Shown here one piece after another: positions 1 through 64,000 of a stretch of DNA of 64,000 nt. The notes beneath the pieces are model-generated. The model was not told the origin of the DNA. It worked only from the letters and a program-made list of their open reading frames with translations, and ran no database searches. Within the stretch, counting starts at the first letter, position 1; every line of letters starts with the position of its first letter. The position numbers were made by a program, and so were the translations under genes. The DNA is from Thermoanaerobaculia bacterium. Lineage in GTDB: Bacteria > Acidobacteriota > Thermoanaerobaculia > Multivoradales > UBA5704. The stretch covers positions 96,001 through 160,000 of the forward strand of contig JBGAGQ010000004.1 in the NCBI GenBank assembly GCA_044226625.1. The letters are read 5' to 3'.

Positions 1-1317
1 GTCCTCGGCTTTTCGCTCGCCCTGTCGGTAGGCACCGGCCTCCTGTTCGGATTGCTCCCCGCCCTCCACGCGTCGAGCCCGGAGATCCAGACGACGCTGC
101 GCGACGGCTCGAAGGGCGCGGGCGACCGGCGCGGCCGGCGCACCCGGACGTCGCTCGTCTTCGCCGAGGTGGCGCTCGCGATCGTCCTCCTGGTCTCGGC
201 GGGGCTGCTGATCCGCAGCCTGCGCGAGCTCGAGCGGGTCGAGCCGGGGTTCCGTTCCGAACATGCGCTCTCGGTCCAGGTCGCGCTCCCCGAGCCGGCT
301 TACACGGACGAAGCCAAACAGGTCGCGTTCTACCGCGACCTCCTGCCCCGGCTCGCCGCGATTCCGGGAGTCCAGAAGGCCGCGGCCGGTTTTCCGCTCC
401 CCCTCTCGGGCAGCCAATACCGGCTGGCGTTTCAGGCCGAGGGACGGCCGGCGGAGGTCAGCGACCTACCGCGGGCGAACATGGCGTTCGTCACCCCCGA
501 CTACTTCGGAGCGCTCGGCATTCCGCTGATTCGCGGTCGAAGCTTCGACGGCCACGACGTCCAGGGTGGCGAGGCGGTCGCGGTGATCAATCGGACGCTC
601 GCCGAGACCGTCCTCCAAGGCAAGAACCCGCTCGGCGCGCGCATCACCTTCGACGTGCCGGTGAGCAAGGACTCGCAGTGGATTCGCATCGTCGGGGTCG
701 TCGGAGACGTCCGCCACCTGGGACTCGACGTGGACTCGGGCAATCAGGCGTATCTGCCGCTGCTCCAATCTCCGATCTCGGAAGCCGGCCTCGTGGTCCG
801 CACGGCGGCCGCCCCAACGGGCCTCGCCGCGGCGATCGCCCGCGCCGTCGGCGAGGTCGACCCGTCGCTCCCGGTGGCCGACGTCAAGACGCTCGACGCC
901 CTGGTCTCGGAATCGGTCGCCGAGCCACGCGCCAACGCTTTCCTCCTGTCGTTGCTCGCGACGCTCGCGCTGGTCCTATCCGCGGTGGGGGTCTACGGCG
1001 TCCTTTCCTACTCCGTCGCCCAACGGACCCGCGAGATCGGCCTGCGCATGGCGCTCGGCGCGGGATCCTCGGAGATCCTCCGCCAGCTCCTCCTCGAAGG
1101 GCTCGCCGTGGTCGGTTCCGGCATCGCCGCGGGTCTGCTCGGCGCCTTCTTCCTCGCTCGGGTGCTCGCGAGCCTGCTCTACGGCGTCACCCCGCGCGAT
1201 CCGATCACCTTCGTGGGAGTGCCTCTCCTCCTCCTAGCGATCGCCCTGATCGCCACCTGGATCCCCGCGCGAAGGGCGACCCGCGTGGAGCCGGTGGTGG
1301 CGCTGCGGTATGAGTGA
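1..1317 (+). CDS. ABC permease, ADOP/MacB-FtsX family (5' truncated by window edge)
   Basis: Frame open from base 1; contains 'LVFAEVALAIVLLVSAGLLIRS', 'VGVYGVLSYSVAQRTREIGLRMALGA' and 'PARRATRVEPVVALRYE'. Confidence 0.92.
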   Translation, partial: VLGFSLALSVGTGLLFGLLPALHASSPEIQTTLRDGSKGAGDRRGRRTRTSLVFAEVALAIVLLVSAGLLIRSLRELERVEPGFRSEHALSVQVALPEPAYTDEAKQVAFYRDLLPRLAAIPGVQKAAAGFPLPLSGSQYRLAFQAEGRPAEVSDLPRANMAFVTPDYFGALGIPLIRGRSFDGHDVQGGEAVAVINRTLAETVLQGKNPLGARITFDVPVSKDSQWIRIVGVVGDVRHLGLDVDSGNQAYLPLLQSPISEAGLVVRTAAAPTGLAAAIARAVGEVDPSLPVADVKTLDALVSESVAEPRANAFLLSLLATLALVLSAVGVYGVLSYSVAQRTREIGLRMALGAGSSEILRQLLLEGLAVVGSGIAAGLLGAFFLARVLASLLYGVTPRDPITFVGVPLLLLAIALIATWIPARRATRVEPVVALRYE

Positions 1318-1339
1318 GGGTTAAGGCCGGGCGCTCCGC

Positions 1340-1762
1340 CTACGAAGCGGTTCCCGTCGGCGGCCAGCGGCTCACGTTGAGGAGTCCGCTCGTCAAGAGG
1401 AGGTCCATGTCGCCATCTCGGGCGAGCAAGGCGCAGCCGTGCTCGTCAGCCAGAACCGCGATCAGGCAGTCGATCGTCGAGCGAATCGTCTTGCCGACCT
1501 GACGCAAAGCACGGTAAAGGTCCGCGGCCCTGAGATAGAAATCAATCCCCACCGGCTCGAGATAGGTCAGATCGCGGAATCTCAATTGAAGCCGGGAAAG
1601 ACCCTCCTCCCTCCGCAGACCTTGGAAGACCTCCGCCACGACAACTCCGCAGGTGCAGATCTCATGGTCGCTGGCGACCAAACTTGCCAACGCATGTCGC
1701 TCGGCCGACGCATAGCCGTTCAAGAAGTCGACCCAAACGGAGGTATCGACCAAGACCTTCAC
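1340..1762 (-). CDS. vapC: VapC PIN-domain toxin
   Basis: 'VLVDTSVWVDFL...EVFQG...STIDCLIA...LLARDGD' PIN motifs; start overlaps the upstream antitoxin stop. Confidence 0.9.
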   Translation of the reverse strand: MKVLVDTSVWVDFLNGYASAERHALASLVASDHEICTCGVVVAEVFQGLRREEGLSRLQLRFRDLTYLEPVGIDFYLRAADLYRALRQVGKTIRSTIDCLIAVLADEHGCALLARDGDMDLLLTSGLLNVSRWPPTGTAS

Positions 1763-1962
1763 GCCGCGCGGCCCCGGCCGCGCAGCTCATCCAGGTTTCC
1801 CTCCCAATGCATCTTGCCCTCGAACTCCAGAAGCTCTTGAAGGCGTCGACGACGGGCAAATTCACGCAAGGCTTCGTTGATTACGTCGGTCCTGGTTCTC
1901 CCTGGGGCCGCTTCCAAAGCTTTGGCGAGAGCCTCATCGTCGAGGTTGAGCGTGGTCCTCAT
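1759..1962 (-). CDS. vapB: VapB antitoxin
   Basis: 'MRTTLNLDDEAL...TDVINEALREFARRRR...GKMHWEGNLDELR'; directly upstream of PIN toxin. Confidence 0.88.
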   Translation of the reverse strand: MRTTLNLDDEALAKALEAAPGRTRTDVINEALREFARRRRLQELLEFEGKMHWEGNLDELRGRGRAA

Positions 1963-1974
1963 GGCTTCTATCTC

Positions 1975-2006
1975 CATGCAGACGATAGAGGACGAGCATC
2001 TGCATG
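1975..2006. promoter_or_regulatory. Putative vapBC operator (inverted repeat CATGCAGA...TCTGCATG)
   Basis: 8-bp perfect inverted arms just upstream of vapB; TA operons typically autoregulate through such palindromes. Confidence 0.5.
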
Positions 2007-2137
2007 GCAAGGCCTGGGGGCGATCATTCGGAATGCCTTTCGAGTCCTCTCGCACTTCCGAGATCCTCGTTTCCCTTAGACTCACGGGGTAGCAGCATGC
2101 CCATCCGCGCGCTGTCGCGAAGGCGTGATCTCCGGCC

Positions 2138-3205
2138 CTACTTCCACTTGAAGATCTTGAGCGCGACGACGAAGCTCAAGACGCCCCAGGTGGCGACGAT
2201 AGCGAGCCGGGGCCAGATCACGGCGAGGCCGTGGCCTTCGTTGATGATGATGCGGAGCGCCTGGTTGAGCGCCGTGAGCGGCAGGGCGTTGACCACCGGC
2301 TGGATCGCGTCGGGGAAGCGCTCGGAGGAGAAGAAAGTTCCCGAAAGCAGCCACATCGGCAGGAGGATCAGGTTCGCGAGGCCGCTCGCCCCTTCGATCG
2401 TTTTGACCCGGGCGGCGACCAGGAGGCCGAGACCGCAGAACGACATCGCGCCCAGAAGCGAGGTCGCGAGCAGCAACAGGATCGAGCCGCGGACGGCAAC
2501 GCCGAAGGCGATCCAGCCGAAGCCGACGAGGATCAGGATCTCCGGGACGAGGAAGATCATCCGCCCGAGGATCTGGGCGAGCAGGTAATCGGCCTTGCGC
2601 ATCGGCGTCGCGATCAGGCGCTTCAAGACGCGTCGGCTGCGCGCCACGGCGACGGAGAAGGCGATGCTCCAGATCCCCGTACCCATCAGGTTCAGCCCGA
2701 GGAGACCGGGGATCAGGAAGTCGATGTAGCGCGCCCCCGGCTCGGTGACCTTTTCGGTTCCGACCGCGAGCGGATCGCGCCGGCCGGCCGCCCGCTGGAG
2801 CGCGTCCTCCGCTTCCAGTCGCGCGGTGCGGGCGTCCGGACGGGTCTCGTCCAGCGCGAGCCGAGGCGGGTGCCCGGCGCCCGAGCCGGGAATCACCAGG
2901 AGCGAGATCTTGCCGGTGCGCAGCGCCTCGCGCCCTTCGGTCTCCGGATAGGTCCGCGCCGTGAGTTGCGGCGAGCGGCCGAGAGCCGAGGCCGCCGCGT
3001 CCGCGCCCGGACCGGCGACCACGCCGACGGGGATCTTGTCCGGCCCTTTTTCCCGGAAGGCGAGCCCGAGGGCCACGGCGAGGAGGATCGGGAAGACGAA
3101 CACCCAGAACACCGCCTCGGGCTCGCGCAGGAACTCTTTCGCCCGGCAGGTGGTGAGCTCGACGAGCGATCCGAGGCGCCGTTTCGCGGTCGATCGGTCA
3201 CTCAT
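2138..3205 (-). CDS. ABC-2 type transporter permease
   Basis: Multiple TM segments; 'YIDFLIPGLLG', 'LKRLIATP', 'LSGTFFS'. Confidence 0.9.
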   Translation of the reverse strand: MSDRSTAKRRLGSLVELTTCRAKEFLREPEAVFWVFVFPILLAVALGLAFREKGPDKIPVGVVAGPGADAAASALGRSPQLTARTYPETEGREALRTGKISLLVIPGSGAGHPPRLALDETRPDARTARLEAEDALQRAAGRRDPLAVGTEKVTEPGARYIDFLIPGLLGLNLMGTGIWSIAFSVAVARSRRVLKRLIATPMRKADYLLAQILGRMIFLVPEILILVGFGWIAFGVAVRGSILLLLATSLLGAMSFCGLGLLVAARVKTIEGASGLANLILLPMWLLSGTFFSSERFPDAIQPVVNALPLTALNQALRIIINEGHGLAVIWPRLAIVATWGVLSFVVALKIFKWK

Positions 3206-4133
3206 CGCGGAGCGCCCTCCCGGTCAGCGCGACGAACAGGTCCTCGAGGGTCGCGCGGTGGGTCGACAGGTGAAGGAGCTTCGCCCCCTCCCGGTCGACC
3301 GCGGCGAGCAGCTCGGGGACGGCCTCGGTGAGCGAGGTGACCGCGAGCGACCAGACCTCGCCGAAGCGGCGCGCTTCCTCGACGCCGGCGATGGCGCGCC
3401 AGCGCTCGGCGCTCCAGTTCGGCTCGGTGTCGATCTCGACCACGTACGCCGAGGGGAGGCGCGAGATCAGCTCGCGCGGCGTGCCGAGCGCGATGACCTT
3501 GCCCTTGTCCACGATCGCGATCCGGTCGCACAGCTTCTCCGCCTCGTCCATGTAGTGGGTGGTGAGGAGGAGCGTCCCGCCGGTCGCGCGGAACCGCGAG
3601 ATCTGGTCCCACAGCTCGCGGCGGCTCTGCGGGTCGAGCCCCGTCGTCGGCTCGTCGAGGAACAGGATCGCCGGGCTGCCGACGAGGGCGCAGGCGACGG
3701 CTAGGCGCTGCTTCTGGCCGCCCGAGAGCTTGCCCACCCGGGCGTCCCGCTTCTCGGTGAGCGACAGCTCGGAAAGAACCGCCTCCGGGTCGCGCGCCTC
3801 GGCGTAGAACGAGGCGAACAGGCGGACGGTCTCGCCCACGGTGAGCTTCTCGTTGAGCTGCGTTTCCTGCAGAGAGATGCCGAGCCGCTCGCGCAGCTCG
3901 CGCTCGGACTCCTTCCAGCGCAGCCCGAGCACCTCGACCTCCCCCGCGTCCGGCTCGGTGAGCCCTTCGAGGATCTCGATCGTGGTCGTCTTGCCCGCGC
4001 CGTTCGGCCCGAGCAAGCCGAAGCATTCGCCCGGCTGGACCGCGAGGTCGAGCCCGTCGACCGCGGTCACGTCGGCATAGCGCTTGACCAGGCCGCGGCA
4101 GTGAATGGCGGGGCGTTCCGAGGCGGTAGACAT
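3198..4133 (-). CDS. ABC transporter ATP-binding protein
   Basis: Walker A GPNGAGKT, signature LSGGQ, Walker B ILFLDEPT. Confidence 0.95.
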   Translation of the reverse strand: MSTASERPAIHCRGLVKRYADVTAVDGLDLAVQPGECFGLLGPNGAGKTTTIEILEGLTEPDAGEVEVLGLRWKESERELRERLGISLQETQLNEKLTVGETVRLFASFYAEARDPEAVLSELSLTEKRDARVGKLSGGQKQRLAVACALVGSPAILFLDEPTTGLDPQSRRELWDQISRFRATGGTLLLTTHYMDEAEKLCDRIAIVDKGKVIALGTPRELISRLPSAYVVEIDTEPNWSAERWRAIAGVEEARRFGEVWSLAVTSLTEAVPELLAAVDREGAKLLHLSTHRATLEDLFVALTGRALRDE

Positions 4134-4207
4134 CGCCGCCGGAAGCTAGCACAGGCGAGCGCGCTCCTCGGCCGCCATGGGACGGACGGCACGGAGCGCC
4201 ACGAAGG

Positions 4208-4341
4208 AGCAGGCTGTCGAAAAACTCTCCCCACGTCGCGGAGTTCCCGAGGACGACCCCGAGTCTGTCCGAGCGAAGCGAGTTACGAGGGGCTCCCTCA
4301 GGGAATCTCCTGCGACGAAAGAGTTTTTCGGCAGCCTGCTA
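4208..4341. mobile_element. MITE/REP-like element with 20-bp terminal inverted repeats
   Basis: 4208-4227 AGCAGGCTGTCGAAAAACTC matches the reverse complement of 4321-4340 at 19/20; nested internal inverted arms; no transposase. Confidence 0.65.
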
Positions 4342-6735
4342 CGGCACGGACGAGGTGAGCTCGGCCGAGGCGTCGCTTTCGGTGGCGCGCCCCGCGGCCA
4401 GCTCGCGCGCGGCGAGCTCGACCTTCTTCTGGAGCGCCGGGTAGCCCGGCAGCGACCGGACCGCCGCGAGGTCGGGGTCGCGCGCCAGGAGATCGGGTCG
4501 ATGGAAGCTCGGTCCACCCGGGGCGACCAGCTTTTCCAGCTCGGCGAGCGCCGCGGGGGCTTCGCCCCGGGTCGCGTGGAGACAGGCCATGTTGTAGCCC
4601 GGAACCCAGCTGTCGGGACGCAGGCGGCCGGCCTTGCGGAAGAAGGTCAACGCCTCGCCGGGGCGGTTGAGACGCCGGGCGGAGTTGCCGGCCTGGACCA
4701 GCGCCGCGAAGTCGGACGGCGCCGCTTTGATCACCCGGCGGTAATTGGCGAGCGCGCGCCCCCACTCCCCCTGCTCGTAGGCCAGGTCGGCCAGCCGGCG
4801 CGCGGCGCGGGGAAAGCTCGGATCGAGCGCGAGCGCTTTTTCGTTCAGCTCTTTCGCCTTGGCGCGGTCGCCGCGGAGGGCGGCGAGCATGCCGAGGTTC
4901 GACAGCGCCTCGACGAATCCGGGCGACTGTTCGAGCGCGATCTTGAACTCCTTCTCCGCACCGTCGACGTTGCCTTCGAGCATGGCGATGGTGCCGAGCA
5001 TCGAGTGGACGCGCGCCTGGTCCGGAGAGATCGCGAGCGAGCGGTAATAGGCGTCGCGCGCTCCGTCGGCGTCCCCCTGGCGCAGCCGCGAAAGCGCCAG
5101 GATGTTCCAGCAGGTGACGTTCCTCGGGGTAGTCTTCAGGATGTCGCGGATCTTCGTCTCCGCGCCCGCCCAGTCGCCGGTCTGCGCCTGGTGGCGGGCG
5201 TCCTCCAGCTCCTGATAGAGGGCCATCCCGTCCTTCGGATCGATCCCGGACATCGCCTCCCGCTCGCCGCGCGGCGCGAGATAACCGAGGGCGCGCAGGG
5301 TCTCTTCGGTCTCCTTGTCCATCGGGTTCTGCTGGGCGGCGATCTCGCGCCGGCGGCTGTCGTCGAGGATCTTCTCGAGCTCGCCGTCCAGGATCGAACC
5401 GCGCCGGGCCTGGGTGGACATGAGATTCGCGAGCTCTTTCGGGTCGCGCGTGAGGTCGTAGACCTCCGGCCGCGGGGCGCGGATGTATTTCCACCCTCCC
5501 TTGCGGATGCCGTAGAGCGGCGCCATTCCGAAGCCGACCTCGGAGGTGAGGGATTCCGAATACTGGGCGAGCTCGGGCGGCTTCACCTCGCCGCGCATCG
5601 CCGGCAGCAGGTCGATTCCCTGCATCTCCTTGCCGCCGGGGAGCGCCAGGGCGGCGAGCACCGTGGGTGCCACGTCCTCGCTGCGGACCGGAGCGGTATA
5701 CACCTTCCCCGCCGGGACCGCGCCGGGAGCCCGCAGGATGAGCGGCACGCGCACCGTGGCGTCATAGATGAAGACCGCATGGGTTTTCTCGCCATGCTCG
5801 CCCAGGCTTTCGCCGTGGTCGGCGGTGAGCACCACGAGCGTCCGGTCGAGGGCACCGATCTTTTCGAGCTCGGCCAACAGCATCCCCACGCCCTGATCGG
5901 CGACCGCGATCTCTGCGTCGTACGGCGTGGGCGATTTGACCCGCTCGGCCATTGGCGGGTTGTTCGGCTGGTGGGGATCGAAGAAGTGCACCCACATGAA
6001 GAACGGCTTGTCCTTCTCCTTCCGCTCCCGCTGCCGGTGCCACGCCTCGAGCCAGCGCACCGCCCGTTCCGCCGTCTTCGGCGCCGAGCGGGAGCGGATC
6101 ATGAACAGCGGCGGCTCGTCCTCCGCCCACAGGTCGTCGTCGTAGCCGTCGAATCCTTGGCTCAGGTTGTAACGGCGGTTGAGCACCAGGGCGGAGACGA
6201 ACGCCTGGGTCTCGTATCCGGCCGCCTTGAACCGCTCGGCGAGCGTGGTGGCGCCGTCGCCCAAGGCGTAGGAGCCGTTGTCCCGCACCCCGTGCGCGGG
6301 CGGTAACAGACCGGTGAAAATCGTAGAATGGGAAGGTAGGGTGATCGGCGCCGCGGAGATCGCGTCGTCGAAGCGCGTCCCCTCACGGGCCAGGCGGTCG
6401 ATGTTGGGCGTCCGAGCGAGGGTGAAGCCGTAGGCGCCCAGTCGGTCGGCTCGCGTGGTGTCGAGCGTCACGATCAGGACGTTTTCGATCTTGGGCCGCG
6501 CGCACCCCGCCGCCCAACCGGTGAAAAAGGCCAGTCCGACGAGGCCGACGACCATCCGGAGCCACCCCACGCCCCCGTTTCGAAAGGCCGCCTCCGGCGA
6601 GATCGCGAAAGTGCAACGCCGATTCAGGAATGTACGCCGGCCACCACCGGCTCGGTTCACATTTCGCGCTCGATTTCGATAAGATCCCTGTCCCGCTCCG
6701 GCCACTCTCGCTGCACCTTTCTTTGACGACCACAC
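4339..6735 (-). CDS. Sulfatase-like (alkaline phosphatase superfamily) lipoprotein with C-terminal TPRs; true start probably near 6554
   Basis: 'LIVTLDTTRADRLGAYG', 'PITLPSHSTIFTG', 'VHFFDPH', 'ADHGE'; lipobox-like AAGC; TPR-like helices at C-terminus. Confidence 0.88.
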   Translation of the reverse strand: MWSSKKGAARVAGAGQGSYRNRARNVNRAGGGRRTFLNRRCTFAISPEAAFRNGGVGWLRMVVGLVGLAFFTGWAAGCARPKIENVLIVTLDTTRADRLGAYGFTLARTPNIDRLAREGTRFDDAISAAPITLPSHSTIFTGLLPPAHGVRDNGSYALGDGATTLAERFKAAGYETQAFVSALVLNRRYNLSQGFDGYDDDLWAEDEPPLFMIRSRSAPKTAERAVRWLEAWHRQRERKEKDKPFFMWVHFFDPHQPNNPPMAERVKSPTPYDAEIAVADQGVGMLLAELEKIGALDRTLVVLTADHGESLGEHGEKTHAVFIYDATVRVPLILRAPGAVPAGKVYTAPVRSEDVAPTVLAALALPGGKEMQGIDLLPAMRGEVKPPELAQYSESLTSEVGFGMAPLYGIRKGGWKYIRAPRPEVYDLTRDPKELANLMSTQARRGSILDGELEKILDDSRRREIAAQQNPMDKETEETLRALGYLAPRGEREAMSGIDPKDGMALYQELEDARHQAQTGDWAGAETKIRDILKTTPRNVTCWNILALSRLRQGDADGARDAYYRSLAISPDQARVHSMLGTIAMLEGNVDGAEKEFKIALEQSPGFVEALSNLGMLAALRGDRAKAKELNEKALALDPSFPRAARRLADLAYEQGEWGRALANYRRVIKAAPSDFAALVQAGNSARRLNRPGEALTFFRKAGRLRPDSWVPGYNMACLHATRGEAPAALAELEKLVAPGGPSFHRPDLLARDPDLAAVRSLPGYPALQKKVELAARELAAGRATESDASAELTSSVP

Positions 6736-6781
6736 CTCAGCATCCTACCAGCCTCATCGGTTGAACCCAGGAGGGAACTTC

Positions 6782-7882
6782 ATGAAGCGCGCAGTTGCAA
6801 TCCTTTCCGGCCTGCTCATCGCAGGTGCCGCATTCGCGGACGTCTCGGTGCTCGAGCGTCAGGGTCTGAACCGCCGCGGTCAGGCTCGGAAAATCGATCC
6901 CAGGAAGGCGGAACATCGCGGCACCTCGAAGGCGGCGGTTCGGTTCGGCGATCAGCCGCTCATCGACGCGTCCGGCCTCGAGTACTTCATCAACTCGAAC
7001 ATCACGCTGCTGACCACCAGCAGCGCTTCGGGCGCCGCTTCCGAGGCCAGCTACACCGGCCCGGTCAATGCCGACACCTCCGGCGGCGGCACGGTGAGCA
7101 CGACCCTCTCCGACGCCTTCGACGGCTACGGCGCGATCTGCATCAGCACCAACGGCGATACGGGGCCCTGCTCGACGGCCAACACCAACGTCACGATCTA
7201 CAACCAGAACGGCCCGGGCACGCTCGACGCCACCTGCGGCAACCGGCAAGTGGTTTTGAACCCGCAGACGATCGGCTCGCTCTCCGTCCAGCGCAAGATC
7301 CTGGTGCCGAGCAACGACGAGTTCGCGCGTTTCCTGAACATCGTCACGAACAACAGCGGAAGCACCCAGACCGTGACCCTGATCACGTCGAACAACCTGG
7401 GCTCGGACGGCAACACCTCGATCGTCGCGACCTCGAACGGCAACACCACCGCCGAGGTCACGGACTTCTGGGTCACGACGTTCCAGGCGTTCTCCGGCAC
7501 CACGTCGTCCGACGTGCGGCTCGGCCACGTCCTCCAGGGCGCGGGCGCGCGCACCCCGGTCGGTACGGTCAGCTTCGCCGACGGTAGCGACCTTCCCTTC
7601 TGGTCCTACACCTTCACGCTCGCTCCGGGCGAGACCAAGGCGATCATGAACTTCGTCACCGGTCAGCCGACCCGGGCCGAGGCGGCCGCCAAGGCGACGG
7701 AGCTCACCACGCTTCCGAACAACGCGTTGCAGTGCCTGACCCCGGCGGAGCGCTCGAACATCGTCAACTTCGAGGCCCGCGGCGTCACCGAGATCCCGAC
7801 CGTTTCGGGCGTCGGTCTCGCGGCGCTCGCGCTGCTGCTCGCCGGTGCGTCGTTCTTCGCCCTGCGTCGCAAAACGGCCTAA
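6782..7882 (+). CDS. Secreted protein with IPTL-CTERM-like sorting signal (paralog 1)
   Basis: Signal peptide; Thr/Ser/Asn-rich body; C-terminal 'EIPTVSGVGLAALALLLAGASFFALRRK'; RBS GGAGG upstream. Confidence 0.8.
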   Translation: MKRAVAILSGLLIAGAAFADVSVLERQGLNRRGQARKIDPRKAEHRGTSKAAVRFGDQPLIDASGLEYFINSNITLLTTSSASGAASEASYTGPVNADTSGGGTVSTTLSDAFDGYGAICISTNGDTGPCSTANTNVTIYNQNGPGTLDATCGNRQVVLNPQTIGSLSVQRKILVPSNDEFARFLNIVTNNSGSTQTVTLITSNNLGSDGNTSIVATSNGNTTAEVTDFWVTTFQAFSGTTSSDVRLGHVLQGAGARTPVGTVSFADGSDLPFWSYTFTLAPGETKAIMNFVTGQPTRAEAAAKATELTTLPNNALQCLTPAERSNIVNFEARGVTEIPTVSGVGLAALALLLAGASFFALRRKTA

Positions 7883-7914
7883 GCCCAAGGCGTAGAGCCG
7901 AGATTCAAGAGTCC

Positions 7915-7950
7915 GGGCCGTGCGGAGCCATGCTCCGCACGGCCCTTTTT
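7915..7950 (+). terminator. Rho-independent terminator
   Basis: 14-bp perfect stem GGGCCGTGCGGAGC/GCTCCGCACGGCCC followed by T5. Confidence 0.85.
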
Positions 7951-8034
7951 GTCCCGCCTTCCCCTCGCTTCTCTTCCTGGTGTAGGATTTGGTGAAAGTT
8001 TCTAATATTCGCTATCCACTTAGGGAGGAAGACG

Positions 8035-9156
8035 ATGAAGCGCGTGGTTCTCGGCCTCGCTGGCCTGCTAGTGGCATCCGCAGTTTTCGCAGACGTCGCC
8101 GTTCTCGAACGGCAGGCTCTTCCCGGGGCCAAAGGCCCTGCCAAAGCGAAGAGCGTCAAGCGGAACAACGTGCGGGCGACCGGCTCTCAGCAGCTGATCG
8201 ATTCGTCGAACTTCGAGTACTTCATCAACACGAACATCACCTTCTCCACCTCGAGCAGCGCGTCCGGCGCGGCGTCCGAGGCGAGCTATACGGGCTCGGT
8301 CCAGGCTACGACCTCCGGCGGCGGAACGGTGAGCTCGACGCTCAACGACGCGTTCGACGGCTACCAGTCGCTCTGCCTAAGCTTCGACGGTGGGACCGGA
8401 CCGTGCCAGAGCGGAGGCGGGGGAGCCGGACGCGGCGGCAAGATCGCCGGTACCGCGTCCTACTTGATGTACAACCAGAACGGCCCGGCGACGCTCGACG
8501 GCACCTGCGCCAACCGCCAGGTGATCCTTCCCGTTGAGGCGTTCGGCTCGGTCAACGTCCAGCGAAAGGTGTTCGTACCGACGAATGATGCCTTCATTCG
8601 CTGGGTCGACATCTTCACCAACACCGGCGGCACGACGCAGAGCTTCAACGCGATCACGAGCAACAACCTGGGGTCGGACGCGAACACGGTTCTCGTCGCC
8701 ACCTCGAGCGGCGACGCGTCGGCGACCACCGCGGATACCTGGGCGACGTCCTTCCAAAATTACTCGGGAACCACGTCGTCGGACCCTCGGCTCGGCCACG
8801 TCTTCTGGGGGCTGGGCGCACCGGTACCTCTCAGCGGGATCACCTTCACGGACCAGAACCCGTACTGGCATTACAACCTGACCCTAGCGCCGGGTCAGAC
8901 GCAGATCATCATGAACTTCGCGACCGGCCAGCCTTCCAAGGCCGCCGCGGCCGCGAAGGCCGCCGAGCTCGCTGGACTGCCGGACAATACCCTTCAGTGC
9001 TTGTCCACCACCGAGCGCCAGCAGGTGGCGAACTTCGTGGCCCAGCGGGTGCCGGTGATCGAGGTTCCAACCGTCTCGGGCTTCGGTCTCGCGGCGCTTG
9101 CTCTGCTCCTGGGAGCGGCTTCGTTCATGCTGCTCCGGCGTCGCGCCATCACCTAA
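8035..9156 (+). CDS. Secreted protein with IPTL-CTERM-like sorting signal (paralog 2)
   Basis: Clear paralog of 6782..7882 (EYFIN, SSASGAASEASYTG, SNNLGSD); C-terminal 'EVPTVSGFGLAALALLLGAASFMLLRRR'. Confidence 0.8.
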   Translation: MKRVVLGLAGLLVASAVFADVAVLERQALPGAKGPAKAKSVKRNNVRATGSQQLIDSSNFEYFINTNITFSTSSSASGAASEASYTGSVQATTSGGGTVSSTLNDAFDGYQSLCLSFDGGTGPCQSGGGGAGRGGKIAGTASYLMYNQNGPATLDGTCANRQVILPVEAFGSVNVQRKVFVPTNDAFIRWVDIFTNTGGTTQSFNAITSNNLGSDANTVLVATSSGDASATTADTWATSFQNYSGTTSSDPRLGHVFWGLGAPVPLSGITFTDQNPYWHYNLTLAPGQTQIIMNFATGQPSKAAAAAKAAELAGLPDNTLQCLSTTERQQVANFVAQRVPVIEVPTVSGFGLAALALLLGAASFMLLRRRAIT

Positions 9157-9176
9157 GTTGCTGATCCCGGGAAACG

Positions 9177-9205
9177 AGGGCGGCCCCTCCTAGGGCCGCC
9201 CTTTT
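9177..9205 (+). terminator. Rho-independent terminator between convergent genes
   Basis: Stem AGGGCGGCCC/GGGCCGCCCT followed by T-run. Confidence 0.75.
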
Positions 9206-9210
9206 CGTCA

Positions 9211-11970
9211 TCAGAAGACTCCGTCCCAATCTCCTGCGACCGGTTTCCCTCCGTTCACACCGAACGTGAAGATCCAGTCGGCCGGCCCCGGCGTGTTCAT
9301 ATTCCGCAACTCGTGCACGAAGGTCACAGGGTTGTAGACGCCGATCGAATCCCAGCCATCGCCATCCCAGTCCCCCGCATTCGGAAGCAGACCGACTCCC
9401 TGAGTACCGAAGCTGAAGGTCAGATCCGCTCCACCGGACGTGTTCAAGTTACGCAAGTGGAACGTGCTGGTGGTCGGGTCGTAGAGACCTACCGACGTGA
9501 TCCCATCGCCGTTCCAGTCTCCCGCAATCGGCAACCAGGAACTCGCAGCACCGGTCCAGGTGAAGGTCAGATCCGCCCCACCCGAGCTGTTCGAGTTTCG
9601 CAGCCTGAATATTCCGGTGGACGGATCATAAAGGCCAACGGAATCCGAGCCATTGCCGTCCCAATCGCCAGAGATCGGCAGAAGGACGCCCGTGACGCTC
9701 GAGAAAGTGAAATTCCAAGGCGTAGCGGAGCTCGTGTTTGCATTCTTCATGTTGAATGTCGAGGTCGCCGAATCGTAATAGCCCACGGTGTCGATTCCAT
9801 CGCCGTTCCAGTCCCCGGTGAAGGGCAGGCCTGACGTCAGGTTCCCGACAAAAGAGACGTTCAGCGGACTACCGCTGCCCGTGGCGTGATAGAGGCGAAG
9901 CTTGAAATCCTGGCCATCCTTCGCATAGCCCACGGTGGATGCCGGCGAGGCCGAACCTACATGCACGATCTGGGACGTCGAGGCGCTCTGTCCCAGGGCA
10001 TCTCGAACTGCCAATTGAATCGTATAGTTACCCAACTGTCGGTAGGTATTGGTCTGGATCGGGTTGGAGGTGAAGCTGCCTCCCGGCGAGTCCGACCAAC
10101 CGACGCTGTACGTCACGGGTCCGCGATCGACTGCCGAGGACGATGCATCGAGCTGGCAGAACAGGCCGGAACAAGTGATCGTGAAACTGGCGACAGGTGG
10201 CAGACCGACACGCGCCAGGTGCTCGGCGAAGGACGCGCCACCTGCTCCCTGCACCGTCAGCCGAACGGTGAAATCGGCGCTCGAAGAATACGTATGGACG
10301 ACGTTCACACCGCTTCCCGAAGTGTTGTCGCCGAAGGACCACGTCCAAGTGTTTGCCCCGGTCGACCCCGAGCCGTCGAACGTACAAGTCCGGCCCGAAC
10401 AATAGAAGGAGAAGGCGGCGGTGGGCGGAGGAGGACCTCCCATCGATCCAAGCGCGGCGCGGAGATTTGGAATCGGGCCAATCAGCCGGGCATCCGGCGC
10501 CTGGGGCGTGCCGGTTTCGCGGAGGAGCTGGCGCATCGCGAGCGGCGAAATAAGCGGCGACCCAGCAGCGAGCGCCACCCCTTGGACCGAGGCGGCCGCA
10601 CCTGCGACCATCGGGCTGGCGCCCGAAGTGTTGGCAAAGTTCGAGGTGTAGATTTGGTTGGGATCTCCACCCCCATCAAAGATGTTGTCCTCGAAACGCG
10701 CTTGCCCCAGGGTCGTGATGAATTTCCCCCAACCATGCACGTCGATTCGCGAACCATAGTTCGAGGTGCAGATAGGTACACCGCCGGGTCCGTTGCTGGC
10801 GGCGACCAAAATCGCACCCGAGTCCCTGACATTTCGATCGAAATAACCGAAGTAGTGGGGCGGGTCTAAGCTGTTCGAGCCGTTGGCCGCTGCTTCGACC
10901 ACGATCGTTCCTCCCGCGGTGACCATCCGGATCGCATCGAACACGTCGGTCCGAAATTCCGCCGGCACGAGCTCTCTCCTACAGGTGCCATTGAGTGCCG
11001 CGCATGGACAAAAGGAATCGTAAATCCCGGCAGAAGTCTGGAGCTCGACCAAGACCACGCCGCCAACGCCCACCTGTTGAGCCGCCCTCAGAATTGCGTC
11101 CCCCCAAGGAACGAAGCTCGCTCCCTGAAGGCCTACCGAAGCCTGATTCGCGATTCCCGTAACACCATATCCGTTGTCGGGGGCCGCAAGGATACCGATG
11201 ACCGAGGCTCCATGATCCGAAGTTCCGCTAGACGGATTGTTCCCTTGCGCATAGAAGACCGCGGGAAAGTCTTCGTGCGTGGTACGCCAAGCGAACTCGA
11301 TATCCACGATCGAAATACCTTGACCCCGTCCTCCTGGGATCGTCCAGGCATATCTGGCGTCGATACCGCCGGACGAAGCCGAGTCCAGGTACCCCTGGTA
11401 TCCCTGCTCGTCGAAATTGGGCGTTGGGGGGGCGATATCCGAAGGTGTGCTCATAGCACCGTTGGCCTGAGCGATCTCGACGCTCCCGAGCGAGTTCAGG
11501 GTGCTCAACAGGTTCGCCACCGAAGTCAACGCCGAGCCGCCGACGACAGGAATTCGATAATAAAGGTCGAGGTCTGCCAACTCGAGGCTGGATCGGCTTT
11601 CAGCCGAAGCTCGCCAAGCGGACAAGGTCGATTCGCTCTGCGAGAACATCCGCTCGACCCCCAGCGCTGCCGGAGTCGATGCGACCGCATCTGCTACGGT
11701 CGAGAGGTCGGCTTCGATCGATTTGCTCGAAAGGCCGAAACTGGATTGACGCTCACTTTCACGACTGTCCGGCTCCAGGGCAACGAGTTGACCGTCGCGA
11801 AGCCGTACATGGGTTCCCTCTTGGAATTTGAGGGTGATGCTCTCAACAATTTGCGATTCATCGAGCTGGTTTCCTGCCGCCTTGTCGAAGGGCGTTCTCG
11901 GCACCAGGGCGCAAACCGGCCCAGCGAGTAGTGCAACGATTCCGGCGAAAGCCCACTTAGATTTCCACAT
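9211..11970 (-). CDS. Secreted S8 subtilisin-like serine peptidase with two PKD domains and C-terminal GDW(N/D)GDG repeats
   Basis: Triad motifs IVDIE, DHGASVIG, NTSGASP; AAANG; PKD-like 'WTWSFGD'; repeated 'GDWNGDG.D.VG.YD'. Confidence 0.88.
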   Translation of the reverse strand: MWKSKWAFAGIVALLAGPVCALVPRTPFDKAAGNQLDESQIVESITLKFQEGTHVRLRDGQLVALEPDSRESERQSSFGLSSKSIEADLSTVADAVASTPAALGVERMFSQSESTLSAWRASAESRSSLELADLDLYYRIPVVGGSALTSVANLLSTLNSLGSVEIAQANGAMSTPSDIAPPTPNFDEQGYQGYLDSASSGGIDARYAWTIPGGRGQGISIVDIEFAWRTTHEDFPAVFYAQGNNPSSGTSDHGASVIGILAAPDNGYGVTGIANQASVGLQGASFVPWGDAILRAAQQVGVGGVVLVELQTSAGIYDSFCPCAALNGTCRRELVPAEFRTDVFDAIRMVTAGGTIVVEAAANGSNSLDPPHYFGYFDRNVRDSGAILVAASNGPGGVPICTSNYGSRIDVHGWGKFITTLGQARFEDNIFDGGGDPNQIYTSNFANTSGASPMVAGAAASVQGVALAAGSPLISPLAMRQLLRETGTPQAPDARLIGPIPNLRAALGSMGGPPPPTAAFSFYCSGRTCTFDGSGSTGANTWTWSFGDNTSGSGVNVVHTYSSSADFTVRLTVQGAGGASFAEHLARVGLPPVASFTITCSGLFCQLDASSSAVDRGPVTYSVGWSDSPGGSFTSNPIQTNTYRQLGNYTIQLAVRDALGQSASTSQIVHVGSASPASTVGYAKDGQDFKLRLYHATGSGSPLNVSFVGNLTSGLPFTGDWNGDGIDTVGYYDSATSTFNMKNANTSSATPWNFTFSSVTGVLLPISGDWDGNGSDSVGLYDPSTGIFRLRNSNSSGGADLTFTWTGAASSWLPIAGDWNGDGITSVGLYDPTTSTFHLRNLNTSGGADLTFSFGTQGVGLLPNAGDWDGDGWDSIGVYNPVTFVHELRNMNTPGPADWIFTFGVNGGKPVAGDWDGVF

Positions 11971-12114
11971 CTCGACAGTCTCTCCGACGCGATTCAGGAG
12001 GGAGGATCCCTACCTGTGCCAACGCGAGGAATGACCCGGTGGAGCACTCCAGGTGTTACTTGCACCGTCCCATAGTCCTCGAGGTCTTGATCCAGGGGCG
12101 TCGACCTCAACGCT

Positions 12115-13749
12115 TCAGTGGCCTCGGCGCCGCCGCTTTTCTACAGCCATCGCGATAGCGATCGCACCCATCCCGATCCCGACATAGATCGCTCGAATTC
12201 CCACGCCCAGATCGCCGCCGAACAGGCTGCAGAAATCGGCGTTCGGAACCCGGTTGAGCGCGGCGTACCAGATCGCGAGGTAGAGCCCGACGAAAAGCTT
12301 GCCGCCGCCGGACAGACTACCGAACGCCACAGCGAGCGCGGTGACGAAGAAGAGCCCGGAGAGGGCCGCGAATCCGCGGGCCGGCGAATCGACGAGCGCC
12401 CGAAGAAGGAAGGGCAAGGCCACGACGCCGACGAACAGGGAGACCGAGCCGAGCTTCCACAGGACGCCCGAGCGCGGCACGCCGGGTTGGGAAAAGACGA
12501 GCGGCCCGGCACCGGCCAGCGCCTCACGGCAGGAGGCTTCGGAGATCGTCGTCCCGAGGAGCAGCAGGAAAGCCGCTCCCACCAGCGGCGCCGCCGCGCC
12601 GGGCAGGACGGCGGTGAGGATCGAAAGGAGCACTACCACGAAGCGGAGGATCGAGCCGGTCTGCCAGAGCAGCAGCGCGTCGGCCGACACCGCGGAGAAG
12701 GCGGAGGGGCGTGCCACGACCCCGGCGAGGGCGCCGAAATCCGGCAGCGGCACGGCCACCTCGGTCGCGGCCGAGAGGATCGGCACGGACGGCTCCCCCG
12801 CCGAGGCCGCTTGCAAAGCGGGCGCCTTCGCCCGGCGGGACGATCGCCGCCGCGCCGGATCGAAACGATCGAACAGCAGGAGCGAAAGCAGCAGCGGCGG
12901 GATCGCCCAGAGCGCTCCAAGCAGGCGAACCGCGACGAAATCAGGGTGGAGCGGCAGACCTTTCCACGGCACCGCCGGCACCACCCGATCCCGGTAGATC
13001 AGTCCGGTCGAGATCGTTCCCGGCACGACCCCGGGCAGCGAGCGGACGATCAACACGCTCACCGTGCTCCCCCCCATCGGATCGAAGATCGGCAGCCGAT
13101 CGCTCTTGCCGGTCGTCGGATCCTTCGCGAGGGCCATCGGCACGGCCGCCACGACGAGCGCGAGAAGGAAGAACCAGGCGATCCAGCCCAACCGGCCGGA
13201 CAGGAAGGGCACGACGTCGAACAACACCGCCATCGCCGCGACGAAGGCGATGCCCGGCAGCGTGAGCAGGACGAGCGGACCGAGGAACGCGACTGAATCG
13301 AACGGCCCGACGCCGAAGCGCAGGAAGTGATAGAGGCCGACCGGCACCACGAGGCTCACCACGAGGCCGAGATAGGTGACGTGAGAAAGGAACTTCCCCG
13401 CGAGATAGGCCCCGTTCGGCAACGGGGTTGCCGCGAGGATCGCGCCGATGCGGCGCTCGCGGTCGCGCCGGATCGATCCGGCGACCAGGTAAAACCCGAC
13501 GAAAACCGCGAGGAAGGCGCCGAGGAACGACATCGCGGCGCCGATGTAGGCGGCGTTGTGAACGCTGGTCTGCAGCCGGCCGTCGGCGAGCTGCCAGGAG
13601 ACCGAGGTCGCCTTGCCCCCCGGTTTCGGGATCCAGAAGTACGAGCCGAGCAGGATCGTCGCCAGCGCGACGAAGGTGCCCGCCGATCGCAGGCGGGTGC
13701 GGACCTCCGCCCCGACCTGGGCACCGATTGCGCTCCAAGCCGCGCTCAC
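12115..13749 (-). CDS. ABC transporter permease
   Basis: Many TM segments; 'RRDRERRIGAILAATPL...YLAGKF'; GTG start overlaps the ATPase stop (GTGA). Confidence 0.8.
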   Translation of the reverse strand: MSAAWSAIGAQVGAEVRTRLRSAGTFVALATILLGSYFWIPKPGGKATSVSWQLADGRLQTSVHNAAYIGAAMSFLGAFLAVFVGFYLVAGSIRRDRERRIGAILAATPLPNGAYLAGKFLSHVTYLGLVVSLVVPVGLYHFLRFGVGPFDSVAFLGPLVLLTLPGIAFVAAMAVLFDVVPFLSGRLGWIAWFFLLALVVAAVPMALAKDPTTGKSDRLPIFDPMGGSTVSVLIVRSLPGVVPGTISTGLIYRDRVVPAVPWKGLPLHPDFVAVRLLGALWAIPPLLLSLLLFDRFDPARRRSSRRAKAPALQAASAGEPSVPILSAATEVAVPLPDFGALAGVVARPSAFSAVSADALLLWQTGSILRFVVVLLSILTAVLPGAAAPLVGAAFLLLLGTTISEASCREALAGAGPLVFSQPGVPRSGVLWKLGSVSLFVGVVALPFLLRALVDSPARGFAALSGLFFVTALAVAFGSLSGGGKLFVGLYLAIWYAALNRVPNADFCSLFGGDLGVGIRAIYVGIGMGAIAIAMAVEKRRRRGH

Positions 13750-14636
13750 GACGCCCCTCCGTCGAGCTGCGCGAGCAGATAGGCGTCTTCGAGCGACGGC
13801 TCGACCGGCTCGGACCCGAGCGGTAGCGCGCGGCCGCCCCCGGCGCCGGCCGGATCGACGAACCGGACGTGGACCCCGTCGGCCCGCCGGGCGAGGTTCG
13901 CGACCGGAAGGCCCGCCTGGAGCGCCGCCAGCCGATCGCTCGGAACGATCGCGCGAAACACCTTCCCTGTCGCGCGGCGCAGCAGCTCTTCCGGCGTCGC
14001 ATGAACGAGCAGTCGGCCCGACCGGACGACGGCGATCGACGACGCCACCGCCTCGACGTCGGACACGATGTGCGTCGAGAGGATGACCACCCGTCCGTGG
14101 GCCACCTCGGCGAGCAGGTTGCGGAAGCGCACCCGCTCCTCCGGATCGAGCCCGACCGTCGGCTCGTCGACGATCAAGAGCTTGGGATCTCCGAGCAGCG
14201 CCTGGGCGATTCCTACCCGCTGGCGCATGCCGCCGGAATAGCCGCCGAGGCGGCGGTCGGCCGCGCCGTGCAGGTTCACCAACGCGAGCATGTCGCCGAT
14301 CCGCCGCTTGAGGTCGCTTCCTGAAAGGCCTTTCAACCGGCCGAGATAGGTCAGGAACTCCCGCGCGGTGAGCTTGTCGTAGACCCCGAAGTCCTGGGGC
14401 AGAAAGCCGAGCGCGCGGCGGACGACGAGCGGATTCACCACCCCGTCCGAACCCTCCCAAAGAAACGTGCCCGCCGTGGGGCGGGTCACCGTGGCGAGGA
14501 TCGACATCAACGTCGACTTGCCCGCGCCGTTCGGTCCCAATAGGCCGAGCACCCCTTCACTCACCGACAACGAAAAATCCGCAAGAGCGGTCGTGCCGCT
14601 CGGGTATCGCTTGGACAATCCCTTGATTTCAAGCAT
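13746..14636 (-). CDS. ABC transporter ATP-binding protein
   Basis: GPNGAGKST, YSGGMRQR, LIVDEPT; true start MLEIKGLSK inside the long 1080-aa track ORF. Confidence 0.93.
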   Translation of the reverse strand: MLEIKGLSKRYPSGTTALADFSLSVSEGVLGLLGPNGAGKSTLMSILATVTRPTAGTFLWEGSDGVVNPLVVRRALGFLPQDFGVYDKLTAREFLTYLGRLKGLSGSDLKRRIGDMLALVNLHGAADRRLGGYSGGMRQRVGIAQALLGDPKLLIVDEPTVGLDPEERVRFRNLLAEVAHGRVVILSTHIVSDVEAVASSIAVVRSGRLLVHATPEELLRRATGKVFRAIVPSDRLAALQAGLPVANLARRADGVHVRFVDPAGAGGGRALPLGSEPVEPSLEDAYLLAQLDGGAS

Positions 14637-14885
14637 GAGATCGAAACTCCTCCCGCGTGGCTGTACGGCGGGCCACGGGGATTGTTTCCCGGCGCGAGCC
14701 GCTCGGCGCCGCCCGGCCTCCGGAGCCCCCTCACCTTTTGTGGCCCCTATTTGAGATGACCTTGTACCACCTCTAATACCTGTCTCGCGCTCCGCCGTCA
14801 GGGCTCTCCAGAACCTCGGCCAGAGCCCGCGCGCCGCCGACCCGTTCGTCTGCCCGTGGCCCCTCGAGCCTCCCCAGGAGAACCC

Positions 14886-17597
14886 ATGAAGCTTCGCGGA
14901 ATGATCTGTCTCTTGCTGTCGACCGCCTCCTTCGCCTCCTCGCCTTTGCTCGGCGTCGAGCCGCCGCGTATCTGGATGCCCTTGCAGGGCGTCGGCCCCG
15001 AATGGCACGGCGTCATGCTCCAGCCGCTCGCCGACGGCAACCTCGATCCCCTCGAGTACGCCAACGGCATCAAGGTCGACCTGAACGATTTCTCGGCCAG
15101 CGTGCCGAAAGGCAACGGCCGGCTGTTCGTCGGCCTGTCGGACAACACGGCCGGATTCACCAGCCTCAATTGCAAGAAGCCGGACGGGCACGGCTGCCTC
15201 GGCGGAACGCTGTTCCTCGGCCTGGACGTCCACGCCCAATCGAGCATGATCGGCGACGAGGCCGGATCGGTCGTGGTCTTCCTCGACGCCCGGCGACAGA
15301 AGACGCTCGACAACCAGAGCTGCGTCGACTCGAACAACCAGCCGACGAGAAAGCCGGCGTCGGACGACCGGAAGATCCTCGTCTCCTACACGGCCAGCCG
15401 GGGCCAGGCGACGCCGACGCTCACCGTCCGCGAGTTCAAGGGCAACTGCTTCGAATGGGTCGAGATCACCCCGCCGGGCCTCGATCCCGCGCAGGAAGCC
15501 TGGACGGTCAAAGCCGCGGCGCGCGAGACGCTCGGCGCGAACGGATTGCCCAACTTCCTTCACTTCGAGCTGGCGGTCACCGCGCAGCCGCGCGGCAACA
15601 CGCCCCTCACCAGCGCGATCGTCAACGACCGGCTGTTCGGCCTGGGCGTTCGCCACATGGCGTCGACCGCGGTCGCGGTCACCTCGTTTGGTTGGTTCCC
15701 TAGCCTGGCGATCCAACCGCCGACCGAATTCGACACCAAGAGCTGGGCGACGATGGACCTGCACCAGCCGCCGCGGATCGACCTCTCGATGACCGCCTAC
15801 AACGTCGGCCAGTTGCAGATCGTGGGCGACGGTGGGCAGGGTGAGGCGAAGGATTTCGCCAAGCTCACCTACCGCAACGACATCATCTGCCTGACCGAGG
15901 AGATGATCAACTCCGAGCGCGACGAAACCGTGAAGCGGATCAACGACATGCGCGCGGCCGACGGACTCGATCCGATGACCCCCGTCTACCCCGGCGAGGG
16001 AGACCCGCCGAACAACATCCTGATGGTCACGGGACCGATCATCGACTCCGATTTCATCGAGTTCGGCCAGCTGCCCGAGGTCCAGACCTACTGCGCGGGC
16101 GAGTTCGACTTCCTGCCGATCTCGGCCGGCGACTGCAGCGGCGCGGGCGCGGGGCACAAAGGGATCGTCTGGGCTCGGGTGGGGGTCAAGAAATCGACCG
16201 CCGCCCCGAAAGGAGGCAAGACGCAGAATTGGTTCTCGGATCAATTCGTCGACGTCTTCTGCGCTCACACGCAGGCAGACTACGAATCGGACGGGGAATT
16301 CGCGCGCGACCAATGGTGCAGCGATCCCGTCGGCACGCCGGCCGCCAACTTCAAAGATTGCACGAAGGGAGATTTCGGTCCGCCGGGAGATCCGTGGCTG
16401 ACCAACGTCCGCCTGGAGCAGTGGCGAGGCATCAAGGCCTGGGCGCACAAGAAGCGCGCGGGGGGCAACGGCTCGCCGAACGGCCTCGACCGGCCGGCGT
16501 TCCTGCTCGGCGACTTCAACCAGATCGGCCCGAAGAACGTCTCCGCCTCCCATCCGAACGAGGACGTGGAGGATTGGATCGCCGCCACCTCCAACCACGC
16601 GGGATTCGGCAAAGAGTACTCGGACATGCGCGCCGCCCTCGGCACGCTGCCGATCTCGGCGTTCGACCAGGCGAACGGCTGGGCGTGGGACTCCTACGAT
16701 CTGATGGCGCGCGATCCGCGCGGCAGCTGGATCGGCGCGTCGACCGAGAGCGCGATTCCAGCGACCCGGGCGGACGAGTGCATGACCCAGGGGCAGTTCA
16801 CGGGCTACGACACGGTGAGCGAGCTGCCGAAGGAGGCGCAGCTCGACTACATCCTGGTCCTGCCCGCCGAGTCCGGTTTCCCCTTCTACAGCCTCACCGG
16901 GCCGACCTCGCAGCCGCAGGAGCCGATCGTCGAGATCTCGGCCAACCCGGGCTCCTGGGAAGACGGCCTCGGCTGCGCCTCGGATCACGCGCAGGTCTCG
17001 GCCACGGTCGGCCTAGTCCAGACGGGCACCTCGGCGCACTACAACCCGAACAAATCGCACCGCGTCACCTACCGGGTCACCCACCTGTGGGACTTCGCCA
17101 ACGCCGATTCGGGCAACACCGATTGGTACGTCGACAACAAGGACTTCGAGGTCCGGCAGCTGAATTCCGCGAGCTCGACGATCCAGACTCACGGACAGGA
17201 CTTCCCCGACAGCGTGGTGCCGGACGGCATCGCGGTTCCCGTCAACTGGCACGACTCGTTCGACCTGTTCGGCGGCGACAAGTTCCGAGCCGGCGTCTAT
17301 GTCAAGGATCACGACGTCGGCCCGAACGACCTCTATGACATGACCGATCTGGGCACCGGGTTCCGCGGCCCGCACTTCGAGTTCGACCATGCCTATCCTG
17401 GGACGTTCCGCCTGATCGGAAACTTCATGGATGCGCCGGGCACCGGACGGCTGTTGGGCACCGCGGACGCGAGCAGCGTCGATCCGGACGCCTCCTGCGC
17501 GCTCGGCTGCTTGGGTATCGAGACTCGGGGGGACGGTGACGAACCGGGTTACGACGGCCAGGTCACGCAGAACATCCTGATCGAAGAGATCCCCTAG
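14886..17597 (+). CDS. Secreted endonuclease/exonuclease/phosphatase (EEP, DNase I/sphingomyelinase-like) multidomain protein
   Basis: Signal peptide; ordered EEP motifs AYNV, DIICLTE, AHTQAD, GDFNQ, LDYI, SDH. Confidence 0.75.
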   Translation: MKLRGMICLLLSTASFASSPLLGVEPPRIWMPLQGVGPEWHGVMLQPLADGNLDPLEYANGIKVDLNDFSASVPKGNGRLFVGLSDNTAGFTSLNCKKPDGHGCLGGTLFLGLDVHAQSSMIGDEAGSVVVFLDARRQKTLDNQSCVDSNNQPTRKPASDDRKILVSYTASRGQATPTLTVREFKGNCFEWVEITPPGLDPAQEAWTVKAAARETLGANGLPNFLHFELAVTAQPRGNTPLTSAIVNDRLFGLGVRHMASTAVAVTSFGWFPSLAIQPPTEFDTKSWATMDLHQPPRIDLSMTAYNVGQLQIVGDGGQGEAKDFAKLTYRNDIICLTEEMINSERDETVKRINDMRAADGLDPMTPVYPGEGDPPNNILMVTGPIIDSDFIEFGQLPEVQTYCAGEFDFLPISAGDCSGAGAGHKGIVWARVGVKKSTAAPKGGKTQNWFSDQFVDVFCAHTQADYESDGEFARDQWCSDPVGTPAANFKDCTKGDFGPPGDPWLTNVRLEQWRGIKAWAHKKRAGGNGSPNGLDRPAFLLGDFNQIGPKNVSASHPNEDVEDWIAATSNHAGFGKEYSDMRAALGTLPISAFDQANGWAWDSYDLMARDPRGSWIGASTESAIPATRADECMTQGQFTGYDTVSELPKEAQLDYILVLPAESGFPFYSLTGPTSQPQEPIVEISANPGSWEDGLGCASDHAQVSATVGLVQTGTSAHYNPNKSHRVTYRVTHLWDFANADSGNTDWYVDNKDFEVRQLNSASSTIQTHGQDFPDSVVPDGIAVPVNWHDSFDLFGGDKFRAGVYVKDHDVGPNDLYDMTDLGTGFRGPHFEFDHAYPGTFRLIGNFMDAPGTGRLLGTADASSVDPDASCALGCLGIETRGDGDEPGYDGQVTQNILIEEIP

Positions 17598-17618
17598 CCG
17601 ATCCTCAACCCTCGGACC

Positions 17619-17661
17619 TCACCCCATCCCCTCTCCCTCCGCGGGAGAGGGGCCGGGGTGA
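17619..17661. repeat. REP-like palindrome/bidirectional terminator
   Basis: TCACCCC-AT-CCCCTCTCCC...GGGAGAGGGG-CC-GGGGTGA hairpin between convergent genes. Confidence 0.65.
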
Positions 17662-17668
17662 TGGCGTT

Positions 17669-18982
17669 CTAGCGCTCGGCGCGAACCGCGAGATTCGAGA
17701 AGCGCCAGCCGATCGGCGGATAGTAGGCGTGATCGGCGACGCCGGGCAGGCCGAAAGCGAGCAGGACCGGCGCGTCGCGATCGGCCAGGTCGTAGTTGAA
17801 GATGCCGCACTCGAACGCCATGATCGTCCGCCGCTGCCCTTCCGTCTCGGAGACGATCCAGCGCATTCGCGCCCCTTCGGTGTCATAGAAGATCCGGACG
17901 TGGTAGTTCGTCTGCGGCGTCCAGTCGCTCGCCCTCTGGATCGCCGCCTCGATCACCGGAATTCCCTGGTCCAGGATGCTCCGATCGCGCAGGCCGCGCG
18001 CGAACGAGCCGAAGTAGAGCGTTTTGTTGAAGCGCGGCCCGCCGAAGTGGTACATCCCGAGAAGGCCGGTGAAGATCGGCGAGTAGTCGCCGACGAAAAG
18101 GTCGTAGTCGATCGTCATCCGCCGGTAAGCCACTCCGGGCACGAGCGGAATCGGGATCTCCAGATAAGACGCGCCTTCGACCGGCAGGAAGAAGTTCCCC
18201 GGCTGGTCGAACGTCACCGTCTCGACGACGGGATCCGGCGCGTGGTCGAGCGGGAAGAGCAACCGGGTTTTGAGGGGGTCCGTGCCGACCACCGTGCCGA
18301 GCGCCCAGAACGGCTGGGTGCAGGTCACCCGCGCCGTGATCGGCGCGCCGTCCGCGAGCCCCAAGCCGGAGGTCACGTTCTTGACCGTCGCGTGCGAAAG
18401 AGGGTTCAGGTGGGCGACCAGGTTGGACCGCTGCGTGCCGTTCGCGTCGAAACGGGCGACGGTGCAGGTCGCGGCCTGGCTCGCGAAGTTGATCAGCTCG
18501 AGGTTCGGCTTGAACATTCCCGCGGCGGTCGCGGCGAGATCGGAAAGGAAGGCGGTCTCGGTCTTCTCGAAGCGGTTGTTAGGGTCGAGCAACGGCAGCG
18601 ACCAGGTGATGTTCTGGCTCCCCACCTTCAGGTCCCAGGTGGCCACCGTCGCGTCGAGCACGTCGTTGCCCGAGACCTCGACCATTCCGACGCCGCGCAT
18701 CGCCTCAGCGATCGACAGGGAGAAGGTCGCCCCCGCGGGGATCGTGTAGCGCTTGACCGGCAAGTTCGCCGTGCCGTTCGCGCCGCGCGGGATGAATTTC
18801 ACTTTGAGCGGGCGCGACACGTTGTCGCGGTTCTGGATCAGCAGGCGGGACGCCGGGGAGCCTTTGCCGTTCGTGTCGGGATTCGGCAGGTAGAACGTCT
18901 CGGCCACGGCGGGGAGCGCCACGCCAAGCAGAACCAGAGAGCCGAGCAGGGCAGGGCGGATGGGGCGGAAGCGTCGGATCAT
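17669..18982 (-). CDS. Secreted hypothetical protein (beta-rich)
   Basis: Signal peptide ending AVA-E; typical codon usage; no recognised catalytic motif. Confidence 0.7.
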   Translation of the reverse strand: MIRRFRPIRPALLGSLVLLGVALPAVAETFYLPNPDTNGKGSPASRLLIQNRDNVSRPLKVKFIPRGANGTANLPVKRYTIPAGATFSLSIAEAMRGVGMVEVSGNDVLDATVATWDLKVGSQNITWSLPLLDPNNRFEKTETAFLSDLAATAAGMFKPNLELINFASQAATCTVARFDANGTQRSNLVAHLNPLSHATVKNVTSGLGLADGAPITARVTCTQPFWALGTVVGTDPLKTRLLFPLDHAPDPVVETVTFDQPGNFFLPVEGASYLEIPIPLVPGVAYRRMTIDYDLFVGDYSPIFTGLLGMYHFGGPRFNKTLYFGSFARGLRDRSILDQGIPVIEAAIQRASDWTPQTNYHVRIFYDTEGARMRWIVSETEGQRRTIMAFECGIFNYDLADRDAPVLLAFGLPGVADHAYYPPIGWRFSNLAVRAER

Positions 18983-19140
18983 GGTGGGGGCTCCTCGCGT
19001 CAATCGGTTCCGATCCAGGGGTCGCAGCCGTCTTCCAGCCTATGGTACCGCCCGTGCGCCCATCCGTAAAACTCGCTCCGGGGCCGTAGCGCCGCCCCCT
19101 CGACCCGAACCACGACGCTGGCCTCGATTCCGTTCGACGG

Positions 19141-19494
19141 TCACTCTGCCTCAGGGGCCGGTTGGAAGAAGATCTCGCGCACCTCGAACGGCATGCGGCA
19201 CGCCTTGGCTCCTCGGAGCGCCCACGCCATCGCCTCTTCGAGATTTTCGGTCTCGACGATGGTAATCCCGCCCACCAGCTCCTTGGTTTCGAGATACGGA
19301 CCGTCGGTGACGAGCGTCTCGCCGTCGGTCTGCGGCCGCACCGTGCGGGTCGGCCCGAGGCCCCCGGCGAATCGCCGGACTCCTGCGGCGACCATCTCCC
19401 GATTGAGCGCGTGGATGTCTTCCACCATTTTCTCGTCCACCGTGGCGGGATCGAAGTCGACGGGCAGGTATCCGGCAAACAGGTAGTGGGGCAT
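19141..19494 (-). CDS. YciI family protein
   Basis: 'VTDGPYLETKELVGG..IVE..NLEEAMAWA...EVR' motif; RBS GAGGAG. Confidence 0.88.
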   Translation of the reverse strand: MPHYLFAGYLPVDFDPATVDEKMVEDIHALNREMVAAGVRRFAGGLGPTRTVRPQTDGETLVTDGPYLETKELVGGITIVETENLEEAMAWALRGAKACRMPFEVREIFFQPAPEAE

Positions 19495-19655
19495 GGCGTC
19501 TCCTCGAGGATTGTCAGGCGGGCTCTCGTGCCGGCCTCTATTCCATACGTCGAACGAAGAGGTCCGAATTCGACAAGGTGGCCCCAAAAAGTTACGTCTC
19601 CGCGGTCGCTGCCGACGGTTCGCGCACTCCGCGACCCGACGTGCATGACACCGTG

Positions 19656-20099
19656 CTACGCCTCGGCCGTCTCGGTCCGCGGCGGCCACGCTCCGATCAT
19701 CTGCCGCAACATCACGATCTTGCCGAGGTGATAGGCGTTGTGCACCGCGAGGCTTTGCAGCTCCTCGGCCATCGTCACTCCCGGCTCGACCTCCTGCGCC
19801 AACCGATCCGGCGATTCCGTCCAAGCGATCGCTGCCCGGCAGCCGTCGAGGAACAGGCGCACCACGTCGTGCCACTGCTGCTCGTTCTCCGGCCCCGCGC
19901 TCGGGTAATAGTCGCCGGAGACTGGCTTTTCGCGCTCGACCACCGTTCGCTGCCACATCGCTGTATGCCAGAGCTCGTCGTAGATCGAATGCACCACGCC
20001 ACCCGGCCGCTGCGTCACCTGTTCGAAGGTCAGCCCCGAAAGGAGGTCCGCGCGCTCGCGGAACTCGCCGGTGAGGAAGAGATGTTTCCAGGTGCTCAT
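19656..20099 (-). CDS. DinB family protein
   Basis: 'HSIYDELWH...W' and 'HNAYHLGKI' motifs. Confidence 0.85.
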   Translation of the reverse strand: MSTWKHLFLTGEFRERADLLSGLTFEQVTQRPGGVVHSIYDELWHTAMWQRTVVEREKPVSGDYYPSAGPENEQQWHDVVRLFLDGCRAAIAWTESPDRLAQEVEPGVTMAEELQSLAVHNAYHLGKIVMLRQMIGAWPPRTETAEA

Positions 20100-20169
20100 C
20101 GGTTTTGCTCCCGGCACCGAGCGTGCGAGCTCTCCGTCCCTCCTCGAGCTCCCTCGCGAGGCTCGGCCG

Positions 20170-20712
20170 TCAGAACTTCTCCAGCAACGCCAGACCCCAA
20201 GTCGTGAACCAGAACGCGATGCCCAGGGAGCTCAAGACAATGCCGAAGACCGCCGCTCTCCGGAACATCCACGGTTGGGCACGAAGGATAGAGAGCGCGC
20301 GGAAGCCGAAGACGGCGGCGATCAGGGAGCCCAGCCCGCCGAACCAGAGAATCGACCAGACCATGGAAAGGCGCGAGAGCCGCCGGGCTTTTTCCATCTC
20401 CTCGGGCCGAAGAGTGGCCAGCTCCGTGTCCGCCTGAATCCCCGTCGGCACTTCTTCCTCGCGAGCAGCCTCGATCAGGTCGCGCAGGACCTCCCTCGCA
20501 TCCTCCAGACGATCCGAAGGCACCTGAATCTCGACTCCGCCTGTCGCGACGTTGAAGCCGCCGATCTCCCCCGCGCCGATCAAGGCCTGAACGCCCCCGT
20601 TTTTCGCGAAATAGGGGATCTCCGCCTCGGCGAGACAAGACTCTGCGATCGATTGATCCACGGGATCGCCGGGCAGATAGACGGTCACGAATTCTGAAGG
20701 ATGTGTAGGCAT
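20170..20712 (-). CDS. DUF2007-like domain protein with two C-terminal TM helices
   Basis: 'IAESCLAEAEIPYF...GVEIQVPSDRLEDAREVL' followed by two hydrophobic segments. Confidence 0.7.
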   Translation of the reverse strand: MPTHPSEFVTVYLPGDPVDQSIAESCLAEAEIPYFAKNGGVQALIGAGEIGGFNVATGGVEIQVPSDRLEDAREVLRDLIEAAREEEVPTGIQADTELATLRPEEMEKARRLSRLSMVWSILWFGGLGSLIAAVFGFRALSILRAQPWMFRRAAVFGIVLSSLGIAFWFTTWGLALLEKF

Positions 20713-20864
20713 CGAGCTACCTCGACTCTTCCGCCCAAAAGGGCAGGAGCGCTGCGTCATTCACCAGAAGGCTTCAGCGCCAGTTTACACGCGAAGGAAC
20801 GAGAGCCGAGCACAGGTCACCGCCCTTGAAGGCTCGGCGGCCGATGTGCTGCAATCCTCCGCCA

Positions 20865-21359
20865 ATGACCCGCGAGGAATACAACCAGCGAAGGCGGCAG
20901 ATCGAGGAGCGTCACCGGGCGACGATCGAGCTGATCGAGGCCGGCCGACTGGCGCAGCTGCGGGCGCTCGATCACGTCTGGCTGACCGCCGCGGAAGGAC
21001 GGGAGCCGATTCCGCCCAGCGCCGAGGAGCCAGCGCAGAGCTCGTCGCCGGGACGGAACGCGACGGATTCTTCGAAGGCTTCGCTCATGGCGCCCGCGGC
21101 TGATCCCGCTCCCACGAAGCGTCGCCGCGCGTACGAGTTGCTCGAACAGATCGAGGCCGCCTTGCCCTCGCTGCCCAACCCGTTCGACTATCACGACCTC
21201 CGCCGCGTTCTCGGCATCGAGCTGGATCGTGGCGCGGTCCGGCGCAACCTCGAACTGCTGGTCGAAGAGGAAATCTTGGGCAAGGAATCCCCTTCGAACG
21301 GCCGGTTTCGCCTTCTCTACAGGAAGTTGGTCCCCAGAGCGTCCCCGGAAACCGATTGA
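20865..21359 (+). CDS. Hypothetical protein: N-terminal coiled-coil helix, P/S/A linker, C-terminal winged-helix-like domain
   Basis: 'MTREEYNQRRRQIEERHRATIELIE'; C-terminal 'FDYHDLRRVLG..LDRGAVRRNLELLVEEEIL...LYRK' fits a wHTH pattern. Confidence 0.65.
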   Translation: MTREEYNQRRRQIEERHRATIELIEAGRLAQLRALDHVWLTAAEGREPIPPSAEEPAQSSSPGRNATDSSKASLMAPAADPAPTKRRRAYELLEQIEAALPSLPNPFDYHDLRRVLGIELDRGAVRRNLELLVEEEILGKESPSNGRFRLLYRKLVPRASPETD

Positions 21360-21965
21360 TGCGCGCGAAGATTCGCTCTCGCCTATCGGAAATGCGCGCG
21401 AGCGAACCGTTCAGGCGGTGAAGCCACGCAAAAATTCGCTCAAGTCCCTCAGAAATTCGCATTTTTCGGGGACTCCAGCGATTTCCTGGAGGACTTCAGC
21501 GTTTTTCTGCGGGACTTCACCGAATTATTGGGGACCTCAGCGATTTTCTGGAGGACTTCGGCCTATTTCTAGGGGACTTCAGCCAATTTCTGGGGGACTT
21601 CGGCGAATTTCTGGGAGGCTTCAGCCCTTTCTCGAGGGACTTCACCAAATTCGCGGGGGACCTCAGTGAATTTCTCGGGGACTTCGGCGCAATTCTGGAG
21701 GACTTCCGTCCATTCGCGGGAGACTCCAGCGAATTTCCCCAGCGACTCAAGCGCGTGATTGGGAGAGCACAGCGGTCGCCCCGGAAACCTCCGTGGCCTT
21801 CTAGGGAAGCTCCCCTCAATCGCGAGCGCCCCATCTCCTTGCGCCAGGGACCCGCACGCCCGGACGCGCGCAGAAACGGAACGCCTGGGCGAGGTCAGTC
21901 AAGTTGCGGATGCGCTGAAGGAATTTCCCAGCGCCTCGGACTCGTCTCGCGGAGATTCAGCGTTC
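21345..21965. repeat. Degenerate 21-bp tandem repeat array with internal orientation switch
   Basis: GAC(T/C)(T/C)C-type core recurs at 21471, 21492, 21513, 21533, 21554, 21575, 21596, 21617, 21638, 21659, 21680, 21701, 21722; 21431-21460 is the reverse complement of the unit; outer edges degenerate and approximate. Confidence 0.85.
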
Positions 21966-22021
21966 AACTACCGACCGCGGCATCTTAGCGACCTGCATAC
22001 GTCGTGCTTAAGGGCGGCGCG

Positions 22022-22333
22022 CTACCCTTTGCCGCGAGCCGCCAATACCTCCGATCGCAGAAGCCGCTCGCTGCGCATGACGTAGAGGATGTAAACGCGA
22101 TCCTGGTCCTGCCGATAGAAGATCCGGCACGGTGGCTCGACGAGCTGCCGGTATCGCCACCCCTTGAGCTCGGGCGGCTTTGGACCCAATCTTGGATGGT
22201 CCGCCAGCAGCTCGACGTGCTTGAACACTCGCTGGACCAGCTCCCGCGCCGCCTCAGGATTGTCGAGCGCGATGTAGTCCGCGATGGCATCCAGGTCGCT
22301 GAGCGCGGGCTCGGTCCAAACTACTTCAGCCAT
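22022..22333 (-). CDS. ParE/RelE family toxin
   Basis: 'MAEVVWTEPALSDLDAIADYIALDNPEAA...YRQLVEPPCRIFYR'. Confidence 0.9.
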   Translation of the reverse strand: MAEVVWTEPALSDLDAIADYIALDNPEAARELVQRVFKHVELLADHPRLGPKPPELKGWRYRQLVEPPCRIFYRQDQDRVYILYVMRSERLLRSEVLAARGKG

Positions 22334-22578
22334 CGTGCCATGCGCTGTTTGGCCTGGCCGTGCGTCAGGGTACGTCCGTCTTCGACGGCCTTCTCACCTC
22401 GAGCAATTCCCTCGAGGAGGGCCATCCTCTTCTGCAGAGCCTCAAAGGTCCCGACGTCCACGAGGTATGCACTCGGGAGACCGTGCTGCGTGATGAGGAT
22501 CGGTTCCTTGTCCCGCTCCAGCTCCGCAAGGAGCTCGGTCGCTTGACGCTTCAGGGTGGTCACGATCTCGGTGCGCAT
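22321..22578 (-). CDS. Phd/YefM family antitoxin
   Basis: 'TTLKRQATELL..L...KEPILITQHGLPSAYLVDV'; overlaps the toxin start. Confidence 0.9.
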   Translation of the reverse strand: MRTEIVTTLKRQATELLAELERDKEPILITQHGLPSAYLVDVGTFEALQKRMALLEGIARGEKAVEDGRTLTHGQAKQRMARWLK

Positions 22579-22580
22579 GG

Positions 22581-22600
22581 AGTGATACTAGAGTGTCACT
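22581..22600 (-). promoter_or_regulatory. Operator palindrome overlapping putative -10 (TAGTAT) of the phd-parE operon
   Basis: AGTGATAC-TAGA-GTGTCACT is a 7/8 inverted repeat; on the minus strand TAGTAT lies 6 nt before ATG. Confidence 0.6.
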
Positions 22601-22670
22601 TGCCTTCGGCGCAACCGATCCGCCAAGACCCTCTCTCAGGGCATGTTGAGCCGAATTCCAGGATGCAGCG

Positions 22671-23054
22671 TCAGGCCGTGGCCCGCCAAGCCATCCACCA
22701 CGCCGGGATGTGAAGGATGGCGACGGTCGCGGTCGTGATAACCGATATGACGTAGTCGGCTGGTGTGGCGATTCCGCGTTCGGTCGAGATCCGGCGATAC
22801 TCCTCGAGCCCGCGGGCGCTCATCCACACAGCCGAAGATAGGGCGACGCAACCGATCGTCGCGTGCAGACCTTTGAACGATGCCCCGGCAGGCCAAGAGC
22901 CCATGCCTAGGCCAACGCAACACGCCGCAAACGTCCCCACCACTGCATCGACGACGATCTTCCAACCGGGTACTCGCTCCTCGAAGTCATCCCACGAAGC
23001 GGCAACCGTGAAGCCCACGAGAGCTGCGATCCAGAGCCACGCCCACCACTTCAT
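22671..23054 (-). CDS. Small hypothetical membrane protein (about 4 TM)
   Basis: Hydrophobic segments; purine-rich RBS before MKWWAWL. Confidence 0.6.
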   Translation of the reverse strand: MKWWAWLWIAALVGFTVAASWDDFEERVPGWKIVVDAVVGTFAACCVGLGMGSWPAGASFKGLHATIGCVALSSAVWMSARGLEEYRRISTERGIATPADYVISVITTATVAILHIPAWWMAWRATA

Positions 23055-23396
23055 CGTCGCCCCTTCCTCTTTCACTTCTACCCATTGCTGTTCGCCCCGG
23101 ACCATCGACAGCCACCGCTGGAATGGATGCAGGCCGGACGTGTGCAGAGATCGAAATGCCTGGCCGAGGTTGCCCCACCGGCGGACGCACTAGAGGGACT
23201 CTCTCGCAGCCCTGGACCTTTCCCGGGGAGATTGGGCGGCTCAGCCGTCGACCGTGGTGCCTAAAGCGGCGCGACTCGGGAACTTCTTTCGAATGGGCGC
23301 GTCGGGGCGACCTGGTCCAAACTATCTCAACCATGGCGCCATGCGATACTCGGCCTGACCATGGGTCTCGGCCGACAATGGCTTGTTCGTCGCTGG

Positions 23397-23696
23397 CTAT
23401 GCGACCTGACGGCGTTGAGTCACGCGAACGGACACGCAAGCACCGGCATGACCGAGCATCTCGATCAAGCCGTCGACGTTAAAGTCGTCGATCTTCCCGC
23501 GCATCAGATCGCTTACCCGTGACTGAGTCACTCCGAGAAGTTTCGCGGCGGCAGGTTGGGTAAGTCCCTCGACCTCGATCAACTTCGTTAGCTCAATCAT
23601 CAAATCGGCTCGGATCTTGAGGTTCTCGGCCTCGTCTTCGCCGAATCCGAGATCGCCGAATACATTTCCGGTTGAGCGTCGAACCCGAACCGTCAT
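23397..23696 (-). CDS. HigA-like XRE/HTH antitoxin
   Basis: 'STGNVFGDLGF...LTQ.AAAKLLGVTQSRVSDLMRGKID.F'. Confidence 0.9.
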   Translation of the reverse strand: MTVRVRRSTGNVFGDLGFGEDEAENLKIRADLMIELTKLIEVEGLTQPAAAKLLGVTQSRVSDLMRGKIDDFNVDGLIEMLGHAGACVSVRVTQRRQVA

Positions 23697-24040
23697 TTCC
23701 TTCTCCCTTCCTCGCGGCGGAGGGCTTCAACCTGCTTGAGGCGCTCACGTGCCAGGGTCAGATCTACATCGCGAGTCTGCCGGCTTCTTTTCTCGAAAGC
23801 GTGCAGGACGTAGACCGCCTCCTCGAACTTCGCCACGTATATCACCCTGTGTTCTACGTGAGTGTGGATCCGAATCTCGTTGACACCTGCTCCAATGCTC
23901 GGCATTGGCTTCCAGTCAGTGGGCATCAAACCACGCTGGACTCGGCGCAGTTGGTAGCCGGCGATTCTCCGAGCCTCCGGTGGGAAGTCCAGCAGATCCT
24001 CGAAGGAGGCCCCAACCCACGAGACCATCTTTTCAGGCAT
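23693..24040 (-). CDS. HigB/RelE-like (Gp49-type) toxin
   Basis: 'GYQLRRVQRG..P.DWKPMPSIGAGVNEIRI...YVAKFEEAVYVLHAFEK'; toxin precedes antitoxin. Confidence 0.9.
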   Translation of the reverse strand: MPEKMVSWVGASFEDLLDFPPEARRIAGYQLRRVQRGLMPTDWKPMPSIGAGVNEIRIHTHVEHRVIYVAKFEEAVYVLHAFEKRSRQTRDVDLTLARERLKQVEALRREEGRRK

Positions 24041-24201
24041 GGAGCCAGTATACAAGCGGATGAATTGCCGGAGGGGGTCGGTTATGTAGAACGCGAGGCA
24101 GATTCGTTGGGCCCCGACCTAAGCTATCTGGAAGGCACCCAGTCTCGGGAGCTGGCCGAATGTCGTCTGTGACGCCTAGGGATCGCGAAGTGCGGGAAAA
24201 A

Positions 24202-24321
24202 TCACGAGCGCCGCTCGTTTACCCTCGCATCCCAGCCCTCATGAAACAGCGCAACAACATCTTCAACAAGATTCCCTTTCCGCTTTGAGGATGTGGTCTT
24301 TCCTGCGCTCTTGCGAGACAT
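24202..24321 (-). pseudogene. Possible truncated restriction-endonuclease-like remnant (39 aa)
   Basis: My translation: MSRKSAGKTTSSKRKGNLVEDVVALFHEGWDARVNERRS*, with RBS-like AGGTAGGA; resembles N-termini of Mrr-like nucleases (inference). Confidence 0.3.
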
Positions 24322-24368
24322 ATTCCTACCTGTCAACCAAAGGGAGCGAAGCAAGAGATGCCTGCACC

Positions 24369-24911
24369 TTAGATACGAAGGTGCTCCAGATGCTGATCGA
24401 GCGACACGAAGCGATGGGCCACTTCCTTCAGTTCCTTCGCGGCATGGTTCCAGAACACTACTTCCACCTTATAGCCGTCTTCCTGGAGTTCCTTGATGGT
24501 AGGCACATAGTCGGAGTCGCCTGCCACAAGGACGAAGAGATCCTCCCGGGCATCCCCTCGCTTGTACGCGTCCTTAGTGATCAGCGTGGCAATGCCTGTG
24601 TCGATCTTCTTCTCCTTGTTCCGCACGTTACGGTCTTCAAGGTGAAGCTCGAATCCGGCGCGTTCTGCATGGCGCCAGATGGAATCATTTGGCGGCGGAC
24701 GGGAACCGAAGAGGGCTACGCGCTTGATCTTAGAAAGATCACTTCCCGCAAGGAATTCATGGAGCTTTCCAAAGCTAATAGTGTAGCCATAATCAAAAAT
24801 TCCCTCTCGCATTGCCTCGACAATGTCCGCCGCGAGGCCCTGTTCTACAGTGCTTACTCTACGACCTTCGATGTAAAGATTTGAGTTGTCGACGTAAATG
24901 TAGTCAGCCAA
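24369..24911 (-). CDS. NYN domain (LabA/DUF88, PIN-like) nuclease
   Basis: 'IYVDNSNL', 'EKKIDTGI', 'LVAGDSDYVP', 'VEVVFW'; TTG start; locally lower GC. Confidence 0.88.
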   Translation of the reverse strand: MADYIYVDNSNLYIEGRRVSTVEQGLAADIVEAMREGIFDYGYTISFGKLHEFLAGSDLSKIKRVALFGSRPPPNDSIWRHAERAGFELHLEDRNVRNKEKKIDTGIATLITKDAYKRGDAREDLFVLVAGDSDYVPTIKELQEDGYKVEVVFWNHAAKELKEVAHRFVSLDQHLEHLRI

Positions 24912-25006
24912 GATTGAAGCTCTTCGGGGTCGAAATACCTGCCAGTGATTCTGGCACCCAACTATGGGTTTTTCTTTCCTGCGACAGCTCGCTGACCCTT
25001 GCTAAT

Positions 25007-27652
25007 TTATAGCATTTCCCTTCCTGTTTCGGCTCCGGCCGTCCGCCGGTCCCGCCACGAAAGAAACGCGGGCAGCAACGTGATCGTGATCAGGCAGGTC
25101 GAGAGCGCCCCGAGGATCGCCACGAATCCGACGGTCTTCAAGCCCGGATAATGGGAAAAGCCGATCGAGCCGAAGCCCACGATGGTCGACAACGCGGCCA
25201 CCGCCACGGCTCCTCCGGTTTCGGTGATGCCGCGCTCGCGCTCGTCCCAGGGCTCGGCGTGAGATTCCCGATAGCGGTGGATGACGTAAAGCCCGTAATC
25301 CACGCCGATGCCGATGATCATGGTGGTGACGAAAATGTTGATGAAGTTCATCTGGATTCCGAAGAAGCCCATGCCACCCACCATCCAGACGATGCCGATC
25401 GACAGCGGCACGAGCGCGAGGATCGCGTAGCGCACGCTGCGGAAATCGGCCCAGACGATCAGCCCTACCACCACGTAACCGAGGATCCCGGCGACCCAGG
25501 CATCGGCGAGCACCATGGTGCGGACGCGCTGGTTGATCACGTTGACTCCCGTGAGCGTCGCCTTCGGGCCGAGCTGCGCCATGGCCGCGACGACGTCGGG
25601 CGGCGCCTCGCGGCGCCATTTGTTCTGCGGCGGGAAGAGGTAGACCGCGCTCACCCAGCCATCGCCTTTCCGGGACCCGTCGCGGGCGAGGAAGCGGTCG
25701 AGGATCAGCTCGGTTTGGTGCGAGCCGCGAAAATCGTCGACTCCGATCGGTCCGGAGAGCGAGATCGCCTGGTCGAGCAGCTCGAAGCCCCGTTCGAACG
25801 ACTCGGGCCTTAGCCCCGCGCCGCGCGCCGCCGCTCCGAAGCTCGCGCGGATCCGCTCGAGGTCGAGCGTGCCGGATCGGCCGTCGGCGAGCCAAGCGAG
25901 CGTTCGACGCTGGCGGTCGAGCGGCGGGATCAGCGAGCCGACGCCGCTCGCGCTGTTGAGCACCCCGCGCTCGACGAGCCCCTGGGCGACCCGGCTCGCC
26001 CGGTCGGCGAGCGCGAGCGTCTCCTCCAGGGTGTCACCGTGGAGGATCACGCTCATCGAATCGAACCCGGAACCGAACCGCTTGCCGATCTCTTCGGTCG
26101 TCGCGGTCCCCGGATTGCCGCGCGGCCGCATCGTCTTCATGCTCTCGTCGAACGTCACCGAGCGGGCGCTCCAGGCGGCGAGCGCCGTGATCACGGCGCC
26201 CACGGCCAGGACGGTGCGTGGATGGCGCATCGAGGCCGCCATGAGATGGCGGGTGCCGAAGCTCTGGATGTAGAGGTTTGGCTCCGTCGCGCGCCGCGCG
26301 TGTCGATCCTCGCGCCAGGCGAGCAGCGCGGGGAGCAGCCAGAGCACCGAGGTGACACAGAGGAGGATGCCGGTGCCGGTGAGCAGCCCCATCTGGCGCA
26401 GGCCGCCGAACTCCGTCGTGGTGAAGGCGTAGAACGTGGCGGCCGTGGTCACCGCGCCGGTGAGGACCGCCCGGCCGGAGAGCGCGTTCATGGCGCCCAG
26501 GGCCTCTTCGAGCGTGGCGCCGCGGCGCCGCTCCTCGACGAAGCGGCCGTAGTTGACGATCACGAAATCGATCCCGAGACCGATCAAAAGGGCCGCCACC
26601 ACGCTGGTCGCCGAGGAGAGCGAGCCGATCGCGATCTTCGCGAAGCCGAAGGTGAGGATCAGGCCCGTGAGCAGCGGCACGAAGGCGTAGAGCAGCGCGC
26701 TCGGCCGCCGGAACGCGAACAGGAAGAGCAGCAGGACACCGAGCGCCGAGGTCGCGATGTTCACCATCATGTCGAAGGCGATCAGTCCGGCGTCGCCCAC
26801 GGTGGTGAGGTATGGCCCGCCGAGCGCCGTCTCGGGAACCGGCGGGACCTTGAGATCGGACCCCGCCCCGCCGCCGGCGATCTCCGGCCACGCGGCCTTG
26901 GCCGCCTCGATCCGCCGCTTCACGCTCGCGACCATCGCTTGGCTGAACTTGACGTCCTGCGGCGGGTTCTTCGGCTCGGCGAGCAGGAGGAGCAGCCGGT
27001 GGTCTTTCGACAGGTAGTAGCCGCTCGTCCAGTCGACGTTGAGCGCCCCGCGCGAGCTCTCCATCCGGCCGAGGAAGACGTCGGCGAGGCCGAGCGGATC
27101 GAGCCGGAACAGCTCCTTCATCGCCGCCCCTTGCGGCGTGCCGAGCCGGCGCCGAAGCTCGACCGCGCGGTCGGCGATCGCCGCGTCGGAGAGCTTCGCC
27201 TCGAGCGCCTTGCGCCCCCCCTCGTCGAGGAAGAGCACGGCCTTCGGGAAGAAGGTGGCCAGCAGCTCCTCCGGATTGCCCAGCTTGAACTCGACCCGCC
27301 GGATCTCGGGCGCCTTGGCCAGCTCGCCGGCGAGAGTGTCGGCGTAGCTCAGATAGGGGTCGAGAACGGCCCCCTCGGGGATCTTGACCGCGACCAGCAG
27401 GAGGGAGCCGGTGCCGAACTGCTCGAGCGCGTCGACGTAGGCCGAGATCGCCGGATCCTTGCGCGGCAACAGGCGCAGCATGTCGGTGTCGAAATGAAGC
27501 GTCGCGGCGAGCACGATCGAGGTGACGACGAGCAAGCCGAACACCGCGAACACCCGGCCATACCGCCGCCGGGCGATCCCGGCGATGGTCTGCAGGAAGT
27601 TCCGGTCCTTGGACAGTTTGGTAGCGGGCGAAGGCGCGGGCGTCTCGGTCAT
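25007..27652 (-). CDS. MMPL/RND family lipid transporter
   Basis: Two TM clusters with 'IGLGIDF' and 'IGIGVDYGLY'; large soluble loops; ATGA overlap with pgsA. Confidence 0.88.
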   Translation of the reverse strand: MTETPAPSPATKLSKDRNFLQTIAGIARRRYGRVFAVFGLLVVTSIVLAATLHFDTDMLRLLPRKDPAISAYVDALEQFGTGSLLLVAVKIPEGAVLDPYLSYADTLAGELAKAPEIRRVEFKLGNPEELLATFFPKAVLFLDEGGRKALEAKLSDAAIADRAVELRRRLGTPQGAAMKELFRLDPLGLADVFLGRMESSRGALNVDWTSGYYLSKDHRLLLLLAEPKNPPQDVKFSQAMVASVKRRIEAAKAAWPEIAGGGAGSDLKVPPVPETALGGPYLTTVGDAGLIAFDMMVNIATSALGVLLLFLFAFRRPSALLYAFVPLLTGLILTFGFAKIAIGSLSSATSVVAALLIGLGIDFVIVNYGRFVEERRRGATLEEALGAMNALSGRAVLTGAVTTAATFYAFTTTEFGGLRQMGLLTGTGILLCVTSVLWLLPALLAWREDRHARRATEPNLYIQSFGTRHLMAASMRHPRTVLAVGAVITALAAWSARSVTFDESMKTMRPRGNPGTATTEEIGKRFGSGFDSMSVILHGDTLEETLALADRASRVAQGLVERGVLNSASGVGSLIPPLDRQRRTLAWLADGRSGTLDLERIRASFGAAARGAGLRPESFERGFELLDQAISLSGPIGVDDFRGSHQTELILDRFLARDGSRKGDGWVSAVYLFPPQNKWRREAPPDVVAAMAQLGPKATLTGVNVINQRVRTMVLADAWVAGILGYVVVGLIVWADFRSVRYAILALVPLSIGIVWMVGGMGFFGIQMNFINIFVTTMIIGIGVDYGLYVIHRYRESHAEPWDERERGITETGGAVAVAALSTIVGFGSIGFSHYPGLKTVGFVAILGALSTCLITITLLPAFLSWRDRRTAGAETGREML

Positions 27653-28218
27653 GGCGTCCCCGGAGGGCCTTCGCTCTGAAGCAGGCGGCGGCCGAATTGC
27701 ACGAAGTAGTCCACACCGGACCAAGCGGTCACGAGCATCGCCGCCCAAAGCGAGATCGGGGCGAGATGGCGGAACTCTCCGAGCTCGTTGTAGACGATCA
27801 GTAGGGAGATGGCGACGATCTGGAGCGTGGTCTTGAGCTTGCCCGAGGCGGCGGCCGGAATGACGATCCGTTCGGCCGCGGCGAAGCTGCGCAACGAGGT
27901 CACCGCGAACTCGCGGGCGATGATGACGACCACGATCCAGGCCGGAACCACCCGCGGATTCAGCTCGACCAGAGAGATGAAGGCGGCCGAAGTGAGGATC
28001 TTGTCCGCCGCCGGATCCAGGATCTGGCCAAGACGGGTGATCTGCTTGCGCCGTCGAGCGAGGAATCCGTCGAGGAAATCGGTCAACGAGGCGAGCAGGA
28101 ACAACCCGAGGCCGATCCACTCCTGGCCGAAATATTTGGGCTTCGTAAACAGCACGACCACCATGAGCGGTACGAGCAGGATGCGAAACAGGCTCAGGAG
28201 GTTCGGGACGTTCAGCAT
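27649..28218 (-). CDS. pgsA: CDP-diacylglycerol--glycerol-3-phosphate 3-phosphatidyltransferase
   Basis: 'NVPNLLSLFR', 'TDFLDGFLARRRKQITRLGQILDPAADK', 'GKLKT'. Confidence 0.92.
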   Translation of the reverse strand: MLNVPNLLSLFRILLVPLMVVVLFTKPKYFGQEWIGLGLFLLASLTDFLDGFLARRRKQITRLGQILDPAADKILTSAAFISLVELNPRVVPAWIVVVIIAREFAVTSLRSFAAAERIVIPAAASGKLKTTLQIVAISLLIVYNELGEFRHLAPISLWAAMLVTAWSGVDYFVQFGRRLLQSEGPPGTP

Positions 28219-28325
28219 GGCAGCCGGTCGAGCCGGAGAATTGTATGTCATGGTCCGGAGGTCTCGGGACCCCGCCCGGCCAGCCCTTGGCTCGCTCGGG
28301 CGGACGGGCGAAGCGGAGTACCGAT

Positions 28326-29027
28326 TCAGGCGCCCTCTTCGAATCGAGCGACGATCCGTTCGAACGTGAGCCCGCTCACCGTGGGCACCACCCGCTCCGC
28401 CAAGCGAAGCTCGCCCGCCGGATAGGTCTGCGCGACGCCGAGCGTCCGCAGCCCGGCTTCGGTCGCGGCGGAGAGCCCCGCCGGGCTGTCCTCGATCGCC
28501 AGCACCTCATGGGGATGGAACAGCCGGGACGGTAGGGGCGGCTCGGAGTTGAGGACGTCGAGCGCCTTGCGGTACCCCTCCGGATCGGGCTTCCCCTCGG
28601 CGACCCCCTCCGCGGCGACGATGACCTTGAAGAGATCGAAACAACCCGCCTGCCGGAGAGCCCCCTCGATCTCCTCCTGCAACGCCCCGGAGACCACCCC
28701 CAGCACGCAGCCCGCGGCGGAGGCCGACCGGATCAGCTCGACCGCACCGGGAAAAAGGGGATAACCCGACGCCCGCACCCGCTCCTGGTAGTAGCGCGCT
28801 TTCCGCGCGATGAGGCGCATCAGGCGGGTGTCCGTCGCCTCCTCCCCCGCCTCGGCGAGGACGGCCCCGAAACATCCGCGATCGTCGAAGCCGAGGAACC
28901 TCTGGTAGTAGTCCTCCGTCGTGAGCTCGATCCCCTCTTCGCCGAGAACCTTGGCGAACATCTCGAAATGGAGCGGCTCGTCGTCGACCAATACCCCGTT
29001 GAAATCGAAAAGGATGGCTCGAAACAC
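28326..29027 (-). CDS. HAD family phosphatase
   Basis: 'ILFDFNGVLVD', 'GKPDPEGY', 'IEDSPAG'. Confidence 0.9.
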   Translation of the reverse strand: MFRAILFDFNGVLVDDEPLHFEMFAKVLGEEGIELTTEDYYQRFLGFDDRGCFGAVLAEAGEEATDTRLMRLIARKARYYQERVRASGYPLFPGAVELIRSASAAGCVLGVVSGALQEEIEGALRQAGCFDLFKVIVAAEGVAEGKPDPEGYRKALDVLNSEPPLPSRLFHPHEVLAIEDSPAGLSAATEAGLRTLGVAQTYPAGELRLAERVVPTVSGLTFERIVARFEEGA

Positions 29028-29264
29028 GGCGCGATCATAACGCGCAGGGCTCCGGGTTCGGTGTCGCGGAATTTCGTCCGGAGGACACCACCAAGAGTGG
29101 GAAGAGATCCCGGCCGGGTGCTGTTCTCGCCCGTGACGCCGGCCACCGAGCCTCGGGGAGACCGGCGTCGGAGACCCGAGGGAGGCCGGCCCGCTTGCCA
29201 AGCGCGCGGCGCCTCCCGCAGAATCGTCGACCAGTTTGCGCGAGGCGCGCCCGAGGAGCACGAC

Positions 29265-29660
29265 ATGGAAACGACCCCAGCGACCTCAGAAAGTTCCGCC
29301 ACGGCCTCCCTCCCGGCCACCGATCCGGACGTTCCCGTGACGTTGACCAAGAAGGCCGCGGACATGATCCGCATCACGCGTGAACAGGAAGGTCTCGACC
29401 CGGCGAGCGGCCTGCGCATCGCGGTCCGCGGCGGCGGCTGTAGCGGCTTCGAGTATGCCCTCGACTTCGAGATGGAATCGCGGGCGAACGATTACGTCTA
29501 CGAGCAGCACGGAATCACCCTGTTCGTCGACTCCCTTTCGGGGCGTTATCTGGTGGGAACGAACATCGACTACGTGCTCGGCGCGACCGGGGCGGGGTTC
29601 AAGTTCAACAACCCCAACGCCAAGGGGAGCTGCGGCTGCGGTTCCTCGTTCGCGGTCTGA
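29265..29660 (+). CDS. HesB/IscA/ErpA iron-sulfur cluster assembly protein
   Basis: 'GGGCSGFEY' and 'NPNAKGSCGCGSSF'. Confidence 0.95.
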   Translation: METTPATSESSATASLPATDPDVPVTLTKKAADMIRITREQEGLDPASGLRIAVRGGGCSGFEYALDFEMESRANDYVYEQHGITLFVDSLSGRYLVGTNIDYVLGATGAGFKFNNPNAKGSCGCGSSFAV

Positions 29661-29738
29661 GGACGCCGCCCGAGTCAGTCCGTCGTTACGGGCTGGCGAG
29701 CGGCCGGGGCCTCGAAGGTCGCCTCCGCCGCTGGTAGA

Positions 29739-30716
29739 TCAAAGAAACGGCAGGTCCACCACTTCGGCCGCGGAACCGTCCGGCAGCGAGAGCCGGGTCC
29801 CCGCGGCCGACGCCCTTTTGTGGACCATCGCGAGGCCGATCGAACCGCACCGGGGCGATCTCGTCGTGCTGCCCACCCGCCCGGCCTCCCGCCCTTCGTG
29901 TTCCAGAACCGCGCCGCTCGGAGGAATATCCCGTTCGAACCGGACACCGCGGAGCGAGCGCTGCACGCCCCCTCGATAGTGGATGCGGGCGACGACTTCC
30001 TGGCCGAGGTAGCAGCCCTTGGTGTAGGAGACGGCCGCCTCCTCCTGCCCGGTCTCTTGGGGAAAGTTGTCCGCCCCGAAATCGACGCCGAACCGCGGGA
30101 TGCCCGCCTCGACCCGGAGCGCCTCCAGGTCCTCGCCGTCGATCGGTCGGGCACCCCGCGCGATCCACGCTCCCCGCAGCCGTTCGGCCGAGGCGGTCTC
30201 GACCCAGGCGACGGCGGCGGGCGCGCCCAGCCGCGGATGGCGACCGAGCTCGACCGTCACCCCCTCGACCTCCACCTCGCCGTGGCCCCAATCCGACGCG
30301 GGCAACGCGCCGAGCTCCGGCAGGATCGAATCGAGGCCGGCATCGAGCCTGGAACCGAGGAGTGCGATCGCCGTGCGATCGGGCACCGACCGGATCTCGA
30401 CCCGATCGGCGATCACGTACTTCTGCAGGTGAGCCGCCATCTCCGCGCCCAAGCCCGCCGGCAGGTCGAGGTGTAAGCGGTCCGCCGAGGCGAGGAGGAC
30501 GAAATCGCAGAGCACTTTCCCCTGGCCCGAGGTGAAGAACCCGTAGCGTCCGTCCCCCGCCGCGAGCCCTTTGACGTCGCAGGTGACCAGACCGTGCAGG
30601 AAGCGCTGGCGGTCGGCGCCGACGAGCTCGAGTAGGTCTCGGTCGAGCGCGACGAGGGCGACCCCGGTCTTCGGGGCCCCATCGTTCGGGTGGACCGCTT
30701 CCAGCGAGGGGCTCAT
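29739..30716 (-). CDS. ygfZ: YgfZ/GcvT-like folate-binding protein
   Basis: Signature 'KGCYLGQEVVAR'. Confidence 0.9.
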   Translation of the reverse strand: MSPSLEAVHPNDGAPKTGVALVALDRDLLELVGADRQRFLHGLVTCDVKGLAAGDGRYGFFTSGQGKVLCDFVLLASADRLHLDLPAGLGAEMAAHLQKYVIADRVEIRSVPDRTAIALLGSRLDAGLDSILPELGALPASDWGHGEVEVEGVTVELGRHPRLGAPAAVAWVETASAERLRGAWIARGARPIDGEDLEALRVEAGIPRFGVDFGADNFPQETGQEEAAVSYTKGCYLGQEVVARIHYRGGVQRSLRGVRFERDIPPSGAVLEHEGREAGRVGSTTRSPRCGSIGLAMVHKRASAAGTRLSLPDGSAAEVVDLPFL

Positions 30717-31555
30717 GACGCTCCGGCCGCGCCGTCTAGCGCGTACGGCACGCATTCCTGCCGGGGATAGAGGTGGCGCCCCTGCTCGGCGAAGCCGCCG
30801 AGCGCTTCGTGCCAACGGAGCTGGGAGACGACGATCTTCCGATCGTCGAAGCTGATCCAATTGCAGGTGTTCTTCTCGCGCTCGGCGGCACGGCCGCGGC
30901 TCGAGGTCGTGGTCCCGGTATGGACGATCAGCACCGGAGGGCGCCCCTCGGAGTAAAACTCCTCGGAGCTCGCGATGAACGATTGGTGCTGGTGGCCGGA
31001 AAGGACCAGATCGACGCCGGCGCGGGAGAACAGATCGATCGCCTCGAAGGCGTTCGCGAGCACCCGCTGGCTGCCGAAGTTCGGGGGCGGCACCAGGTGA
31101 TGATGCACGGTCACCACTTTAAAGACGCTCTCCGGAGTCGCGGCGAACAGGTCCCGGACCTCCAGAAGGCGCCGCAAGCGGATCCGGCCGTCTTTCCGGG
31201 TCCAGTTGAACGCGGAGTTGATCCCCACCACCAGGAGCGAGTCGTCACGATAGACCGGCTCGAGCTCGGGCGAGAAATGCTTCGCGTAGGCCCCAAAAGG
31301 ATCGAACGCTCGCTCCCAAACACGCCAAAGCGGCACGTCGTGGTTGCCGGGAATGGCGATCGACGGCACCGGCAGGCGGTCGACGAAGGCGCGGGCGGCG
31401 CGAAACTGCTCGGCCTTCGCGCGTTGGGTGAGATCCCCGGAGATCACGACCAGGTCCGGGCGCCGAGCCTCGACCAAGGCGTGGACGCCCGCGGCGACCC
31501 GGGGCAGGTGCTTGGGTCCGAAATGGACGTCCGAGATGTGGAGAAGCGACCGCAC
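30713..31555 (-). CDS. Metallophosphoesterase (calcineurin-like)
   Basis: 'HISDVHFG', 'SGDLT', 'PGNHD', 'LSGHQH'. Confidence 0.9.
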   Translation of the reverse strand: MRSLLHISDVHFGPKHLPRVAAGVHALVEARRPDLVVISGDLTQRAKAEQFRAARAFVDRLPVPSIAIPGNHDVPLWRVWERAFDPFGAYAKHFSPELEPVYRDDSLLVVGINSAFNWTRKDGRIRLRRLLEVRDLFAATPESVFKVVTVHHHLVPPPNFGSQRVLANAFEAIDLFSRAGVDLVLSGHQHQSFIASSEEFYSEGRPPVLIVHTGTTTSSRGRAAEREKNTCNWISFDDRKIVVSQLRWHEALGGFAEQGRHLYPRQECVPYALDGAAGAS

Positions 31556-31566
31556 GCCGGAATCGT

Positions 31567-31827
31567 TCAGGCCCGGCTTCGATCCGCGAAATTGTCGCCC
31601 AGGAACTCACTGCCGATTCGCGCGGCCTGCTCGGCGGCGATGCCAGAGAGAGCCGCGACCATCGCGGTCCCCTTGTACCGGCCCAGGAGATAACCGCCGG
31701 CCGCGGCGACCAGCAGCGCGGGGATCGGATAGGCGCGCACGAGACGCTCCCATTCCCCCGGCAGGATGTCGTCGACCAGCTCGTCGAGGCGCGAGCGCTC
31801 GCGGTTCGGGGTGTCGGAATCGGACAT
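31567..31827 (-). CDS. Small hypothetical protein with TM segment
   Basis: RBS GAGGAGG; 'VRAYPIPALLVAAAGGYLLGR' resembles an ElaB-like tail. Confidence 0.65.
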   Translation of the reverse strand: MSDSDTPNRERSRLDELVDDILPGEWERLVRAYPIPALLVAAAGGYLLGRYKGTAMVAALSGIAAEQAARIGSEFLGDNFADRSRA

Positions 31828-31964
31828 CAAAGCCTCCTCTTGAGCGCGGGATCCGGCCGGGCGAAGACGAACTTGCGCCCGCGATCTTACCCCGCACGGA
31901 AAGAACGCGGCGCCCACTGCGAGCGCCGCGTTCGGGAACCTCTTGCGCGCCGAGCGCGCGGATG

Positions 31965-32366
31965 TCAGTCGTCGTCGCGCGACCGGCGGACCAGGAGGCC
32001 CACCAGGAAGCCGACGCCCGCGGCGATCAGGATCGACTTGCCGGGATTGTCGCGTACGTACTCGTTCGCCTGCGAGGTCACGTCGGACATGTTCGAGCGG
32101 ACCTTGGCGTAGGTGCGGCGCGCGCCTTCGGCGGTCTCCTCGTACCGCTCCCGAGCCACGCGCGCTCCGCGGGCGAGCTCGCGGCGCGCTCGGTCGGCGC
32201 CTTCGCGTACGTCGTCGGAAAGCTTGCGGTATTTCTCCTGCACACCGTCGGAAAAGCGGCTCGCGCGGCGACGCGCGTCGTCGAGGCCGCCCTCGACGAC
32301 TTCGCGCACCGAGTCGACGGCACCTTCCAGGTGGTCCTTGACGTCGGTTAGATCTTTGCTGGCCAT
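31965..32366 (-). CDS. DUF883/ElaB/YqjD family membrane-anchored protein
   Basis: Helical N-terminus and 'YVRDNPGKSILIAAGVGFLVGLLVRR'. Confidence 0.85.
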   Translation of the reverse strand: MASKDLTDVKDHLEGAVDSVREVVEGGLDDARRRASRFSDGVQEKYRKLSDDVREGADRARRELARGARVARERYEETAEGARRTYAKVRSNMSDVTSQANEYVRDNPGKSILIAAGVGFLVGLLVRRSRDDD

Positions 32367-32532
32367 TCGGTTTCCTCCTTCTGGCTGACTCGTTCGGTCC
32401 GTTCGATGCCCCAAAACGTCCGATCGGGGGCTTCTTCTCTCTGGTGAGCAGGAACCATGCCGACCGGCATCCGGTCGTCCTGCCGCCCTCCAGCGCAAAG
32501 CGATCCGACAGGTTAGACTCATCCTTGGAAAA

Positions 32533-33927
32533 ATGGCAACCGTCACATTTCACGGCGCCTGTGGCTGCGTCACCGGCAGCTCGACCGAGCTCGCCTGGAG
32601 CGGACGGCGGCTGCTCGTCGATTGCGGCCTGTACCAGGGGGACGACGACCTCGAGCAGCGCAATTGGCGAAGCTTTCCGTTCCCCCCTCACGAAATCGAC
32701 GCGGTGATCGTCACGCACGCCCACCTCGACCACACGGGCCTGTTGCCGCGTCTGGTCGCGCAAGGGTTCTCCGGAACCATCTATTGCACGAAGCCGAGCC
32801 GCGCCCTGATCTCCCTGGTGCTCCAGGACGCGGCGACCCTCCAGGAGGAACAGGCCCGATTCGCCGCTAAGAAGGGCTATAGCCGGCACCCGAAACCCGA
32901 GGCCCTCTATCGGGTCGAGGACGCGCGGCGCACCCTGCGCCTACTGCAAACTTTGCCGTTCGACGAGCCGCACGAGATCTTTCCGGGCATCGTCTTGCGC
33001 TATCGCCGTTCCGGCCATTTGCTGGGTGCCGCGACGGTCGAGATCACCGCGAAAGGTACCGAGGGGCGGCGCGACACCTGGTGTTTCTCGGGCGACGTCG
33101 GGCGTTTCGGCGTGCCGATCTTGCGCGATCCGGAGCCGCCGATCGCGGCCCCCTCGACGCTCGTCCTCGAATCGACGTACGGCGACCGCTTCCATCCCCA
33201 AGAAGACCCGAAGGCGCGGCTGGGCGACACGATCGAGCGGACGTTCGCGCGCGGCGGCACGGTGATAGTTCCCGCCTTCTCGCTGGGACGATCCCAGGAG
33301 CTGCTCTACCACCTGACGGAGCTCGCCGACGAGGGGCGACTTCCCGCCGACTCGGTTTTCCTCGACAGCCCGATGGCGATCGACGCCACGGACGCTTACG
33401 GCCACGCCGAGAGCGAGCACGACGAGGAGCTCGTCCGACGGATCGACGCGGGAGACGATCCGTTCGCGGTGGGGCGGTTCGCGCGCTGCCGAACGGTGAG
33501 CCAGTCGAAAGCCCTGAACGTGAGGACCGAGCCGGCGGTGATCGTGGCCGGCAGCGGCATGGCCAACGGCGGTCGGGTGGTCCACCACCTTCTGCACCGG
33601 CTGAGCGATCCTCGCAACACGGTGATCTTCGCCGGCTTCCAGGCCGCGGGAACGCGTGGCCGAGCGCTGGTCGAGGGGGCGGCCAGCGTCGGCATCCAGG
33701 GCAACCCCGTCCCGGTGCGCGCCGAGATCGTCCAGCTCCAGGGGCTCTCCGCGCACGCCGATCAGGCCGAGCTGCTGCGATGGGTCGCCGCCCTCCCGGC
33801 GGCCCCCGGCCGGATCTACCTCAATCATGGCGAGGACCCGCAGCGGAAAGCGCTCGCGGCGGCCCTTACCGCCGCGGGCACCGTCCGCCCCGATCTTCCG
33901 CTGCCGGAGGAGAGCGTGCCGTGGTAG
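32533..33927 (+). CDS. MBL-fold beta-CASP ribonuclease
   Basis: 'THAHLDHTG', 'GHLLG', 'SGD', 'ESTYG', 'SAHAD', 'HGE'. Confidence 0.92.
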   Translation: MATVTFHGACGCVTGSSTELAWSGRRLLVDCGLYQGDDDLEQRNWRSFPFPPHEIDAVIVTHAHLDHTGLLPRLVAQGFSGTIYCTKPSRALISLVLQDAATLQEEQARFAAKKGYSRHPKPEALYRVEDARRTLRLLQTLPFDEPHEIFPGIVLRYRRSGHLLGAATVEITAKGTEGRRDTWCFSGDVGRFGVPILRDPEPPIAAPSTLVLESTYGDRFHPQEDPKARLGDTIERTFARGGTVIVPAFSLGRSQELLYHLTELADEGRLPADSVFLDSPMAIDATDAYGHAESEHDEELVRRIDAGDDPFAVGRFARCRTVSQSKALNVRTEPAVIVAGSGMANGGRVVHHLLHRLSDPRNTVIFAGFQAAGTRGRALVEGAASVGIQGNPVPVRAEIVQLQGLSAHADQAELLRWVAALPAAPGRIYLNHGEDPQRKALAAALTAAGTVRPDLPLPEESVPW

Positions 33928-35219
33928 CCGGCGAGCCCCCGGCCCAACTCCCGCGCGAGCAGCCATCGTTTCCCGCGCGGATCGCGAGATTTTTCGGTCT
34001 TTCGCTGCGCCAGGCCAACGAGGATTCGATCCTGCTCACGGCGTCGGCGCTCGCCTTCGTCACCGTGCTGTCGCTGATCCCTTTGCTCGCCGCGCTCTCC
34101 TATGTCGGCGCCCGGGTCTTCAGCCAGTACCAGCAGAGAAGCTTCGAGGTCTTCGTCCAGATCCTCCCCTACGCGGAAAAGCCGATCACCGACAAGCTGG
34201 CGGAGTTCCTCGCCCAGGCCCGCGCGCTCCACGGGTTCGGGGTGGCGGCGTTCTTCATCACCGCGATGATGGTCTTTTCGACCATCGAACGGACGATCAA
34301 CCGGATCTGGAACGTCGCCCGTCACCGGCCTATCCGTGTGCGCCTCGCCACCTACCTGCTGCTCATGTTCTGGGGACCGGCGCTGCTCGCGGCGACGTTC
34401 TCGAGCCTGATCCTCCTGCGGCAGAGCCCGGCGCTCCGGCAGCTGGTCCAGCGTTCGGTGCTGCTCGGCATGCTGCCGTTCACGGCGGCCCTGGTCGGGC
34501 TGGTCATGCTCTACTGGTTCGTGCCTTACACGCCGGTGCGGTTTCGCAACGCGCTCGCCGGCGCGCTCGTCGCGGCGATCCTCCTCGAGCTCCTCCGCTT
34601 CGGTTTCGGCCTCTACGTCGACTTCTTCCGCAACGTCAGCGCGGTCTACGGGAGCTTCGCTTTCGCGCTGCTCTTCATGCTCTCGATCGAGCTGACCTGG
34701 GCGATCATCCTGTACGGCGCCGAGGTGGCCTACACGGCGCAGCATTTCCACATCCTCTCCCTCGGCCTCTACCGACATCCGCCCATGCAAGCCGCCTGGG
34801 TGGGGCTCGCCGCGATCGCGGTCATCTCGGGACGGTTCATCCGCGGCGAAAAGAGCCTCACGGAGGACGAGCTCGCCTCCCGTCTCAAGGTTTCGCCCGG
34901 CGAGCTCGACCGGGTGCTGAACCCGCTGCTCACCCACGATCTCCTCCGACGGACCCAGGCCGGCGAGCCCGGCTACCTGCTCGCCGCCGATCCGCACGAG
35001 ATCTCTCTCGATCAGGTTTTCCAGGCCTACGATCACCGGGCCCGGCGTGCCGTCCAGCCGCTCGCCCTCGACCTGCGGCGCCGGCTGGAGGCGCTCGTCG
35101 ACGGCACCGCGACCACCCGAGAAAGCGCCCTAGGAAAGACCACCGTCGCGGATCTCCTGCGGACCGACGAAGAGACGCTGACGCTGCTCCCCGCGCTGTC
35201 GGCCACCCCGAAGACCTGA
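33921..35219 (+). CDS. YihY/BrkB family inner membrane protein with C-terminal HTH
   Basis: 'ASALAFVTVLSLIP', 'IERTINRIW', 'VYGSFA', 'YGAEVAY'; Rrf2-like C-terminal tail. Confidence 0.88.
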   Translation: MVAGEPPAQLPREQPSFPARIARFFGLSLRQANEDSILLTASALAFVTVLSLIPLLAALSYVGARVFSQYQQRSFEVFVQILPYAEKPITDKLAEFLAQARALHGFGVAAFFITAMMVFSTIERTINRIWNVARHRPIRVRLATYLLLMFWGPALLAATFSSLILLRQSPALRQLVQRSVLLGMLPFTAALVGLVMLYWFVPYTPVRFRNALAGALVAAILLELLRFGFGLYVDFFRNVSAVYGSFAFALLFMLSIELTWAIILYGAEVAYTAQHFHILSLGLYRHPPMQAAWVGLAAIAVISGRFIRGEKSLTEDELASRLKVSPGELDRVLNPLLTHDLLRRTQAGEPGYLLAADPHEISLDQVFQAYDHRARRAVQPLALDLRRRLEALVDGTATTRESALGKTTVADLLRTDEETLTLLPALSATPKT

Positions 35220-35574
35220 CCGCTTCCGGCGCGGGCGATCTCCGCGGACCGGGCCGGGCGGGGTTTTCTTCCCGATCCCAGTCCCGAATCCGGTCTCGGC
35301 CCGGATCGACCGCCCTTTGCGTTCAGGATCGGCCATGCGGTGAGTCGGAGGCGGAGGCTTCCGAGCTTCCTACCTCTCGGTGAGGGAGCGCCGTTGCGCC
35401 CGCTCCGCCCAAGAGCGGCAAGGAAGGGCCGTTCCTAGCTCGGAGCGTAGGTCCGGGTCGCCGGATGTTCCGGGCGAGGGTGGAAATCGATTGCCGGGGC
35501 GCCGCTTCGCTGGGCTCGTGCCAGGGCGGAGGGGGTGCCCAAAGACGCTCTTGGTTAGAGCGTTCGTGCCAATG

Positions 35575-35605
35575 AAAACGGGCCGAGGGTTGCCCCTCGG
35601 CCCGT
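35575..35605 (-). terminator. Rho-independent terminator of 35643..36941
   Basis: 12-bp perfect stem ACGGGCCGAGGG/CCCTCGGCCCGT followed by a T-run on the minus strand. Confidence 0.8.
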
Positions 35606-35642
35606 GGTGCTTTCGGTTCGGCCGGCGAACCGGCCGTTCCGG

Positions 35643-36941
35643 TTAGCCGATCAGACGATGGCTGGCGGCGCAGGCGCTGTCGAGCTGGATGGCGTCGAAT
35701 CCGACGCTGAACCGGCCCGAAGCATCCATGACAACCGTCACCCAAGCCTGAGCAGCCGCCGGATCCTCCGGCGGATTGCTTCCCGCCGCGGCGACCGTCG
35801 TGTTCAGGTTCAGGAAGATCCAGCCGAAGTCGAACGACACCGGGAAGTCCTCACCGTCCACGTCCGTGCGCTGGGCCTCGGCCGGGAACGGAATCAGGAA
35901 GTCGCCCGGAGGCGGCGGCGAGAACGGCGGAACCTGCTGAAGCTCCGGATTCTCCATCTCGTCGAAGATCACGATCTGCTCTTCGCCGAGCGGATACCAC
36001 GCCGGAAGCGTGCCGCACTTGAACGCGTTCTGGTCGACCTTCGAGTCGCGCCACACGACGTAGTTCGTACCGCCGGTGAACGCACCGCCGTTGATGTAGC
36101 GAGCGGCGAAGTTGGTCGTGAGCGGCTCGCGGTTGTCCGCCGCCGTCCAGTTCACGTAACGACCGTAGAAGGTGTACTGGCCCGGGACCGAGGTCTCCGG
36201 ATTCAAGCCGTCCGCCTGGATGTGGACGAGCGTCTCACCCTGAGCGAAGTTCTCGCCCGAGTTGACGTAGAAGTAGTCGCCCCACAGCACGTTCTGGTTC
36301 GTCGCGTCGCCCGAACCGCCGGACACGAAGTAGCCGGCGTCACCCGGGAAGCGCAGGGTGCAGTTGTTGACCGTGTCGACCGTGATGTAGCCACGGGCGA
36401 TGTTGTCGCCGAAGGCGCGGCCGGCGCAGCCGTTGAGGATGGCCGAGAACTGGCCCGTGTGCGACGCACGGAGGTGGGTCACGAACGAAGCCGGAACCGC
36501 GGGCGGCGGCAGCTGGCCGTTGCAGCTCGCGAAGTTGATGTCCTGCGAGAAGGCGCCGTGGTGGCTGATGGTGTCACCCGGGTCCTGACCCGCCGACGCG
36601 GTGCGCGGCACCGTGCCGTTGAAGATGTCGCGGATGCTGATGGTCTGGACGTCGTAGCCCGTCAGGTAGATGTTGAAGTCGAAGGTCGGGACCGACAGGT
36701 CCGACCAGAGGACGACGTGGGCGAGAACCGCCGTCGCCGAGGCGTTGTTGATCGAGAACAGCGTGTTGATGCCGTCGGCGCTGTTCAGGTCGACTTCGAA
36801 GTACGGCAGCAGCAGGGTCGCCGCCGGCGAATCTTCGATCGTGCAGATGAACGGCGGGCCGTTCACCCCGGCGGCTTGAGCCTGAAGGCCCGCCGCCCCG
36901 ACCGCTGCGAGCAGCAGGCCGAATACCAAAATCTTCTTCAT
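35643..36941 (-). CDS. Secreted Cys-containing hypothetical protein ('PAATLLLPYFEVD' type)
   Basis: Signal peptide, RBS GGAGGAG, strongly C/G-ending codons, own terminator. Confidence 0.8.
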   Translation of the reverse strand: MKKILVFGLLLAAVGAAGLQAQAAGVNGPPFICTIEDSPAATLLLPYFEVDLNSADGINTLFSINNASATAVLAHVVLWSDLSVPTFDFNIYLTGYDVQTISIRDIFNGTVPRTASAGQDPGDTISHHGAFSQDINFASCNGQLPPPAVPASFVTHLRASHTGQFSAILNGCAGRAFGDNIARGYITVDTVNNCTLRFPGDAGYFVSGGSGDATNQNVLWGDYFYVNSGENFAQGETLVHIQADGLNPETSVPGQYTFYGRYVNWTAADNREPLTTNFAARYINGGAFTGGTNYVVWRDSKVDQNAFKCGTLPAWYPLGEEQIVIFDEMENPELQQVPPFSPPPPGDFLIPFPAEAQRTDVDGEDFPVSFDFGWIFLNLNTTVAAAGSNPPEDPAAAQAWVTVVMDASGRFSVGFDAIQLDSACAASHRLIG

Positions 36942-37124
36942 CGTTCGTCTCCTCCGATATCGGCGTAGGGCGAGAGGGAAGACACATCCCTCCTAAATGC
37001 CCGACTCCAGGATTGGTGGTCTACTGAAACTGCACCGTAGCTTAGCGCGGAAAATGTCAGAAGGCCATGGAAAAATCAACCCCCCGAGAACTTTACCGGG
37101 ATTCCGCCCCTCCGGTCGCCGCGC

Positions 37125-37153
37125 TTGCCCTCGACCGATCACCTCTGTACAAT
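37125..37153 (+). promoter_or_regulatory. Sigma70-type promoter of the tRNA
   Basis: TTGCCC-N17-TACAAT, 18 nt upstream of the tRNA. Confidence 0.7.
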
Positions 37154-37171
37154 CCGCGGCCTCCCGCCCGT

Positions 37172-37247
37172 GGGGCAGTAGCTCAGCTGGGAGAGCACCA
37201 CGTTCGCAACGTGGGGGTCGAGGGTTCGAATCCCTTCTGCTCCACCA
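37172..37247 (+). tRNA. tRNA-Ala (anticodon CGC)
   Basis: 76-nt cloverleaf; anticodon arm CCACG-TTCGCAA-CGTGG; GTTCGAATC T-arm; G3:U70 pair; encoded CCA. Confidence 0.97.
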
Positions 37248-37465
37248 TTACTCGCTTCGCTCGTTTCTGGCGGAGCCGAAGGGCTTCGGTCGCGGCGGCC
37301 TCGCCTTTGGCTCGGCCGCCTTGGTGCGAATGCCCAGGTTTAGGCACTCTCCGGACGACAAATTGAACATTTTTGGCTCGTTCCCTGGGGCCAAGGCTCG
37401 CTTAGAAGGTAGATTGCTCCTCCTAGGCCTGCGCTGCGGCGGCGTGGTTCGTCCTGGAACATTCA

Positions 37466-37981
37466 ATGCGCGTTGAACGGCAGATCGAGCTCCTGGATGG
37501 GGAGCGGTTGGCTTTGCTCGAGTGGGTGGAAGGCCTTCCCTTGGATCGGATCTCTCGGCGGCCGGGGGCGGGGAAGTGGTCGATCCTGGAGATCGTCGAG
37601 CACCTGGTGGCGGCGCAACGGGTGGTTTTTATGGACTTTCCGCCTCTGGAGAGCCTGGTCGCGCGGCGGCCTTGGCTCAAGCAGCGGTTTGCTTATCGGG
37701 CGGTTTGGTTCGTGCTGAGGTTCAAGATTCGGGTAAAGGCGCCGTCTCCGAAAATGCTGCCTCAGGGGGAGAAGTCGCTCGGGGAGCTGCGGACGGATTG
37801 GGACCGGGGCTTGGCGCGGATTCGGTCGTATGCCGCCGAGATGGGGGCGGATGGAGCGCGGCGGGCCCTGTTTCGGCATCCGATCGCCGGGCCGATCAGC
37901 CTGACGCAGGCGGTCGCGCTCGACCGGCTGCACGTGGCGGATCACCGGGCGCAGATCGAGCGCCTGGCAGCCGAAGGGTAG
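37466..37981 (+). CDS. DinB_2 family protein
   Basis: 'GKWSILEIVEHL', 'FRHPIAG', 'H..DH..QI'. Confidence 0.85.
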   Translation: MRVERQIELLDGERLALLEWVEGLPLDRISRRPGAGKWSILEIVEHLVAAQRVVFMDFPPLESLVARRPWLKQRFAYRAVWFVLRFKIRVKAPSPKMLPQGEKSLGELRTDWDRGLARIRSYAAEMGADGARRALFRHPIAGPISLTQAVALDRLHVADHRAQIERLAAEG

Positions 37982-37984
37982 AGC

Positions 37985-39577
37985 TCAGGGGCGGGGCAAG
38001 GGATCGAGCGCTTCGAACGCTCTCGCCAGCCAATCGTCCGGCGTCGGCCCCCAGTGGGTCATCCCGGGTACTTCCAGATAGGTGACGTGGGTGAAATCGT
38101 CGCGGCGCAGCTCCGCGTCGACCGCTCGGGTGGAAGCTCGGTTGTAGTCGCGTTCCCCGGTGATCAGGACCAGGCGGCCGCGCTCTCGGGCGAGGCGCAG
38201 CAGGTCGGTCGGGGGCTTGTGGAAAGGCGCGATCCAGCTCGCTCCGGGTTTGTCGGTGACCTGGAGGTCGCGGTACCAATCGACCCCCATGAACATCAAC
38301 CCACCACGGAAGACGTCGGGATAGAGGATCGACAGCGCGCTCGCGGCTCGGCTGCCGCCCGAATGACCGGCGATGTAGGTGCGGGCCGGGTCGATGGGAT
38401 AGAGGCGGCGCATCTGCTCGACCGCGTCGAGCGCGAGCCCCCACCGGTCCAGTCGGATCCTGTCGTTGCCGGAGCGGTCGGCGCCGATCCAGATCATCCG
38501 CCGCGCGGAAAGCACGCTTTCGAGCGTCGGTCCGGCGACCTGGGACAAGCCGCCGTATTCCCAGGGCGAAACCCAGACCATCAGGCCCCAGCCCTCCTTC
38601 GGTGGCTCCCCGGCGGGGACGGTGACCTGGAAGCTCTCGTCGGCGAGCCGATAGGAGAGCGCGCGCGGCGTTTCCGCGAGTACGCTCTTCCGGTCGAGGC
38701 CGGCGCGCCGCAGAACCTCCGGCAAGGCGCTCCAGGCCGACCGTTCCTCGAACGCCACCTTGTAGGTGCCGGAACGGCCGGCACGGGGCGCCTCCGCCGG
38801 CGCGGCGAGGCGCGCGGCGAGCGCCGGGGGGAGCTGTTCGCGGGTCGACTCCTCGGCGATCGGCGGGAGGGACCCGGCTTCGAGGGCCGCGAGGAACGAG
38901 TCGGCCGCGGCGGGCTCCCCTTTCTGTTCGAGCAGCAGGCGGAGCAGCTTTCGCAGCTCGCCGTCGTCCGGGGCGATGCGGAGCCCCGTTTCCACCGCCT
39001 CCACCGCCTTTCCGAGATCCCCTTCCAGATACCAGGTGCGGGCGATCGCGCGCAGGACCTCGGGGCGCTCCTTCCGCGGCAGCGTCCGGAGCGCTTTCTC
39101 GTATTCGTCTCGCGCGGCCGAGGTCTGCCCCTGGGCCAGGAGGGCGTTGGCCTTGGCCAACCAGGAATAGATGGTGTGGGGAACCTCGGCGCCTCCTGGG
39201 GTCGCCTCGGAGAGCGGCCGGAGCCGAAGCTGGACCACCTTGCCCGGCCCCTCCTCGGCGACGTCGACCCATCCTTCCGCGTCGATCCATCCCGCGGCTT
39301 GGACTGTCAGCCGCCAACGGCCGGCCGCGAGCCCCAGGAACGACCAGCGCCCGGCGGAATCGGTAGTCGCGGGCGGCGGCCCGGCGCCCTCTCCCTCGCC
39401 GATCCGAAGGGTCACCTTCGCGTTCGCGAGCGGCTTGCCGTCGGCGTCCAAGACCCTGCCGTTCGCCCGACCCAGACCGGCGGTCACCGGCCGCTTCTCT
39501 TCCGCCGCGGCTCCCGCCGCCGAGAGGACCCTCGAGACGAGCAGAAAGGCAATCCCGAGGCGACGGACGCGAGTCAT
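37985..39577 (-). CDS. Secreted protein: carboxypeptidase-regulatory-like domain, TPR, and alpha/beta-hydrolase (esterase) domain
   Basis: 'GRVLDADGKPLANAKV'; TPR helices; nucleophile elbow 'IAGHSGG'; 'GERDYN'; 'PGMTH'. Confidence 0.78.
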   Translation of the reverse strand: MTRVRRLGIAFLLVSRVLSAAGAAAEEKRPVTAGLGRANGRVLDADGKPLANAKVTLRIGEGEGAGPPPATTDSAGRWSFLGLAAGRWRLTVQAAGWIDAEGWVDVAEEGPGKVVQLRLRPLSEATPGGAEVPHTIYSWLAKANALLAQGQTSAARDEYEKALRTLPRKERPEVLRAIARTWYLEGDLGKAVEAVETGLRIAPDDGELRKLLRLLLEQKGEPAAADSFLAALEAGSLPPIAEESTREQLPPALAARLAAPAEAPRAGRSGTYKVAFEERSAWSALPEVLRRAGLDRKSVLAETPRALSYRLADESFQVTVPAGEPPKEGWGLMVWVSPWEYGGLSQVAGPTLESVLSARRMIWIGADRSGNDRIRLDRWGLALDAVEQMRRLYPIDPARTYIAGHSGGSRAASALSILYPDVFRGGLMFMGVDWYRDLQVTDKPGASWIAPFHKPPTDLLRLARERGRLVLITGERDYNRASTRAVDAELRRDDFTHVTYLEVPGMTHWGPTPDDWLARAFEALDPLPRP

Positions 39578-39716
39578 CCAGGGCATCACGCGATACGACG
39601 AAACGTCGGAACCCTCGAAAGTCGCCAAGGCACGCCCCCTCATCCGAAATCAGGAGGGAGGGTAGGACGTGCGGGCGCACGGGTCAATTCCGTTCGACCC
39701 GGACCTCTGGGCCGGC

Positions 39717-41189
39717 CTACGGCATGGCGGTGCCGCTCCCCTGCGCCCAGGCGAGGGCCGGATCCGAAGTCTTTTCCATCCGGGCGCGAAGACGCCCTCG
39801 CAGCTCGGCCAATACCCCGCCAAGGGCTGGGTCGCCGATTCGGTTGTGGGTCTCGGCCGGGTCGGCGCGGAGGTCGTAGAGCTCCTCCCCTCGGCGGGGG
39901 TCCTTCCAGACGATCAGCTTGTGCGCGGGGGTTCGGATCACGCGATAGGCGAGCCCGCCGAACTTTTCGCTCTTCTCGTCCGCCCACTCCGAGTAGGACT
40001 CCTCGATCCTCGAAGATCCTCCGATCGCGTCGACCAGATCGCGTCCGGGCCAGGTGAGAGGGACCGGCAGCCCGGCGAGACGGAGCAAGGTCGGAGGCAA
40101 GTCCATGCTGGAAACCGGAAGGTCGGACGCCATCCCCCGGGACCAGCCGGGGCCGTCGATCAGGAACGGCACGCGCAACGAGCTTTCGTAAGGCACCTGC
40201 TTGCCGTCCGCTCCGGAATCGGGACCTCCGAGCCCCCGCTCACCCATCATGTAGCCGTTGTCGCCCAAGAAGACGACGACCGTACGGTCCGCGAGTCCGG
40301 CCTTTCCGAGTGCCGCGAGGACGCGCCCGAGCTGTTCGTCGAGAAAGCTGACGGCTTCGTCGTAGTGGCGCCAGTCGTTCGCCTCGACGTCGGACGGGAA
40401 ACCGGGCGGCCGGAGCTCCATCTCGTTTCGGCCCGCGTACAGGGCCTCGATCCGCTCCGGATTGGGCTGGTAAGGAGTGTGCGGCGCCGTAAAGCCGAGC
40501 CAGAGGAGAAAGGGTCCCGACCGCGCCGTCTCGCCGCTCAGGAAGTCGATCGCGTCGTCGGCAAAGATCTCTTGGGTATAGCCAGGGATCTTCCGATGCG
40601 GCGGCTCCCGTTCGGCGCTCGGTCCCGAGACGAGCTCCGGATCCCGGAAATCGGATCCTCCCTCGGGCAGCCAGGTCCGCACCTCGGAAAACCCACACTC
40701 GCCAGGGGGCGCCGGAAGATGCCACTTGCCGACCAGCACGGTCCGGTACCCCGCGTCGCGGAGCAAGCCAGGCAACGTCGGCCGTCGGCAGAGCCGCTCG
40801 TCGCTTCCCGGTTCCTGGTAGCGGGTCGAATAGATGCCGTGGAGGAAAGCCGGCAGGCCGGTGATCAAGCTCGCGCGAACCGGATGGCATTGCGAGACCG
40901 AAACCGTGGCCTGCCGAAAATACACGCCCCGGCTCGCCATGGCGTCGAGCACGGGAGTAACGATCCAGGGATTCCCGGCGGCGCCCACGGCGTCCCAACG
41001 ATGATCGTCCGACAGGACGACGACGAGGTTCGGGCGACTCGAGAGCTCCCGGCCCCCGGCCGGTCCCGAGCTCCCCGTCGGTTCCGGAAGGTTCTGGACT
41101 GGCCTACCGTGGCCGGCGCTTTGGCACGCCCACGAGAGGGCGGCGCCCAAGAGCGCCGCGACGATCGATCCGCATCTTTTGGAAAACAT
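39717..41189 (-). CDS. Cys-type sulfatase, probable lipoprotein
   Basis: 'RPNLVVVLSDD', CxPxR 'CHPVRASLITG', 'GKWHL', 'GDNG'. Confidence 0.9.
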   Translation of the reverse strand: MFSKRCGSIVAALLGAALSWACQSAGHGRPVQNLPEPTGSSGPAGGRELSSRPNLVVVLSDDHRWDAVGAAGNPWIVTPVLDAMASRGVYFRQATVSVSQCHPVRASLITGLPAFLHGIYSTRYQEPGSDERLCRRPTLPGLLRDAGYRTVLVGKWHLPAPPGECGFSEVRTWLPEGGSDFRDPELVSGPSAEREPPHRKIPGYTQEIFADDAIDFLSGETARSGPFLLWLGFTAPHTPYQPNPERIEALYAGRNEMELRPPGFPSDVEANDWRHYDEAVSFLDEQLGRVLAALGKAGLADRTVVVFLGDNGYMMGERGLGGPDSGADGKQVPYESSLRVPFLIDGPGWSRGMASDLPVSSMDLPPTLLRLAGLPVPLTWPGRDLVDAIGGSSRIEESYSEWADEKSEKFGGLAYRVIRTPAHKLIVWKDPRRGEELYDLRADPAETHNRIGDPALGGVLAELRGRLRARMEKTSDPALAWAQGSGTAMP

Positions 41190-41211
41190 GCTCCTTCTAC
41201 GCGGTTCGGAA

Positions 41212-42381
41212 TCAGGCCGTCGCCCGTTTCTCCTCCCGTTCGAGCAACCGCGCTTTCCGTTCGGCTCCCCAGCGGTATCCGCCGCGGGCGCCGTCGCCGC
41301 GGACGACGCGGTGGCAAGGGATCACCAGGGCGGCCGGATTGTTGGCGCAGGCGGTTCCCACCGCGCGCGACGCTCCCGGGCTGCCGATCGCCGCGGCGAT
41401 CTCGCCGTAGGTCCGGGTCTCCCCGCGAGGGATCTTCCGAAGCTCGCGCCACACGCGGAAGGCGAACGCGCTCGCCCGCAGCGTGACGAGATCGAGGGGC
41501 AGCTCGGACAGATCGGCGCTCGCCCCTTCCAGCGCGGCGAGGACCGGCGCGACCCAGGCGCCGAGATCGGAATCGGCGCGATCGCTCTCGTCGACGATCT
41601 CCGCGTTGGGGTACTCCCGGCGCAGCTCGGCTTCGAGCTCCTCTCCCGAATCGCCTAGCGCCACCGCGGCGACGCCGCGTTCGGTGGCGGCGAGCAGCAC
41701 CCGTCCCAGGGTCGATTCGGCGATCGTGAATCGGAGACGGATCCCCTCTCCTCCCCGTCGATACGCGCCAGGGGGCATTCCGAGGCGGCCGTCCGCCTGC
41801 TCGTAGAGCCGGCTCGAGCCGCTGTAGCCGGCGTCGTACAGCGCTCCGGTGACGGATTCCGCCGAACGGAGGTTCCCCTTGAGCTTGGCGGCCCGCCGTG
41901 CGGCCAGGTACTCCCGCGGCGAGATTCCGGCGACGCGCAGGAACGTCCGTTGAAGGTGCGAAGGGCTCGAGCCGGTTTCGCTCGCGAGGCGGGCGAGCGT
42001 GGGGGGCTCGGCCTCCGAGTCTTCCGCGGCCCGATCGAGCAGGGCGCGCACCCGCTGCGTCAAATCGAGATCGCTCGCGACCTCACCCGGCCGGCAACGG
42101 AGGCAGGCGCGAAATCCCGCGGCGAGCGCATCCGAGGGCTCGGGGAAGAAGCTGACCCGCTCCCGAAGCGGCCGGCGGGAAGGACAGGAGGGGCGACAGA
42201 AAATGCCGGTCGACGAGACGGCGAAGACGAAGCGGCCGTCTTGCCCCCTGTCGCGGGCGACGACCGCCGACCAGGCGGCTTCCTCGTCGAGCGCGGCGGC
42301 ACGCGCCCCGGGCGTGGGCGATTTCTGGTTCGATTTCGGGTGCATCGGGCGGCTCATCGGTACGGCGGTCGAGTTCCACAT
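41212..42381 (-). CDS. ada: Bifunctional Ada transcriptional activator/O6-methylguanine-DNA methyltransferase
   Basis: 'CRPSC', 'FRACLRC', AraC-type HTH, 'IPCHRV'. Confidence 0.95.
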   Translation of the reverse strand: MWNSTAVPMSRPMHPKSNQKSPTPGARAAALDEEAAWSAVVARDRGQDGRFVFAVSSTGIFCRPSCPSRRPLRERVSFFPEPSDALAAGFRACLRCRPGEVASDLDLTQRVRALLDRAAEDSEAEPPTLARLASETGSSPSHLQRTFLRVAGISPREYLAARRAAKLKGNLRSAESVTGALYDAGYSGSSRLYEQADGRLGMPPGAYRRGGEGIRLRFTIAESTLGRVLLAATERGVAAVALGDSGEELEAELRREYPNAEIVDESDRADSDLGAWVAPVLAALEGASADLSELPLDLVTLRASAFAFRVWRELRKIPRGETRTYGEIAAAIGSPGASRAVGTACANNPAALVIPCHRVVRGDGARGGYRWGAERKARLLEREEKRATA

Positions 42382-42563
42382 GTCGGCGTCTCCTTAGATC
42401 CTGGCGCAGGATGCCGCGGAACGCCAAGGCGTCGCACTCCGAAACTTGTCGTCAAACCGCCAACCCCCGGAGGTGGTCCGATCACCGGCTCGACGGGCTA
42501 CCATTGTGCCGACGGCCTGCCGCGCGGACCCGTCCGCAGGGTGGCAGAGAAGGAGTCTCCAAC

Positions 42564-43589
42564 ATGAAGCCCCACCCCATCGGACTCATGGGGCTCGGGA
42601 GGATCGGACGCAACCTGGCCCGGATCCTCTACTCGAGCGACGAATTTCCCATCGCCGCGATCAGCGACATCGCCGATCACGCGGCGCTCGCCTATCTGCT
42701 CCGTTTCGACACGTTGCTGGGGGTCTTTCCGGAGCCGGTCTCCCTGGGCGCCGACGGCCGGCTCGATCTCGCCGGACGAAGCGTCCCGATGCTCTCGGGA
42801 GAGAAGCCGGGGGACGTCCCCTGGGGCGACCTCGGGGTCGAGACGGTGATCGAGGCGACCTCGAAATACCGTTCCCGGGGGGAGATCGAGAAGCACCTCG
42901 AGCGGGGCGCCAAGCGGGTCATCCTCTGCTCGCCGCCGGCCGATCCGCCGGACCTCACGGTCGTCGTCGGCGTCAACGACGGCGAGCTCCGCCGCGAGCA
43001 CCGGATCGTCTCGAACGCTTCCTCGACCGCCCATGCCGCGGCGCCGCTGCTCGAGATCCTCGGCGACGCGTTCGGCATCGAGCGGGCGTTCCTCTCGACC
43101 GTCCACGCCTTGAGCAACCGGCAACGTCTGGCCGACGTCCCCTCCGACGATCCGCGCCGCGGGCGCGCCGCGGCGGAGAACATCATCCCGCAGAGCAGCA
43201 ACTCGGCCGAGGTGCTGGTCGGCCTCCTCCCCTCGCTCGCCGGGAAGATCACGGGCATGGCGATGAACGTCCCGGTCGCGAACGGCTCGATCGTCGACCT
43301 CGTCTGTTGGCACGAAAAGCCGGTCACCGTGGCGGCGATCAACGACGCGCTGCGTTCGGCCGCCGCGAGCGAGCGTTGGCGGGGCATCTTGGCCTACGAA
43401 GAGGATCCGATCGTATCCTCCGACATCTTGAAGAGCACCTACTCCTCCACCTACGACTCGCTGCTCACCATGGTGCTGGGCGAGAAAGTCTCGAAAACCC
43501 TGGCCTGGTTCGACAACGGTTGGGGATACGCGCACCGGGTCATCGACCTGCTGCGCAAGTTCCGCGCGCTCGACGGCGAGGAAGGTTGA
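42564..43589 (+). CDS. GAPDH-like paralog lacking the catalytic cysteine (putative pseudoenzyme)
   Basis: Full GAPDH fold motifs (GLGRIGR, VIEAT, VVGVN, IVSSDI, WFDNGWGY) but NASSTAHA in place of NASCTTNC. Confidence 0.85.
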   Translation: MKPHPIGLMGLGRIGRNLARILYSSDEFPIAAISDIADHAALAYLLRFDTLLGVFPEPVSLGADGRLDLAGRSVPMLSGEKPGDVPWGDLGVETVIEATSKYRSRGEIEKHLERGAKRVILCSPPADPPDLTVVVGVNDGELRREHRIVSNASSTAHAAAPLLEILGDAFGIERAFLSTVHALSNRQRLADVPSDDPRRGRAAAENIIPQSSNSAEVLVGLLPSLAGKITGMAMNVPVANGSIVDLVCWHEKPVTVAAINDALRSAAASERWRGILAYEEDPIVSSDILKSTYSSTYDSLLTMVLGEKVSKTLAWFDNGWGYAHRVIDLLRKFRALDGEEG

Positions 43590-43594
43590 ACGAC

Positions 43595-44623
43595 ATGGAC
43601 AGCGCCACGCACCGCTCGCCCACCCGCATCGGTATCAACGGCTTCGGACGCATCGGCCGGAGCGTCTTTCGCATCCTCTCCGACCGCGAGGATCTCGAGG
43701 TGGTCGCGATCAACGACCTCTACGAGAACGAGCAGCTCGCCTATCTCTTGAAATATGACTCCCTGATGCGCACCTTCCCGCGCGCGGTGAAGACCGACGA
43801 CGATTTCCTCTACGTCGACGATCGGAAGATCGCGATGACCGCGGAAAAGGATCCGGCGCAGATTCCCTGGGCCGGGCTGGGCGTCGATCTGGTGATCGAG
43901 TCGTCGGGCGTCTTCACCAAACGGGAGAAGCTCGAGAAGCACCTGACGGCGGGAGCGAAGAAGGTGGTCCTCACCGTTCCGGCGAAGGACGAGATCGACG
44001 CCACGATCGTCGTCGGCGTGAACGACGACACGCTGCTCCCCTCGCACCGGATCGTCTCGAACGCCTCGTGCACCACCAACTGCCTGGCGCCGATCGCCAA
44101 GATCCTCGACGACTCGTTCGGCATCGTCGAAGGCTTCCTGACCACGGTGCACGCCTACACCAACGACCAGCGTCTCGCCGACGTCCCCCACAAGGATTTT
44201 CGCCGTAGCCGGGCGGCGACCCAGAACATCATCCCGACGACCACCGGCGCCGCGCGCGCGGTGGGAAAGGTCCTGCCGAAGCTCAAGGGCAAGCTCGACG
44301 GTCTCGCCATGCGCGTGCCGGTGCCCGACGGATCGACGATCGATTTCGTCTGCCGTCTGAACGCGAGGCCGAACGTCGCGGACGTCAACGCGGCGGTGCG
44401 GACGGCGGCCGAGGGCTCCTTCCTCCGGCTGGTCGAATACAGCGAGGTGCCTCTGGTTTCCTCCGACATCATCGGCAACCCGCACTCGTCGATCTTCGAC
44501 GCCCTCTCCACCCAGGCGACCGGCGACGGCTTCGCGAAGGTCGTCGCCTGGTACGACAACGAATGGGGCTATTCGAACCGCCTGGTCGACCTGATCGACC
44601 GGATGGTGGCGGTGGGAGGCTAG
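43595..44623 (+). CDS. gap: Type I glyceraldehyde-3-phosphate dehydrogenase
   Basis: GINGFGRIGR, NASCTTNCLAP, TTGAA, MRVP, WYDNEWGYS. Confidence 0.97.
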   Translation: MDSATHRSPTRIGINGFGRIGRSVFRILSDREDLEVVAINDLYENEQLAYLLKYDSLMRTFPRAVKTDDDFLYVDDRKIAMTAEKDPAQIPWAGLGVDLVIESSGVFTKREKLEKHLTAGAKKVVLTVPAKDEIDATIVVGVNDDTLLPSHRIVSNASCTTNCLAPIAKILDDSFGIVEGFLTTVHAYTNDQRLADVPHKDFRRSRAATQNIIPTTTGAARAVGKVLPKLKGKLDGLAMRVPVPDGSTIDFVCRLNARPNVADVNAAVRTAAEGSFLRLVEYSEVPLVSSDIIGNPHSSIFDALSTQATGDGFAKVVAWYDNEWGYSNRLVDLIDRMVAVGG

Positions 44624-44668
44624 CCGGCCGCCCACCGCGATGCCGGCCCGGCGCGGACTACGGCCGGC

Positions 44669-45235
44669 CTACCGCCGGGCGACCGAGGTGCCCGGCTTGG
44701 CGCCGCCGAGGAGCCGGATTTGCTCGTCGATCGCCTTCGTCAGTTGCGCGCCCGCGGAGGATCCCCAGTCAATCTGCTGGTGGGCGATGCGCCCCTTGCC
44801 GTCGATCACGAAGTAAGTGGGAAATCCCTGGACGCCGTACGCGCGGCGCAGCTTGCCCTCACCATCCCAAACCTGCGTAGCGGGTGAGGGGTTGGCTTCG
44901 AGGAACAGGCGAAGCGTCGCGAGCGTCTGGTCCCCGCTCACGGAGATCATCGTGAACTTCGCCGGGTCGTACCGCCGGACGATCGCGTCGAGCTGCGGCA
45001 ACGCCGCGCGGCATGGACCGCACCAGGTGGCCCAAAAGTCGAGCAGGACGACTTTTCCCGCCAAATCTTTGGCGTGAATCAGATGCCCGTCGACGGTCGC
45101 AAACTCGAGCGTCGGAGCCGGGATCAGGGCGGGGGCCGGGGCGGCGGCCGGTTCCGCGCCGCGCGCCTCCGCCGGCGTCACTCCCGCCCAGATCGCGAGC
45201 GTAGCGGCGAAGCAGGCGGCCGTGAGTGCTCTCAC
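44669..45235 (-). CDS. TlpA-family thiol-disulfide oxidoreductase
   Basis: Signal peptide; 'DFWATWCGPC'; 'GFPT'. Confidence 0.9.
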   Translation of the reverse strand: MRALTAACFAATLAIWAGVTPAEARGAEPAAAPAPALIPAPTLEFATVDGHLIHAKDLAGKVVLLDFWATWCGPCRAALPQLDAIVRRYDPAKFTMISVSGDQTLATLRLFLEANPSPATQVWDGEGKLRRAYGVQGFPTYFVIDGKGRIAHQQIDWGSSAGAQLTKAIDEQIRLLGGAKPGTSVARR

Positions 45236-45768
45236 GCCTTGCTCCGGCCGGCCGCGAGCTTGCCGAGCTCCGCCGTTATCGCCCGGTCGAGATCCGGTCC
45301 GTACCCGTCGCGCCAGCCGTAGAGGGTGTAGACCACTCGCCCCTCGGGATCGATCAACAGATGGGTCGGCAGGCCCTGGACGTTGAACTGCGCGCTCAGC
45401 TGACCTCGTCCGTCCCAGACCTGATGTGACATCGGCGGATGCTGGGTGAGGAAACGCCGCACCGGCTCCTCACTCGAGTCGGCGCTGATCGAGATCCGGG
45501 CGAACGGCTTACCGGAGAGGCGTTGGGTGATCGCCTCCACTTCCGGCCGCGATTTCGCGCAGTAGCCGCACCAGGTCGCCCAGAAATCGACCAGCACGAC
45601 CTTGCCGGCGAAATCCTTCGGACCGATCTCCTTGCCGTCGATCGTGCGGAACTGGAGCGTCGGGGCCGGGTAGGGCTGGACGGCCGAAGTCCGAGTCGGA
45701 GCGGCGTCCGCGGCGAAGGCCAGCAACGCGAGGCCGCAGGCGGCGAACAGGGCATAGATTCGTTTCAC
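45232..45768 (-). CDS. TlpA-family thiol-disulfide oxidoreductase (tandem paralog)
   Basis: Signal peptide; 'DFWATWCGYC'; 'GLPT'. Confidence 0.9.
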   Translation of the reverse strand: MKRIYALFAACGLALLAFAADAAPTRTSAVQPYPAPTLQFRTIDGKEIGPKDFAGKVVLVDFWATWCGYCAKSRPEVEAITQRLSGKPFARISISADSSEEPVRRFLTQHPPMSHQVWDGRGQLSAQFNVQGLPTHLLIDPEGRVVYTLYGWRDGYGPDLDRAITAELGKLAAGRSKA

Positions 45769-45969
45769 GATCTCTCCTTCGAGTCCCAACGGTCCGAGAG
45801 GCGGTCGGCCAAAGCGGCGTGTCTCGACCGAACGGCGGGCCAAGCTGCAAACCGCATGCACGGCTTTCGTGGCGGTGCTAGGCTCTACTCCCAACCCGAT
45901 CGAGAACCCTACCCTTCCCGGTCCAGCTCCTCCATCCCTCCCTTTCCTCTATCGAGGCAACGAGCGAAT

Positions 45970-47010
45970 ATGGCCGACGCACCCCGATTCCGGGTCCAAT
46001 CCCAGTTTCTACAGCAGGTCCGCGCCAGATTCGGCAAGCTGGCCCGATGGGTCCTGCTCCTCATCATCCCTCTCGTGCTGCTGCGCGCCTGCCTGGTCAC
46101 GTACGTACCGCCCGACCAGATCGGCGTCCGGCAGATCGCGTTCGGTGTGACCAAGGGCCTACAGAAGGAAGCGGTCTATCCCGGCTGGCGCCGCGAGGTT
46201 TCCGGCTTCGAGCGGATCGAGACCTTTCCCCGCAACATCCAGGTGGTCGAGTTCACCAACAACTCTCAAGAGACGTCGGAAGGCCATCGCCAGATGGCGG
46301 CGATCCGCGTGCCGACGGTGGACGGCTATCCGGTCGACATCGACGTGACGGTCCAGTTCCGGATCGCCGATCCGTATCTGGTCGTCTCGAAGTTCGGCTT
46401 CGGCAAGAACTACGAGGACGCCGCGGTGGTTCGCCTGACCGATCCGCTCGCCAAGCAATATCTCGGCGACTTGCTCGCCGAAGAGTTCTATAAGCACGCG
46501 CGCCTAAACAAGGTGAAGTCGCTCAAGGCCGCGCTCCAAGAGCGCCTGAAGGCGAACGGCCTGCACCTGGTCGACGTGCTGGTTCGCCAGTACGACTATC
46601 CCGAGACGTTCCAAACCCTCACCGAGCAGCGCAAGCTCCAAGATCAATCGGTCCTCACCAACCGCGAGCTCGCCAAGCAAGCGGAGGTGCAGACGCGGTT
46701 GAACCAGGTGATCGCCCAGGGACAGAACCTGGTCAACGTCGAGACGGCCAAATTCGAGGCGCAGATCACCGAGATCAACGCCAAGAAGGACCTCTACGAG
46801 CGGCAGAAGCACGCCGAGGCCGACCTGCTGGTCAAATCGGCGGAGGCGAGCGGGACCGAGGCGATCAACCGCGCGCTCGAAGGCTCGGGCTCGTCGAAGC
46901 TGCTGCGCCTGCGGCGCGGCCTTGCGCTCCTCGACGCGATTCATGGGCCGATCTACATCACCGAAGATCCGACCAACCTCGACAAATACGTCGGCGGGAA
47001 CCAGAAATGA
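45970..47010 (+). CDS. SPFH/band-7 domain protein with N-terminal TM
   Basis: TM, then 'VPPDQIGVR', 'TVDGYPVDIDVTVQFRI', and a coiled-coil tail. Confidence 0.85.
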   Translation: MADAPRFRVQSQFLQQVRARFGKLARWVLLLIIPLVLLRACLVTYVPPDQIGVRQIAFGVTKGLQKEAVYPGWRREVSGFERIETFPRNIQVVEFTNNSQETSEGHRQMAAIRVPTVDGYPVDIDVTVQFRIADPYLVVSKFGFGKNYEDAAVVRLTDPLAKQYLGDLLAEEFYKHARLNKVKSLKAALQERLKANGLHLVDVLVRQYDYPETFQTLTEQRKLQDQSVLTNRELAKQAEVQTRLNQVIAQGQNLVNVETAKFEAQITEINAKKDLYERQKHAEADLLVKSAEASGTEAINRALEGSGSSKLLRLRRGLALLDAIHGPIYITEDPTNLDKYVGGNQK

Positions 47011-48077
47011 AACGGCTCTCCAACCTCTCCGCCCGCCCGCTCGGCTCCGGTCTCGCGCTCGCCGCGCTGCTCCTCCCGCTCGCTCTGGCCGGTTGCGTTC
47101 CGTCCCATACCGGAGCCACGGAAGTCGGCGTTCGGTTCAACAAGCTCACCGGTAGCTATTCCGAATACCCTCCGGGCGCCACCTACTTCTTCGTCCCGGT
47201 CGTCGGGGACTGGCAGGTGTTCGACATCTCGCTCCGGAACCTCGCGATGACGGCCGACGCGAAGTCCGGCGACCGCACGGGCAAGGACGACCTGCGCTTC
47301 AAGACTCGGGACGGCAACGACATCGAGACCGACGTGACGATCCGCTGGCGCATCGATCCGACCAAGGCCGCCTACGTCTGGAAATTCGTCGCGGGCTCGA
47401 CCAACGAGGTCGAGGAGCGCCTGGTCCGGCCGCAGGCCAGGACCTACATCCGCGACGTGCTGAACCGGCTCGACTCCGAAGAGTTCTACAACCCGACCAA
47501 GCGGTTCGCTGCCGCCAACGATGCGACGCGAATCCTCGCCGCCCATCTAGAGCCATATGGCGTGTTGGTCGAACAGGTGCTGCTCGGCGACTTCCAGTTC
47601 AAGCCGGAGTATCAGGCGCTGATCAACAAGCGGAAAGAAGCCGAAAAGCAGGCCGAGAAACTCGAGTCCGAGATCAAGGCGACCGCCCAGTTGAATCAGG
47701 CGAACCTCCAGGCGAAGATCGCCGAGCTGACCGAGAAGCTCACGCGCGCGGACGGCGAATACCAGCAAGCCCAGAAGGCGGCCGACGCCTATCTCGTCCA
47801 GCGCCAACAAGAAGCGACCGCCACGCTCGCCGAAAAGAAGGCGACCGCCGAGGGAATCCGGCGCGAGCGCGATGCTCTGAACGGCAGCGCCGGCGACGCC
47901 TACGTCAACCTCCAGCTGATCGACGCGCTGCGCAAGAAAGAGCTGCGGCAGATTCCGAAGCTCCCCGGCGGCAACACGATCATCGACGGCAACCGGCTGC
48001 TCGAACAGCTCGGCCTGATCCGCTACGCGGAGCGTGCCGAAAGCGCGGCGACCGAGAGCTCGGAGCCGCCACGATAG
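47007..48077 (+). CDS. SPFH/prohibitin-like lipoprotein
   Basis: Lipobox LAGC; 'TEVGVRFNK', 'TRDGNDIETDVTIRWRI'; coiled-coil; ATGA overlap with the upstream gene. Confidence 0.85.
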   Translation: MKRLSNLSARPLGSGLALAALLLPLALAGCVPSHTGATEVGVRFNKLTGSYSEYPPGATYFFVPVVGDWQVFDISLRNLAMTADAKSGDRTGKDDLRFKTRDGNDIETDVTIRWRIDPTKAAYVWKFVAGSTNEVEERLVRPQARTYIRDVLNRLDSEEFYNPTKRFAAANDATRILAAHLEPYGVLVEQVLLGDFQFKPEYQALINKRKEAEKQAEKLESEIKATAQLNQANLQAKIAELTEKLTRADGEYQQAQKAADAYLVQRQQEATATLAEKKATAEGIRRERDALNGSAGDAYVNLQLIDALRKKELRQIPKLPGGNTIIDGNRLLEQLGLIRYAERAESAATESSEPPR

Positions 48078-48085
48078 GCACCGCC

Positions 48086-48775
48086 ATGATCAACCTCGCG
48101 GGCACGTCGTTCGATTTCGGCAACGTCCTGTTCGCCGTACTCCAGGAGTGCGAGCACCAGCGCCGCGCGCTCCTTCCCGCGGAGGCCGAAGGGAGGCTCC
48201 AGGAGATCGCGGCCCGCAAGCTCGCCGAGATCCGCGCGAGCTATGAAGAGGCAGGAGGGTTGCCGAGCTATTGGCAGATGCTCGAAAAGGAAGTGATGGT
48301 CGCAACCCTCCCCCAGTACATCAAGCACGCGATCGAGCAGACCCGTCTCGAGCAATCGAACTTCGACCTCTGGCGCCACGGCGACCCGGCCTCCCGGATG
48401 ATTTACGCGCTCGGCGGCCTGGTGATCGGCGGTCTGATCTGGTGGGCGCCGTTCATCCCGATCTACGAGAAATGGCTCGCGCCGGCGCTGGCGGGCATCG
48501 GATTCATCTATCCCGAGTTGCGCCGCTGGGTTTTCGAGCTACGCCACATCCGGATGCTGAATCGGCTGGTCGGCCACGCCGAGAAGTATCAAAAAGACCG
48601 TCGCCTGCACGCCTACTCGACGCAGAAGGAGCTCGACGAGGCGCTGGGCGCACTGGGTGGGCGAACCTCGTCCGCGGCGCCGAGCGCCGAGCCGGTGATT
48701 CCCATCCGTCCCTTCGATTCCCAGCCGTCAAACGGCGCCACGGCTTCGCGACCACCGGGGGAGAGGTCGCGATGA
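48086..48775 (+). CDS. Hypothetical membrane protein (2 TM, helical N-terminal domain)
   Basis: Two hydrophobic segments; 8-nt gap upstream and ATGA overlap downstream. Confidence 0.7.
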   Translation: MINLAGTSFDFGNVLFAVLQECEHQRRALLPAEAEGRLQEIAARKLAEIRASYEEAGGLPSYWQMLEKEVMVATLPQYIKHAIEQTRLEQSNFDLWRHGDPASRMIYALGGLVIGGLIWWAPFIPIYEKWLAPALAGIGFIYPELRRWVFELRHIRMLNRLVGHAEKYQKDRRLHAYSTQKELDEALGALGGRTSSAAPSAEPVIPIRPFDSQPSNGATASRPPGERSR

Positions 48776-49488
48776 GCGACGGCTGCATCGTCTGCGGCGA
48801 GCATGCCGGAGAGCATGCCGGCGATCTGGTACCGGCGGAGCTGGTTCGACCGGCGCTCGCCCGCTTGATCGCGACCGATCACCCCTCCTGGAGCCCCCAG
48901 AGCAGCGTTTGCGTCCAAGACCTCGCGCGCTATCAGGCGCGGCAGGCCGAGAGCCTGCTCGAGTCGGAGATCGGCGAGCTGACCGATCTCGAGCGCGAAG
49001 TCGTCTCGATGATCGAAAGCCAGAGCCTGCTTTCGGCCAGCCTTCGCGCCGACCGCGAGCCGGAGCTCTCGCTCGGGGATCGGGTCGCGGACCGGGTCGC
49101 GAAGTTCGGCGGCAGCTGGAAGTTCATCTTGAGCTTCGGCGCCCTTTTGGCCGTCTGGATCGCGATCAATTCGATCGTCCTGCTCGCCCGGCCGTTCGAT
49201 CCTTATCCGTTCATCCTGCTCAACCTGATCCTCTCCTGCATTGCGGCGCTCCAAGCTCCGGTGATCATGATGAGCCAGAACCGGCAAGAGGCCAAAGACC
49301 GGGCTCGCGCCGAAAACGACTATCAGGTCAACCTCAAGGCCGAGCTCGAGATCCGCCTGATCGCGAGCCGGATCGACCATCTGCTCCACCACCAGTGGAA
49401 GAAGCTGCTCGAGGTCCAGCAGATCCAGATCGACTTGATCGAGCAACTCGCGCGGACCCGGAAGCCGGACGAGGTGAAGACGCCGTGA
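48772..49488 (+). CDS. DUF1003 family membrane protein
   Basis: 'ADRVAKFGGSW', 'FDPYPFILLNLILSCIAALQAPVIMMSQNRQ', 'VNLKAELEI'; N-terminal CxxC. Confidence 0.9.
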   Translation: MSDGCIVCGEHAGEHAGDLVPAELVRPALARLIATDHPSWSPQSSVCVQDLARYQARQAESLLESEIGELTDLEREVVSMIESQSLLSASLRADREPELSLGDRVADRVAKFGGSWKFILSFGALLAVWIAINSIVLLARPFDPYPFILLNLILSCIAALQAPVIMMSQNRQEAKDRARAENDYQVNLKAELEIRLIASRIDHLLHHQWKKLLEVQQIQIDLIEQLARTRKPDEVKTP

Positions 49489-50633
49489 GCACCCCGGCCG
49501 ACCGGGATGCCGAGGCTGTCGCGCGGTATCTCCGCAACCTGCAGGCCGAGACCGACGGTGCCTTCCTCTATCGAGCCCTCGCCGAAGCCGAGGACGAGGC
49601 GGCGATCGCGGAGGTCTATCGCGGCATGGCCGACGCGGAAGAGCGCCATGCCGCGCTCTGGCGCGAAAAGCTCGAACGGTCGGGCTGGAAGGGCCCGTCG
49701 CCGCGGCCGAGCGGTCGCTCGCGCGTCCTCGCCTGGCTCGCCCGCAGGTTCGGACCGCGAATGATTCTCTCGACCGTGGTCGGTATGGAACGGGCGGACA
49801 TGGGCGGGTACCGCTCGCAAGCGGAAGCCGAAAGCGCCGGCCTCCCGGCCGAGGAGAAGCGGCACGGCCGGCTACTCGGCGAGATCCTTCGCGGCACGGC
49901 AGGAAGCGGTCTCGAAGGGGCGCAGGTCGCCCGTTACGAGCGGGGCCACCGGGCGGTCGGCGGCAACGCGCTGCGAGCCGCCGTCCTGGGCGCGAACGAC
50001 GGCCTGGTTTCGAACCTGAGCTTGGTGATGGGCGTCGCGGGGGCGAACCTTTCGAACCAAGCGATCCTGATCACGGGCCTCGCGGGGCTGCTCGCCGGAG
50101 CGATTTCGATGGCGCTCGGCGAATGGCTTTCGGTCCAGAGCTCCCGCGAGCTGTTCCTGCGCCAGATCGCGGTCGAGCGCGACGAACTCGCGGCCGATCC
50201 GGCCGGCGAGGCGGAAGAGCTCGCGCGGATCTATCGCCGCAAAGGGCTCGAGCCCGCCCAGGCGCGAGCGGTCGCCGACCGTTTGATGGCCGACCCGGAG
50301 TCGGCGCTCGATACCCTGGCGCGGGAAGAGCTCGGAGTCGACCCGGGAGAGCTCGGCGGCTCGGCCTGGGAAGCCGCGTTCACCTCGTTCGCGCTGTTCG
50401 CGGTGGGGGCGGTCGTACCCGTCGCGCCGTTCCTCGTCTCTTCCGGGCTCACGGCGGTCGGCGCGAGCCTGGCGGTCTCGGCGATCGGCCTGTTCGGGAT
50501 CGGCGCGGCGATCACTCTGTTGACCGGCCGGACCGTCCTCTTCTCCGGCAGTCGCCAGATGCTGTTCGGGCTCACCGCGGCGGCCGTGACCTTCGGCATC
50601 GGAAAGCTCATGGGGGTGGCGGTTTCAGGCTGA
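49485..50633 (+). CDS. VIT1/CCC1 iron/manganese transporter with N-terminal ferritin/rubrerythrin-like domain
   Basis: ExxH motifs (EERH, EKRH); 'LRAAVLGANDGLVSN', 'SMALGEWLSV'. Confidence 0.9.
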   Translation: MSTPADRDAEAVARYLRNLQAETDGAFLYRALAEAEDEAAIAEVYRGMADAEERHAALWREKLERSGWKGPSPRPSGRSRVLAWLARRFGPRMILSTVVGMERADMGGYRSQAEAESAGLPAEEKRHGRLLGEILRGTAGSGLEGAQVARYERGHRAVGGNALRAAVLGANDGLVSNLSLVMGVAGANLSNQAILITGLAGLLAGAISMALGEWLSVQSSRELFLRQIAVERDELAADPAGEAEELARIYRRKGLEPAQARAVADRLMADPESALDTLAREELGVDPGELGGSAWEAAFTSFALFAVGAVVPVAPFLVSSGLTAVGASLAVSAIGLFGIGAAITLLTGRTVLFSGSRQMLFGLTAAAVTFGIGKLMGVAVSG

Positions 50634-50871
50634 GCGGCACTCATTTCACGCTCGACGCCCCACCTCGACGGCGACGTCTTCCAGGACCAAGCCCCGAAGT
50701 TGCAATTTTTCTGTAACGAAGGCCCGTACCGGAGCGCCCCTCTCCTTCGAGCCGCCTTCGACGCGCGATGAAGGATCCGCTGAAATCTCCTTCCGCGGCC
50801 GTCTAGTTGGGCGTGCGAGCCGCCGCCTTCGCGCGAGCCTTGCCGGCCCGCGCTTCGAGAGGAGAACCGCC

Positions 50872-51918
50872 ATGGCCTGCTGTCCGAATCCGCTCCACTG
50901 CATCCTGCCGCCGTACGTCCTCGACCACATGGCCCAGTCGGACGATCCGAAAGTGCGCAAGCTCGCCGTCGAAGCGATCGCCCGGTCGGCCACCCTGCGC
51001 GCCACACGCGTCGCCCTCGCCGACTTTCCGACCGTCGCCTCGCTCGCGGTTCCGGACACGAGGAAGAACCGCGTCGTCTACGACAACAAGAACAACGGCT
51101 CCTCGTTCCTGCCCGGCAAAATCGTCCGCCGCGAGGGCGATCCGAAGTCGAAGGATCCGGCGGTGAACGAAGCCTACGACCACGCCGGCACCACCTGGGA
51201 TTTCTACAAGAAGGTCTTCGATCGCAACTCGCTCGACGACCAGGGGATGACCCTCGTCTCGAGCGTCCACATGGGGAGCCGCTACAACAACGCGTTCTGG
51301 AACGGCCGCCAGATGGCCTACGGCGACGGCGACGGCCAGATCTTCATCCGGTTCACCAAGTCGCTGGACGTGGTGGGACACGAGCTGACCCATGGCGTCG
51401 TCACGTTCACGGCCGATCTCGAGTACCTGAACGAATCGGGTGCGCTCAACGAGCATTTCGCCGACGTCTTCGGCTCGCTGGTCAAGCAGTGGAAGAAGAA
51501 GCAGAAAGCCGACAAGGCCGATTGGCTGATCGGTCCCGACATCATGGGTCCGGCCACGACGGCTCGCGCGCTCCGGACCTTCAAGGACGAGAAGGCCTTC
51601 GTAAACGACTCATGGCTCGGCACCGACCCGCAGCCGAAGCACCTGGCCGACAAGTACAAGGGCACCTCCGACTCGGGCGGCGTCCACATCAACTCCGGCA
51701 TTCCGAACCACGCCTTTTATCTCGTCGCGCGCGCTCTCGGCGGCTACGCCTGGGAGCGGGCGGGCAAGATCTGGTTCGGGACGCTCAAGGCGCTCAGTCC
51801 CACCAGCCAGTTCGCCGACATGGTCGCGATGAGCGTCCAGACCGCGGGCGGGCTCTACGGCGCGGGCAGCACGGAAGAAAAGGCGGTCGCCAAGGCCTGG
51901 AAAGATGTAGGCTTCTAA
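50872..51918 (+). CDS. Protealysin-like M4 metallopeptidase
   Basis: Short propeptide 'CILPPYVL'; NNAFWNG; HELTH; GALNEH; GGVHINSGIPN. Confidence 0.93.
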   Translation: MACCPNPLHCILPPYVLDHMAQSDDPKVRKLAVEAIARSATLRATRVALADFPTVASLAVPDTRKNRVVYDNKNNGSSFLPGKIVRREGDPKSKDPAVNEAYDHAGTTWDFYKKVFDRNSLDDQGMTLVSSVHMGSRYNNAFWNGRQMAYGDGDGQIFIRFTKSLDVVGHELTHGVVTFTADLEYLNESGALNEHFADVFGSLVKQWKKKQKADKADWLIGPDIMGPATTARALRTFKDEKAFVNDSWLGTDPQPKHLADKYKGTSDSGGVHINSGIPNHAFYLVARALGGYAWERAGKIWFGTLKALSPTSQFADMVAMSVQTAGGLYGAGSTEEKAVAKAWKDVGF

Positions 51919-51963
51919 GCCGACGCCCCACTGGATTCCGGGGCGAGCGGAGGACGCCCCCCG

Positions 51964-52296
51964 ATGACGATTCGCAAGATTCGGTTTCGCCAATCGGGGG
52001 GCTTCGCGGGCCTGATCCGCGGCTGCGACCTCGAGCTTTCGTCCCTCGACCCTCGCGAACGGACGAAGCTCGAAAAAGCGGTGGAGAAAAGCGGGCTCAT
52101 CGACGAGCCCTCCGAGGCCGGCGCCAAAACCGGCCGTTCCGCCGCCGCGCGCGATACGGCGCAGCTCGAGATCGAGATCGAGACCTCGTCCGGCGTAATC
52201 CGCCGCGCGCTGGACGAGCTCGATCTACCCCAGCGAGCCGAGCCGCTCGTCTCGCTGCTCCAGGAGCGTTCCCGTCCCCTTCCTCTCGACCCATAG
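51964..52296 (+). CDS. Emfourin-like protealysin inhibitor
   Basis: 'SGGFAGL' and 'ARD' motifs; directly downstream of the M4 protease. Confidence 0.8.
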   Translation: MTIRKIRFRQSGGFAGLIRGCDLELSSLDPRERTKLEKAVEKSGLIDEPSEAGAKTGRSAAARDTAQLEIEIETSSGVIRRALDELDLPQRAEPLVSLLQERSRPLPLDP

Positions 52297-52305
52297 ATTG
52301 CACCG

Positions 52306-52740
52306 ATGAGCGAGCAGCCCACCGTCCGACCGGCGCGCCTCGACGACGCGCCTTCGATCGCCGCCCTCTCCGACCAGCTGGGCTACCCGACCTCTCCCGA
52401 TCGGATGCGCGAACGGCTGGCCGTGCTGCTCCCTCGCACGGACCAGCAGCTGTTCGCCGCCGAGCGCGAGGGGCAAATCGTCGGCTGGCTCCACGTGGCC
52501 AAGATCGAGATGGTGGAAAGCGACCCGTTCGCCGAGATCTACGGCCTGGTCGTTCGCGACACCGAGCGCGGACGAGGCATCGGCCCCCTCCTGATCCGTG
52601 CCGCGGAAGGTTGGGCAGCCACGCAGGGCTTGCCCAAGGTGCGAGTACGCTGCAACGTAGTCCGCGAACGGACCCATCGCTTCTACGAGCGCGAAGGCTT
52701 CGTCGTGACCAAGTCGCAGAAGATCTTCGACAAGGGCTAA
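52306..52740 (+). CDS. GNAT family N-acetyltransferase
   Basis: 'LVV...RGRGIG..L', 'HRFYEREGF'. Confidence 0.9.
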   Translation: MSEQPTVRPARLDDAPSIAALSDQLGYPTSPDRMRERLAVLLPRTDQQLFAAEREGQIVGWLHVAKIEMVESDPFAEIYGLVVRDTERGRGIGPLLIRAAEGWAATQGLPKVRVRCNVVRERTHRFYEREGFVVTKSQKIFDKG

Positions 52741-52762
52741 GGGACGAAAACGCCCCCGAAGA

Positions 52763-53620
52763 CTAGAGCGGCAGAAGCCGGTACGCCGGTGCCAGGAGTA
52801 CCTTGCCGCGCCGCGCGACGATCAGCGTGTTGCCCCACCCACGGCGCCAGAGCGGGATGGCGCGCAACGCCTTCCTCAGCCAACCGCGCGGCCCGGAAGG
52901 ATCGGGCCGGTGCGGAAGCGATCGGTGCTCCAGAATCTCCATTCCCGCGGCCTTGAGGAAACGGACCATCTGATACGACTGCGCCACGTGGACCGCGTCG
53001 GCGTCCGGCACATAGCCCTCCGAGAGAACCCGCGGCTCGGCGACCGTGTCGAAACGATGACGTCCGTCGACCGCCGAAATCGCCTGGCGCCCTAGCCTCC
53101 GCAAGGCCACTTCCAACCGTCGCTTGGGGTCCAGGCTCGGGGGCATCTCATACGGCAGGTCCCAGGCCGAGCCGACCAGGAGGAGCAGACCTCCCGGCCG
53201 GACGATCCGCGCCGCCTCGAGCAGGGTCCGCCCCGGTTCGGCGAAATGCTCGAGCGCGTAGGTCGAGAGCACCGCGTCGACGCTCTCCGAGGCGAGCGGC
53301 AGGATCTCCCCGTCGCCGCGCAGCCGGAGCGCCACCGGTCGTTTCTTCTCGCCCGCCATGACGAGCGCGGCCGTCGAGACGTCGAAGCCGACCATCCGTA
53401 CGCCTTCGGGCATCCAGAGCGAGTTCTCGCACGAGCCGCAACCGAGGTCGAGAACCACCTGCCCCGGGGCGAGGTACGAGAGAAGCATCCGCCGCTCGAG
53501 CGAGGCCTCGGCGTTCGCCGCCTCGGCCTGCTCGTAGTAGTCGCGGCTCCCGTTCCAGAACTGGTCGAGGCGTCGCTTCGCTTCGGTTGGCGGCGCGGAG
53601 GTCGGTTTGGCGGCGGGCAT
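52763..53620 (-). CDS. Class I SAM-dependent methyltransferase
   Basis: 'VLDLGCGS', 'GDGEILP', 'RIVRPGG'. Confidence 0.88.
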   Translation of the reverse strand: MPAAKPTSAPPTEAKRRLDQFWNGSRDYYEQAEAANAEASLERRMLLSYLAPGQVVLDLGCGSCENSLWMPEGVRMVGFDVSTAALVMAGEKKRPVALRLRGDGEILPLASESVDAVLSTYALEHFAEPGRTLLEAARIVRPGGLLLLVGSAWDLPYEMPPSLDPKRRLEVALRRLGRQAISAVDGRHRFDTVAEPRVLSEGYVPDADAVHVAQSYQMVRFLKAAGMEILEHRSLPHRPDPSGPRGWLRKALRAIPLWRRGWGNTLIVARRGKVLLAPAYRLLPL

Positions 53621-53670
53621 CGGATCCGAATCCTACCAGGGGGCTGCTACCATCGGCCCGGAGGTTGGCC

Positions 53671-55392
53671 ATGGTTCTCGACTTCGATCGTCTCCTTCGC
53701 CGCAGGTGCTTTCCCGTCGCTCCGGCGGCTCTGGTGGCCGTCCTCTTCGCGCTAACGGCCTGCGTCTCGGGAACGTCCCCCGACGCGGCGAAGACCGCAC
53801 CCAACGGATCCAATACCGCGCCCCCGGCTCGGGCACGAACGGCGGTGCTACTCGCGATCAACGACGTCTATCGGATCGAGGGGGTCGAAGGCGGTCGCCA
53901 GGGAGACCTCGCCCGCGTCCGCGCGCTTCGCCGAGAGCTCGAACGGGAACATCCCGATCTCCTGTTCCTCCATGCGGGCGACCTCCTCTATCCCTCGTTC
54001 GCCAGCCGCATGTACGACGGCGAGCAGATGATCTCGGTGCTCAACCGGCTCGACGGCTCGGACGAGAGCGACCCGCGGATGTTCGTCACCTTCGGCAACC
54101 ACGAGTTCGAGAAGCGGAAGAAGAAGGATGCCGGCATCCTCGCCAGCCGCATCGCCCAATCTCGCTTCACCTGGTTGGGAAGCAACGTGAACCTCGCGCC
54201 CGGCGACGACGGTCGGCCGTTCGCTCCCGTCGGCGCGGTCGAGCGGTCAGTGCTGGTGACCAGCGGAGGAATCCGGATCGGCCTTTTCGGTATCACGATC
54301 CCGACTCCCGAGATCCAATACGCCACGTTCGACCGGCCGAACGAGACCGCCCGGAAGCTCACCGCCGAGCTTCGGCGCGCGGGTGCCGAGGTGGTCGTCG
54401 CGGTCACCCACCTGACCGCGCTCGAAGACCGGGAGATGCTCGAAACCCTCGGCCCCGACGGGCCCGATCTGATCGTCGGCGGACACGACCACGAGAAGAT
54501 GGCGTTCGAGGCCGACGGCCGATGGGTGATCAAGGCCGACGCCGATGCGCGCACCGCCTCGGTGATCACGCTCCGCCTCGACGATCGCCATCGGCTCGAC
54601 GTCTCCTACGAACATCGGCCGCTCGGCGCCGGCCTACCGCGCTCGCCGGAGCCCGACCCGGAGGTCCAGACGTTGGTCGACGGCTGGCAGCGGCGCCACG
54701 AGCGGGAGTTCTGCGCCAAGAAGAACGCTCCGGAGGACTGCCTCGAAGAGGTCTACGGCCGGACGCTCACCGAGCTCGAAGGGGAAGAGAACAAGAGCCG
54801 AGGCCGCGAAACCTCGCTCGGCGATTGGATCGCCGACCGGATGCTCGAGACGTTCGCTCCCTGCGGCGCTCAAGTCGCCTTCCTGAACGCGGGCACCCTC
54901 CGCCTCAATCAAGACCTCGCCGCCGGCAGCACTCTCACCCGCCGACAGGTGGAAGAGCTGATCGGCTTTCCGACCCCCCTCCACCTGATCCGGCTCGACG
55001 GCAGACTGCTGCAGCAGACCGCGGAGCAGTCGGTCTACGGCTGGCCGGGAAGCGGCACCTGGCTCCAGATCGCAGGATGGGCGTTCGTCCATGATGCCGA
55101 AAAGAAAGCGGCGACTGGGCTGGGCCGGCTTACGCCAGACGGCGCGGTCCCGGTTCGATCGGACGACGCGATCCTCGCCGTCACCGGCGATTACCTCGTG
55201 AACCCGGGCATCGGCGATCAGGACGGCTACACCTTTCTCCCCACCGAGGAAGTTCCAGGCTGCCCGGCGAGCGGCAAGGACCTCAAGGACGTGATCATCG
55301 AGGCGCTCCGCGCCACCCCGCAGGGCATCGCGCCCCGCGTCGAAGGAAGGATCTGCCAGGGGGCCGAAGGCCCCTGCCTGGCGAAGCGCTAA
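53671..55392 (+). CDS. Bifunctional metallophosphatase/5'-nucleotidase lipoprotein
   Basis: Lipobox LTAC; 'INDVY', 'AGD', 'FGNHEF', 'GGHDH', 'NAGTLR'. Confidence 0.88.
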   Translation: MVLDFDRLLRRRCFPVAPAALVAVLFALTACVSGTSPDAAKTAPNGSNTAPPARARTAVLLAINDVYRIEGVEGGRQGDLARVRALRRELEREHPDLLFLHAGDLLYPSFASRMYDGEQMISVLNRLDGSDESDPRMFVTFGNHEFEKRKKKDAGILASRIAQSRFTWLGSNVNLAPGDDGRPFAPVGAVERSVLVTSGGIRIGLFGITIPTPEIQYATFDRPNETARKLTAELRRAGAEVVVAVTHLTALEDREMLETLGPDGPDLIVGGHDHEKMAFEADGRWVIKADADARTASVITLRLDDRHRLDVSYEHRPLGAGLPRSPEPDPEVQTLVDGWQRRHEREFCAKKNAPEDCLEEVYGRTLTELEGEENKSRGRETSLGDWIADRMLETFAPCGAQVAFLNAGTLRLNQDLAAGSTLTRRQVEELIGFPTPLHLIRLDGRLLQQTAEQSVYGWPGSGTWLQIAGWAFVHDAEKKAATGLGRLTPDGAVPVRSDDAILAVTGDYLVNPGIGDQDGYTFLPTEEVPGCPASGKDLKDVIIEALRATPQGIAPRVEGRICQGAEGPCLAKR

Positions 55393-55422
55393 CGCCTGAA
55401 CGCGTGAAGAGGGCGGGAAAGG

Positions 55423-56322
55423 CTACCGCCCGCCACCCCGGTACACCTCGGCCCATCCTTTCGCGCTTCGCTCGAAGATCGAGAAGCGGACCGCGGTGGT
55501 CGAGAAGCGGCGGACGATCAGCTCGTAGGAGCCGTCGCGGTCGAGGTCGGCCGAGGCGAAGAACTCGGAGTCGAAGAAGCCTTCGCCGCTCGAACCAAGC
55601 AGCTTGGTGTCCTTCATGAGCTCCGTCACTTTCGGCGTGTCGGCGATCGGCAGGGTGTCGAGCTTGCGGAAGGAGACCAAGAGCCGCTGCCCCTGGTGGA
55701 ATTCGAGGTCCTCGGGCGCGAGACGGAACGATCCGAGCCCGGCACCCGACGGGGACGGCTCCCAGGAAGCGATTTTCGCGCTCCCCACCTGCCGCCCCTC
55801 GTTGTAGAGGTAGACCGTCCGGCCCGGTCGCAGGATCCAGTTGCCGAGGAACGAGTAGATCGGATCGCCGGACTGGTCGACCAAGTGGTTGCCGCTCATC
55901 ACGGTCGCAACGTAATCGGCCGGGCTCTCCGGGTCGCGCGCGAGATGGAGTGCCCAGATCACGTCGTAGCGGCGGACGATCTTCGCCATCCGCTTCTCGA
56001 CCTCCGCCTCGGAAAGGAACTCGACGTCCGCCTCGGTGAACCCGGAGTGAGCGGCCCGGTGCATGCCGTCGACCAGATAGAGCCATGGGGCGCGCACGGC
56101 GACCATCTCCCCTTCGCCGGCCTGGAAGTTCCGGCCGCTCTCACCCTCCACGTCGAAGGGAAGAGCGCGCGTGAGCCGGGCGAGCCGCACCGGCGGTGTT
56201 TCGATCGCCGCGGGGGGCGTCGCGGGGATCGCCGGGGTGGGTGGCTCCGCCACGGCCGGCCATGAGGAGCCGAACGCCAGGCACCAGGGAACGAAGAGCG
56301 AGAAGAATGAAGCGCGTCGCAT
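55423..56322 (-). CDS. Secreted hypothetical protein
   Basis: Signal peptide, Pro-rich linker, C-terminal 'ADLDRDGSYELIV' Ca-binding-like motif. Confidence 0.65.
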   Translation of the reverse strand: MRRASFFSLFVPWCLAFGSSWPAVAEPPTPAIPATPPAAIETPPVRLARLTRALPFDVEGESGRNFQAGEGEMVAVRAPWLYLVDGMHRAAHSGFTEADVEFLSEAEVEKRMAKIVRRYDVIWALHLARDPESPADYVATVMSGNHLVDQSGDPIYSFLGNWILRPGRTVYLYNEGRQVGSAKIASWEPSPSGAGLGSFRLAPEDLEFHQGQRLLVSFRKLDTLPIADTPKVTELMKDTKLLGSSGEGFFDSEFFASADLDRDGSYELIVRRFSTTAVRFSIFERSAKGWAEVYRGGGR

Positions 56323-56389
56323 CGGCCGGCGGATCCTCGAGCAAGTTTCGAGGACAAACTACCATCGAAGCCGTTTCGGCGGAGCGCCC

Positions 56390-58249
56390 TCATCTCGACG
56401 CGCGGCTCTCGATGTATCGGGCGAGGTCGGCATCCCCCTCGGGCTCGGGGAAAATCCGGTTGCACCGTCGGCGCTGCTGCCACGCGCCATCGATGTCGCC
56501 CCGATGCGCGATCACGATCGCCAGATTGCGGCAGGCGATCAGGGCGTGCGGATCCTTTTCCAGAGCGTTCCGAAGCAGCCCCTCGGCGCGAGGTCCATCC
56601 CCTTCGTCCATCGCCTCTCGCGCCTTGGACATCAGTTGGTAAAGGCTCTGACTCCTTCGGACCGGAAGCGCCGGAACGACCGGCGAATCCGCACGGACGA
56701 GCATGGCGCCGACGAAATCCTCGGCGACCTTGCGCCAACGTCCCGTGGCGAGCAGCGCATCGACCTGTCCGACCCAGGGCAGCTGGGGGGTCTCCGTCGT
56801 GGGCCAGAGGAAGAACCGCGCTCCCGAGCGTTCGACCACCTGGATCCAGTCGCCGCGCCCGTATTGGACCCGCCGGTACGCTTCGTACGTCGGCCCGTCG
56901 AAGACGGTATCCGCCCGGCTGTCGATCGCGACCGGCAGGCGGCCGTCGGTCCGCCAATGGAGGTAACCACCCCATCCGAAATAGGCGTAGACCGGGCCGC
57001 TCCAGCCCGCCCGCTCGGCACGGTCCATCACATCCACCGGAAAGGACTCCTCCCCCACCAGCAGGGCGAATGTACCCGGGCCGAAGGGATAGCGGGCGAG
57101 GCAGGCCGCCAGGATCACACACAAGCCAACCGGAACGCCCAAAAGGAGAAATCCGGGCCGCGGAGCAGTCACCTTGCGGCGCGGCGAGGCCTGCGGGTCG
57201 GCGCGAAAGACCTCCGCCAGGAGCAGGGCCGCGCCGATGCCGAACAGGGGAAGGAAGCGGGAGGCCCGGAGAGCCATGCCGCAGGTGAGAAGCGACAGCC
57301 CAAGAGCCGCCCAGAGCGGCCGGAGGACCGGCAAGGGCACCCGACCCCGGAGGCGCCAAAGCGCGGCGACGAGGATCGCGCAATATCCGGTGAGAACGAG
57401 GGGAAAAGCCGGAACTCCGATCCCGTCGGGCGAGAAGGGTGACAACCATTCCTGGAGCGAGTGGAAAGGCGAGGAGGAGGCCGCGAAGCGCCAAGGGAGA
57501 AGAAATTGGTAGATCGGCTCCGGATGGATCAAGGTCGCGAGGAACGCCGGCAGGAGGTAGGACCCGAGCTCCAGCGCGGCCGCGAGGGCGCGAGTGCGTC
57601 GTAGAGGTTTGGGCTCCCGCGCGACCGCTACGAGGGCCTCGGCTCCGAGGAGCACGGCGAGCGCGGCGAGCCCGAACGGCGCGCTCCGGTGAAGGTTCGC
57701 CCAGAGGACGAACAACACCCCCAAGGCAATCCGGCCCCGGGAAGTCGAACGCGATTCCGACCGCCACCAGGTCAATAGGAGGACGAACGCCAGAAGGCTC
57801 AAAAGGTGGGGGCGCAGCTCGACAAACGGCTGGACCATAGCCAGCGCCGCGATGGAACCGAGCGCGGCGACGGCAAATCGACCGCTTTCGCGCCAGAGGA
57901 GACGGAAGAGCAGCACGTAGGTCGCCGCGAGGGTCAGCTGCAGCCAGATCCAGAGATTCTCGGTCCCCAGGGAATGGGACCAAGCGTAGAGCAGCAGATC
58001 GGCCAGCCATTCGTGGTTGTGCCAGATCCGCGTGAGCGGCGGGAACGAGAAGGGATCGAGGCTCGCCATCTCGCCGGAGATCCAGATCCTTCGCCCCGCG
58101 GCGAGGTGCCACCAGAGGTCGGCGTTGCGCATGGGGTGGGAGGAGACGAGCAGCGCGGCGAGGAGGGCCGCGACGTGCCATGCCAGGGTCGTGAAGCTAC
58201 GGAGGAGCGTGTCCTCGCCGGGTTTCCGGCCGAGGGGACGGGTCGACAT
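56390..58249 (-). CDS. Polytopic membrane protein, GT-C glycosyltransferase-like, with C-terminal TPR
   Basis: 'DLWWHLAAGR', 'HEWL', 'RPHL', 'WANLH', 'WGGYL', 'IDSR'. Confidence 0.7.
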   Translation of the reverse strand: MSTRPLGRKPGEDTLLRSFTTLAWHVAALLAALLVSSHPMRNADLWWHLAAGRRIWISGEMASLDPFSFPPLTRIWHNHEWLADLLLYAWSHSLGTENLWIWLQLTLAATYVLLFRLLWRESGRFAVAALGSIAALAMVQPFVELRPHLLSLLAFVLLLTWWRSESRSTSRGRIALGVLFVLWANLHRSAPFGLAALAVLLGAEALVAVAREPKPLRRTRALAAALELGSYLLPAFLATLIHPEPIYQFLLPWRFAASSSPFHSLQEWLSPFSPDGIGVPAFPLVLTGYCAILVAALWRLRGRVPLPVLRPLWAALGLSLLTCGMALRASRFLPLFGIGAALLLAEVFRADPQASPRRKVTAPRPGFLLLGVPVGLCVILAACLARYPFGPGTFALLVGEESFPVDVMDRAERAGWSGPVYAYFGWGGYLHWRTDGRLPVAIDSRADTVFDGPTYEAYRRVQYGRGDWIQVVERSGARFFLWPTTETPQLPWVGQVDALLATGRWRKVAEDFVGAMLVRADSPVVPALPVRRSQSLYQLMSKAREAMDEGDGPRAEGLLRNALEKDPHALIACRNLAIVIAHRGDIDGAWQQRRRCNRIFPEPEGDADLARYIESRASR

Positions 58250-58491
58250 CGCCAAGAGAGAATCCCTCCTCTCGCCCACCTCGATGAAGGTCGAGGATCG
58301 GCCTTGGAGCGAAACCGTTCGTCCCGCGGACGGCGCGGGAGGTCGGATCGAATCGGCTTCAAAGCGATTGGCGTAGAGCAGAAGAACTTCGAATCACCGA
58401 AACGGCGCGGGGAGCGCCGTGCCTTCCACGGTCGAACGCTCCGCGGCGCGCCTACCTCACGCAGCCGAAGGGAACCCTGTGGACGGCGCCC

Positions 58492-58917
58492 TTACCTCTC
58501 GGCGTCCAGGACGACGCTTTCGAGCAGACCGGTGCCCTGCCCGAGACCGAGCCGGAGATCACCCCAGGGATAGGCGTAGACCTGATAGCGCGGTGAGTTC
58601 GGCGGCTGCTGGGCGTTCGGGAACTGGACGTTGAACCTCGCGCCGAAACGGGCGGTCAGCTCGGCTTGGCGGAGGCCGACCGAGGAGGAATCGAGATCGA
58701 CGATCAACAAGCCGTCCCGCCGAGTGGCACCGGGGCGGGGCAGCCGCAGCTCGACGCCGACGACCGGCGGTCGCGTCGAGGCGGATCGAAGAATCGTAAA
58801 GTAAGGATTCGTTGTGGAGAGGTCCTCACGCAGACGAACGCCCGTAGTTCGCTCGACTCCCCATTGGGAAAACGGCCGGGAGTCGATCAGTCGGGCGATG
58901 AGATCGAGCACCTCCAT
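58492..58917 (-). CDS. Hypothetical protein
   Basis: 141-aa ORF starting 17 nt after the ppdK stop, same strand. Confidence 0.6.
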   Translation of the reverse strand: MEVLDLIARLIDSRPFSQWGVERTTGVRLREDLSTTNPYFTILRSASTRPPVVGVELRLPRPGATRRDGLLIVDLDSSSVGLRQAELTARFGARFNVQFPNAQQPPNSPRYQVYAYPWGDLRLGLGQGTGLLESVVLDAER

Positions 58918-58934
58918 CCGGAGCGGGTTCCTCG

Positions 58935-61661
<2,727 letters not shown>

Positions 61662-61703
61662 CGCGTCTCCTTCCCCTTCGGTCCAGCTCGCAATCTAGGC
61701 CGA

Positions 61704-61731
61704 ATCATAGCGTTCCCGCCCCGCACGACAA
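61704..61731 (-). promoter_or_regulatory. Putative sigma70 promoter of ppdK
   Basis: TTGTCG-N16-TATGAT on the minus strand. Confidence 0.5.
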
Positions 61732-61753
61732 GGTGGGGCGAGAGGCCTCCGGG

Positions 61754-62836
61754 CTAGACTCGCATCAAGACGGATCCCCAGTGGAGCCCCGCGCCGAGCG
61801 CGGTCAAGGCGACCAACGCGCCCTCGGGCGCTTTCCCCGCCTGCCGGGCTTCGTGAAACGCGAGGGGCAACGTCGCCGACGTCGTGTTGCCGAATTTCTG
61901 AATGTTGTTCCAGACCTTCGCGTCCGCGAGGCCCAGGGCTTTCTGCGACGCCTCGTTGATCCGCAGGTTCGCCTGATGCATCACGAGCAGGTCGAGGTCG
62001 TCGAGCGTGTAGCCGTGCCTGGCGAGCACCTCCCGCGTCACCTCCGGCATGCGGGTGACGGCGAGCTTGAACACCGCTTTGCCGTCCATCACCGGCACCG
62101 TCTTCGCCGCGGCGATCATCTCCGCGGTGACGAACGGCCGGTTCGCCGAGCCACCGCCCGGGACGAACAGGATGTCCTTGTGGTTGCCGTCGCCGTAGAG
62201 CGCGGAGCCCAGGATGCCGCGCTCGGCTTCGCCTTCCTTTTTCTCCCAGGCGCGAAAGACCATCGCCCCCGCGCCATCCCCGAACAGGACGAGCAAGTGG
62301 CGGAAGTTCGAGTTCCAGGCGAAATCTTCCGCCGAGAGCGGGCCCGGATCGCGGCCGTGGAGGACCTCGAACGTGCGCTCGGAAAACGGCATCAACGACG
62401 TGTGGACGTCGGTGCCGACGAGGAGCACGGTCTTGGCGAGCCCGCCCCGAATCAGGGCGTCGACCAGCTGCAGGCCGTACGCGAAACCGGCGCATTGCTG
62501 CCGGATGTCGAGCGTCGGCAGCGCCTTCAATCCGAGCTTCTGCTGGATCAGCGTCGCCGATCCAGGGAAGTAGTGATCGGGGGTCATCGTCGCGCAGACC
62601 AGGTAGTCGACTTCCGCGAGATCGATTCCGGAATCCTGGATGGCCGCGCGCGCCGCCTCGACACCCAGATCGGACGACCCGACTCCGGGGTCGACGTAAT
62701 AGCGGGTCTTGATGCCGCTCCTTTCGCGGATCCATTCGTCGCTCGTCTCGATGATCCGAGCGAGCATGTCGTTGGTGATCTCGTGGGGGGGAATCGCCAC
62801 ACCGGTTCCGGCGAGGACGGCGCGGTACTCGGGCAT
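61754..62836 (-). CDS. fabH: 3-oxoacyl-ACP synthase III (FabH family)
   Basis: 'QQCAGF', 'FGDGAGA', 'HQANLRI', 'GNTTSA'. Confidence 0.9.
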   Translation of the reverse strand: MPEYRAVLAGTGVAIPPHEITNDMLARIIETSDEWIRERSGIKTRYYVDPGVGSSDLGVEAARAAIQDSGIDLAEVDYLVCATMTPDHYFPGSATLIQQKLGLKALPTLDIRQQCAGFAYGLQLVDALIRGGLAKTVLLVGTDVHTSLMPFSERTFEVLHGRDPGPLSAEDFAWNSNFRHLLVLFGDGAGAMVFRAWEKKEGEAERGILGSALYGDGNHKDILFVPGGGSANRPFVTAEMIAAAKTVPVMDGKAVFKLAVTRMPEVTREVLARHGYTLDDLDLLVMHQANLRINEASQKALGLADAKVWNNIQKFGNTTSATLPLAFHEARQAGKAPEGALVALTALGAGLHWGSVLMRV

Positions 62837-62923
62837 CGGAATCGAATCTCCTTGCGTAGGCGTTGCTTGGGCGCCGATCCTACCAGCATGGCGCTCCGGC
62901 CCGGCGAGGAGTGATGGGCGGCC

Positions 62924-63544
62924 TCAGCCCGGTGGGCGCCGCTGCGGACGGACGGGGGCGCGGCCAGGGGCGAACGGCACCGTGAGCCCCCCCTGCTTGA
63001 TGAAGCGGAAGTTGCCGAACGGTTTCTTGCCGTCCAAACCGTAGGAAGATTTCTCGTCGTAGTGCCAAACCTCGAGCGCCTGGTTGCCGCGCACCGAGGT
63101 CATGTCGAAGTCGATCTTGGCGGGCGCCCCGTAAAGCACGAAGAGCGCTCCGCGGGCTGTATGCCGGCCGAGGATGCCCGCCTCGGAATAGAGACGATCC
63201 GCCTCTTCCGAACGGGCGTCGAACACTTCGCGAGCGGGATTGCCTTCGCTGCCCGGGCTGATATCGCGCCGCTTCCAGAACGACTCGATGAATACGGCGG
63301 CCGACTCGTCGTTCTTCAACGCGAGGAACTCGTCGATCTCGCCATCGCTCGCCATGCGCGAAATCGCCCCGAGCATCCAAGCCGCGTAGTCGGGTCCGAG
63401 CAGCGGGTTGGTGAGGTCCTCGTAGCGTCGAGGCTTCGGTTTCGAAGCCCCCGGGGCCGGCGCGGCGCAGATCCCGAGCCAGGCGATCAGCCCCCCAGCA
63501 CAGAAGAGGCCACAGAGCAGCCGGCGGGACGACGGCAGGTTCAC
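62924..63544 (-). CDS. GWxTD-domain-like exported protein
   Basis: 'FIESFWKRRD..P....NP', 'EADRLY', 'HTARG..FVLYGAP', 'EVWHY'; GTGA overlap with folE. Confidence 0.75.
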   Translation of the reverse strand: MNLPSSRRLLCGLFCAGGLIAWLGICAAPAPGASKPKPRRYEDLTNPLLGPDYAAWMLGAISRMASDGEIDEFLALKNDESAAVFIESFWKRRDISPGSEGNPAREVFDARSEEADRLYSEAGILGRHTARGALFVLYGAPAKIDFDMTSVRGNQALEVWHYDEKSSYGLDGKKPFGNFRFIKQGGLTVPFAPGRAPVRPQRRPPG

Positions 63545-64000
63545 GGCCGTCTCAACAGATCGAGGAACTCTTCGCGTACGGGCTTCTGGTGGAAGATCCC
63601 GCGCAGCGCCGAGGTCACCGTCTCGGTCCCAGGTTTCTTGACCCCTCGCATCTCGACGCACAGGTGGCGCGCCTCGATCACCACCATCGCCCCCTGCGGC
63701 TTCAGCTGCTCGTCGAGATAGGAGACTACCTGCTCGGTCAGCCGTTCCTGCAGCTGGGGCCGCTTGGCGTAGAACTCGAGGATGCGGGAAAACTTCGACA
63801 GCCCGATGATCCGGTCGTTGGGAATGTAGGCGATGTGGGCGTGGCCATAGAAAGGCACCAGATGGTGGGCGCACATCGAGTAGAACGGGATGTTCTTCTC
63901 CATCACCATGTGGCTGTAGTTCTCTTCGTTCGGAAACGTGGTGATCGCCGGCTCGGCTCCCTCGGAAAGGCCATGGAACATCTCGATGTACATCTTCGCC
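63541..64000 (-). CDS. folE: GTP cyclohydrolase I (5' truncated by window edge)
   Basis: 'SMCAHHLVPF', 'IGLSK', 'QLQERLT', 'HLCVEMRGV'. Confidence 0.95.
   Translation of the reverse strand, partial: AKMYIEMFHGLSEGAEPAITTFPNEENYSHMVMEKNIPFYSMCAHHLVPFYGHAHIAYIPNDRIIGLSKFSRILEFYAKRPQLQERLTEQVVSYLDEQLKPQGAMVVIEARHLCVEMRGVKKPGTETVTSALRGIFHQKPVREEFLDLLRRP

Follow-up and report, generated by a model that had tools for sequence, protein, structure and literature searches.

Genes and features of the locus

The window, a 64,000-nucleotide stretch of Thermoanaerobaculia DNA, lies on a 202-kb contig of chromosomal type. On its forward strand, at 20865..21359, is a gene for a 164-amino acid protein with a predicted long helix, a linker and a winged helix-turn-helix (wHTH), followed by repeats in two arms of opposite polarity. 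The proximal arm (21366..21428, reverse strand) is weak and holds at most three decayed inverted units; the dyad centre (21429..21467, reverse strand) is made up of a strong inverted unit at 21429-21449 and a junction half-unit at 21450-21467; and the distal arm (21468..21739, forward strand) comprises 13 forward 21-bp units with the consensus GGGGACTTCAGCGAATTTCTG and a 1-nt deletion at 21530. The two arms form an imperfect palindrome (21416..21522), in which 45-nt arms, 78% complementary, stand 17 nt apart. A non-coding tail without recognizable units (21740..22021) separates the array from a convergent ParE gene (22022-22333), and this is followed by genes for Phd/YefM (22321-22578), HTH_37 (23397-23696), Gp49 (23693-24055) and NYN (24369-24911), all five on the reverse strand. 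The toxin-antitoxin/nuclease neighbourhood that the original prediction, made from the DNA alone, had placed beside the array is therefore present. Genes within 3 kb of the module were DinB, DUF2007/DUF4190, ParE, Phd, HTH_37, Gp49 and NYN.

The 164-aa gene stands alone with its own conserved promoter-like element. A candidate at 20826..20855 (forward strand) consists of TTGAAG, an 18-nt spacer and TGCAAT preceded by TGTGC. When the 142 nt preceding each of 39 family genes were aligned, a conserved TTGCCG-type box was followed, after a spacer of about 17 nt, by TGTGCTGCAATCC, which sits 8-12 nt ahead of the start codon. A consensus promoter/terminator scan made no call at 20826..20855, nor any other. 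From the sequence, we infer that this element acts as the promoter of the gene. With 9 nt between its end and the ATG, the mRNA probably has no leader or a very short one. An autoregulatory operator was considered and dropped, as the promoter showed no enrichment for the unit motif of its own gene (9.47 matches of 13 for self versus 9.42 for non-self).

Structure of the array

Tandem Repeats Finder (TRF) reported a period-21 array at 21461-21706 with 11.8 copies, 69% matches and a score of 175, which was exceeded by the super-periods 42 and 63 (193 and 226). The consensus GGGGACTTCAGCGAATTTCTG gave eight matches with three or fewer mismatches in the window against 0.01 expected, and none of 100 shuffles reached eight, so that the predicted array of 21-nt period is real. 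Thirteen forward units could be placed in register at 21468-21739, each with 1-8 mismatches and 8.6-34.5 bits, and these correspond to the roughly 13 clear units that had been predicted to run to about 21740. All 13 differ from one another and spacers are absent, again as predicted; for a CRISPR array, which was rejected, units abutting head to tail without unique spacers would not be expected. The scores of the units, in order, are 29, 30, 22, 32, 23, 34, 34, 12, 15, 32, 22, 9 and 24, in which no clear trend can be seen, and the decay gradient and polarised growth suggested earlier were not upheld. With a GC content of 55% relative to 66.6% for the window, the distal arm is an A/T-enriched island. 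The forward unit is not a dyad at this locus.

The flip in orientation is also real, as seen from the strong inverted unit at 21429-21449 (3 mismatches, 30.5 bits) and from the complementarity (78%) of the arms at 21416-21460 and 21478-21522. Five to six inverted units had been claimed, of which this one is significant, whereas at 21366-21428 the three 21-mers in phase all score negative, with 9-10 mismatches each. The 21-mer at 21408-21428 retains GGTGAAGCCACG (GAAGCC core), as do decayed proximal-arm units in 31 related loci of the long-gap type (type B), and the junction, CAGAAATTCGnTTTTC followed by GGGGAC, is found again in related loci. No unit overlaps the stop codon (21357-21359), where one had been proposed; the 21-mer at 21345-21365 has 11 mismatches. 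Of the two slips in period described, the one at 21530 corresponds to a single 20-nt unit (21510/21530). The other, of 22 nt at about 21745, cannot be shown, nor can the degenerate units said to continue to 21965, because all 11 in-phase 21-mers in 21740-21970 have 10-18 mismatches and negative scores.

Coding potential of the array

As 21 nt equal seven codons, the distal arm can be read as a heptad peptide, (G/E)DF(S/G)(E/D)FL repeated, produced either as a small protein of its own or when the TGA stop of the gene is read through. When 146 units were pooled, variation fell at positions 3, 12, 15, 18 and 21, which are third codon positions of this frame, and most changes are synonymous (GGG/GGT, AGC/AGT, TTT/TTC, CTG/CTC/CTA). 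The frame is open in 43 of 50 arrays, and it is in phase with the upstream gene behind the TGA both in the window (first three units) and in contig C74. However, the antisense frame is open in 43 of 50 arrays too, with changes synonymous about equally often; the copy in the window is frameshifted at 21530; a start codon is absent in many copies; and the 150 nt upstream are open in that frame at 16 of 45 loci, compared with 30 of 45 in another frame. Glu is encoded throughout by GAA and Asp by GAT, with GAG or GAC in none of the 146 units despite a genome of 68% GC, and other array families are not 3-periodic and are often palindromes. Outside the strong units, codon periodicity is missing: differences at codon positions 1/2/3 number 146/148/147, 490/563/530 and 295/300/306 in decayed arms and 307/331/329 in the tails of related loci, and 1-nt indels are abundant (23 of 35 alignment gaps outside the arrays). 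Because neither the flanks nor the decayed arms have codon periodicity, the array is taken to be non-coding. A translated heptad repeat was rejected as the main reading, the 3-periodic pattern being confined to strong units, and translation by either route appears very improbable.

The fusion by read-through was examined separately. The frame matches behind the TGA in the window, in C74 and in two of three further co-directional loci, all of these loci being related. With TAG or TAA before the frame in 5 of 13 other loci, and an upstream region that is not generally open, this fusion was rejected. Proteins resembling an array translation numbered just five in a library of 5.8 billion. Among such array-like database entries, P0001 has two Pfam domains, and P0004 is labelled as an antitoxin in its source.

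The 164-aa protein and its family

The AlphaFold2 model of the 164-aa protein has a mean pLDDT of 71, with values above 84 in both folded parts, and comprises a long N-terminal helix (residues 3-43), a disordered linker (45-83) and a C-terminal winged helix (84-155). The helices of this last domain (84-102, 109-116 and 122-134) and its strands (138-141 and 151-154) follow a helix-helix-helix-strand-strand order superposable on solved wHTH domains. On structure comparison, matches were obtained to FurB (Z 9.0, rmsd 2.0, 72 aa) and a PadR-like protein (Z 8.6); Z values of 7-9 exceed the background stated for the tool by no wide margin. The best 50 matches all cover residues 78-159 and are mostly wHTH domains; Z-alpha-type winged helices are also found among the structure matches (Z 7.9-8.0). 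Foldseek returned SlyA, RovA and PadR with E values of about 1e-2 and a probability of 1.0. The model and the structure matches agree with the winged helix originally predicted and place it at the C terminus, and by its modelled fold the product is a small protein of DNA-binding type. The N-terminal helix of the model probably mediates dimers or higher oligomers.

Searches of Pfam (E ≤ 0.01), NCBIfam and PADLOC gave no family match for the protein, and a sequence search of solved structures gave nothing significant (best E 0.084). In Protein Atlas just unnamed clusters were hit, mostly from Acidobacteriota. Its nearest named clusters are AbiEi_4, Mnd1 and HTH_24, which at scores of 0.82-0.84 are leads only. 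The family is found exclusively in Acidobacteriota of the Thermoanaerobaculia/Holophagales type, with 4-8 genes per genome in the genus and five in the source genome. M1, T2 and 29 other columns are invariant across 13 relatives, and R122, R127 and F107 are invariant throughout the family. The recognition helix reads RGAVRRNL in proteins beside window-type units and [SA]L[YF]R[IVT][LF] in others.

Linkage and co-divergence of gene and array

For linkage, a gene was scored as having an array when a period-21 TRF row with a score of at least 50 lay within 800 nt downstream. Among 33 family genes found by protein search, 24 had an array downstream, two had one upstream only and seven had none; six array-selected loci with a family gene were excluded from these 33, and all six have an array. 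A second set of 39 genes, found by peptide patterns in named genomes, gave similar values (26 downstream, 6 upstream only, 7 none), and 109 of at least 125 TRF rows at these loci have a period of 21, 42, 63 or 84. As a control in the same genome, 105 of 5027 proxy genes (2.1%) had an array downstream and 2.4% had one upstream. Whether arrays flank the homologues was a check named in the original prediction, and its outcome is positive against the 2.1% of the control. A type III toxin-antitoxin system (ToxIN), in which a repeat array precedes the gene of an endoribonuclease toxin, was rejected, given the array downstream in most loci, the winged-helix protein and the lack of a PADLOC match.

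Unit consensus sequences grow further apart as the proteins do (Mantel Spearman r 0.61, p 0.0005, with none of 2000 permutations reaching this r), although p values here are overstated because kin are not independent. The unit sequence thus diverges alongside the protein, in line with the co-variation that the original prediction had proposed to test for. Beyond 55% protein distance, the unit distance is at the random level (mean 11 of 21), and the period and homogenization are retained. In partial Mantel tests, the recognition helix plus wing gave r 0.28 versus 0.21 for the rest of the protein, both significant, and the two are not separated by this test. Simple co-inheritance would also make a gene and the DNA next to it diverge together.

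Phase between the arms is strictly kept. Of 43 related loci that have both arms, 38 show a spacing of 18 mod 21 between the outermost strong inverted unit and the first forward unit; distances of 39, 60, 144, 165, 186, 207 or 228 nt were observed, and the phase is preserved despite decayed units in between. Relative to the gene, the polarity of the proximal arm is constant in window-type arrays. Each unit has a conserved core and variable spacer positions, and units are homogenized within an array. In distant paralogues, the units are dyads such as CGGGTTGAAACATTCAACCCG and form perfect small hairpins, and arrays of other paralogues are not AT-rich. Arrays persist at orthologous and paralogous loci through complete turnover of their sequence, and what stays is the 21-bp period and the inverted two-arm layout.

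Orphan arrays and other 21-bp arrays

Window-type arrays were located at 55 loci in seven genomes of one genus, of which 41 have no adjacent family gene; the attachment of array to gene that had been claimed is therefore not an exclusive one. DNA matches to the array numbered 10-34 in each of six of the seven other genomes of the genus, whereas none was found in 33 genomes outside it. The gene-less orphan arrays are scattered between genes. Type B copies are quasi-palindromes of about 800 bp in unrelated contexts with shared sharp ends (left CGAAGCCAC..., right ...GTGGCTTCCG), which are inverted copies of the unit core. Contig ends frequently coincide with arrays. By a crude ORF proxy for the orientation of flanking genes, 1 of 18 loci with both sides called was divergent, a count on which no weight is placed.

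Across the source genome, 21 was the commonest TRF period (216 of 964 rows), with 18 next (86 rows). Forty-nine long arrays of 21-bp period were counted against five family genes, and they belong to many unrelated unit families and are mostly intergenic. About 40 of them are further arrays unrelated in sequence. An attempt to tie the genome's other arrays to the 164-aa family failed, as the units beside family genes were resembled by just two of 41 arrays, both belonging to the window type. From these counts, the 21-bp period in this lineage does not depend on the 164-aa family alone. Four of the other 21-bp arrays adjoin members of a 125-aa helical family.

A predicted docking platform and its alternatives

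The explanation we consider somewhat probable, on the sequence comparisons and the protein model, is that the array is a helically phased docking site for the 164-aa protein, its cognate wHTH binder, and that the array also disperses as orphan copies. Gene and array would form one module, the array being the private docking platform of the protein. A phased binding platform for the adjacent protein had been suggested in the original prediction, and linkage, co-divergence and the wHTH fold support it, with binding itself predicted. We infer that the protein binds the units and oligomerizes through its N-terminal helix, which a flexible linker separates from the winged helix. Each unit carries a conserved core (GGGGACTTC at the window, GTGGCTTC in sister copies) and then an A/T tract, and because the units are exactly two helical turns apart, bound winged helices would align on one face of the DNA. 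The two arms of opposite polarity meet at a dyad just 3' of the gene. The array of each paralogous gene carries a different "address," and orphan arrays may be bound by the protein in trans. As the forward unit is not a dyad, it would be unusual for a symmetric wHTH dimer. For the role of the resulting nucleoprotein, a local chromatin-like block at gene ends, or maintenance or spread of the array element, can be offered as a guess.

The array could instead act as RNA, either in an independent transcript or at the 3' end of the mRNA from the gene, with its arms forming a long hairpin (stabilizer, terminator or processing site) or its units forming tandem stem-loops bound by protein. In keeping with this, most family genes (24 of 33 and 26 of 39) are followed by an array on their own strand, the proximal arm has a constant polarity relative to the gene in the window unit type, units of distant paralogues form perfect small hairpins, and Z-alpha-type domains occur among the structure matches. 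Folded as RNA, 21416..21522 gives -46.1 kcal/mol, with z -3.6 relative to shuffles. However, eight family genes have the array upstream only, and the arms do not pair specifically: complementarity of the left arm reaches 83% with distant units at 21582-21623, compared with 78% with its mirror unit. A specific hairpin between mirror units was rejected on this basis, leaving the long RNA hairpin of the original prediction without specific support. A U-tract terminator was not found, nor was any Rfam family at E ≤ 1 in 19000-24500, and a strict period of 21 nt makes no obvious sense in RNA, whereas in B-DNA it amounts to two turns. An RNA role is considered unlikely. A sponge RNA of the CsrB/RsmZ type was rejected, since the CsrA/RsmA protein that it would need (PF02599) was not found in the genome (97.9% complete) and was matched in control genomes.

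Alternatively, the array may be a mobile or selfish palindromic minisatellite, MITE-like, that spreads through intergenic DNA alone or via a helper enzyme, with the wHTH gene as passenger or remnant and unit binding irrelevant. The 10-34 matches per genome within the genus and none in the 33 genomes outside it, the gene-less majority of loci, the sharp-ended type B quasi-palindromes in unrelated contexts and the contigs that often terminate in arrays all speak for such spread, and a minisatellite inside a MITE has a precedent in BrickBuilt, going by its abstract (PMC4596501). Left unexplained are the unrelated arrays, of equal period and layout, at the 3' ends of distant paralogues in other genera, and no transposase was seen; we regard this reading as rather unlikely. 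It is compatible with the docking platform if the protein is the element's own binder. The arrays might also be a functionless by-product of slippage or gene conversion in a lineage favouring 21-bp units, so that the link to the gene is accidental. The prevalence of period 21 in the genome, the 49 long and mostly intergenic arrays with their many unrelated unit families and the homogenization of units within an array fit this idea. It is hard to square with an enrichment of 73% beside the family versus 2.1%, with persistence at orthologous and paralogous loci through full sequence turnover, with units that have a conserved core and variable spacer positions, or with arms that keep strict phase, and it appears quite unlikely.

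Comparison with known systems

Iterons (pPS10, R6K, P1 and RK2) are direct repeats of about 17-22 bp, spaced by roughly two helical turns beside the gene of a winged-helix Rep protein that binds them; inverted copies lie beside the direct ones, the unit sequence is replicon-specific, and the repeats are part of an origin that has DnaA boxes and an AT-rich unwinding region. The module is similar in that its tandem repeats of about two turns adjoin a winged-helix gene and have inverted copies and a unit sequence of their own. Unlike Rep, the 164-aa protein has one winged helix rather than two and no match to a Pfam Rep family. The module is present in 4-8 copies per chromosome with many orphans (10-34 matches per genome), not as one origin per replicon, and its arrays have 10-18 units per arm as opposed to 3-7 in iterons. 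Partition centromeres (parC-ParR, tubC-TubR, sopC-SopB) are short tandem repeats, often in two blocks, which are coated by a small dimeric DNA-binding protein to form a filament or ring, and TubR is a winged helix. Here, too, a small winged-helix protein is paired with tandem repeats in two blocks, which it is predicted to coat. No NTPase gene of the ParA, ParM or TubZ type, however, is found within 3 kb of the module, its copies are numerous and chromosomal, and the array comes after the gene rather than before an operon.

In REPIN-RAYT systems, which pair REP/BIME elements with REP-associated tyrosine transposases, each paralogous gene is flanked by its own short palindromic repeats, which are lineage-specific and also dispersed without the gene. 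The likeness is one of logic only, in that a family gene is flanked by its own repeats and these are also dispersed between genes. The 164-aa protein, with mostly winged-helix matches, has no HUH/Y1 domain (the IS200/IS605 TnpA fold), and the repeat is a long phased two-arm array, not a hairpin doublet of 20-40 nt. The nucleoid proteins H-NS and Rok share the domain order of the 164-aa protein: in them, a helical oligomerization part at the N terminus is joined by a flexible linker to a DNA-binding domain at the C terminus, which in Rok is a winged helix. Their targets are loosely defined AT-rich stretches across the whole genome, and they are not known to have a tandem array of their own. The window array is likewise A/T-richer than its surroundings, but arrays of other paralogues are not, and no sequence or family match was found for the protein.

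BrickBuilt, a MITE of Porphyromonas gingivalis (Klein et al. 2015, PMC4596501), is described in its abstract as a tandem array in which 23-nt units follow one another without spacers between inverted-repeat ends, always intergenic, at about 19 copies per genome and with a limited host range; a cognate protein gene is not described there. By this layout, it resembles the orphan arrays, which are spacer-less with inverted ends, many intergenic copies and a narrow host range. The present arrays differ in having a unit of 21 nt and two inverted arms of the same unit.

Possible significance

A search of open-access full text found no description of arrays like these from Acidobacteriota, nor of wHTH genes accompanied by 21-bp arrays. 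We tentatively propose that Thermoanaerobaculia have a kind of element not described before, based on small coiled-coil/winged-helix proteins, in which each paralogue would keep a private two-armed, helically phased 21-bp array at its own 3' end and the arrays would multiply gene-less. The partnership would be like that of REPIN-RAYT, with a DNA binder in place of the transposase, and its nucleoprotein blocks may influence transcription or the structure of the chromosome at dozens of sites in each genome. Such an element would be a chromosomal, multi-copy counterpart to iterons and centromeres and a handle on why lineages fill intergenic DNA with repeats spaced by two turns. The approximately 40 other 21-bp arrays could then be platforms for further binders, for example the 125-aa helical family. 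If the protein binds its array, dozens of paralogues with different 21-bp units and equal geometry would amount to ready-made orthogonal pairs of protein and DNA address, of use for decoding how winged helices read DNA and as parts for synthetic biology. For annotation, the arrays break assemblies and are occasionally called as fusion proteins.

The array in the window

Across 21461–21706, TRF called a period-21 array (11.8 copies, 69% matches), outscored by 42- and 63-bp super-periods, and 13 forward units (+) could be read in register at 21468–21739. The tandem 21-bp array of the original prediction is thus present, and its units, as described there, all differ from one another (13 of 13 forward units); the period slip at 21530 is due to one unit of 20 nt. 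The consensus GGGGACTTCAGCGAATTTCTG gave 8 matches in the window at ≤3 mismatches against 0.01 expected. The forward units are preceded by one strong unit of opposite orientation (21429–21449, −) and then a junction half-unit, so that 45-nt arms at 21416–21460 and 21478–21522 are 78% complementary. The anticipated orientation flip is therefore present, whereas the extra inverted units proposed at 21345–21428 do not hold, having 9–11 mismatches and negative log-odds. Nor does any unit overlap the stop codon (21357–21359), where the array had been thought to begin, and nothing past 21740 scores as a unit, although degenerate units had been expected to continue to about 21965. The GC content of the array is 55%, against 66.6% for the window, and a simple scan found no σ70-type promoter or intrinsic terminator. 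An addiction/nuclease gene islet lies at 22022–24911, with ParE/Phd (22022–22578, −), Gp49(HigB-like)/HTH_37 (23397–24055, −) and an NYN-domain protein (24369–24911, −).

The adjoining winged-helix protein

The ORF at 20865–21359 (+), encoding a 164-aa protein, begins MTREEY, a start conserved in all relatives. A conserved, promoter-like box pair lies in the 20826–20864 stretch, 9 nt upstream of the ATG; in this and 38 other family genes, a TTGCCG-type box is followed after ∼17 nt by TGTGCTGCAATCC, ending 8–12 nt before the start codon. With the boxes so near the start codon, the mRNA of the window gene is probably leaderless, and the pattern suggests leaderless mRNAs across the whole family. 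The gene's own promoter is not enriched for the unit motif.

In the AlphaFold2 model, a confident 40-residue helix (residues 3–43) and a disordered linker (45–83) precede a helix-helix-helix-strand-strand domain (84–155). In Foldseek and VIA-align, the top matches to this domain were all winged-helix DNA-binding domains (Z 9.0 for FurB and 8.6 for a PadR-like protein; SlyA/RovA, E ∼1e-2), and the model thus agrees with the winged helix-turn-helix (wHTH) fold predicted for the protein. No match to the protein was obtained in Pfam, NCBIfam or PADLOC, and PDB sequences, searched with a profile, yielded nothing significant. The family comprises 350 representatives at E ≤ 1e-3 in a library of 1.84 billion proteins; every named record among those listed is a MAG assigned to Thermoanaerobaculia, to Holophagales or to unclassified Acidobacteriota. 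R122, R127 and F107 are invariant, and helix 3 of the winged helix (residues 122–134) contains RGAVRRNL in proteins adjoining window-type units and [SA]L[YF]R[IVT][LF] elsewhere. A distant wHTH paralog was also observed in the window's genome as two identical copies 2 kb apart on contig C93 (5506–5958 and 7558–8010, both −), neither with a 21-bp array beside it by TRF. The tblastn match to each copy contains a single in-frame TGA, and the pair may have arisen when a gene that is broken or recoded was recently duplicated.

Linkage of gene and array

From the gene side, linkage was scored as a period-21 TRF row of score ≥50 within 800 nt downstream of 33 family genes chosen by protein search, a set that excludes six family genes in array-selected loci and omits fragments, one contig-edge gene and several rows from two other genomes (G012 and G013). 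An array lay downstream of 24 of the 33 genes, upstream only of 2 and beside none of the remaining 7, compared with 105 of 5027 proxy genes (2.1%) having one downstream in the same genome. A second set of 39 loci, collected with peptide patterns in named genomes and partly overlapping the first, gave 26 downstream, 6 upstream only and 7 with none, so the expectation that homologs are flanked by 21-bp arrays is borne out. From the array side, searches with tblastn and the family HMM found a family gene adjoining 14 of 55 arrays (12 full-length, 2 fragments), with the gene's 3′ end facing the array in every case found.

Unit sequence was also predicted to co-vary with the protein, and a Mantel test does relate the divergence of the units to that of the proteins (r = 0.61, p = 0.0005), although the genomes are related MAGs and such tests overstate independence. 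Past 55% protein distance, unit distance plateaus at the random level. Many distant loci carry a few opposite-orientation units beside the main array. Because arrays persist beside paralogs whose units are wholly unlike, e.g. ACGCGATGCGGACGATTCCGA, TGCCGCGAGTCACAACGAGCC and CGGGTTGAAACATTCAACCCG, sequence comparison indicates that the period and two-arm layout are conserved and the unit sequence is not. In partial Mantel tests, helix plus wing (r = 0.28) and the rest of the protein (r = 0.21) were both significant, and hence read-out and shared ancestry are not separated.

Dispersed copies of the array

A second full array of the same layout lies on contig C74 of the window's genome, and a decayed array on contig C103. 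When other genomes were searched with the window-array DNA, six of the seven from the genus gave 10–34 matches each, and the 33 from outside it gave none. In a collection of 55 array loci, 50 contain at least 3 strong forward units, and in 43 of these an inverted unit flanks one side; 38 of the 43 have an arm-to-arm distance of 18 mod 21. In short-gap (type A) arrays, including that of the window, the arms are separated by 39 or 60 nt and the forward arm has 10–13 units. In long-gap (type B) arrays, 144–228 nt of decayed inverted units separate strong inverted units from the forward arm; the aligned copies form ∼800-bp quasi-palindromes with sharp ends in common, and a GAAGCCAC/GTGGCTTC core is repeated at 21-bp intervals along both arms.

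Coding potential and alternative explanations

Translation of the array as a heptad repeat was considered, since 21 nt correspond to seven codons; in one frame, a unit would encode (G/E)DF(S/G)(E/D)FL. Among 146 strong units pooled from the window and 49 related loci, variation is two-state and confined to positions 3, 12, 15, 18 and 21 (plus 1), the former five being third codon positions of this frame, and 43 of the 50 arrays keep the frame open. The antisense frame sharing these third positions is, however, open just as often, and, by our reading of the codon table, synonymous changes are about as frequent in it. The window copy carries a frameshift, and several copies lack a start codon. 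All 146 units carry A or T at position 15, in a genome of 68% GC; the Glu/Asp codons are always GAA or GAT, with G- or C-ending codons in 0 of 146. Differences among decayed arms fall about equally on codon positions 1, 2 and 3 (146/148/147, 490/563/530 and 295/300/306), as do those in the tails (307/331/329), where gaps are mostly 1 nt. Other 21-bp array families of the same genome are not 3-periodic, showing instead a conserved core and a variable spacer, and distant-paralog units are often perfect dyads. Translation does not account for the two-state, 3-periodic variation inside strong units and is highly improbable; on this evidence from frame, codon use, codon position, indels and dyads, we conclude from the sequence that the window array is non-coding. 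Among database proteins that resemble array translations are P0001, in which array-like repeats precede a region carrying the Pfam domains PF12784 and PF09811, and P0004, called an antitoxin by its source. Gene callers at times read through such arrays, fusing them to the next gene, and both proteins are probably annotation artefacts.

We lean towards a reading in which the phased 21-bp units serve as docking sites for the wHTH protein; unit binding, oligomerization and any downstream effect are here what we infer. On the units, the protein would probably be a dimer or oligomer held together by the N-terminal helix. A spacing of 21 bp, or two helical turns, would bring all bound domains onto one DNA face, and from the two arms a pair of filaments with opposite polarities would result. 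Orphan arrays, without an adjoining family gene, would be occupied in trans. BrickBuilt, a minisatellite MITE (PMC4596501), is similar to these orphan copies, and a selfish, MITE-like minisatellite carrying the gene as a passenger is an unlikely alternative. Less likely is an RNA role for the array, at whose locus no Rfam family was matched and whose arms are partly complementary; that the array is a slippage product without function is the least likely of these three.

A wHTH protein docked on its array would function as iteron/Rep pairs do, or centromeres together with the proteins that bind them. Unlike iteron/Rep systems, the window protein has a single winged helix and no Rep family match; unlike centromere/partition systems, no NTPase gene adjoins the window module; and, unlike both, the window-type module is present in many chromosomal copies. 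On these points, it is neither. The genome-wide logic is like that of REPIN-RAYT, but the protein here is no transposase. No description of such modules was found in the open-access full-text literature searched.

Other 21-bp arrays in the same genome

TRF reports period 21 far more often than any other period in the window's genome (216 of 964 rows, followed by period 18 with 86). Its 49 long 21-bp arrays include many unrelated unit families and are mostly intergenic or outside high-GC3 reading frames; TRF examples are C33:47972–48322, C124:7860–8606, C81:13305–13721 and C58:227228–227723. Palindromic cores such as GGGAACTCACTTCCC or GTGCACCGGTGC are frequent in the units. With only 5 family genes against these 49 long arrays, and only 2 of 41 arrays resembling family-adjacent units, the 21-bp rule extends beyond the wHTH family. 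A second family of small, apparently all-helical proteins (121–130 aa) is encoded at C109:48824–49213 (+), C11:10810–11172 (+), C123:4573–4950 (+) and C93:113837–114205 (−). On the 5′ side of each of these four genes, 83–332 nt away, lies another 21-bp array, and the family may be a further array-linked group of binders.

Follow-up and report, generated by a model that had tools for sequence, protein, structure and literature searches.

[quoted passage not shown] We take Cys149 of the SNASCTTN motif to be the GAPDH nucleophile, Arg231 to belong to the substrate-phosphate site and Glu314 to be the glutamate of the WYDNE motif. A heteromeric GAPDH has its closest precedent in the A2B2 enzyme of chloroplasts, in which two GAPDH paralogs, GapA and GapB, are hetero-oligomerised on the normal GAPDH interfaces. 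Both of these subunits are catalytic, and what chiefly sets GapB apart is a C-terminal extension with a regulatory role; the two genes lie unlinked in the nuclear genome. The γ-proteobacteria, too, have a GAPDH paralog that has diverged and changed its function (Epd/GapB), and Epd keeps the Cys nucleophile. Pseudomonas putida encodes two auxiliary GAPDH paralogs of unclear role, PP_3443 and PP_0665, the former of which was tested for its ability to oxidise GAP and considered a GapA-like enzyme of minor importance; the passages on them make no mention of pairing with gap or of catalytic-residue loss (PMC12663938). Outside this enzyme family, trypanosomatid AdoMetDC and its catalytically dead paralog, the prozyme, are reported to form an active heterodimer complex (PMC6221367). 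A literature search outside subscription journals gave no description of a gap-linked bacterial GAPDH paralog devoid of Cys149 or Arg231.

The window, i.e. the whole stretch of 64,000 nucleotides analysed here (Thermoanaerobaculia bacterium, contig JBGAGQ010000004.1), carries two GAPDH genes in tandem. The upstream one encodes a divergent paralog, for which we coined the name gapX (protein P0001), and the downstream one is a canonical gap (P0002) with all catalytic residues present (Table 1). The first-pass annotation had described two full-length GAPDH homologs 5 nt apart, and the ORFs, the spacer (ACGAC) and the presence of both Pfam domains (Gp_dh_N and Gp_dh_C) in each protein were verified. 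P0001 and P0002 share 45% identity over 336 residues (E=1e-104), and the GAPDH fold domains (PF00044 at 4.3e-22, PF02800 at 1.8e-46) are the only ones found in P0001. Each gene has its own Shine-Dalgarno-like sequence, and an AGGAGG-type site occupies a place equivalent to that of the gap site in five other gapX/gap junctions inspected. No sigma-70-like promoter was detected by a promoter scan of positions 42200-44900. A terminator scan gave one terminator-like site (position 42304, upstream), no more than chance would give.

Table 1 Features of the gapX-gap pair in the window; the Shine-Dalgarno-like sites and the TCG, AAC and GGT codons were read from the sequence
Feature	Position	Strand	Description
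gapX	42564..43589	+	341-aa GAPDH-like paralog P0001, ORF without internal stop
gap	43595..44623	+	canonical type I GAPDH P0002, 342 aa; Cys159 codon at 44069-44071
Shine-Dalgarno-like AAGGAG	42550..42555	+	8 nt ahead of the gapX start codon
Shine-Dalgarno-like GAGGAAGG	43578..43585	+	for gap; within the final codons of gapX
TCG codon	43023..43025	+	Ser154 at the Cys149 nucleophile position
AAC codon	43266..43268	+	Asn235 at the GAPDH Arg231 position; family-defining substitution
GGT codon	43518..43520	+	Gly319 at the GAPDH Glu314 position

All of the motif changes listed in the first-pass annotation are present in P0001: NASSTAHA in place of NASCTTNC, IIPQSSNSA of IIPTTTGAA, AMNVP of AMRVP, and WFDNG of WYDNE. 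It was equally right in stating that the GLGRIGR motif, the TVHA region and the S-loop are retained and that the ORF is intact. The window protein thus resembles type I GAPDH (GapA) in its length, two Pfam domains, GxGxxG motif, Asp32 equivalent, His176 and S-loop. Unlike type I GAPDH, it lacks Cys149, and no member of its family has Arg231 or Glu314. It carries N235 and G319 yet retains H181, R198, R199 and R201, the residue combination by which members of the gapX clade were recognised. From chloroplast GapB it differs by having no extension and by lacking catalytic residues.

P0001 matched nine NCBIfam models for GAPDH or E4PDH and reached the curated cut-off of none of them; for the type I model TIGR01534 (cut-off 367.2) it scores 306.8 bits, whereas P0002 scores 431.9. 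Assignment to erythrose-4-phosphate dehydrogenase was rejected (TIGR01532, 249.9 versus a cut-off of 530.55; NF010058, 236.7 versus 539), as was assignment to the ArsJ-associated GAPDH (NF033735, 257.9 bits versus 450). In the scanned flanks of the pair, an Ada-type regulator/methyltransferase lies upstream and two redoxins lie downstream; there is no transporter among them. The best-scoring solved sequence is the Cys149-to-Ser GAPDH of Geobacillus stearothermophilus (PDB 1nq5 and 1nqo, E=5.6e-85), in which Ser stands at the nucleophile position, as in the window copy. However, this protein is an engineered point mutant that represents no natural family and keeps both Arg231 (AMRVP) and Glu314 (WYDNE). 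No gapX family member was found in the PDB, all 140 matches being ordinary GAPDHs or mutants thereof; they include homotetramers as well as entries holding chloroplast A and B chains. The ESM Atlas, consulted without a structure search, gave generic GAPDH and E4PDH clusters only.

Relatives were collected by one scan with a gapX profile, and the best 80 of at least 584 matches were analysed as loci; unpaired gapX genes may exist beyond this sample. In 79 of these best 80 loci the divergent copy and a fully canonical gap share one strand, with the divergent copy directly upstream, and the sole unpaired locus ends at a contig edge. The hosts in this set of best matches belong to 11 named phyla and include Acidobacteriota, Bacteroidota, Planctomycetota, Fidelibacterota and marine Halieaceae. 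Sequences in which gapX and gap would be fused were also sought, and no natural fusion was seen among proteins of up to ~600 aa. One candidate of 564 aa (P0272) contains out-of-frame-looking stretches between its halves and looks like a frameshifted read-through, while three long multi-GAPDH proteins (P0122, P0130 and P0142) have canonical Cys motifs and so are not gapX.

In phylogenetic trees gapX is monophyletic, with 78/78 rows on one side of a branch supported at 100 (FastTree) and 99 (quick IQ-TREE), and the window copy is nested with those of its two nearest loci, L001 and L028, inside this clade. Together with the partner Gap proteins it forms a clade of 154 rows that leaves out 42 other canonical GAPDH representatives. 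Within it the gapX clade is sister to that of the partner Gap proteins, and the branching of one tree is reflected in the other: the two gapX clades that split deepest, with 38 and 30 loci, correspond to Gap clades of identical loci. Pairwise distances in the two proteins are correlated (Pearson r=0.85, 2701 comparisons, 74 pairs), but such a correlation and such tree congruence are expected for any two co-inherited genes. Trp249 of gapX occurs with Arg or Lys at Gap position 254 in 36/38 loci, an association confounded by phylogeny, since it comes essentially from one clade.

The active-site residues of the two proteins differ across the pairs. The partner Gap has Cys in 79/79 copies, Arg231 in 78/78 and Glu314 in 77/77, whereas Arg231 and Glu314 occur in 0/79 gapX copies. 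Position 231 of gapX is occupied by Asn in 73 copies (Ser in 3, Ala in 2 and His in 1), and position 149 by Cys in 27, Ala in 24, Ser in 18, Asn in 5, Pro in 3 and Val in 2. In the NAD site G10, G12 and R16 are invariant, G15 is nearly so, and the Asp32 equivalent is Asp in 71/79 and Glu in 7/79. On the basis of the missing residues gapX is predicted to be inactive as a GAPDH.

The same alignment gives some footing to the view that gapX still works as an enzyme but uses another chemistry or another substrate (e.g. as an NAD-dependent dehydrogenase of a compound without the C3 phosphate, or one relying on His176 without the thiol), which would feed or drain the Gap reaction. His176 (78/79), Ser148 (79/79), Thr150 (75/79), Thr179 (73/79) and Arg195 (69/79) are mostly retained, and the conserved Asn231, together with Gln or Asn at position 206 (63/79), could be expected of a remodelled pocket. 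In the 27/79 copies that bear Cys149, His176, Ser148, Thr150 and Thr179 are all kept as well, and these proteins may have residual or altered catalysis. However, close relatives of equal conservation and dN/dS have Ala, Ser, Asn, Pro, Val or Cys at the nucleophile position, which is hard to fit with one catalytic role; position 209 varies strongly (12 residues among the 79 copies), and P0001 reached none of the nine enzyme-model cut-offs. We therefore regard an active gapX as quite improbable.

The Ser of the window copy had been taken in the first-pass annotation as the hallmark of the paralog, and this did not hold. Cys is kept in 6/6 of the nearest protein relatives of P0001 (84-88% identity) and at both nearest genome loci, so the Cys-to-Ser change is private to the window genome and recent. 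The corresponding codon is TGT in L001 and L028, TGC in L003, L016 and L017, and AAC in L002. As TCG is two substitutions away from the TGT or TGC of these relatives, a single-base sequencing error is argued against, as had been proposed; one of the two changes is silent, however, and they provide no evidence of an old change.

At the level of the family, the basal gapX lineages have Cys with Asn231 and Gly314 already in place, and at least nine switches between Cys and non-Cys residues are reconstructed in the gapX tree. This is the pattern that would be expected once the nucleophile had ceased to matter. In a Halieaceae-type subfamily (120 matches, 78-100% identity to the query) Cys is absent from 120/120 and Asn231 present in 120/120. 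The phosphate-site Arg and Glu314 were lost first and the nucleophile later, with at least nine switches.

The private Ser brings up the question of whether the window gapX was inactivated a short time ago and is now turning into a pseudogene. Besides the Cys in all six nearest proteins and in the two nearest loci, this would agree with 28 private amino-acid changes on its branch versus 8 in L001. However, the partner gap has the same branch asymmetry (21 versus 11; Fisher p=0.29), the gapX ORF is unbroken and preceded by a ribosome-binding site of its own, and P0001 deviates at 5/160 highly conserved family columns, compared with 0-6 in its six nearest relatives. The dN/dS of the window gapX is 0.154 against L001 and 0.176 against L028 (0.120 and 0.131 for gap), which indicates purifying selection and is far from the value of about 1 that the first-pass annotation had named as evidence against a conserved paralog. 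In the family, gapX has a median of 0.19 and gap one of 0.15 (51 close pairs, of which 34 were usable), and pairs of Cys-less gapX genes give 0.09-0.23, i.e. whole Cys-less clades persist under purifying selection. Relaxed constraint in the window copy was considered too and found unsupported by the dN/dS, branch-change and conserved-column comparisons. Incipient pseudogenisation is thus scarcely credible.

The first-pass annotation had further held that Cys in the orthologs of close relatives would mean recent decay. The orthologs do keep it, but decay is not indicated, because Arg231 and Glu314 were lost long before, Cys has switched at least nine times, dN/dS is 0.15-0.18 and the window protein is no outlier at conserved columns. 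The idea of a conserved paralog is strongly supported by the comparison with the relatives, which points to a selected, gap-linked, non-canonical GAPDH and not a decaying copy.

Counting the window, the gapX stop and the gap start overlap in 57/79 pairs, 32 of which share 4 nt and 25 a single nucleotide; the spacing is 0-30 nt in 13 of the remaining pairs and larger in 2, and in 7 the start was unresolved by the rule applied. When 2038 flanking ORFs of the 79 loci were clustered all against all, no conserved neighbour beyond gapX-gap was found, no family being present in more than 10 loci, which rules out an operon-level explanation through a third gene. Genes following the pair include those of PFK (10 loci), PEP carboxylase (5) and PGK (4).

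These data bear on the possibility that gapX is a stand-alone NAD(H)-binding sensor, regulator or moonlighting factor of central carbon metabolism, a homotetramer or a protein with another partner, which forms no stable complex with Gap and is placed in tandem only to ensure co-expression. The conserved NAD-binding motifs and Asp32 equivalent would suit such a protein, as would the glycolytic genes sometimes found downstream of the pair, and the conserved interface described below would serve a homotetramer equally well. On the other hand, P0001 has no domain for signalling or for binding DNA or RNA, Pfam finding nothing in it beyond the two of GAPDH, and 57/79 stop-start overlaps with strict pairing in 11 named phyla and no other conserved neighbour would sooner be expected of subunits produced at a set ratio. 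A stand-alone function is, in our opinion, unlikely.

Physical association of gapX and Gap was approached by modelling. The two-chain model of gapX with Gap scored 0.64 versus at best 0.00 in three controls, a pass that may reflect likeness to solved GAPDH oligomers. The 0.64 mark, a rough guide only, as own alignments were used, was reached by 116/157 solved complexes and 2/215 mismatched pairs. The model runs share at least 99% of contacts, with a partner pLDDT of at least 92, and P0001 has a pLDDT of 92 in the complex model. Conservation in gapX is concentrated on the predicted interface, where 17/39 residues reach 90% conservation or more, versus 42/302 elsewhere (odds ratio 4.8, p=3.5e-5), and in Gap 20/42 versus 121/300 (p=0.40). 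However, the two-chain model does not separate a gapX-Gap from a gapX-gapX interface, and the interface conservation of gapX would fit a gapX homotetramer equally well.

Taken together, we lean towards the explanation that gapX is a paralog without catalysis of its own and joins Gap in a hetero-oligomer, the binding being that of the model. According to this proposal, an ancient GAPDH paralog would no longer catalyse the GAPDH reaction; it would be co-transcribed with the catalytic Gap encoded directly downstream, usually with translational coupling, and the two proteins would most likely associate as a hetero-oligomer, which would probably be an A2B2 tetramer using the interfaces of ordinary GAPDH. 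The contribution of gapX to this tetramer would be structural, perhaps with NAD(H)-dependent regulation, instead of turnover. From the linkage, co-divergence, interface conservation and complex model we infer its candidate roles as heterotetramer subunit, regulator or NAD(H) sensor, and NAD binding by gapX, hetero-oligomer formation and an effect on the kinetics or redox sensitivity of Gap are predicted in the same way. The AdoMetDC prozyme is proposed as a working analogy, as it too is a dead paralog pairing with an active one. It differs in having another fold, belonging to another pathway and being eukaryotic, and for gapX binding and activation are proposed.

Going further, we tentatively suggest, as a possibility that falls somewhat short of being probable, that in bacteria of at least 11 named phyla the physiological glycolytic GAPDH is, in place of the textbook homotetramer, an obligate Gap/gapX heterotetramer made from overlapping cistrons, in which the dead subunit would determine how the active one handles cofactors, how cooperative it is or how sensitive to oxidants. 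In that case gapX-Gap would be the first bacterial core enzyme of glycolysis described as containing a pseudoenzyme.

Should the hetero-oligomer exist, central glycolysis would gain a pseudoenzyme subunit. In the source databases gapX proteins are named "glyceraldehyde-3-phosphate dehydrogenase" or "type I GAPDH", including those of cultured Halioglobus, Seongchinamella and Marinobacter, and metabolic reconstructions consequently count a second active GAPDH; should gapX be dead, a widespread annotation error would be corrected. Since cultured, non-pathogenic hosts exist, the idea is directly testable. The gapX family would, moreover, be an example from nature of an active site that decays in a set sequence of steps.

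The first-pass annotation had described two full-length GAPDH homologs 5 nt apart, and both the coordinates and the spacer (ACGAC) agree with this. The upstream gene, which we call gapX, encodes a divergent paralog lacking GAPDH catalytic residues (P0001), and the downstream gene, gap, the canonical type I enzyme (P0002). The two proteins share 45% identity and both carry Gp_dh_N and Gp_dh_C domains. With a score of 431.9, P0002 clears the NCBIfam cut-off for type I GAPDH (367.2), whereas P0001 (306.8) stays below it and is also far under the Epd and ArsJ-associated GAPDH cut-offs. All motifs listed in the annotation were found, including the serine at the nucleophile site, and no third GAPDH homolog was present in the 64 kb window.

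Features of the gapX-gap region and its flanks (window positions)
Feature	Position	Strand	Remark
CarboxypepD_reg + TPR protein	37985-39643	-	upstream of Ada-type gene
Sulfatase	39717-41189	-	upstream of Ada-type gene
Ada-type protein	41212-42381	-	Ada Zn-binding, AraC HTH and O6-methylguanine methyltransferase domains; divergent from gapX
AAGGAG site	8 nt 5' of gapX start	+	read from sequence
gapX	42564-43589	+	341 aa, P0001, full-length GAPDH homolog
Ser154 codon TCG	43023-43025	+	at GAPDH Cys nucleophile position
gapX residue 249	43308-43310	+	modelled interface
GAGGAAGG	within final gapX codons (junction 43578-43597)	+	Shine-Dalgarno site of gap, read from sequence
gap	43595-44623	+	342 aa, P0002, full-length GAPDH homolog
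gap residue 254	44354-44356	+	modelled interface, equivalent to gapX 249
AhpC/TSA-Redoxin/thioredoxin-like	44669-45235	-	convergent on gap end
AhpC/TSA-Redoxin/thioredoxin-like	45232-45894	-	tandem with preceding gene, 4-nt overlap

Relatives of one of the redoxin-type genes lie near the pair in five loci (L001, L024, L025, L028 and the window).

One genome per species was scanned with a gapX profile and the patterns AAAENIIP and VVD[LM]VCWH. At least 600 stretches matched; relatedness was confirmed for at least 584, of which the best 80 were analysed. In 79 of these best 80, two GAPDH homologs stand in tandem on the same strand; the sole exception, L062, begins at a contig end. At roughly half of the loci it was the canonical gene that the pattern matched, and a far more divergent gapX was then found just upstream. 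The best 80 loci represent 11 named phyla: Acidobacteriota, Thermodesulfobacteriota, Eiseniibacteriota, Krumholzibacteriota, Planctomycetota, Bacteroidota, Fidelibacterota, Lentisphaerota, Latescibacterota, Actinomycetota (Acidimicrobiia) and Pseudomonadota (Halieaceae, Porticoccaceae and others).

The pairs were compared in 78 loci and the window (n=79), with L062 and L032, whose gap copy is fragmented, omitted. Stop-start overlaps of 4 nt join gapX to gap in 32 pairs, and overlaps of 1 nt in 25; the spacing is 0-30 nt in 13 and larger in two, and in seven the rule used left the start unassigned. An AGGAGG-type site lies within the final gapX codons at all five junctions inspected (L040, L052, L066, L068, L080). 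Since these codons also encode the gap Shine-Dalgarno site, the acidic, Gly/Ala-type C-terminus of gapX appears to be under dual coding constraint. Comparison of flanking genes revealed no further conserved neighbour among the loci examined. The gene 3' of the pair encodes phosphofructokinase in 10 loci, PEP carboxylase in five and phosphoglycerate kinase in four, which places the pair in a central-carbon context. In L007 and L032 tblastn recovers the downstream gap copy as several fragments that differ in frame, through assembly error or real disruption. A 564-aa database protein (P0272) that resembles a gapX-gap fusion joins a partial gapX to gap via out-of-frame-looking stretches and is probably a frameshifted gene call.

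A FastTree phylogeny of 78 gapX and 76 partner Gap sequences with 43 further canonical GAPDH representatives resolved gapX as a single clade (support 100). Together with 75 Gap rows and one representative (P0132) it forms a 154-row clade (support 100) that leaves outside the other 42 representatives and a faulty long row, the Gap of L023. The sister relation of gapX and its partner Gap is regarded as provisional, because FastTree readily joins long branches and the root was placed at midpoint; in a quick IQ-TREE of the gapX rows with eight Gap rows as outgroup the two separated again (support 99). Two deep gapX clades (38 and 30 rows) are mirrored by same-locus Gap clades (34 and 31 rows, the differences reflecting omitted truncated rows), and these include Desulfobacterales pairs nested among Acidobacteriota. 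In five such loci from Desulfobacterales and delta-proteobacterial bins (L004, L005, L009, L010, L021), gapX is 65-69% identical to the window copy and both genes nest in Acidobacteriota clades, which indicates that the pair was either transferred as one unit or mis-binned. Pairwise distances of gapX and Gap are correlated (Pearson 0.85; 2701 comparisons among 74 pairs), gapX being the more divergent in 98.9% of comparisons. Median dN/dS was 0.19 (0.07-0.43) for gapX and 0.15 (0.04-0.28) for Gap in the 34 usable of 51 close pairs, the 17 saturated ones being left out; pairs of Cys-less gapX gave 0.09-0.23.

Residues at GAPDH positions in gapX and partner Gap (n=79 each, fewer Gap where stated)
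Position	gapX	Partner Gap
149	C27 A24 S18 N5 P3 V2	Cys 79/79
206	Q36 N27, others 16	Thr 79/79
209	12 different residues	Gly 78/79
231	N73 S3 A2 H1, Arg 0	Arg 78/78
314	G49, gap 12, S7 A7 T4, Glu 0	Glu 77/77

Positions follow conventional GAPDH numbering, and the catalytic roles are those assigned in the GAPDH literature. Of the lesions first read in the window, those at Arg231 (MAMNVP) and Glu314 (WFDNG) proved to be a family trait (the GAPDH residue is present in 0/79 at each), whereas the nucleophile is variable, Cys being present in 27/79. gapX retains Ser148 (79/79), Thr150 (75/79), His176 (78/79), Thr179 (73/79, Ser in six), Arg194 and Arg197 (both 79/79) and Arg195 (69/79). Basal lineages (Krumholzibacteriota, Eiseniibacteriota, Planctomycetota) have Cys together with Asn231 and Gly314, and therefore the phosphate-site Arg and Glu314 were lost first and the nucleophile later, repeatedly; on the IQ-TREE, position 149 underwent at least nine Cys/non-Cys switches and 17 residue changes.

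A protein search with window gapX returned 120 relatives (68-88% identity), mostly from Acidobacteriota/Thermoanaerobaculia metagenome bins and often labelled by NCBI merely "GAPDH NAD-binding domain-containing protein". In 120 rows (the window copy and 119 relatives) the nucleophile position is C66 N42 S11 V1, and many columns are invariant yet unlike GAPDH: Asn235 for Arg231, Gly319 for Glu314, Gln210, Cys122 and Trp249-His250. That gapX is an enzyme with altered chemistry is improbable, as residue 149 varies freely among close relatives that are equally constrained.

The window serine itself is a recent, private change, because Cys is kept by all six nearest relatives in the tree (84-88% identity) and by the nearest genome loci, L001 and L028 (codon TGT). 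The wider family, by contrast, is old. TCG is two substitutions from TGC, as first noted, and also from TGT, with one of them silent. Such a private change, and an excess of private changes on the window branch relative to L001 (28 vs 8), might suggest recent pseudogenisation. However, gap has a matching excess (21 vs 11; Fisher p=0.29), dN/dS for window gapX is 0.154 against L001 and 0.176 against L028 rather than about 1 (gap: 0.120 and 0.131), and window gapX departs from highly conserved family columns at only 5/160, compared with 0-6 in the six nearest relatives. These values argue that window gapX is not decaying, and we consider pseudogenisation highly implausible.

None of 120 matches from a Halieaceae-type subfamily has Cys (A114 P5 S1), and all 120 carry Asn231 (78-100% identity to the query). 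Some sources name these proteins "GAPDH" or "type I GAPDH", among them those of cultured Halioglobus maricola, Seongchinamella unica and Marinobacter alexandrii. Four Halieaceae copies (L052, L066, L068, L080) have GFGQTGRQ where GFGRIGR is expected in the dinucleotide fold, and a shorter WYDNE region (WYENLGH); NAD binding may be altered in this subfamily. The gapX of L054, labelled Bacteroidia, clusters tightly with the Halieaceae copies, which may reflect a wrong bin label or recent transfer of the pair.

We propose that gapX, predicted to be catalytically dead, joins Gap in an oligomer as a non-catalytic subunit. The support is mainly comparative: strict gene pairing, translational coupling of the kind typical for subunits produced at a fixed ratio, co-descent of the two trees and the spread of constraint in gapX. 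A two-chain gapX-Gap model scored 0.64 (best of three controls 0.00), a score attained by 116/157 solved complexes and 2/215 mismatched pairs, these counts being rough because the alignments supplied were our own; runs agreed in at least 99% of contacts, with partner pLDDT of at least 92. As GAPDH oligomers have been solved many times, the pass may reflect resemblance to them and indicates likeness, not binding, and the modelled interface served solely as a residue list for a conservation test. In gapX, conservation reaches at least 90% at 17/39 interface residues and at 42/302 elsewhere (odds ratio 4.8, p=3.5e-5), while Gap gives no contrast (20/42 vs 121/300, p=0.40). Because conserved residues concentrate at the interface in gapX and not in Gap, gapX has relaxed almost everywhere; the NAD motifs, the S-loop and the oligomer interface are the exceptions. 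Such a distribution suits a subunit, with hetero- and homo-oligomer fitting alike. The GxGxxGR motif and the Asp32 equivalent (D71 E7, n=79) are kept, and a stand-alone NAD(H)-binding regulator is a rather unlikely reading, though less so than altered chemistry.

At gapX 249 and Gap 254 the residues look complementary: Trp249 accompanies Arg or Lys254 in 36/38 loci, with Glu/Arg twice and Arg/Glu once, a pattern confounded by phylogeny. This could be a heterodimer-specific contact.

As a subunit, gapX might influence how Gap handles its cofactor, acting via the S-loop; it might also impose half-of-sites behaviour that is built in, or make Gap more resistant to oxidants. We relate to these candidate effects the histidine of the S-loop motif "PHKD", which is strictly conserved in Gap and not found at the equivalent place in gapX.

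No earlier account of the family was found in the full-text literature open without subscription; passages of a paper on P. putida GAPDH homologs do not describe it, and no solved structure of, or published experiment on, any member was found. We propose that gapX and Gap would add to bacterial glycolysis a case of an active enzyme teamed with its own pseudoenzyme paralog.
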